NCBI RefSeq assembly: GCF_023161965.1
Contig: NZ_JALNTY010000003.1
Location: forward strand, 11,271 to 43,270
Direction: 5' to 3'
Length of the DNA: 32,000 bases
DNA from: Anaerosoma tenue
GTDB taxonomy: Bacteria; Actinomycetota; Coriobacteriia; Anaerosomatales; Anaerosomataceae
Shown one piece after another: positions 1 through 32,000 of the stretch. The translations under genes were made by a program, and so were the position numbers. Numbering within the stretch: the stretch's first letter is position 1; each line of letters begins with the position of its first letter. The notes under the pieces are model-generated. The model searched no databases. It saw nothing but the letters and a program-made list of their open reading frames with translations, and was not told where the DNA came from.

Positions 1-1998
1 GCGGTGGCGCGTCCGGTAGATGTGGTTCGAGAGCGCCGGCGCCAGCGTGTCGGTCACGAGCGAGCTCTTGCCGGAACCCGAGACGCCGGTGACCACGGTG
101 AGCGAGCCGAGAGGGATCGCCACGTCCACCGACTGCAGGTTGTTCTGGCGCGCGCCCTCCACCGTGATGTGACCGCGCTCGGCCTCCCGGCGCTCGGCGG
201 GTACGGGGATGCTCAGTTCGCCCGACATGTACCGCCCCGTCAGCGATTCGGCGCAGTGCAGCATCTTCTCCGGCTCGCCCACGCACACGAGCTCCCCGCC
301 GTGCTCGCCGGCGCCCGGCCCCATGTCCACAACGAAGTCCGCCGAGCGGATGGTCTCCTCGTCGTGTTCCACCACGATCACGGTGTTGCCGAGGTCGCGC
401 AGTCGCTCGAGCGCCGCGATCAACCGGGCGTTGTCGCGCTGATGCAGGCCGATGGAGGGCTCGTCGAGTATGTAGAGCACGCCCACGAGACCGCTGCCGA
501 TCTGCGTGGCGAGCCTGATGCGCTGCGCCTCCCCGCCCGAGAGCGTGGCCGTAGCGCGCTCGAGGGTGAGGTAGTCGAGCCCCACCTCGACGAGGAAGCG
601 CAGCCGCTCCACGATCTCCTTGATGATGCGGCGGCCGATCGCCTCATCGCGCTCGGAGAGCTCGACGCCCTCGAAGAACTCGAGCGAGTCCTTCGCCGAG
701 AGCATCGTCACCTCGTTGATGCTCTTGCCGCCGAACGCCACCGCGAGGATCTCGGGCTTGAGACGCGCGCCGCCGCACGAGGCGCACGGGATCACGGCCA
801 TGTACTCCTCAAGCTTCTCCTTGCTGGCGTCGCTCTCGGTCTCCTCGTGGCGGCGCATCACGCTGGCGAGCGCGCCCTCGTACTTCGTGAACCAGTACGT
901 CTCGCGGCCGTCCCGGGTCACGTAGTCGAGCCGGATCTTCTCGTCACCGAACCCGTGCAGCAGCTTGTGCCGCGCCTCCTCGGGCAGGTCGCTCCAGGGC
1001 GCGTCGATGCTCACACCCAGGTGTTTGGCGGCGGCCTCCACCAACTGCGGGTAGTAGTTGAGGTTGCCCGAGTAGGGCTTGATCGCGCCCTCGGCGATGG
1101 AGAGCGAGCGGTCAGGGACCACAAGGTCGGGGTCGGCCTCAAGCCTGCTGCCGATGCCGAGGCACTCGGGGCAGGCGCCATAGGGCGAGTTGAAGGAGAA
1201 GTCGCGCGGCGCAAGCTCGTCCATCGAGAACCCGTGCTCCGGACATGCCAGCGCCTGCGAGAACTCGTGCTCCTCGCCGTCCACCACGTCGATCATCACG
1301 GTGCCGCCCGCTAGCCGGAGCGCCATCTCCACGCTCTCGGCGAGACGCGTCCGGATGCCGTCCTTCATCACGAGCCGGTCGAGGACCACGTCGATCGTGT
1401 GCTTGTACTTCTTGTCGAGGACGATCTCCTCGTCGAGCATACGGACCTCGCCATCCACCCGCACGCGGGTGAATCCCTCGGCCTTGAGCTCGCTGAACAG
1501 CTTGCCGTACTCGCCCTTGCGCCCCTTCACCACCGGCGCGAGCACCTGGAACCTGGCGCCCTCGGCCATCTCGAGGATCGCGTCCACGATCTGCTCCGGC
1601 GTCTGCCGCTCGATGCGGCGGCCGCATATCGGGCAGTGCGGAACGCCCACCCGCGCGAAGAGCAGCCGGAGGTAGTCGTAGATCTCGGTGACGGTGCCCA
1701 CGGTCGACCGCGGGTTCTTGCTCGTGGTCTTCTGGTCGATCGCCACCGCGGGGGAGAGACCTTCGATGTGGTCCACGTCGGGTTTGTCCATCTGGCCGAG
1801 GAACTGCCGCGCATAGGCCGAGAGCGACTCCACGTACCGCCGCTGCCCCTCGGCGTAGATGGTGTCGAACGCGAGCGAGCTCTTGCCCGAGCCCGAAAGG
1901 CCCGTTATCACCACGAGCTGGTCACGGGGGATCTCGAGGTCGAAACCCTTGAGGTTGTGCTCGCGGGCGCCTCGGATGGAGATGTGGTCGAGAGACAT
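1..1998 (-). CDS. uvrA: Excinuclease ABC subunit A (UvrA), N-terminal ~666 codons; gene runs off the left edge of the window
   Basis: The minus-strand frame is open from ATG at 1998 to position 1. It is absent from the ORF track because it has no stop in the window. My translation begins [76 protein letters not shown]. It continues through CPICG and CASCGG zinc-finger motifs, [22 protein letters not shown] and a second Walker [10 protein letters not shown]. Confidence 0.95.
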
Positions 1999-2037
1999 GC
2001 GGGTCGGCCTTTCGGTATGCAAGATGCGAGGGGTTTC

Positions 2038-2065
2038 TCTGCAAACCCCTATTCTACCCCGCCCT
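2038..2065 (-). promoter_or_regulatory. Candidate uvrA -10 element (TAGAAT on minus, 2060-2065) abutting the inverted repeat AGGGGTTT-N6-AAACCCCT (2038-2059)
   Basis: The minus strand reads GGGGTAGAATAGGGGTTTGCAGAGAAACCCCTCGC about 40-65 nt upstream of the uvrA ATG. The palindrome has perfect 8-bp arms. No convincing -35 is present. Confidence 0.25.
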
Positions 2066-2190
2066 CACCAGCCCCGCACCCGGTCCGCAGCGACTCGCCT
2101 CGGCACCGCACCCGTTCCGTCGCGCGCTGCTTTCGCACCGCGTGCCGGGGTCCGGCGTCCTGCGTGGAGACACGCCCTTGTCGCAGGACC

Positions 2191-2217
2191 TTCACGGTGG
2201 CGTCACACCGCTGAAAC
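2191..2217 (+). promoter_or_regulatory. GlnR-box-like array TTCAC-n6-GTCAC-n6-GAAAC upstream of amtB
   Basis: The sequence is ttcacggtggcgtcacaccgctgaaac. Three pentamers start at 2191, 2202 and 2213, an exact 11-bp period. GTCAC-n6-GAAAC fits the published actinobacterial GlnR consensus gTnAc-n6-GaAAc. The array lies 83-109 nt upstream of the amtB ATG. Confidence 0.5.
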
Positions 2218-2299
2218 ACACCGCGTCCACCGTGGATGCATGACATACCCGTGCCAGGTACGCGGGGCGATCGTGAGGCGACCGGAAGGAAGGAAGCGC

Positions 2300-3965
<1,666 letters not shown>

Positions 3966-3969
3966 GACG

Positions 3970-6276
3970 ATGTGCGCAACACCACGGGCGACAGGGATGC
4001 CGGCGGGCGGTCCACTCCAGTGGTACACCGCCCGCCGGGCGGCCCTCATGGCAACGGCGGTGCCCGGCTCGGCCGCGGCACGCGAACTCTCCGACCTCAC
4101 GGATGAGGCCGTCCTGGCACTGGCCGGGGCGGCCCCGTCGCACGCCCGCCCGCCGTTCGCAGTCTTCGCGCTCGGAGGATACGGGGCCCGCCGCCTGCTG
4201 CCCGGGTCGGACATCGATCTACTGATCGTGTCCGAGGGCAACGCCCGTGACCTGGAGCCGCTCGTACGGACGCTGCTCTACCCGCTCTGGGACACCGGGG
4301 TCGATGTGGGTCACCAGGTACGCACGCGCGCCGGACAGGTACGCGCGGTGAGCGCCGACCTCACCGTGGCGACCGCATTCCTCACGGCCCGGTTCATCGG
4401 GGGCGATGAGCGGCTGGCGCACCGCGTGGTGGCCGACGCGTTCAAGCGGCTCCGCCGGGACCGGCGCCGTCTCCTGGACGAGATCGGAGCGCGCGCCCGT
4501 ACCGGTTCGCCGTATCTGCTGGCGCCCGACCTCAAGGAGGGAGCCGGCGGACAGCGGGACATCGACGAACTCGTCTGGCGCGCGGCGCTCGAAGCCGGCG
4601 TGCCGCTCACGAACGTTCCTGTCGACACCGCGCTCGAGGAGGCCCAGGACACGATCACGGCAGCCCGCTGGCGTCTGCACCTGCATCGGCCCACGGCACG
4701 AAACCTCATGGGTGTGGCCGACGCGGAGGCGGCCGGTATCGACGCGGAGGCCGTGCAGCGCGCGCTGGCGGCGGTGCAGCACATCCTTTTGGCAACGCGC
4801 GACGCGGTCCGTCGCACGAAGCGAAGCACTGCCGAGGACCCGCCCGCACCGCTTGGCCTCGCCGACCTCGTAAGCGCCGCGCGAGAAGGCGCGCGCGTCC
4901 TCCCGAGCGTGGAGCGTGCCGTCTACGCCGGCGGGCTCGACCATGCCGTACCGGGCTTCTCGGCGCTGATGACGCTGCGCCGCCCGGGCCTCTCGCACCG
5001 CTACACGGTGGGGGCCCACAGCCTGCACACGCTCGTGTCGCTCTTCAACGGCGACCAGGCGCATGCTGGAGACGCGCTTCCGGGTGACGCGTTCGAGGCG
5101 CTTGTGGTGGCCGCGCTCACGCACGACATCGGCAAGCGCGAGCCGGGACCGGACCACGCGGAGCGCGGTGCGGCGGAGGCCGGATCCGCTGCCGGGCGCC
5201 TTGGGCTTGCCCCGGATCCATGCCGCATCGTGGAGACGCTCGTGCGAGAGCACCTGCTCCTCGGCGAGGTCGCCACGAGTCGCGACCTGACCGACGAGGA
5301 CGTCGTACTGGAGGTGGCGGCGCGGATCGGCAGGCGGGATCTCGTGGAGCCGCTCTTCCTGCTGACCGCGGCTGACATGACCGCCACCGGCCCCGATGTC
5401 TGGACGCCATGGCGCCGTTCGCTCGTGGTCGAGCTGGCCCGCAAGACCGAGGCCGCCCTCTCGCCGGAGATCGACGGCACCGGCATCGTCTCGATGGCAC
5501 ACGCGTGCCGCGACGAGGCGGCGCGTCTCGCACTCGCGGAAGGCGCCTCGCGCGCCGTGCTGTCATTCATCGAGACCGCGCCGCTCCGGTACCTCGCCAG
5601 GCGTACTCCCGGGCACGTGCTGCGCGACGGACGCCTTGTCCAGAGCCTGTCCGGCCCGGGAGTGTTCGGGGAGGTCGCGCTGGACGTACGCGCAGGTGAT
5701 GCCCCCGACACATGGCTGCTCGACATCGCCACCCGCGACAGACCGGGGCTCTTTGCGGCGATCGCCGGTGCGGTGGCGGTCTCGGGCCTCGACACGCTTG
5801 CCGCCGAGGCCTTCACGTCCCACCGTGGCGTGGGGCTCGACATGTTCGTGGTAGCGCCTTCCACTGGAGCCCCTGTGGACGCGAGCACCTGGCATGCCCT
5901 TGAGCGTCACCTCTCCGACGCGCTGAGCGGCCGGGCCGGTCTCGAGTCGCTGCTTGAGGGACGGCGCAGACACTACCGCCCTCGCCCGGTACCCGATGCC
6001 ACACCGTGCAAGGTGACGCTCGGCCCGTGCGGCCCGTTCTCCTCCAGCGTGCACGTCCGCACTCACGACCGCATCGGACTGCTCCACGACCTTGCTTCGG
6101 CGATCCAATGCGCCGGGCTCGACATACGGCGCGCCGTGGTCACCACGCGCTCGGGCGTTGCCGACGACGTGTTCGATCTCACCGACGCGATGGGATCCCC
6201 GCCGCAACGCGACGTGCTCGAGACCGTGCTGGTGCCCCTCCTCGCGGCCGCCGCCGACAACGGGTCCGGGCGCTGA
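3970..6276 (+). CDS. glnD: [Protein-PII] uridylyl/adenylyl-transferase (GlnD)
   Basis: Nucleotidyltransferase motif GGYGARRLLPGSDIDLLIV, HD domain LTHDIGKREPGPDHAERG, and two C-terminal ACT-like segments (LLDIATRDRPGLFAAIAGAVAVSGL and VHVRTHDRIGLLHDLASAIQCAGLDI). Start is taken as ATG 3970, 4 nt after the glnK stop. ATG 3997 is also possible. The order amtB-glnK-glnD is the classic actinobacterial operon. Confidence 0.85.
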   Translation: MCATPRATGMPAGGPLQWYTARRAALMATAVPGSAAARELSDLTDEAVLALAGAAPSHARPPFAVFALGGYGARRLLPGSDIDLLIVSEGNARDLEPLVRTLLYPLWDTGVDVGHQVRTRAGQVRAVSADLTVATAFLTARFIGGDERLAHRVVADAFKRLRRDRRRLLDEIGARARTGSPYLLAPDLKEGAGGQRDIDELVWRAALEAGVPLTNVPVDTALEEAQDTITAARWRLHLHRPTARNLMGVADAEAAGIDAEAVQRALAAVQHILLATRDAVRRTKRSTAEDPPAPLGLADLVSAAREGARVLPSVERAVYAGGLDHAVPGFSALMTLRRPGLSHRYTVGAHSLHTLVSLFNGDQAHAGDALPGDAFEALVVAALTHDIGKREPGPDHAERGAAEAGSAAGRLGLAPDPCRIVETLVREHLLLGEVATSRDLTDEDVVLEVAARIGRRDLVEPLFLLTAADMTATGPDVWTPWRRSLVVELARKTEAALSPEIDGTGIVSMAHACRDEAARLALAEGASRAVLSFIETAPLRYLARRTPGHVLRDGRLVQSLSGPGVFGEVALDVRAGDAPDTWLLDIATRDRPGLFAAIAGAVAVSGLDTLAAEAFTSHRGVGLDMFVVAPSTGAPVDASTWHALERHLSDALSGRAGLESLLEGRRRHYRPRPVPDATPCKVTLGPCGPFSSSVHVRTHDRIGLLHDLASAIQCAGLDIRRAVVTTRSGVADDVFDLTDAMGSPPQRDVLETVLVPLLAAAADNGSGR

Positions 6277-6306
6277 ACGGCGGGGTCCATGCCGGGACCC
6301 CGCCGT
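6277..6306. terminator. Bidirectional hairpin between convergent glnD and the SDR gene
   Basis: ACGGCGGGGTCC-atgccg-GGACCCCGCCGT forms a 12-13 bp perfect GC-rich stem with a 6-nt loop directly after the glnD TGA. Only a short TT follows on the plus strand. Confidence 0.55.
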
Positions 6307-6327
6307 TGCCTTGCACGTCGCCGGCCC

Positions 6328-7110
6328 CTACACCAGCGGCGGGGCGTCCACGAAGCCGCCGTCAACGTGAAGCGTGGTGCCGGTGACGTAGGAGGACGCG
6401 TCGGAACACAGCCAGAGGCTCGCCTCGGCCACTTCCGACGGCTGGGCGAAGCGGCCCAGGTTGCTCATCTGCAGCGCATAGCGCTCGGGGTCGAGACCGA
6501 ACTGCGTGAGGGCGTTCCGCAGCATCGGGGTGTCGATGGCGCCCGGCGCCACCGCGTTCACCCTGATGTCATGCGGACCGTTCTCCATGGCCGCGGTCTT
6601 GGTCATGCCCACCACACCGGCCTTGGCGGCCGTGTACGCGAACGTGGTCATCTGCGGCCGGAAGCCGCTCACCGACGAGATGTTGACGATCGACCCGCCG
6701 TCGCCCTGGGCGATCAGCTGCCGGAGCTCGTACTTGAGGCACAGTGCGGTGCCCTTGAGGTCGATCGACATCAGCCGGTCGTAGTAGTCCTCGTCGAAGT
6801 CCGATATCAGGCCCTGGTCGGGCGTGAGGGCCGCGTTGTTCACCGCCACGTCGAGCCTGCCATAGGTCTCCACGGTCTTCGCGACCATCGCCTCGACCTC
6901 GGCGGACTTGGAGATGTCCACATACACGAACGTCGCGTCACCACCGTCGGCGACGATCTCCTCGGCCACCTTCGAGCCGGTCTCCCGGTTGAAGTCGGCC
7001 ACGACGACCTTGGCGCCCGACGCCGCGAACAGCCGCGCGGTCACTTCGCCCATGCCCTGACCCGCGCCGGTGACGATCGCGACCTTGCCCTCAAGTACTG
7101 GATATGCCAT
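6328..7110 (-). CDS. Short-chain dehydrogenase/reductase (classical SDR)
   Basis: Begins MAYPVLEGKVAIVTGAGQGMGEVTARLF (TGxxxGxG), followed by NNAA and a catalytic SSVSG...YTAAK triad. Start is ATG 7110, with GGGAAGGGG 7 nt upstream. The track ORF start at 7242 was rejected. Confidence 0.85.
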   Translation of the reverse strand: MAYPVLEGKVAIVTGAGQGMGEVTARLFAASGAKVVVADFNRETGSKVAEEIVADGGDATFVYVDISKSAEVEAMVAKTVETYGRLDVAVNNAALTPDQGLISDFDEDYYDRLMSIDLKGTALCLKYELRQLIAQGDGGSIVNISSVSGFRPQMTTFAYTAAKAGVVGMTKTAAMENGPHDIRVNAVAPGAIDTPMLRNALTQFGLDPERYALQMSNLGRFAQPSEVAEASLWLCSDASSYVTGTTLHVDGGFVDAPPLV

Positions 7111-7216
7111 CAGTCGACCCCTTCCCATGTTTTCCGGGCGGCTGGATGAGTGCCGCCGAGCCAACACTGTAGGGGCCGAATGTTTGTAACTGCAAGTCAC
7201 AATGTTTGATACTTCT

Positions 7217-7245
7217 CGTATGGCGGGCGGTACACCCGCCATACG
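7217..7245 (-). terminator. Strong hairpin 10 nt after the acs stop (possible U-tract-less terminator)
   Basis: On the minus strand, CGTATGGCGGG-tgtaccg-CCCGCCATACG gives an 11-bp perfect stem. No T-run follows, so terminator function is uncertain. Confidence 0.3.
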
Positions 7246-7254
7246 ATCGCGCGC

Positions 7255-9240
<1,986 letters not shown>

Positions 9241-9330
9241 ACCATGCTCCTCCCGGTCGCCTTGTATTCGTATTCCCCTTCTGCCCCCCTCTTGTCGTGT
9301 ACGATACGCATACCCGCTGTAAGGAACCTT

Positions 9331-10149
9331 GTGAGCACACTCACCCGAAAGTACGACGACCTGCGCAACCGCCTGGCCAACCTCGGCAGCGCGCTGGTCG
9401 CATACTCTGGCGGCGTAGACTCCACCTTGCTCGCCTTCACGGGACACGTGGTGCTCGGCGAGAAGTGCCTCGCGGTGATCGCCGTCTCCGACGTGCATCC
9501 CGCCTCCGAGATCGACGAGGCGCGGGCCACGGCGCGTTCGCTCGGCCTGAACACGTACGAGGTCGAGACGTACGAGCTCACCGACCCTCGCTTCCAGTCG
9601 AATCCCCCCGATCGCTGCTACTACTGCAAGGCCGAGATGTTCTCCCTGTTCCGGACCATCGCCACCACGCGAGGCATCTCATGGGTGCTCGACGGGACCA
9701 ACGCCGACGACCCGGGACAACACCGCCCCGGGCTGCGCGCGATCAGCGAGTTCGGTGTGGTGAGCCCGCTCCTGGATGTGGGCCTGCACAAGGACGAGAT
9801 CAGGGCGCTTTCCGAGCAGCTCGGCCTCCCCACGTGGGACAAGCCCTCAGGCGCGTGCCTCGCCACACGGTTCCCCTACGGCACACCTATCACCGAGGAG
9901 GACCTCGACCGTGTCGCGGTCGCGGAGGCTGCCGCACGGAGACTGGGGCTCAAGCAGGTACGCGTACGCTCGCACGGCGACATCGCCCGGATCGAGGTCG
10001 ACCCCTCGGAGATGGAGCGTGCCTTCGCGCTGCGCGAGCAGCTTGCGGCGGGTGTGCGCGCGGCGGGCTTCGAGTTCGTCACGCAGGATCTCGACGGGTA
10101 CCGGAGCGGCTCCCTCGACGAGGGACTCGAGGAGCCCCGGAGCGAGTAG
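9331..10149 (+). CDS. larE: PP-loop ATP pyrophosphatase of the LarE / TIGR00268 type (putative sulfur transferase)
   Basis: GTG start with AAGGAA upstream. PP-loop motif [10 protein letters not shown], plus CYYCK and [11 protein letters not shown], which gives a three-Cys set. The length (272 aa) and C-terminal region [14 protein letters not shown] are typical of the family. Confidence 0.65.
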
Positions 10150-10567
10150 CGCGCACGGCCGACGACCGCCTGACCCATGCCACCGCGATGCCCAGCAGTA
10201 CCGGGACGGCGGTGAACACCTGGGTCGACGCGAGGACTCCGGTCGGCGAGTCCATCGACGGTCCGAGGAGCGCGAGTGCCATGACCACGCCGAGGTACGC
10301 GACCGAACCGGTCCAGACGCCCGCGCGGTTCCGCTCGAACCGCGCCACCCGGCGCACGAGACCGTACGCGATGACGCCGAGCGTCGCCAGCCCGCCGCCC
10401 CAGACCGACCACGCTACCGCCCCCATCACGCCCTCGTCTTCGATGCGAAGGAAGTAGACCGCGAAGAACGGCAGCGCGTACAGCACGTACTGGAACGCGG
10501 CGGCGATCACTATCAGCACAACCGGTACGGCCAGCGCCACGATGATGGTGCGCATCGTGCGAGTCAT
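10079..10567 (-). CDS. Hypothetical integral membrane protein (about 4 TM segments, Arg-rich tail)
   Basis: Begins MTRTMRTIIVALAVPVVLIVIAAAFQYVLYALPFFAVYFL. Its ATG shares one base with the upstream gene's TGA (TGATG). The 3' 71 nt overlap the convergent larE-like gene. Confidence 0.55.
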   Translation of the reverse strand: MTRTMRTIIVALAVPVVLIVIAAAFQYVLYALPFFAVYFLRIEDEGVMGAVAWSVWGGGLATLGVIAYGLVRRVARFERNRAGVWTGSVAYLGVVMALALLGPSMDSPTGVLASTQVFTAVPVLLGIAVAWVRRSSAVRATRSGAPRVPRRGSRSGTRRDPA

Positions 10568-10989
10568 CACGCCACCGCGGTCCACCGGTGTTCGCCTAGT
10601 GTCACGAAGGCGATCGTAAGTCCGATCAGGGCAGGCAGGGCGATCCCCGGCTCGTAGACCCCGGCAGGGTCACCTACGGTCGCGAATCCCAACCATACGA
10701 CCGGAGACACCGCCAGTCCCGGCCAGACGCACCATGGAACAGGCCTGCGGCGACCGATCATCTTGATCGTCGCATGTATGACGCCCGCATACACGCCCAG
10801 CCCGCCGATAAGAGCGAGCATATACGCGGCAACACCTGCGTACTCGCCCAGGCGCAGCACGACGATCACCGCCATGGCCATGCCCAACGACGTCATGAGC
10901 AGGACGTATGGCACCACGCCGCCCGCAATGACCGCCCCCAGCCCCCACAGGATTCCACGTCCCCAGCCGAGCTGTGCCGATCGAGTCAT
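10567..10989 (-). CDS. Hypothetical integral membrane protein (about 4 TM segments)
   Basis: Begins MTRSAQLGWGRGILWGLGAVIAGGVVPYVLLMTSLGMAMAVIVVL. GGGGGAG lies 6 nt upstream of ATG 10989. ATG 10995 is an alternative start. Confidence 0.6.
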   Translation of the reverse strand: MTRSAQLGWGRGILWGLGAVIAGGVVPYVLLMTSLGMAMAVIVVLRLGEYAGVAAYMLALIGGLGVYAGVIHATIKMIGRRRPVPWCVWPGLAVSPVVWLGFATVGDPAGVYEPGIALPALIGLTIAFVTLGEHRWTAVA

Positions 10990-11049
10990 CGTCATCTCCC
11001 CCTGCCCCCTCCATGCCGGACACCAGTTCACCGCCGACGGCTCCGGCCC

Positions 11050-12408
11050 CTACTCGGTAAGCACACGCAGCGCCGCCCTCACCGCGGCCGGCATGCGCTC
11101 CCGCACGCGCACGGGATCGCCCATCGCCCGACCGAGGATGCGCGTGGTGAACGGCTGCGCCGTGGACACGATGTCGATCTCCGGATAGAGGGCGCGTGCC
11201 ACACCCTCCACTGTTGCGAGCGACTTGATGAGCAGGCCGTATCCTCCGGGGATCGCGATGTCGTGCGCCCCCAGCAGCCTGAGGAACCCAAGCCCGAAGT
11301 GGGCGAAATCGCGGGTGCCGTCTGGTCGCACATCGCCATCCAGCAGCTCGCCCAGCCCTTTGCGCACAGGCTCGACGTGCTCGGGTGGCACATGCACGCC
11401 GAGCTTCTCCGAGTACCTGAGCGCCCTGTCCGGGTCACGGTAGACGAGGGCAGCCATCACCTGCGTGATGTTCATCCGCTCCTCGGGAGTGAGGTAGCCG
11501 ACGATGCCGAAATCCAGATACGCGATGGTGTTCTCGGGGGTGACGAAGATGTTCGCGGGATGCAGGTCGGCGTGATAGCGGCCGTAGACGAAGACCTGCC
11601 GCATGAACGCCGTCGCCCCGTGGATCGCAAGACCTTTGCAGTCAACGCCCGCCGCACGCGCGGTCTCAAGGTCACTCAATCGCCATCCGGTGATGTACTC
11701 CATGGTGAGCACCTTCGCGGTGGTCCTCGACCACACGATCCGCGGCGCCACCACCTTGTCGTCGTCGCGAAAGTCGAAAACGAATCGGTCAGCGAACCGG
11801 CCTTCCTTACGCAAGTCGAGCTCCCGGTCCACCGTCTCGGCGAACTCGTCAACGAGCGCCACAGGGTCGAATCGGCGCGCGAACCGGGTTCCCGCGAGGC
11901 GGGTAGCCAGCCGGCGCACTATGGCCACGTCGCCCCTGATGGACTCGGCCGCCCCCGGGCGCACGACCTTCACCACGACCTCGGCGCCCGCCGGAAGCAC
12001 GTCGCCCCACACAGGTCGGCAGGGTGCGGCGAGTGTCGCCCGATGTACCTGAGCGATCGAAGCGGCGGCGAGCGGCGTGTCATCGAAGGACGCGAACAAC
12101 TCCTCGGGCTCCGCCGCGAACTCACTGCGGATGACCGAGCGGATGGCACTCGCGGGTATGGGTGGAACAGCGTCCTGCATGCTCTGCATCTCGGCGACCA
12201 GCTCCGCCGAGAACTCGTCGGGCCTCACGGAGATGAGTTGGCCGAGTTTCACGAACGCCGGGCCGAGGCGCTCGAACGACAGACGCAACGCGCGGGCCCA
12301 GGCCGCGCGCCTCACGCGGCCCGGCGCCAGGCCGAAGCGCGCAGAGGGCAGCTGCCGTACCAGCTGGCCGAGCGTGACCCCCACGATGACGGCGTTACGG
12401 GATGGCAT
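11050..12408 (-). CDS. ABC1/UbiB-family atypical protein kinase
   Basis: Family signatures LGPAFVKLGQLISVRPDEF, PLAAASIAQVHRATL, VVVKVVRPG, GRYHADLHPANIFV and LDFGIVG. 452 aa. Confidence 0.85.
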   Translation of the reverse strand: MPSRNAVIVGVTLGQLVRQLPSARFGLAPGRVRRAAWARALRLSFERLGPAFVKLGQLISVRPDEFSAELVAEMQSMQDAVPPIPASAIRSVIRSEFAAEPEELFASFDDTPLAAASIAQVHRATLAAPCRPVWGDVLPAGAEVVVKVVRPGAAESIRGDVAIVRRLATRLAGTRFARRFDPVALVDEFAETVDRELDLRKEGRFADRFVFDFRDDDKVVAPRIVWSRTTAKVLTMEYITGWRLSDLETARAAGVDCKGLAIHGATAFMRQVFVYGRYHADLHPANIFVTPENTIAYLDFGIVGYLTPEERMNITQVMAALVYRDPDRALRYSEKLGVHVPPEHVEPVRKGLGELLDGDVRPDGTRDFAHFGLGFLRLLGAHDIAIPGGYGLLIKSLATVEGVARALYPEIDIVSTAQPFTTRILGRAMGDPVRVRERMPAAVRAALRVLTE

Positions 12409-12417
12409 GGCGCACCC

Positions 12418-12759
12418 CTACTCGCCGAGCTTGCGGAGGATGGTCTCCAGCAGCGACTCCATGGTGTCGAGTCGGCCGCGCAGCTCGGCGACCTCGAAGC
12501 GGATCTCGTCCAGTGCGGGATCGGATTCCTTCTCCTCCGAGACCTGCTCACCACGGGCGCGCGCCTCGAGGTCGAGCTTGAGCTTCTCTTTCTCCTCCTC
12601 GACCATCGCCGCGAGGCCGTCCACGAACGCATCCCGTCCACCCGTCATGCCCTCGGGCCCTTCGGCAATGCCCCGCCGGATCGCGGCCTTGATCTCCTCA
12701 TCCGCGGCCTCATGCGTGAAGAGCCACGTTGCGAAGAACCGCATCACGTCGTCCGTCAT
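12418..12759 (-). CDS. Hypothetical acidic coiled-coil protein (113 aa), first gene of the UbiB operon
   Basis: MTDDVMRFFATWLFTHEAADEE...EEEKEKLKLDLEARARGEQVSEEKE...EIRFEVAELRGRLDTMESLLETILRKLGE. The stop lies 9 nt before the ubiB-like ATG. A phasin-like identity is only a guess. Confidence 0.55.
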   Translation of the reverse strand: MTDDVMRFFATWLFTHEAADEEIKAAIRRGIAEGPEGMTGGRDAFVDGLAAMVEEEKEKLKLDLEARARGEQVSEEKESDPALDEIRFEVAELRGRLDTMESLLETILRKLGE

Positions 12760-12795
12760 GTCACGCCCCCCGTCGACCTAGATACTGTGTAATGA

Positions 12796-12824
12796 ATAGT
12801 ACCTCGCATTACGAGGTAATGCAA
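12796..12824 (-). promoter_or_regulatory. Sigma70-like promoter TTGCAT-17 nt-TACTAT with palindromic spacer
   Basis: The minus strand reads gggTTGCATtacctcgtaatgcgaggTACTATtcattacacag, in the only AT-rich patch of this region, about 35 nt upstream of ATG 12759. The spacer holds two overlapping 7-bp-arm inverted repeats: GCATTAC-ctc-GTAATGC (12806-12822) and TACCTCG-taatg-CGAGGTA (12800-12818). Confidence 0.45.
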
Positions 12825-12851
12825 CCCGCCTTCCGGGATCGCCCGGTTGCT

Positions 12852-14951
12852 CTACTCGCCGCGGGCGGCTGCCGCTCCGCCCAGGAGACGCAGGCCGTTC
12901 GCGATCACCACGAGAGCGATGCCGGTGTCGGCGAAGACCGCCATCCACAGGGTGGCGTGACCCGTCATCGCGAGCGCGAGGAACACCGCCTTGACGGCCA
13001 GCGACAGGGCGATGTTCTGCCTCACGATGCGCATCGTCCTGCGCCCGAGGCCGATGAACCGCGGGAGGGCCGACAGGTCGTCTCCCAGAAGCGCGACGTC
13101 GGCGGTCTCCAGCGCGGTCTGGCTCGCCGCGGCTCCCATCGCGATGCCGATGTCGGCGCTCGCGAGGGCAGGGGCGTCGTTGATGCCGTCGCCCACCACC
13201 GCGACCGGTCCGTACGCCTCGCGCAGCTCGCCCACGGCATCGGTCTTCCCTTCGGGAAGAAGACGTGCGCGGTACTCGGAGATGCCCGTCATCTCCGCTA
13301 CGCGAGCTGCCGCGGCGGGGTTGTCACCCGTGAGCATGACCACGTGCGCCACCCCGCCCAGGCGAAGGTCCGTGACCGCACGCGATGCGTCGGAGCGCAC
13401 CGCATCGGCAACGCCCAGCAAGCCGATCGCACGCATGTCGGAGCCGTCACCGGTCGCCACGACGAGCACGGTGAGACCGCGCTCCTCCAGCGCCAGCGCC
13501 CCCGCATCCGTCTCGCCCGACATCACGCCGAGCTCCCCGGCATACGCGGCGCTGCCGACCGAGACACGCACGCCGTCCACCTGCGCGGACACGCCCTGCC
13601 CGGGCGTCTCGACGACCCCGCTCACCGCTTCCGAAGCAGGCGCCGCGGCGGCCGTCACGGCAGCCGCCAGCGGATGATTGGAGTGCGCCTCCACGGCGGC
13701 CGCCAGGGATGCCACCCGTTCGACCGGTTCGTGGCCCAGCGCGATCGTCTCGATCACCACCGGGCGCCCCTCGGTAAGGGTGCCCGTCTTGTCGAACGCC
13801 ACCACCCCGACGTGAGCGGCGCGTTCGAGGAAGGCGCCCCCCTTCACCAGCACGCCGTCCCTGGTGGCCCGCGCGATCGCGGAGACGATGGCCACGGGCG
13901 TGGAGACCACCAGCGCGCACGGACACGAGATCACCAAGAGCGTGAGCGCGCGGTAGACCCATTCGCGCCACCCCTCGATCCCCACCCACCCCGGGCTGAG
14001 TCCCCCGAGGAACGGCCCGCCGATGGCGACCGCCGCCGCCGCGACCATCACGATCGGGGTGTAGACGCGACTGAACCTGTCCACGAACCGCTGCACGGGC
14101 GCACGGCTCGCCTGGGCCGCTTCGACCAGGTGGACGATGCGAGCAATCGTGGTCTCGGCTGCCGGAGCCGTGGTCACGATCGCCACAAGGCCGGAGGTGT
14201 TGAGCGTGCCCGCATAGACGGTGTCGCCGGAACGCTTGTCCACAGGCAGCGACTCGCCCGTGATGGGCGACTCGTCGAAGGCCGACACACCCTCGGCCAC
14301 CACTCCGTCCAGCGGTACACGCTCACCAGGACGCACCACGATCGTGCCCCCCACAGGCACATCGGCAGGCGCGACCTCGATCTCGCCCTCATCCATCCGC
14401 AGACGCGCACGCTCGGGCGCGAGTGACATGAGCTCCCCGATCGAGCGCCTGGTGCGCGCGACCGACCGCGACTCCAGCATGCCGCCCAACGCAAACAGGA
14501 CGATCACGGTGGCCCCTTCGCCCCACTCGCCCAGCGCGGCGGCGCCACTCACCGCAAGCGTCATGAGCACGTTCATGTCGAGCGTACGCGCCATGAGCGA
14601 CGTCACCGCGCGTCGCCACACCAGTGAGCCACCGACGATGATCGCCAGCGCGAACGCACCCACCGAGGGTACTTCCGACGCTAGACCCCCGAGAAGCCAT
14701 CCGAGCACGAGGAGGATCGACGCGATGCCCACGCGGATCTCGGTCCGGTTCTTCACCCACCACGAGACAGCCGGGAGCGGCGGTCCGCCCTCGGAATCGA
14801 CCGCCTCGATACCGTGACCGGCGCCGACCACCGCGGCAACCGCGGCGCCGCGCGGATCCGCTTCGGGGTCGTACTCCATGAGCAGCAGCCCGCTCGCGAA
14901 GTTGACGTCGGCGGATACGACGCCGGGGATCTGCCGTACGGACGCGGCCAC
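12852..14951 (-). CDS. Heavy-metal P1B-type ATPase (Zn/Cd/Pb subtype), conventional ORF from GTG 14951; probably the 3' part of a longer gene
   Basis: Carries SCPCALVVSTP (CPC), FDKTGTLTEG, MLTGDN, VGDGINDAPAL, a TM7 Lys (LAVKAVFL) and TM8 ADTG...NGLRLL, as in ZntA/CadA-type pumps. The N-terminus VAASVRQIPGVVSADVNFASGLLLMEYDP is an HMA domain that lacks its first strand and CxxC. Those elements lie upstream in the same frame, across a TGA. Confidence 0.9.
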   Translation of the reverse strand: MAASVRQIPGVVSADVNFASGLLLMEYDPEADPRGAAVAAVVGAGHGIEAVDSEGGPPLPAVSWWVKNRTEIRVGIASILLVLGWLLGGLASEVPSVGAFALAIIVGGSLVWRRAVTSLMARTLDMNVLMTLAVSGAAALGEWGEGATVIVLFALGGMLESRSVARTRRSIGELMSLAPERARLRMDEGEIEVAPADVPVGGTIVVRPGERVPLDGVVAEGVSAFDESPITGESLPVDKRSGDTVYAGTLNTSGLVAIVTTAPAAETTIARIVHLVEAAQASRAPVQRFVDRFSRVYTPIVMVAAAAVAIGGPFLGGLSPGWVGIEGWREWVYRALTLLVISCPCALVVSTPVAIVSAIARATRDGVLVKGGAFLERAAHVGVVAFDKTGTLTEGRPVVIETIALGHEPVERVASLAAAVEAHSNHPLAAAVTAAAAPASEAVSGVVETPGQGVSAQVDGVRVSVGSAAYAGELGVMSGETDAGALALEERGLTVLVVATGDGSDMRAIGLLGVADAVRSDASRAVTDLRLGGVAHVVMLTGDNPAAAARVAEMTGISEYRARLLPEGKTDAVGELREAYGPVAVVGDGINDAPALASADIGIAMGAAASQTALETADVALLGDDLSALPRFIGLGRRTMRIVRQNIALSLAVKAVFLALAMTGHATLWMAVFADTGIALVVIANGLRLLGGAAAARGE

Positions 14952-14969
14952 GGTCCGCGCGCAGTCAGG

Positions 14970-14972
14970 TCA
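14970..14972 (-). other. In-frame TGA at the first-Cys position of the GLD-C-PDC-A motif: candidate selenocysteine codon or nonsense mutation
   Basis: Frame check: 14972 to 14951 is exactly 7 codons (TGA CCT GAC TGC GCG CGG ACC GTG). Read-through gives YRLEGLD[TGA]PDCARTVAASVRQIPGV, colinear with ZntA SGMDCAACARKVENAVRQLAGV. Confidence 0.5.
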
Positions 14973-15233
14973 ATCGAGCCCTTCGAGCCGGTAGACCGCG
15001 TGCCCCACGACGCCTGCCTCGTCCAGCGCCAGGCGTTCCACCAACTCCTCGAGCGACCTCTCCTCAAGGGACTCAGGATCGTACGTCACGGTGAGGGTGC
15101 CGCCCTCGAGGTCGCAGCGCGTTTCGAGAACGCCGGGCACGTCATCGAGCCCCCGGCACACCCGCCCGGCGCACCCGGCGCAGTACCGCGGCCCCGGCAG
15201 CAGCCGTGTCAGGTCGAACGAGCGTGTCGTCAT
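14970..15233 (-). CDS. N-terminal metal-binding region of the same ATPase (called as a separate 87-aa ORF if TGA is read as stop)
   Basis: MTTRSFDLTRLLPGPRYCAGCAGRVCRGLDDVPGVLETRCDLEGGTLTVTYDPESLEE...GHAVYRLEGLD-TGA. It contains a first CxxC-containing HMA-like module and then strand beta1 of a second HMA domain. ATG 15233 (or GTG 15248) follows the ABC-2 permease stop closely. Confidence 0.6.
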   Translation of the reverse strand: MTTRSFDLTRLLPGPRYCAGCAGRVCRGLDDVPGVLETRCDLEGGTLTVTYDPESLEERSLEELVERLALDEAGVVGHAVYRLEGLD

Positions 15234-15252
15234 GTGCGGCACGCCCACCGCC

Positions 15253-16050
15253 TCACGCAGCGTCCCTGCGCCGGAACACGACCACTGCCGCCACGGCGGA
15301 TACCAGCGCCACGCCGCCGTACAGCCACCACGCCGCCGCGTCCACCGGGTCGCCGTTGATGATCTTGCCCGGTTGCCAGTAGCTCACGATGTTGATCGGG
15401 TCGAAGAGCTCGGCGGCTTCCGAGAAGTTCGATACGAGGTCGGCGATCCACAACACCACGAGCACGCCGGCGGCGATGGCACCGGGTTTGCCGGCGCCTC
15501 TGAAGATCGCCGACAACATGAGCGTGAAGCCACCCACGGCCAACATGAAGAGCAGGCCGAAGGCGAACAGCGTCCAGAACGTGTCCCAGGGCAGGTCGAT
15601 GTCGTACTTGGGCCCGAACACCATGATGGGCACGAAGCTCGCCGCGGCCAGCGCGAGCGAGTACCCCACCATCACTGCGATGCGGGTAATGGCCAGCCGT
15701 GCGCGCGAGACAGGCTGCGACAGCACGAATTCCATCGTGCCCTCGGCTATCTCACCGGCGAACGCCTTGGCGGAGTAGATGATCAGCGCCGACGCGACGA
15801 TCACCATCCACATGAGTCCCAGATACTCCGTCTGGAAGTACCCCCCGAGCGACGCGAAGGACACCTCCGTGCCGCCGAAGATCGCCAGCACCTCGGCCGG
15901 CATCGTCTCCACGAGCTCGGCGTACTCGTTACCGCCGATCTCGGGATAGAACCAGGTCATCATCCAGGAGTACAGGACGAGGCCGAACGAGAACCAGAAT
16001 ATGGACACGCGGTTCTGGTGGAGCGTGCCCCGCAACAGCGTCCAACTCAT
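15253..16050 (-). CDS. ABC-2 family transporter permease
   Basis: 265 aa and about 6 TM segments (MSWTLLRGTLHQNRVSIFWFSFGLVLYSWMMTWFYPEIGG...). An ATGA overlap links it to the upstream ATPase gene. Confidence 0.8.
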   Translation of the reverse strand: MSWTLLRGTLHQNRVSIFWFSFGLVLYSWMMTWFYPEIGGNEYAELVETMPAEVLAIFGGTEVSFASLGGYFQTEYLGLMWMVIVASALIIYSAKAFAGEIAEGTMEFVLSQPVSRARLAITRIAVMVGYSLALAAASFVPIMVFGPKYDIDLPWDTFWTLFAFGLLFMLAVGGFTLMLSAIFRGAGKPGAIAAGVLVVLWIADLVSNFSEAAELFDPINIVSYWQPGKIINGDPVDAAAWWLYGGVALVSAVAAVVVFRRRDAA

Positions 16051-16973
16051 CGGACCTCCCCTCCCTCTTCGTTCGCATGCGTTGCATCATCACTGCGGTA
16101 GAACTCCAGGAACACGTCCTCCAGGCTTGCATGCTGGATACGGATGTCGCTGACCTTCCGGCTTGCGATGCGCTTGAGCACGCCGTCGATCGCGTCGCCA
16201 CGCACGCGCGCCGCCAGGCTCTGGTCGGAGACGGCCACCACGCTGTCCACGCCCGGCAGCTCCCCCAGCAGCGAGGCCTCCACGGGGTCGGCGAACGTCA
16301 CCTCGACCTCGCGCAGCCGCTTGCCAAGCAGCGACTTCACGCCCTCCTCGGCCACCAGGCGACCCGAGCGGATGATGCCGACCTTGTCGCACACCCGCTC
16401 CACCTCGGACAACACGTGGCTCGAGAGGAACACCGTGCGTCCCGCGGCCACCCGCTCCTCGATGACCGAGTACACCGCCTCCTGGTTGAGCGGGTCGAGA
16501 CCGCTCGTGGGCTCGTCGAGTATGAGCAGCTCGGGATCGTGTGCCATGCCGAGGATCAGGGCGAGCTTCTGCTTGTTGCCCTTCGACAGCTCCTTGACCC
16601 GCCTCGACGGGTCCAGATCGAACCGCTCAAGCAACTCGGCGGTGAGCGGGCCTTTGGTCCCGCGGAATCCGGCGACGTAATCGAGATGCCAGCGGCCGGT
16701 CTCCTTCTCGTACAAACGTACCTCGCCCGCCACATATCCGATCCGACGCCTGAGAGCCGCGCCGTCGAGGGTCACCCGCTCACCCAGCACGGACGATGAT
16801 CCCGCCGTAGGCTTGAGCATACCGAGCAGGCACCTGATGGTCGTGGTCTTGCCCGCGCCGTTGGGCCCAAGGAATCCATAGACCGCGCCCTGCGGGACGG
16901 CCATCGTGAGGTCCTCGACACCCCGCGCCTTGCCGTAGTACTTCGTGAGCCCACTCGTGCTGATGACGTCCAT
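16047..16973 (-). CDS. ABC transporter ATP-binding protein (ABC-2 exporter type)
   Basis: Start is ATG 16973, with AAGGAGG 7 nt upstream. Walker A GPNGAGKTT, signature LSKGNKQKL, Walker B LLILDEPTSGLD, and a C-terminal accessory domain. Confidence 0.9.
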   Translation of the reverse strand: MDVISTSGLTKYYGKARGVEDLTMAVPQGAVYGFLGPNGAGKTTTIRCLLGMLKPTAGSSSVLGERVTLDGAALRRRIGYVAGEVRLYEKETGRWHLDYVAGFRGTKGPLTAELLERFDLDPSRRVKELSKGNKQKLALILGMAHDPELLILDEPTSGLDPLNQEAVYSVIEERVAAGRTVFLSSHVLSEVERVCDKVGIIRSGRLVAEEGVKSLLGKRLREVEVTFADPVEASLLGELPGVDSVVAVSDQSLAARVRGDAIDGVLKRIASRKVSDIRIQHASLEDVFLEFYRSDDATHANEEGGEVR

Positions 16974-17109
16974 GCAGCAGCCTCCTTGCGGCCCTCGGCA
17001 CACCGCGGCACTCCGTGCCTGCGATGGGACGCATACCATCCTAACGCTCCGGGACCGAGTGAGCGACGTGGTTGTGGGGACATACTAGACAATCGCCCCG
17101 CTGAAGAAG

Positions 17110-17772
17110 GTGATCCGCTTGACGACGAAGGATCCCGTCACGAAGACGACGCTCTGGGTGGTAGTGGCCGTGGTGCTCGCCCTGGCGGTTGGAGCGCTGG
17201 CGGGGTGGTTCGCCCGCTCGGGAGAGGTCCAAGACCTGGAGGACCGCATCGCAGCCTCGGAAGAGGAGTCCGCGACGGATGAACCGGCGGCGCCCGCCGA
17301 ACCGGAGACGGACACGGCGCCGGTGGAACCGCCTGCCGAGGAGGAGCCCGCCGAGGAGGACGAGGAGCCCGTTGACGTTCCCGTTGCTGCCGAGCGTGTA
17401 CCGGCAATCATCACCGCGGTCGACACGAGCGGGTCGACGGTGCGCCTTGAGGCGGACTACATCCAGTTCCTCACCGGTGACGAAGCGGCCGATGCGGCGA
17501 CCGCCCACGGCGACGAATCCCCCCCGCCCAACGACTACTACATCGTCAACGACAACCCCGCGCTCCGGGAGTTCCCAGTGCAGGAGGGCATCAGCGTCGT
17601 GACGGTCGTCAACGATGATGGGACCTCGGATCCGGCTGGACACACGCTCACATTGGACGAGTGGGTGGATCGCATCACGGGCCCCAACGCCGACGCGTTC
17701 AGGTCGAGCTTCTACTGGATCACCGTCTCGGAAGCGACCATCACGACCATCGAGCAGCAGTACCTGCCGTAG
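17110..17772 (+). CDS. Membrane-anchored protein with acidic Pro/Glu-rich linker and uncharacterized C-terminal domain (paralog 1)
   Basis: N-terminal TM segment TTLWVVVAVVLALAVGALAGWF, then linker ATDEPAAPAEPETDTAPVEPPAEEEPAEEDEEP, then a C-terminal domain with LEADYIQFLTGDEAADAA...FYWITVSEATITTIEQQ. The start is uncertain (GTG 17110 or TTG 17119). Confidence 0.7.
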   Translation: MIRLTTKDPVTKTTLWVVVAVVLALAVGALAGWFARSGEVQDLEDRIAASEEESATDEPAAPAEPETDTAPVEPPAEEEPAEEDEEPVDVPVAAERVPAIITAVDTSGSTVRLEADYIQFLTGDEAADAATAHGDESPPPNDYYIVNDNPALREFPVQEGISVVTVVNDDGTSDPAGHTLTLDEWVDRITGPNADAFRSSFYWITVSEATITTIEQQYLP

Positions 17773-17781
17773 GAGGCTCCG

Positions 17782-18507
17782 ATGAAGTGGAGCGAGTTCT
17801 CTCGCACGCAGCGGGCTCTAACGATCGCGGGAGTCGTGGTGCTCGGCCTGGCGGTCGTCGCCGGAGCCTTCGCGCTCGGGCTGGGGCTTGGCGACGGCCC
17901 TGAAGCGGCCACTGATACCGCAACAGACGCCGCCGAGACCACCGGGACCGCCGAGACCACGTCCACCGAGGAGCCAGCGACCGAGACGGTGGAGCCCGAG
18001 ACGCCGCCCGCCGCCGAGCCCGAACCCGAGCCCGATCCGTCGACCCCTGCGGCAACTCCCCCTGCGGAGGACGCGCGCGTCTTCGGCCGGATCGAAGGCA
18101 TACGCGATGAGAGCGGCGGGGCGTGGACGGAGTTGTGGGTGGACATCGACACGGCGGTCTTCCTCACCGACGACGCCGCGCTTGACTGGCTCACCAGCCA
18201 GGGGGACGCCGAGTTCTACAACGCCGACTACTGGTACGCGAAGCCCGACGGCGCGGCGGTCACATCGCACCGCCTGAAGCCGGGCTCCGTCAAGGTGTGG
18301 ATGTACACGTACCCGACCACGCCTCCGATCGGCTTCTACGGGCCGGGTATGGCGAAACAGACGGTCGGCTTCGGCGAGTTCTACGATGCGATCTACATGG
18401 CAGGCGACCCCGACGGCCTGCTCGACCGCTACTACTGGTTCACGGTCGACGGCGACTACATCACCATCATCGAGGAGCAGCCGAGAGACGCCTACTACGA
18501 GCCGTAG
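17782..18507 (+). CDS. Membrane-anchored protein with acidic Thr/Pro/Glu-rich linker and uncharacterized C-terminal domain (paralog 2)
   Basis: ATG with AGGAGG 5 nt upstream. TM segment ALTIAGVVVLGLAVVAGAFALGLGLG, an acidic linker, then LWVDIDTAVFLTDDAALDW...YYWFTVDGDYITIIEEQ, colinear with the upstream gene's domain. Confidence 0.75.
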   Translation: MKWSEFSRTQRALTIAGVVVLGLAVVAGAFALGLGLGDGPEAATDTATDAAETTGTAETTSTEEPATETVEPETPPAAEPEPEPDPSTPAATPPAEDARVFGRIEGIRDESGGAWTELWVDIDTAVFLTDDAALDWLTSQGDAEFYNADYWYAKPDGAAVTSHRLKPGSVKVWMYTYPTTPPIGFYGPGMAKQTVGFGEFYDAIYMAGDPDGLLDRYYWFTVDGDYITIIEEQPRDAYYEP

Positions 18508-18518
18508 CGGCCGTGCAG

Positions 18519-20585
18519 CTACCGCTTGCGCCGACGCGTGGCGTGAGCCGACCCCCGGCGAGCGCCCCGCTTCAGGCGCGACAGCACCTCATCGGCCGTC
18601 GACGACTCGGCGTCTGTCTTGAGCTTGACCACCTGGTCGCGCAAGCGTGCCGCAGTCTCGAAGTCGAGCGCCTCGGCGGCGGCGTGCATGTCCTCCTCCA
18701 TCGCCGCGACGATGCGCGCCACCTCGTCGCGCGGGAGCTGACCCAGCTCGGCCGCCACGTCCACGCTCGGCTCGAGGCCGGCCTCCGTCTCGCGCACGTA
18801 CTGCGCGATGTCGTGGATCGCCTTCCGTATGGTCTGCGGCTCGATCCCGTGCTCCTCGTTGAACGCGACCTGGATGGCGCGGCGGCGCTCCGTCTCGTCC
18901 ATCGCCGTACGCATCGAGTCCGTGACCTTGTCCGCGTAGAGGATCACCTCGCCCGACACGTTGCGCGCGGCTCGACCGATCGTCTGGATGAGCGAGCGGT
19001 GGTTGCGCAGGAAGCCTTCCTTGTCGGCATCGAGGATCGCCACGAGCGAGACTTCGGGCAGGTCGAGCCCCTCGCGGAGCAGGTTGATGCCCACCAGGCA
19101 ATCGATCACGCCCGCGCGCAGGTCGCGGAGGATCTCCACGCGCTCAAGCGTGCCGATGTCGCTGTGCATGTACCGTACCTTGATGCCGTGCTCGAAAAGG
19201 TAATCCGCCAGGTCCTCGGCCATCTTCTTGGTGAGGGTGGTGACGAGCGTACGTTCGTTGCGCTCGGCGCGCTCACGCACCTCGGCCATGAGATCGTCGA
19301 TCTGCCCGTGTGTGGGCCGCACCTCGATGGCGGGGTCCACCAGGCCCGTGGGTCGGATGATCTGCTCCACCACGCGCTGCGAGGTGCGCGTCTCATAGTC
19401 GCCAGGCGTGGCCGAGACGAACACGGTCTGCGGTATCCGCGCCCTGAACTCGTCGAACTTCAGCGGACGGTTGTCGAGCGCGCTCGGCAGGCGGAACCCG
19501 TGCTCAACGAGCGTGAGCTTGCGCGAACGATCGCCCTCGTACATCCCGTGAAGCTGCGGCACGGTCACGTGGCTCTCGTCGATGATGCACAAGAAGTCGT
19601 CGCCGAAGTAATCGATGAGCGTGTGCGGAGGCTCGCCGGGCTTGCGCCCGTCGAGATGGCGCGAGTAGTTCTCGATCCCGTTGCAGTACCCCATCTCCTC
19701 GAGCATCTCGAGGTCGTATGAGGTGCGCATCTCCAGACGCTGCGCCTCGAGCAGCTTGCCCTCGGCGTTGAGTCGCACCAACCGCTCGTGCAGCTCCGCC
19801 TTGATCGACGCCACCGCGTCGGTGAGCTTGTCCTTGGGCGTGACGTAGTGGGTGGCCGGCCACACCGGCGTTGCGCCGAAGCGGTTCACCACCTCGCCGG
19901 TCACGTGGTCCACCTCGGCGATCGACTCGATCTCGTCGCCGAAGAACTCCACCCGGATCGGCACCTCGGCATAGGGCGGAAAGACGTCGAGCACGTCGCC
20001 GCGCACGCGGAAGGTGCCGCGGGAGAGCTCGTAGTCGTTGCGGTCGTACTGGATGTCGATGAGGTCGTAGATGAGCTTGTCGCGGTCGTACGGCGCCCCC
20101 TCGGCGAGGAACACCGCCATCCCCGCGTAGTCCTCCGGCGAGCCGATGCCGTAGATGCAGCTCACGCTCGCCACCACCACGACATCCCTGCGCGAGAGCA
20201 GCGCGGCCGTGGCGGCGTGCCGCAGCTTCTCCACCTCGGCGTTGATGCTCGCGTCCTTCTCGATGAAAGTGTCGGTGGTGGGAACGTACGCCTCGGGCTG
20301 GTAGTAGTCGTAGTACGACACGAAGTACATGACCGCGTTCTCGGGCATCACGTCACGGATCTCGCTCGCCAGCTGAGCGGCGAGCGTCTTGTTGGGCGCG
20401 AGCACCAGGGTCGGCTTCTGGACCTCCTCGATCAGCTTGGCCATCGTGAACGTCTTGCCCGAGCCGGTCACGCCGAGAAGCGTCTGGTCTCTCAGCCCCT
20501 CGCGGACGCCCTCGGCCAGGCCGATGATCGCCTTCGGTTGATCGCCGGCTGGCTCGAACTCAGAGACGACCTTGAGCTCCCTCAC
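18519..20585 (-). CDS. uvrB: Excinuclease ABC subunit B (UvrB)
   Basis: [11 protein letters not shown], Walker [25 protein letters not shown], helicase motifs, and the C-terminal UVR motif [20 protein letters not shown]. Start is set at GTG 20585, 7 nt after the coaE stop. The track start at 20621 would overlap coaE by 29 nt. Confidence 0.92.
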
Positions 20586-20592
20586 TGCCCCA

Positions 20593-21204
20593 CTACCTTC
20601 CGCGCGGCGCGATCTCCGCATCCCAGAACTCGGCCACTATCGCACGGAACTCCTCGGGCGTGCCCTCGTTGTCGATCACGTAGTCGGCGATCTCACGCCG
20701 TTCCGCGTCGCCCGCCTGTCGCGCAAGCCGGTTCTCAGCGTCTTCCCGCGACATGCCGCGAGCAAGCGCCCGGGCGATGCGCGTCTCCTCGTTGGCCGAG
20801 ATGGCGAGCACGGCATCCACCGGCTCGAGAAACAGCGGCGACTCGACAAGCAACGGCACCACGAGCACCACCGCCTGCGGCGGCTCCCCCTGCAGGGCGA
20901 GCGTGTCGAGAGCGCCGGCGACCGCGGCAAGGATCGCCGGGTGCATGATGGCGTTGAGCCTGCGGGTGGCGTCCTCCGTAGCGAAGGCGACCCGCGCGAG
21001 CGCAGCGCGATCCACCGCGCCATCGTCGCGGCGCACGTCCGGACCGAACTCCTCGATCACACGGTCACGCACCGCGGACGCCTCGTCCAGCAGGGTCCTG
21101 GCCACGTCGTCGAGGTCGATCACCACCGCGCCACGGTCGGCGAAGACCTCGGCGGCCGTCGACTTACCTGAGCCGAGTCCGCCGGTGAGAGCGAGCACAT
21201 ACAT
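20593..21204 (-). CDS. coaE: Dephospho-CoA kinase
   Basis: [36 protein letters not shown], about 200 aa, with GGAGGT 5 nt upstream of the ATG. The rpsA-coaE-uvrB order matches other Actinomycetota. Confidence 0.9.
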
Positions 21205-21223
21205 GGTTACCTCCAGATGGTAC

Positions 21224-21258
21224 GGGGCCGGGCCGCGCTCTCGCGAAGGCCCAGCCCC
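21224..21258 (-). other. Long GC-rich hairpin in the rpsA-coaE spacer (possible U-tract-less terminator or processing site)
   Basis: On the minus strand, GGGGCTGGGCC...GGCCCGGCCCC forms an 11-bp stem. One position is a G-U pair in the minus-strand RNA but a C-A mismatch on the plus strand, which favours minus-strand function. No T-run follows. Confidence 0.25.
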
Positions 21259-21285
21259 GAAAGGTGCTTCGTGAAGCCGAGGACG

Positions 21286-22695
21286 CTAGGCGTCGTCTCC
21301 GTCGTCGGAATCCTCGGCTCCGGCTTCCGCCTCGTCCTCGGCTCCGGCTTCCGGCTCGTCCTCGGCGACCTCCGTCTCGTCCTCGACCGCTTCCTCAGCC
21401 TCGGGCGCCGCGTCGGCATCGTCAGCCTCGGCGGTCTCCTCAGCTTCGACGGTCTCCTCGGCCTCAACGGTCTCGACGGCCTCTTCGACCGGCTCGGGGG
21501 CTGCCTCGTCGGCGACACCCTCGGACTCCACCGCTTCGATCTCCTCGGCGGCTTCATCCTCCACCGGCGCCGGGATGGCGTCGGGCAGGCCGAGCTCCTC
21601 GTTGGCGGCGCGGATCGAGAGCGAGATCCGGCGACGGTCGAGGTCGACGTCCATGACCTTGACCTTGATCTGATCGCCCACGCGGACGACGTCTTCCGGC
21701 TTCTCCACGTGACCGCGGGCCATCTCGGAGATGTGCACAAGACCCTCGACGCTCTCGCCGATCTCAACGAACGCGCCGAACGGGACGATCTTGGTGACCT
21801 TGCCGTCCACGATGACGCCCACCTGGAAGTCCTTGACGAGCTGCTTCCACGGGTCGTCCTGGGTCTGCTTGAGGCCGAGGGAGATGCGCTCGCGGCCCAT
21901 GTCCACGTCGAGGACCTGCACCTCGACCTTGTCGCCCACCGCGACGACCTCGGAGGGGTGGTTCACGTGGCTCCAGCTGAGCTCGGAGATGTGCACCAGA
22001 CCGTCGATGCCGCCGAGGTCGACGAACGCGCCGAAGTCGACGATCGAGGAGACGGTACCCGGCAGGATCATGCCCTTGACCAGCTTGTTGAGCACTTCCT
22101 GACGCTCTTGCTTGCGGTCCTCCTCGAGGACGACGCGGCGCGAGAGCACGACGTTGTTGCGGTTGCGGTCCATCTCGATGACACGCGCCTCGAGACGGTC
22201 GCCCAGGAACATGTGGAGGTCCTTCACGCGGCGAAGATCCACCAGCGATGCCGGGAGGAAGCCGCGAAGGCCGATGTCGAGGATGAGACCGCCCTTGACG
22301 ACCTCGATGACTTCGCCCTCGACGTTCTCGCCAGCCTCGAACTTCTTCTCGATCTCGTTCCACGCACGCTCGTACGCGGCGCGCTTCTTGGAGAGGATGA
22401 GGCGACCATCCTTGTCCTCCTTCTGGAGAACGAGCGCTTCGATCTCGTCACCGAGCTGCACGATGTCAGCCGGGTTGGCATCCTTGCGGATGGAGAGTTC
22501 GCGCGCCGGGATGACGCCTTCGGATTTGTAGCCGATGTCGAGGAGGACCTCGTCCCGCTCGACCTGGACCACGGTACCAGTCACCAGATCACCGTCGTCG
22601 AAGTCGGTGATGGTCTCGTCGATGAGGGCATGCATCTCCTCATCGGTGTACTCGCGATCGTCGTGCTCGATGTAGCTGCTCTGCTCTTCTACCAC
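21286..22695 (-). CDS. rpsA: 30S ribosomal protein S1 with long acidic C-terminal tail
   Basis: Four S1 repeats (GDLVTGTVVQVERDEVLLDIGYKSEGVIPARELS..., VEGEVIEVVKGGLILDIGLRGFLPAS..., LPGTVSSIVDFGAFVDLGGIDGLVHISELS..., VDGKVTKIVPFGAFVEIGESVEGLVHISEM...). GTG start with GGAAGGGG upstream. Confidence 0.93.
   Translation of the reverse strand: MVEEQSSYIEHDDREYTDEEMHALIDETITDFDDGDLVTGTVVQVERDEVLLDIGYKSEGVIPARELSIRKDANPADIVQLGDEIEALVLQKEDKDGRLILSKKRAAYERAWNEIEKKFEAGENVEGEVIEVVKGGLILDIGLRGFLPASLVDLRRVKDLHMFLGDRLEARVIEMDRNRNNVVLSRRVVLEEDRKQERQEVLNKLVKGMILPGTVSSIVDFGAFVDLGGIDGLVHISELSWSHVNHPSEVVAVGDKVEVQVLDVDMGRERISLGLKQTQDDPWKQLVKDFQVGVIVDGKVTKIVPFGAFVEIGESVEGLVHISEMARGHVEKPEDVVRVGDQIKVKVMDVDLDRRRISLSIRAANEELGLPDAIPAPVEDEAAEEIEAVESEGVADEAAPEPVEEAVETVEAEETVEAEETAEADDADAAPEAEEAVEDETEVAEDEPEAGAEDEAEAGAEDSDDGDDA
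21311..21358 (-). repeat. 24-bp tandem duplication (2 copies, 1 mismatch) inside the rpsA acidic tail
   Basis: The copies are tcctcggctccggcttccgcctcg and tcctcggctccggcttccggctcg. They encode the repeated EAGAEDEA segment. Confidence 0.8.
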
Positions 22696-22823
22696 GTCGG
22701 GTGGCCCCTTCCGTGCTTCCGGGGCCCCGGTCCCATGCCGTCTCGGTCGCCTGCTTTCCGGTCAGTCATGCTCTCGGGGGCCTATAGGACTGTACTCACC
22801 ACGCGCGCACGCGTAGCCGAGAG

Positions 22824-22853
22824 ATTGTACCACCTGCGGGAAAGAGATGCGAA
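22824..22853 (-). promoter_or_regulatory. Candidate rpsA promoter: TTCGCA-18 nt-TACAAT with extended -10 (TGGTACAAT)
   Basis: The minus strand reads cgTTCGCAtctctttcccgcaggTGgTACAATctctcgg, about 130 nt upstream of the rpsA GTG. This would give a structured leader of roughly 120 nt. Confidence 0.3.
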
Positions 22854-22921
22854 CGTGCGCACTGCCCCTGCGCCATCCGCACGGTGGCTGTATCAGCCCT
22901 GGCCACGGCATGTGATCCGCC

Positions 22922-25555
22922 CTACTTCGCCTCCGCCCAGTTGGGCCCGTATCCGATCCCCACCTCGAGGGGCACCGCAAGCCCGGCCACGCCGGCCATC
23001 GCTTCGCGCGCGAGCGAGGAGAGCGCTTCACGCTCGCCCTCCGGCGCCTCGAACACGAGCTCGTCGTGGACCTGCAGCACCATGCGCGCCTCGTACCCTT
23101 CGGTCCGCAGCCGCCGGTCGACCTCGATCATGGCGAGCTTCATCAGGTCGGCCGCAGTGCCCTGCATCGGGTGGTTCATCGCGGTGCGCTCCCCGAACGA
23201 CCTGAGGTTGTGGTTGCGGTTGCGGAGTTCGGGTATCGGGCGGCGACGGCCGAACATCGTCTCCGCATAGCCGGTCTTGTGCGCCTCGGCTATGGTCTCG
23301 TCGAGGTACGCCCGCACCCTCGGGTAGGCCGCGAAGTACCGGTCGATCGTGGCCTGCGCCTCGGCATACCCGATGCCGAGCGAGTCTCCGAGGCCGTGCG
23401 CCGAGATGCCGTAGACGATGCCGAAGTTCACCGCTTTCGCCTTGCGGCGCATCTCGGCATCGACATCGCCGGGCTCGACATCGAAGACGCGAGCGGCGGT
23501 CGCCGCATGGAAGTCGGCGCCGGAGGTGAACGCCTCGATGAGGCCGGCGTCACCCGACAGGTGGGCAAGGATCCGCAACTCGATCTGTGAGTAGTCGGCG
23601 CTGAGCATGAGATCGCCTGCATGCGCGGGCACGAACGCAGCGCGGATCCGCCTGCCAAGGTCCGTGCGCACCGGGATGTTCTGCAGGTTGGGACCCGATG
23701 AGGAGAGCCGCCCGGTGGCCGCGACGGTCTGGTTGAAGGTCGTGTGCAGCCGCCCGTCCTCCCCAAGCAGCCGTGGCAGAGCGTCGATGTACGTGCTCGT
23801 GAGCTTCGTGAGCTCGCGGTATGCGACGATCTTCTCGGCGATCGGGTGGAGCGGCGCCAGGGTAGCGAGCACACCCGCATCGGTGGAGTAGCCGGTCTTG
23901 GTCTTGCGCTGCGGTGGCAGGCCCAGCTTCTCGAACAGCACCTCAGCGAGCTGCTTGGGCGAGTCGATCGTGAACTCGTACCCTGCGAGGTCGTGGATCT
24001 CGGCGATCAGGGTCTCGATCTCCGCATGCGTTTCGGCGGACAGCGCATCCAGCACGCTGCGGTCGAGCCCGACGCCCGTCTCCTCCATCCGCACGAGCAC
24101 CGGAACGAGCGGCATCTCGATCTCGGTGAAGCAGAGCGTGGCGCCCCAGCCCTCGAGCCTGTCGCGCAGCACTCCGGCGAGTTCTGCCGATGCCTGCGCC
24201 TCCGCAGCTGTGTCACCGGGCTCCACGCTCCTGCCGAGGTACTCGGCGGCAAGCGACGCGATGCCGTAGTCGGAACGGTTCGACGCCAGGAGGTAGGCGG
24301 CGATGCCGCAATCGAACAGCCGCCGGGGGTCCGCCAGTTCGGCCATGCTGCCACGTGGCCCCGCCCCGGAGCCGGGAGGACAGGCCCCCTCGACGAGCGC
24401 CTTCGTGTCGCCCGCGCTCACGTTGCGCGATGTGAGCACGCTCTCCAGCGCGCTCGCGGCCGCCGCACCTTCGAGCACGGCCACCGTGCCGTCATGCGCG
24501 AACGCCACCGCCCGTCCCTCGTCGAACAGGCACTCCTCGCCAGCCGGTCCGGCAGCGACGCCGGCATGGCCTTCGGACGGCGCCGTACACAGGTCACCGA
24601 CCCATCGGACAGCCTCATCGCCTGTCAGATGCCGCCATGCGGCGCTCGCGTCAGGCGCCGGGCGATCGTCGTCGGTCTCCGCCGAACGCGCGGACCGGAG
24701 CCTCGGTATGAGCGACGTGAACGCCAGCTCCGTAAGCGCGGAGAGCGCCTCGGCCTCATCCCACTGGCCCCAACGCACCGCGTCCAGGTCGACGTCGACC
24801 GGAACGTCGCGTCGAATGGTGGCGACCACCCTGCTGGCCAGTGCGGCGTCCGCGTTCCCACGGAGGTTCTCTCCAAGCTTGCCCTTGATGTCGGGCGCCC
24901 GCTCGAGCACCTCCTCGAGCGTGCCGTGCTCCTGCAGGAGCTTGGCGGCCGTCTTCTCGCCCACCCCCGGCACACCAGGGATATTGTCCGACGGATCGCC
25001 CTTGAGGCCGAGGAAGTCCGCTACCTGCTCGGGCATGACCCCGTACCGCTCGAACACGGCGTCGCGATCGTAGACGACGATGTCGGTGATGCCCTTCTTG
25101 GTGCTCACCACGCTGACGTTGTCATCGACGAGCTGCAGGGCGTCCTTGTCGCCCGTGATGAGCAGGACGCGCATCCCCTCGGCCGAACCGCGTGCCGCAA
25201 GCGTGCCGAGGACATCGTCGCCCTCCCACCCCTCCGCTTCGACGATCGGTATAGCGAGCGACGTGAGCAGCTCCTTGATCATCGGGAACTGCGCCTTGAG
25301 ATCGGGGTCGGTGGGTGGACGCTGGATCTTGTACTGGGCCAGCGCCTCGGTGCGGAACGCCGGCTTGCCGCGGTCGAACGCCACCACGACCGCATCCGGC
25401 CCCAGATCGGCCACCATCTTCAGCAGCATCGTCATGAAGCCGAAGACGGCGTTGGTGGGACGCCCGTCTGGCGCCGTCATCGTGGGCGGCAGACCGTGGA
25501 AGGCACGGTGCAGCAGGCTGTTTCCGTCGATCACGGCTATCGTGCGTTCGGACAT
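22922..25555 (-). CDS. polA: DNA polymerase I
   Basis: 877 aa. The 5' nuclease N-terminus reads IAVIDGNSLLHRAFHG. Polymerase motifs are A (LSADYSQIELRILAH), B (RRKAKAVNFGIVYGIS) and C (VLQVHDELVFE). The central 3'-5' exonuclease-like region lacks the DxE Exo I signature (VAFAHDGTV), so proofreading is probably inactive, as in many Actinomycetota. Confidence 0.95.
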   Translation of the reverse strand: MSERTIAVIDGNSLLHRAFHGLPPTMTAPDGRPTNAVFGFMTMLLKMVADLGPDAVVVAFDRGKPAFRTEALAQYKIQRPPTDPDLKAQFPMIKELLTSLAIPIVEAEGWEGDDVLGTLAARGSAEGMRVLLITGDKDALQLVDDNVSVVSTKKGITDIVVYDRDAVFERYGVMPEQVADFLGLKGDPSDNIPGVPGVGEKTAAKLLQEHGTLEEVLERAPDIKGKLGENLRGNADAALASRVVATIRRDVPVDVDLDAVRWGQWDEAEALSALTELAFTSLIPRLRSARSAETDDDRPAPDASAAWRHLTGDEAVRWVGDLCTAPSEGHAGVAAGPAGEECLFDEGRAVAFAHDGTVAVLEGAAAASALESVLTSRNVSAGDTKALVEGACPPGSGAGPRGSMAELADPRRLFDCGIAAYLLASNRSDYGIASLAAEYLGRSVEPGDTAAEAQASAELAGVLRDRLEGWGATLCFTEIEMPLVPVLVRMEETGVGLDRSVLDALSAETHAEIETLIAEIHDLAGYEFTIDSPKQLAEVLFEKLGLPPQRKTKTGYSTDAGVLATLAPLHPIAEKIVAYRELTKLTSTYIDALPRLLGEDGRLHTTFNQTVAATGRLSSSGPNLQNIPVRTDLGRRIRAAFVPAHAGDLMLSADYSQIELRILAHLSGDAGLIEAFTSGADFHAATAARVFDVEPGDVDAEMRRKAKAVNFGIVYGISAHGLGDSLGIGYAEAQATIDRYFAAYPRVRAYLDETIAEAHKTGYAETMFGRRRPIPELRNRNHNLRSFGERTAMNHPMQGTAADLMKLAMIEVDRRLRTEGYEARMVLQVHDELVFEAPEGEREALSSLAREAMAGVAGLAVPLEVGIGYGPNWAEAK

Positions 25556-25702
25556 GCGGCGCCTTTCGGAGTAGAATCGCTGCCATCAGCCGAGGCCGGG
25601 CATGCTCACGATTGTACCCGAGGGCCTGACAGCGGAAGCGACGCGGAAGGACGGAGACGCCACCGGCCGCGCACCGCTCCGGGAAGCGAAGGTGGCAGCG
25701 CG

Positions 25703-26299
25703 ATGGGCTTCTTCAACTGGGCCGCTCCCTTCATCCGCCGGTACGGCGACCGGTTCACCGCCGAAGACGCCGAGGCGATCGCGGGGTGGCTGGAGCCGGC
25801 CGTGAAACCGGGTGGCCGCATCCTCGACGTGGGCGGCGGCTCGGGCCAACTCGCAGCGCTCCTCGCCGACGCGCTCCAGGCGAACGTGACGGTCCTCGAG
25901 CCCACGGCCGAGATCCTCGCCTACGTGAACGCCACCGAGCGCGTGTCGGCCGTTCAGGGGACCGCCGAGGAGATGCCGCTCGCCGATGACGCCTTCGATG
26001 CGATCGTGGTGACCGACGCCTTCCACCACTTCCGCGATCAGACGGCTGCCGTGGCGGAGTTCAGACGGGTCGTGCGCGACGGCGGGTTCGTGCTGGTGCT
26101 CGACCTCGACCCTCGGCCGCTCGCGATGCGCCTGATCGCGCTCGCCGAACGGCTGGTGGGAGAGCCCGCAACGTTCATGACGCCGGAGCAGATGTGCGCG
26201 TTCATGGCCGAGCGCGGCATCGAGGGCCGGTGCGAACCGCTCAGGAAGGCCGACTACCGGTTCCTCGGCACCGTGAGCAAACAGCGTCCGGCGGCCTGA
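25703..26299 (+). CDS. Class I SAM-dependent methyltransferase
   Basis: ATG with GAAGGTGG 7 nt upstream. SAM-binding motif I RILDVGGGSGQLA, plus FDAIVVTDAFHHF and VRDGGFVLVLD. Only the last 198 codons of the 851-codon track ORF are accepted. Confidence 0.8.
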   Translation: MGFFNWAAPFIRRYGDRFTAEDAEAIAGWLEPAVKPGGRILDVGGGSGQLAALLADALQANVTVLEPTAEILAYVNATERVSAVQGTAEEMPLADDAFDAIVVTDAFHHFRDQTAAVAEFRRVVRDGGFVLVLDLDPRPLAMRLIALAERLVGEPATFMTPEQMCAFMAERGIEGRCEPLRKADYRFLGTVSKQRPAA

Positions 26300-26305
26300 T
26301 CCCGG

Positions 26306-26977
26306 TCAGCCGCGCCAGAGGTACCCCACGTTGCGGACGGTCTCGAGCCGTCGTGAGACCTCGGGCCCGAGCTTGGAGCGCACGCGCCTCACGTGCACAT
26401 CGACAGTACGTGCGCCGCCGAAGTAATCGGTCCCCCATACCCTGCTGAGCAGGATCTCCCTGCTGTACACACGGTTGGGATGGGTCACGAGGAACGCGAA
26501 CAGCGAGTACTCCAGGTACGTGAACTCCACGGCGGTGTCGCCGAGGTAGGCCTGGTAGGTGGCGAGGTTCAGGGTAAGGTCGTCGATACGGACGATATCG
26601 TGAGCCGCGACCTCCTCGCCCGGCCACAGGAGCGCACGCACCCGGGCGGTAACCTCGGCGGCCGACGAACCGCGCACCACGAAGTCGGCGGTCACGGCCA
26701 CCGGCAGACGCAGACGTTCAAGCACATCGGCCGGCACCAGCAACAGCAACCGGAGTTCCGAGCCGCGCCCCGCCGCATTCTCGGCGAGCGCGATGATCCG
26801 GTCGGGAGCCTCTCCGGCATCGGCGATCACGAGATCGCACGGCTCGGCCAGCAAACGGGACTCAAGATCGCCCACCGGGCAATAGAAGATGGCCGCGTCG
26901 AGCGCGCCCACGCCCGTCTCGACCCACGCCCGCGTGTGGACGTCGTCCGCCGCTATGACGACACGCTTCACATGCAT
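26306..26977 (-). CDS. glnR: OmpR-family orphan response regulator resembling actinobacterial GlnR
   Basis: The winged-helix C-terminus is [55 protein letters not shown]...TVRNVGY. From memory, this closely parallels Streptomyces GlnR ([27 protein letters not shown]...TVRNVGY). The receiver domain is degenerate. The gene lies directly downstream of glnA. Start is ATG 26977. Confidence 0.75.
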   Translation of the reverse strand: [223 protein letters not shown]

Positions 26978-27011
26978 GCCCGGCCGCTCCTCTCCCTCTA
27001 CAGAAGTGTAA

Positions 27012-27038
27012 CGCCGGGCAGGGTGTTCCTGCCCGGCG
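27012..27038 (-). terminator. Hairpin downstream of glnA (candidate intrinsic terminator or attenuator before glnR)
   Basis: On the minus strand, CGCCGGGCAGG-aacac-CCTGCCCGGCG forms an 11-bp perfect stem, followed by TTACACTTCTG, a weak T-run. Confidence 0.45.
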
Positions 27039-27084
27039 TCATTGCCGTCGTGCTGTACCGCGTATCCCGCGATGCGGGCGAAGC

Positions 27085-28431
27085 CTACAGGATCGACAGG
27101 TACTTGCCCTGCTCCCAGGGGGTCACGTACGCCACGTACTCGGCCCACTCGGCCTTCTTGTTGGCCACGAAGAAGCTGTGGATGTGCTCGCCGAGGACCT
27201 CCTTCATCAACTCCGACTCCTCGAAGAGCGCGATCGCTTCGCCAAGGTCCTTGGGCAGCGTGCGGATGCCTGATTCCGCCAACTCCTCCTCGGTCATGTG
27301 GAAGATGTTGTTGGTGGCCTCGGGCATGAGCTCCAGGCCTTCCTCGATACCCTTGAGGCCGGCGCCGAGCATGACCGCGAACGCGAGGTAGGGGTTGGCC
27401 GAGGGGTCGGGCGAGCGCAGCTCCACGCGGGTCGCGACCTCCTTGCCGGGCTTGTACATCGGGACGCGCACCATGGCCGAGCGGTTGCGGCGCGCCCAGG
27501 TGACGTACACGGGGGCCTCATAACCCGGCACGAGGCGCTTGTAGGAGTTCACGAACTGGTTCGTGACCGCGCAGAACTCGGGGGCGTACTTGAGCAGGCC
27601 GGCGATGTAGCTCTTGCCCACCGGCGACAGGTTGTAGCCCTCGGGATCGTTCGCGTCGAAGAACGCGTTGCCCTCCTCGTTGAACAGCGACTGGTGCACG
27701 TGCATGCCCGAGCCGTTCACACCCTGTACCGGCTTGGGCATGAAGGTGGCGTAGACGCCACTCGCGTACGCGACCTCTTTCACGGTGAGACGGTAGGTCA
27801 TCACGTTGTCGGCCATGGTGAGCGCGTCGGCATACCGGAGGTCGATCTCGTGCTGCGACGGCGCCACCTCGTGGTGCGAGTACTCCACCGGGATGCCGAG
27901 CTTCTCGAGGTTGAGAACCGTCTCGCGGCGCAGGTTGCTCGCCACGTCGAGCGGCGTGAGATCGAAGTAGCCACCCTGGTCGAGCATCTCGGTGCCGCAC
28001 GAGTCGGCGAAGTAGAAGAACTCGAGCTCGGGGCCCACGTACATCGTGTACCCCATGTCGGCGGCCTTCTTGAGCACGCGCTTCAGCGCGTACCGCGGAT
28101 CGCCCTCGAACGGCGTGCCGTCAGGGTTGAGAACGTCGCAGAACATGCGGCCGGTGCCACCCATGTGGTCCTCGCTGCTGCGCCAGGGCAGGAGCTGGAA
28201 GGTCCCGGGATCCGGGTAGGCCACCATGTCCGACTCCTCGATGCGGGTGAAACCGTCGATCGATGAGCCATCGAAGCCCATACCCTCTTCGAACGCTCCC
28301 TCGAGCTCGCTGTCGGTCACCGCGAACGACTTGAGGAAGCCGAGCACGTCGGTGAACCAGAAGCGGATGAACCGGGTCCCCCGCTCCTCAACGCTCTTCA
28401 GCACGTAGTCCTTGTCCATCGTCTTGTCCAT
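27085..28431 (-). CDS. glnA: Glutamine synthetase type I (short, GSI-alpha-like)
   Basis: 448 aa: FIRFWFTDVLGFLKSF, MGFDGSSIDGFTRIEESDM, MPKPVQGVNGSGMHVHQSLF, NRSAMVRVP. AAAGGAA lies 6 nt upstream of ATG 28431. ATG 28419 is an alternative start. Confidence 0.95.
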   Translation of the reverse strand: MDKTMDKDYVLKSVEERGTRFIRFWFTDVLGFLKSFAVTDSELEGAFEEGMGFDGSSIDGFTRIEESDMVAYPDPGTFQLLPWRSSEDHMGGTGRMFCDVLNPDGTPFEGDPRYALKRVLKKAADMGYTMYVGPELEFFYFADSCGTEMLDQGGYFDLTPLDVASNLRRETVLNLEKLGIPVEYSHHEVAPSQHEIDLRYADALTMADNVMTYRLTVKEVAYASGVYATFMPKPVQGVNGSGMHVHQSLFNEEGNAFFDANDPEGYNLSPVGKSYIAGLLKYAPEFCAVTNQFVNSYKRLVPGYEAPVYVTWARRNRSAMVRVPMYKPGKEVATRVELRSPDPSANPYLAFAVMLGAGLKGIEEGLELMPEATNNIFHMTEEELAESGIRTLPKDLGEAIALFEESELMKEVLGEHIHSFFVANKKAEWAEYVAYVTPWEQGKYLSIL

Positions 28432-28482
28432 CTCGGATTCCTTTCAGTGAGTCATGGTTCACGAGCAGCGTAGGATCGCTGT

Positions 28483-28522
28483 GTTTCGTGCGTGTTTCCG
28501 GTGGGATAACGGGGCGAGAAAC
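28483..28522 (-). promoter_or_regulatory. GlnR-box-like repeats in the glnA/GNAT divergent intergenic region
   Basis: The minus strand reads GTTTCtcgccccGTTATcccaccgGAAACacgcacGAAACacag. GAAAC-n6-GAAAC has the exact 11-bp period of GlnR b-sites. The flanking GTTAT and GTTTC elements are offset by 1 nt from the ideal spacing. The region lies 52-91 nt upstream of the glnA ATG. Confidence 0.35.
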
Positions 28523-28581
28523 CTGTCCGTCTCGGGTATCCTTACAGGACGATGCCGAGGGATTCCGGGGAGGAACGACAG

Positions 28582-29136
28582 GTGCTGAGAGGATCGACCA
28601 CCTATCTCACGCGGTTCGACAAGGCCCATATCGAGACAGTGCGCGGCTGGCTCAACGACCCAGCCGTCAACGAGTGGCTCCTCTCCAGCCAGCTGCCCTA
28701 CTCGAGCGAGCAGGAGGCCGCTTTCTTCGATCTCACCGAGCGCGAGTGGTCCCAGGGCACCGCGTACCGGTTCGAGATCCACGTCGCCGAAGACGACCGC
28801 CTCGTTGGCATCACCGGACTCGACGACGTGATCCTGCTCCACCGGCGCGCCGAAGTCGGCATCTTCGTGGGCTCGCTTGCGCATCAGAACCGGGGATATG
28901 GCCGGGACGCCCTCGTGACGCTCCTGCGATTCGGATTCGACAACCTCGGCCTGCACTCGATCGCCATCAGGGCGAACACCGAGAACGAGCGCGCCGTGCA
29001 TCTCTACCGCTCCATCGGGTTCACCGAGACCGGCCGCGAGCGCGAGTGCGCGTTCATGCGCGGCCGCTTCCACGACCACGTCTGCTTCGACATGCTGGCC
29101 TCGGAGTTCCACGAGCGGTACGGCCTTTCCGGCTGA
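28582..29136 (+). CDS. GNAT family N-acetyltransferase (RimJ/RimL-like)
   Basis: Acetyl-CoA binding core HQNRGYGRDALVTLLRFGFDNLGLHSIAIRANTENERAVHLYRSIGF. Start is set at GTG 28582, with GGAGGA 7 nt upstream. ATG 28552 has no RBS. Confidence 0.8.
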   Translation: MLRGSTTYLTRFDKAHIETVRGWLNDPAVNEWLLSSQLPYSSEQEAAFFDLTEREWSQGTAYRFEIHVAEDDRLVGITGLDDVILLHRRAEVGIFVGSLAHQNRGYGRDALVTLLRFGFDNLGLHSIAIRANTENERAVHLYRSIGFTETGRERECAFMRGRFHDHVCFDMLASEFHERYGLSG

Positions 29137-29970
29137 TCACATCGATGCGTAGAGCTTGGCGTACGGACGGTGGCTCATCGGGCTGATCCGCACGAACGGG
29201 GCCGAGAGGATCTCGTCGGCGTCCATCCCCATCGCCGTGGCATACTCCTGGATCACCGGGCGCAGTTCGGCCATGTGCTCCTCGCCGACCTCGACGACCC
29301 CCACCTCGGCTCCGCACTGCCATGGCTCCACGCGCCCGCGCACGTAGATGACGCCCCCGTGCATGCCTGCGCCAAGGAAGGAGCCCGCGATCGGCTGCGA
29401 TCCGTCACGGGCGTTCATGCCGAGAAGCACGAGCATGCCGCCCGCCATGTACTCACCGAAGAAGTCGCGCGCCTTGCCGCCGCACACGAGCACCGGCACG
29501 TTCTTCTCGTACGCCTTCATGTGGATGCCCACGCGGTAGCCCACGTCTCCGCGGACGAAGACCTTGCCGCCACGCATGCCATAGCCGAGCACATCGCCAG
29601 CGTCGCCGCGCACGACGACCGTGCCGCCGCTCATGGTGTTGCCCACCCCGTCCTGGGCGTTGCCGTTGACCTCGATAGAGACGCCGTTCGCGAACATGGC
29701 CAGGTCGTTGCCGGCGGTGCCTTCCACGCTGATGCGCACACCCGGCGCCCGGAGCCCGGCGCCGATGTAGCGCTGACCGTTCACCCCGGTGATCCGCACG
29801 TCGCGCACGCCTGCGTCGATCAGACGCCTGACGGCATCGTTGAGTTGCTGGAAGTACACGCCCGTGCTGTCAACGACAGCTACATCACCGTCACGGTCGA
29901 CCAGGGGTGCGACCTGCCTGTACCCTTCGATCACGCCGGCAGGCGGGACACTCGTTGCTGCTTTCACCAT
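29137..29970 (-). CDS. Glutamate synthase GXGXG-domain subunit (GltB domain 3, archaeal-type split GOGAT)
   Basis: Beta-helix repeats ITGVNGQRYIGAGL...VEGTAGNDLAMFANGVSIEVNGNAQDGVGNTMSGGTVVVRGDAGDVLGYGMRGGKVFVRGDVGYRVGIHMK. ATG 29970 has GGAAAGGGG 8 nt upstream. Confidence 0.85.
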   Translation of the reverse strand: MVKAATSVPPAGVIEGYRQVAPLVDRDGDVAVVDSTGVYFQQLNDAVRRLIDAGVRDVRITGVNGQRYIGAGLRAPGVRISVEGTAGNDLAMFANGVSIEVNGNAQDGVGNTMSGGTVVVRGDAGDVLGYGMRGGKVFVRGDVGYRVGIHMKAYEKNVPVLVCGGKARDFFGEYMAGGMLVLLGMNARDGSQPIAGSFLGAGMHGGVIYVRGRVEPWQCGAEVGVVEVGEEHMAELRPVIQEYATAMGMDADEILSAPFVRISPMSHRPYAKLYASM

Positions 29971-29986
29971 TCCGGGCACCCCTTTC

Positions 29987-31498
29987 CTACAGTCCGGCGG
30001 GCTTGACGCCAAGGACCCGGCAGGTCTGCTCGTCGAGACCGATCGCGCGCAGACGCTCGCGGCTGCCTCGCAGGCTTTCCACGGCGTTCACGCCGAGCGC
30101 GCCGAGGATCTCCTGGAGCTCGTGACTCCACGCGTGCACGAGGTTCGTGAGCCGCTCGGCGCCCCAGTCGGGATCGATGCGTCGTGTGAGCTCGGGCTTC
30201 TGCGTGGTGATGCCCCACGAGCACTTGCCCGTGTGGCAGCTCTGGCAGAGGTGGCAGCCCAGCGCGAGCAGCGTTGCGGTGCCGATCGCCACGGCATCCG
30301 CCCCCAGCGCGATCGCCTTGGCGGCATCGGCCGAGGATCGGATGGAACCCGCGGCGATGATGCTCGCCTGGTTGCGGATCCCTTCGTCCCGCAGCCGCTG
30401 GTCGACCACCGCCAGCGCGATCTCCACCGGGATGCCGATGTGGTCCCGGATCACCTGAGGGGCCGCACCGGTACCGCCGCGGAAGCCGTCGAGGTAGATG
30501 TAGTCGGCCCCGGCCCGCACGATGCCGCTCGCGATCGCGGCCACGTTATGCACGGCGGCGATCTTCACGCCCACCGGCTTGTAGCCCGTGGCTTCCTTGA
30601 GCGCGTAGATGAGCTGGCGCAGGTCCTCGATCGAGTAGATGTCGTGATGCGGAGCCGGTGATATGGCGTCTGAACCCTGGGGCACCATCCGCGTGGCCGA
30701 CACATCGCGGTCGATCTTCTCACCCGGGAGGTGTCCTCCGATGCCGGGCTTCGCCCCCTGGCCGATCTTGATCTCAAGGGCCGCGGCACGATCGAGCACG
30801 TCGGGATCCAGACCGAAGCGTCCGGAGGCGACCTGCAGGATGATGTTGTCCTGGTACGGGAAGAGGTCCTCGTGCATGCCCCCTTCGCCCGTGTTCATCA
30901 TGGTGCCGAGGCGCTGAGCGGCCATCGCTATCGACTTGTGCACGTTCAGCGACACCGACCCGTAACTCATCGGGGCGAAGATGATGGGAACGTCGAGCCT
31001 GATGTTACGGGACACGCCTCCGTCGTCGGCGAGCATGAACCCGCCTTCGGGGTCGGGCACCACCGACACGGCGTCGGGTTTGCGCCCGAGGTACGTGCGC
31101 AGCTCCATCGGCTCGCGGAGCGGGTCGATGGACGGGTTGGTCACCTGGCACGCATCGAGCACGAGCTTGTCGAAGATCCGCTCGTACGGCTTCGGGTTGC
31201 CCATCGACGTGAGCAGCACACCGCCCGTCTCCGCCTGCCGCCACACCGACGTGCGCGCATCCACCGACCAGTTGTCGTTGTCACGGAACGCGAGCGTGTT
31301 CTTCTCGATCGTGATGCAGTGCGCCGGGCAGTACGTCACGCAGCGATGGCATGCGCGGCACTTCTCGTCATGCGGGATCGGGCGCTCGTTGAACTCGTAC
31401 ACGCCCCAGCCGCACTGCTGTACGCAGCGCCCACACTTGTGGCACTTGTCGTAGTCGATCTTGACCCGGAACTCGGGCTGCACGAACGTCTGCTGCAT
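29987..31498 (-). CDS. Glutamate synthase FMN-binding subunit with N-terminal 2x[4Fe-4S] ferredoxin module (GltB domain 2)
   Basis: N-terminal module MQQTFVQPEFRVKIDYDKCHKCGRCVQQCGWGVYEF...DEKCRACHRCVTYCPAHCI. FMN-domain motifs FAPMSYGSVS, NTGEGG, IKIGQGAKPGIGGHLPG, SPAPHHDIYSIEDL, LDGFRGGTGAAP. ATG 31498 lies 2 nt after the upstream stop. Confidence 0.9.
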   Translation of the reverse strand: MQQTFVQPEFRVKIDYDKCHKCGRCVQQCGWGVYEFNERPIPHDEKCRACHRCVTYCPAHCITIEKNTLAFRDNDNWSVDARTSVWRQAETGGVLLTSMGNPKPYERIFDKLVLDACQVTNPSIDPLREPMELRTYLGRKPDAVSVVPDPEGGFMLADDGGVSRNIRLDVPIIFAPMSYGSVSLNVHKSIAMAAQRLGTMMNTGEGGMHEDLFPYQDNIILQVASGRFGLDPDVLDRAAALEIKIGQGAKPGIGGHLPGEKIDRDVSATRMVPQGSDAISPAPHHDIYSIEDLRQLIYALKEATGYKPVGVKIAAVHNVAAIASGIVRAGADYIYLDGFRGGTGAAPQVIRDHIGIPVEIALAVVDQRLRDEGIRNQASIIAAGSIRSSADAAKAIALGADAVAIGTATLLALGCHLCQSCHTGKCSWGITTQKPELTRRIDPDWGAERLTNLVHAWSHELQEILGALGVNAVESLRGSRERLRAIGLDEQTCRVLGVKPAGL

Positions 31499-31500
31499 CT

Positions 31501-32000
31501 TCAGACCGCCACTTCCTCGAGCTCGTGACAGGCATCGGCCGCCGTGACGGCGCATGAGATCTCGGCCGGTGAAGCGTGGAGCTGGCTGTGGAACGGCGGC
31601 TCCATCCCCTCGACCCTGGCGATGACCGGCTCGCCTGCTTTGGGCGCCCACACCTCGTCGGGAGCCGTCAGCACCGTGTGGATCGCGCTCTCCTCCGAGG
31701 CGACCATCAAACGGCTGCCGCTCCGCGCCGCAACGAGCGGCCGGAGCTTGATGCGGTCGTTGAGGGCCACCATGCCCCCGTTGAAACCGAGCACGATCGC
31801 GAACGGACCGTTGAGCATCCCCGGTCCGTAGACGGCCCGCAGCGAACGCATGACCGCAGCGTCTCGGTCGGGCATGCGATCGATATCCGACCACAGCGGC
31901 GCGGCGAGCGCCTTGCACGCCAGCTCCACCGGCAGCTTGTGCCGGCGAAGCATCAGGTCGAAGAGGTAGGCTGCCACCTCGGTGTCCGTGCCGAGCGAGC
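31501..32000 (-). CDS. Class II (Ntn) glutamine amidotransferase subunit of split glutamate synthase (GltB domain 1), C-terminal part; the 5' end is beyond the window
   Basis: The frame is open to the window edge. It reads ...SLGTDTEVAAYLFDLMLRR...GPFAIVLGFNGGMVALNDRIKLRPLVAARSGSRLMVASEESAI. A TDTE motif and this layout are typical of class II GATases, and the gene is tightly coupled to the FMN subunit. Confidence 0.8.
   Translation of the reverse strand, partial: SLGTDTEVAAYLFDLMLRRHKLPVELACKALAAPLWSDIDRMPDRDAAVMRSLRAVYGPGMLNGPFAIVLGFNGGMVALNDRIKLRPLVAARSGSRLMVASEESAIHTVLTAPDEVWAPKAGEPVIARVEGMEPPFHSQLHASPAEISCAVTAADACHELEEVAV

Follow-up and report, generated by a model that had tools for sequence, protein, structure and literature searches.

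In almost all selenoproteins that have been characterised, selenocysteine (Sec) serves redox chemistry. A UxxC selenoprotein form of the COG2217/TIGR01525 ATPases has been catalogued as predicted by Zhang and Gladyshev (2007; PMC1976440) and in the GOS study of 2008 (PMC2398784), and Sec-containing ATPases also appear in reviews of 2022 and 2026 (PMC9312934, PMC13188914). Peng et al. (2016; PMC5029168) counted 32 such proteins in 25 organisms, while in the GOS data one Sec form stood against 882 Cys homologues for the ATPase family as a whole (PMC2398784). Sec-containing metal ATPases have been known in bioinformatic catalogues since 2007, and the gene described here is a mis-annotated further member. 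Our literature searches found no report of selenium incorporation for any member of the family, and searches for experimental work on Sec in P-type ATPases, or for OPB41 together with selenocysteine, returned nothing relevant.

By their descriptions, the catalogued Sec ATPases (e.g. ABB15669.1) resemble the present protein in being TIGR01525 P1B ATPases with Sec as the first residue of UxxC, with Cys homologues and with a stem-loop directly after the UGA. They differ in their carriers, which for the present gene are high-G+C MAGs labelled Coriobacteriia/Actinomycetota. No catalogued member was found among the matches of our protein searches (one match for the second HMA domain alone, six for a 240-aa query), where the word index was too sparse for a low-complexity, high-G+C protein. 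MerP belongs to the HMA fold class. Together with a putative MerT-like transport protein and a putative mercuric reductase (UxxU), it is listed in the same catalogues as a predicted Sec mercury protein, for which Sec is likewise proposed as a soft-metal ligand and not as a redox residue; none of them is a P-type ATPase, however, each being either a reductase or a small protein of the periplasm or membrane. As criteria for bacterial selenoproteins, Zhang, Fomenko and Gladyshev (2005; PMC1088965) used at least two Cys homologues, at least two different sequences in which the TGA aligns, and a stem-loop after it whose small apical loop contains a G.

Within the window (the whole stretch of DNA analysed, 32,000 nucleotides), two annotated ORFs very probably form one gene encoding a ZntA-like Zn/Cd/Pb-exporting P-type ATPase, whose UGA at 14972-14970 is decoded as Sec. 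The in-frame TGA is almost certainly a conserved Sec codon in place of a metal-binding Cys, not a mutation.

The ATPase gene and its domains

The minus strand from 15248 to 12852 is one frame, with the TGA at 14970-14972 as its sole interruption; across this site it reads ...VGHAVYRLEGLD-TGA-PDCARTVAASVRQIPGVVSADVNFASGLLLMEYDP... Current ORF calling yields two pieces, 14970..15248 (92 aa) and 12852..14951 (699 aa), which the minus-strand translation places in the same frame, as the earlier note had stated. This two-ORF annotation is also present in the related public records seen, including the NCBI record for P0001. Read through the UGA, the coding sequence (12852..15248, minus strand), delimited by the single frame and by Pfam, TIGRFAM and ZntA alignments, would encode about 793-798 aa. 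Its start candidates are GTG 15248, GTG 15242 and ATG 15233, of which GTG 15242 has the best spacing from the GAGG at 15254-15251 and is also kept in the related locus L004.

The read-through protein matched the Pfam models HMA (two stretches), E1-E2_ATPase and Hydrolase, and its TIGR01525 score of 559 bits (cutoff 346) identifies it as a heavy-metal translocating P-type ATPase (TIGR01525/COG2217). The cadmium family model TIGR01512 scored 492 bits, above its cutoff of 313, and the copper-type model TIGR01511 365 bits, below its cutoff of 397. In BLASTP, the protein is 40% identical to E. coli ZntA over 713 aa, from YRLEGLD[U]PDC / WKVSGMDCAAC onwards, and CPC, LAVKAVF / LGLKGIF and FADTG / LADTG are aligned between the two proteins, which together with the cadmium and copper scores places the enzyme in the P1B-2 (Zn/Cd/Pb) group, in agreement with an assignment made earlier from the sequence. 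Alignment with ZntA also located the transmembrane CPC metal-translocation motif (C437-P-C439; 13917..13925, minus strand) and the catalytic Asp D481 of the DKTGT phosphorylation motif (13791..13793, minus strand). With respect to ZntA (b3469; N-terminal domain structures 1MWY/1MWZ), the G-x-D-C-x-x-C loop, CPC, DKTGT, the TM Lys and the Asp of A-D-T-G all align, whereas ZntA has a Cys at the UGA position and only one HMA domain, the present protein having an extra upstream HMA domain with four cysteines.

This first HMA domain (15033..15182, minus strand; Pfam HMA stretch 18-67) contains ordinary cysteines in an atypical pattern, Y-C-A-G-C-x2-R-V-C ... R-C-D, and upstream translations across loci show that it is present in most TGA-form relatives and missing from some. 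HMA domain 2 (14799..14999, minus strand), delimited by Pfam and by alignment to solved domains and to ZntA, consists of beta1 (YRLEGLD), then U-P-D-C, then alpha1 (ARTVAASVRQ...). It is colinear with the one metal-binding domain that E. coli ZntA has at its N-terminus and, in phmmer searches against the PDB, aligns to the solved HMA domains of ATP7B and CopA, with ZntA 1mwy matching too. The TGA (14970..14972, minus strand) corresponds to residue 88 counted from ATG 15233 and to the first ligand of the D-U-P-D-C site; both the phmmer alignments to PDB HMA domains and the BLASTP alignment to ZntA put it on the first Cys of CxxC, exactly where the earlier note had placed it. The nominal GTG start of the downstream ORF (14951-14949) lies seven codons past the TGA, and Pfam domain placement and the ZntA alignment agree with the previous claim that this start cuts the HMA fold.

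Conservation of the UGA codon

An identical TGA codon was found in seven related loci (L001-L007), six of them MAG contigs of Coriobacteriia/Actinomycetota, at 62-98% amino acid identity. Between lineages dS was 0.5-1.4, with synonymous sites near saturation, and dN/dS was 0.16-0.57 upstream and 0.09-0.33 downstream of the TGA, showing purifying selection on both flanks. Metagenomes were also scanned with a pattern in which TGA, TGC and TGT counted alike; of the 41 contigs of the x-P-D-C subfamily obtained, 33 have TGA at the site and 8 have TGC or TGT. The alignment of relatives that had been proposed earlier thus shows TGA or Cys at this codon with conserved sequence on both sides. The 33:8 ratio of TGA to Cys in this x-P-D-C-A...A-D-x-N-F-A subfamily is unlike the family-wide GOS ratio of 1 Sec to 882 Cys (PMC2398784). 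Altogether, 35 distinct TGA sequences were collected, extending down to about 45-55% protein identity, and a rough neighbour-joining tree intersperses the Cys forms among them. The TGA takes the first position of UxxC (D-U-P-D-C), and D-C-P-D-C is present in the 8 metagenome homologues and in P0003. Because the TGA recurs at the same codon in 35 distinct sequences and in independent assemblies from NCBI, ENA and JGI, it is more than chance. Measured against PMC1088965, there are therefore 35 TGA sequences and 8 Cys forms, and the hairpin directly after the UGA has a small apical loop containing G.

The surrounding codons are also constrained. Directly 5' of the UGA, the Asp codon GAT (14973..14975, minus strand), which aligns with the Asp of ZntA GMDCAAC, is found in 35/35 TGA forms and 4/8 Cys forms, whereas the gene otherwise favours GAC 24:7. 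UGA is followed by C in every form, and frozen synonymous sites near the UGA amount to 6 of 10 codons against a background of 23% (permutation p about 0.009). Upstream of the TGA, the best-conserved stretch is beta1 (YR-x-x-GLD).

TGA is the ordinary stop of six neighbouring genes (amtB, glnK, glnD, acs, ABC-2 permease and ABC ATPase), and three of them (amtB, glnK and the ABC-2 permease) have Pfam matches extending to within 2-10 residues of it. The genetic code is consequently not reassigned, and the statement of the earlier note that TGA is a genuine stop for four of them (amtB, glnK, glnD and the ABC ATPase) holds.

The Sec trait is present in some Coriobacteriia (supplement of PMC5029168). 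Neither the window nor 883 kb of related loci yielded selA, selB, selD or tRNA-Sec, a negative that is uninformative because these loci are short fragments of carrier genomes (up to about 21 kb). ARAGORN detected no tRNA-Sec in 47 loci plus the window. When E. coli SelA, SelB and SelD served as tblastn queries on about 0.9 Mb, comprising the window together with the other 78 loci, a weak GTPase-domain match was all that emerged; a search of a large protein collection with E. coli SelA gave Enterobacteria only among the 120 matches listed. When the window and related loci were crudely scanned for TGA-interrupted coding frames, the ATPase came up in about 24 loci, and no convincing second selenoprotein was seen.

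The hairpin downstream of the UGA

Folding, a position test, pair counts and comparison with fdhF delimit a SECIS-like hairpin in the mRNA at 14928..14966 (minus strand), nucleotides 7-45 counted from the U of the UGA. A hairpin 3' of the TGA had been proposed previously, and it coincides with the predicted minimum-energy fold; the inner CG/CG pairs and UGGC tetraloop described at that time are limited to close relatives of the window, the structure conserved across the family being a 5-6 bp stem, CGGAC/GUCCG (+G.U), with a 9-nt loop. The 5' arm of the upper stem, G-CGGAC (14953..14958, minus strand), is encoded by codons GCG CGG ACC, of which CGG and ACC are frozen in the TGA forms (31/35 and 34/35, respectively), while the Cys forms carry CGC/CGT/CGG/AGG/GCC and ACG/ACC/AAG/AAT at the same positions. 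The 3' arm, GUCCG-U (14938..14943, minus strand), is encoded by TCC GTA; GTA is a rare Val codon (5 of the 92 in the gene), yet it is invariant across the five MAG lineages compared. Between the arms, the apical loop (14944..14952, minus strand) reads C-GUG-GCCGC in the window and C-GUG-G-NN-AA in most relatives, and the annotated GTG 'start' is its conserved GUG.

Thermodynamic stability did not distinguish this element: it shows no excess over shuffled sequences, whether dinucleotides (z -0.3 to -1.5) or synonymous codons (mean z about 0) were permuted. Since stability carries no signal in DNA of 67.5% G+C, position and register were tested instead. Of the 35 distinct TGA forms, 34 have a stem of at least 5 bp whose apical loop begins 15-19 nt past the UGA, against none of the 8 Cys forms (Fisher 6e-8) and 21% of synonymous-codon shuffles, although the TGA forms are mutually related, so the 34/35 versus 0/8 contrast overstates the number of independent observations. 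Paired cells reached 84.8%, against 26-44% when the partner was slid. At least three stem sequences occupy the same place (CGGAC/GUCCG, CGCAC/GUGCG and GCGCGG/CCGCGC). Formal covariation is slight (score 0.091 versus 0.080, reached by 21/500 shuffles) because the main stem hardly varies, most of its pairs never doing so; what supports the hairpin is the occurrence of alternative stems at one site and not compensatory pairing. Scanning 14700-15300 against Rfam at permissive E-values gave three chance-level matches only, to unrelated families (E 3.4-4.8).

The SECIS of E. coli fdhF has a bulged U17. No equivalent bulged U is evident here, and the two hairpins show no sequence similarity; moreover, the fdhF loop has 4 nt whereas the conserved loop here has 9 (4 in the minimum-energy fold of the window itself). 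Both are, on the other hand, hairpins of about 40 nt (nucleotides 7-45 here and 3-42 in fdhF with the same folding tool) with an apical loop about 18-19 nt from the UGA, and the loop G22-U23 lies one nucleotide from G23-U24 of fdhF. From this comparative analysis we infer that the hairpin is a bacterial SECIS element and a candidate SelB site.

Decoding of the UGA and possible role of the selenolate

Decoding as Sec has to be weighed against a conserved split gene, in which the UGA would be a real stop and a ~92-aa protein with the first HMA domain would be made separately from a truncated ATPase re-initiated at the GTG seven codons on. Gene callers and the NCBI record for P0001 do annotate two ORFs, and 34 of the 35 distinct TGA forms have a GTG or TTG seven codons past the TGA, but such a division would cut HMA domain 2 between the well-conserved beta1 and the metal loop, losing a ligand. 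In addition, L067 carries GTC at the 'start' codon, the GTG is not preceded by a Shine-Dalgarno-like sequence, and continuous Cys-form homologues are interspersed in the tree. Four loci (L043, L046, L049 and L053) start only about 22-25 codons before the UGA, so that the upstream piece, just 22-25 aa there, cannot be a separate protein. For the GTG, a role as the conserved loop GUG of the hairpin is the better explanation, because the Cys forms carry ATC, CTC, GCC or CTT at that codon. Two separate products are thus improbable.

In E. coli, termination at a UGA is leaky when C follows, and the presence of this context in every form, along with Sec machinery not being demonstrated in the loci searched, would suit recoding of the UGA to Cys, Trp or Arg by near-cognate read-through, or by a Sec-like tRNA charged with Cys. 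Leakiness alone would not, however, select a GU-loop hairpin whose register is fixed and whose spacing is fdhF-like, and the codon holds a Sec/Cys pair position in a family already catalogued as UxxC selenoproteins, which makes recoding to another residue just as improbable as a split gene. Still less likely is a fresh nonsense mutation or pseudogenised N-terminus. One TGC-to-TGA change would suffice for it, as the earlier note had pointed out, and the hairpin alone is unremarkable at this G+C content; against it, the same TGA is shared by the 35 distinct sequences, by L001-L007 and by 33 of the 41 contigs, and the relatives, instead of showing the decayed or frameshifted upstream sequence expected of such a lesion, keep frame and sequence there with dN/dS well below 1 at dS about 1, with Cys forms interspersed, so that this explanation is refuted. 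The least probable reading is a sequencing or assembly error, for which only the general possibility of a single faulty read-out speaks and which the independent assemblies sharing the TGA refute. Reassignment of the code is ruled out by the TGA stops of the six neighbouring genes.

Under Sec decoding, SelB.GTP.Sec-tRNA(Sec) would bind the hairpin while the ribosome sits on the UGA, and Sec would be inserted instead of termination taking place. The predicted geometry, in which the upper stem lies about 11-12 nt past the UGA and the apical loop starts 17 nt after it, would be fdhF-like. The selenolate, the following Cys and the preceding Asp may then form a cytosolic metal-binding site, which would sense the metal or hand it over; the corresponding site in ZntA is D58/C59/C62. 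As a softer ligand of lower pKa, the selenolate could allow tighter binding or faster exchange of Cd, Pb, Hg or Zn, while transport proper would proceed via the ordinary transmembrane CPC / Lys / Asp site.

More tentatively, and with the balance of probability somewhat against it, the cytosolic metal site may ancestrally, and in most members, hold Sec instead of Cys in a high-G+C, Coriobacteriia-centred ZntA-like clade with its own SECIS variants and an obligatory GAU-UGA-C; there the selenolate would be a direct, non-redox ligand that tunes the affinity for Zn, Cd, Pb or Hg or the kinetics of their hand-over. Usually the Sec form is rare and Cys forms are many, a picture that such a Sec-majority clade would reverse.

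The finding overturns nothing in current understanding. For annotation, what appears here and in related records as a '92-aa HMA protein' and a 'partial P-type ATPase' should be corrected to one selenoprotein, whose presence implies Sec decoding in the uncultured Coriobacteriia-like carriers. Soft-metal exporters with Sec as a direct ligand in their metal-binding domain are catalogued, and we found no experimental study of one. The 35 TGA and 8 Cys variants with their hairpins offer natural Sec/Cys pairs for the effect of selenium on metal affinity and selectivity, and the same set can be used to define the SECIS of this Coriobacteriia-like lineage. If the Sec-majority, metal-ligand reading is true, these ATPases would offer a tractable system in which to test a transporter Sec that acts as a metal ligand and not in redox chemistry.

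One gene interrupted by an in-frame TGA

The minus strand from 15248 to 12852 forms one open frame whose sole interruption is the TGA at 14972-14970, and both conventional ORFs, one of 92 aa (14970..15248, minus strand) and one of 699 aa with a GTG start (12852..14951, minus strand), lie in that frame. Reading the TGA as Cys gives a product of 793 aa, in which Pfam detects two HMA stretches, an E1-E2_ATPase and a HAD hydrolase domain, and which scores above the cutoff for the NCBIfam models TIGR01525 (heavy-metal P-type ATPase) and TIGR01512 (cadmium family) and below that of the copper-type model. Over 713 residues the product has 40% identity to E. coli ZntA; the alignment sets in precisely at YRLEGLD[U]PDCARTV / WKVSGMDCAACARKV and takes in the CPC, DKTGT, TM lysine and A-D-T-G motifs. 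A phmmer search of PDB chains, in which ZntA (1MWY) was among the matches, put the TGA where ATP7B and B. subtilis CopA have the first Cys of their GMxCxxC motif. The two conventional ORFs are one gene, in agreement with the earlier note, which had described a single frame with TGA on the first Cys of a CxxC motif.

The first N-terminal HMA domain (HMA1; 15033-15182, minus strand) carries an atypical four-cysteine pattern, Y-C-x-x-C-x2-R-V/L-C ... x-C-D/E, which is kept in most homologues with TGA (TGA forms); the whole domain is missing from loci L043, L046, L049 and L053. Next to a Sec-containing second domain (HMA2), HMA1 may bind a structural or a second metal.

The gene lies in an ordinary chromosomal region together with uvrA, amtB, glnK, glnD, SDR, acs, ABC1 kinase, ABC-2 permease, ABC ATPase, uvrB, coaE, rpsA, polA, glnA, GNAT and glutamate synthase genes. 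TGA terminates amtB, glnK, glnD, acs, the ABC-2 permease and the ABC ATPase, and the Pfam matches of amtB, glnK and the permease reach to within 2-10 residues of it, which bears out the previous claim that TGA is a genuine stop here. The permease stop overlaps a GAGG (15251-15255, minus strand), a possible ribosome-binding site for the ATPase (start region 15242-15248, GTG at 15242), and the related locus L001 has the ABC ATPase, permease and metal ATPase side by side in this order too, so that one operon with translational coupling is suggested. Directly downstream, a 113-aa ORF (MTDDVMRFFATWLF...; 12418-12759, minus strand) with a charged, coiled-coil-like C-terminal half was left unassigned by Pfam, also at a permissive E of 0.1; it precedes the ABC1-kinase gene in the window, adjoins the ATPase in 16 other loci (46-98% identity), including L075, which has a Cys codon in place of the TGA, and looks like a conserved ATPase partner. 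Three further ORFs with coding-like GC3 (17110-17772 and 17782-18507, plus strand; 10079-10585, minus strand) had no above-threshold Pfam family, two of them being located between the ABC transporter and uvrB.

Conservation of the TGA

The two closest database proteins are likewise annotated from just past the motif, and this codon is TGA on both of their contigs. L001, which comes from a Coriobacteriia MAG, also has in common with the window the ABC ATPase and the ABC-2 permease that lie upstream. Scanning one genome per species revealed five further carriers (UBA6811, SpSt-1145 and MAGs labelled Actinomycetota or Coriobacteriaceae; 62-98% identity), all five with TGA. A fresh TGC-to-TGA lesion, the competing explanation raised earlier, is refuted, since the TGA recurs across lineages separated by dS values of 0.5-1.4, with synonymous sites near saturation, and dN/dS remains below 1 both upstream (0.16-0.57) and downstream (0.09-0.33) of it. 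Metagenomes were then scanned with the pattern TGH CCN GAY TGY GC + 46 N + GCN GAY NTN AAY TTY GC, which accepts TGA, TGC and TGT equally, and of 41 contigs 33 had TGA and 8 a Cys codon, a ratio valid only for the x-P-D-C-A...A-D-x-N-F-A subfamily because the pattern was derived from TGA forms. The orthologue comparison thus yielded TGA in L001-L007 and either TGA or Cys codons among metagenome homologues, with 35 distinct TGA sequences in all. In a rough neighbour-joining tree, the homologues with TGC or TGT (Cys forms) are interspersed with TGA forms, as is L069 within the L049/L065/L077 group. The upstream piece as a separate protein was also ruled out, because four TGA forms without HMA1 start only ~22-25 codons upstream of the TGA. 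The UGA is therefore conserved at a Cys position of the ATPase.

Two carriers diverge at their 3' ends. The UBA6811 ATPase (DKEX01000063.1) is 92-100% identical to that of the window for ~600 residues and switches, ~600 aa past the UGA, to an unrelated C-terminus, ...MAASSVSVVSNALRLRWFKG, which we take to resemble that of copper-type ATPases; either the MAG contig is chimeric or the gene is recombinant. In L005 (JAZIGI010000083.1) the last 40 residues (…GRGRGRRGGALGVGARGGGGRVL) are unmatched in the other ATPases; this 4.5-kb contig probably has a frameshift or a misassembly close to its end.

A UGA-specific hairpin

Folding predicts the same hairpin in all lineages at nt 7-45, counted after the U of UGA, with a conserved core in which G-CGGAC (nt 15-20) pairs with GUCCG-U (nt 30-35) and a 9-nt loop opening C-GUG-G, whose GUG is the annotated GTG 'start'. 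The inner CG/CG pairs and UGGC tetraloop of the stem proposed earlier occur only in near relatives of the window. In a minority of TGA forms another stem occupies this site, either CGCAC/GUGCG, whose loop is CGUGA, or GCGCGG/CCGCGC. Stability is uninformative (z of -0.3 to -1.5 against dinucleotide shuffles and ~0 against synonymous-codon shuffles) and formal covariation is slight; register and codon choice are what discriminate. A stem of 5 or more bp with an apical loop starting 15-19 nt past the UGA is found in 34/35 TGA forms, 0/8 Cys forms and 21% of synonymous shuffles (Fisher p 6e-8 for TGA against Cys forms, a generous value because the sequences are related). The stem codons CGG, ACC and TCC are near-fixed among TGA forms and free among Cys forms, and the rare GTA after TCC is invariant in five MAG lineages and present in 19/35 TGA forms overall. 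E. coli fdhF, folded by the same procedure, gives a hairpin at nt 3-42 with the loop G-U at 23-24, compared with 22-23 in the ATPase element, showing that the UGA-specific hairpin lies in an fdhF-like register.

Of ten degenerate codons around the UGA whose amino acid does not vary, six are invariant at the nucleotide level as well, compared with a background of 23% (p ~0.009). The Asp codon directly before it (14973-14975, minus strand) is GAT in 35/35 distinct TGA forms and 4/8 Cys forms, in a gene that prefers GAC 24:7, and C follows immediately in every form, suggesting that a GAU-UGA-C context is required for recoding or that the RNA element extends upstream.

Probable selenocysteine in a known ATPase family

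A heavy-metal ATPase has already been catalogued as a predicted selenoprotein (PMC1976440); the GOS study listed pfam00122 with UxxC at a Sec to Cys ratio of 1 : 882 (PMC2398784), a 2016 survey counted 32 Sec-form ATPases in 25 organisms (PMC5029168), and reviews from 2022 and 2026 include a COG2217/TIGR01525 Sec family (example ABB15669.1) and consider what Sec does in these transporters to be unsettled (PMC9312934, PMC13188914). Our literature search returned no experimental paper on Sec in such P-type ATPases. The window or the related loci fetched, which are short fragments of carrier genomes, contained no tRNA-Sec, selA, selB or selD; the Sec trait is recorded for some Coriobacteriia, among them Eggerthella, Cryptobacterium and Collinsella aerofaciens (PMC5029168). 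The window ATPase shows every feature examined of the catalogued UxxC ATPases, as judged from the catalogue descriptions.

We propose that SelB-dependent Sec insertion at the UGA would create a D-U-x-x-C site in HMA2, whose Asp aligns with that of ZntA GMDCAAC, and that selenolate, Cys and Asp would coordinate the soft divalent metal within this cytosolic domain, with transport proceeding via the ordinary CPC/K/D site.

The TGA at 14972-14970 is thus very probably a real, conserved selenocysteine codon in a ZntA-like ATPase, whose gene the current annotation splits in two. The gene joins an already known kind of selenoprotein ATPase, and its added interest lies in a subfamily with a Sec majority, a natural Sec/Cys series and an invariant GAU-UGA-C context.
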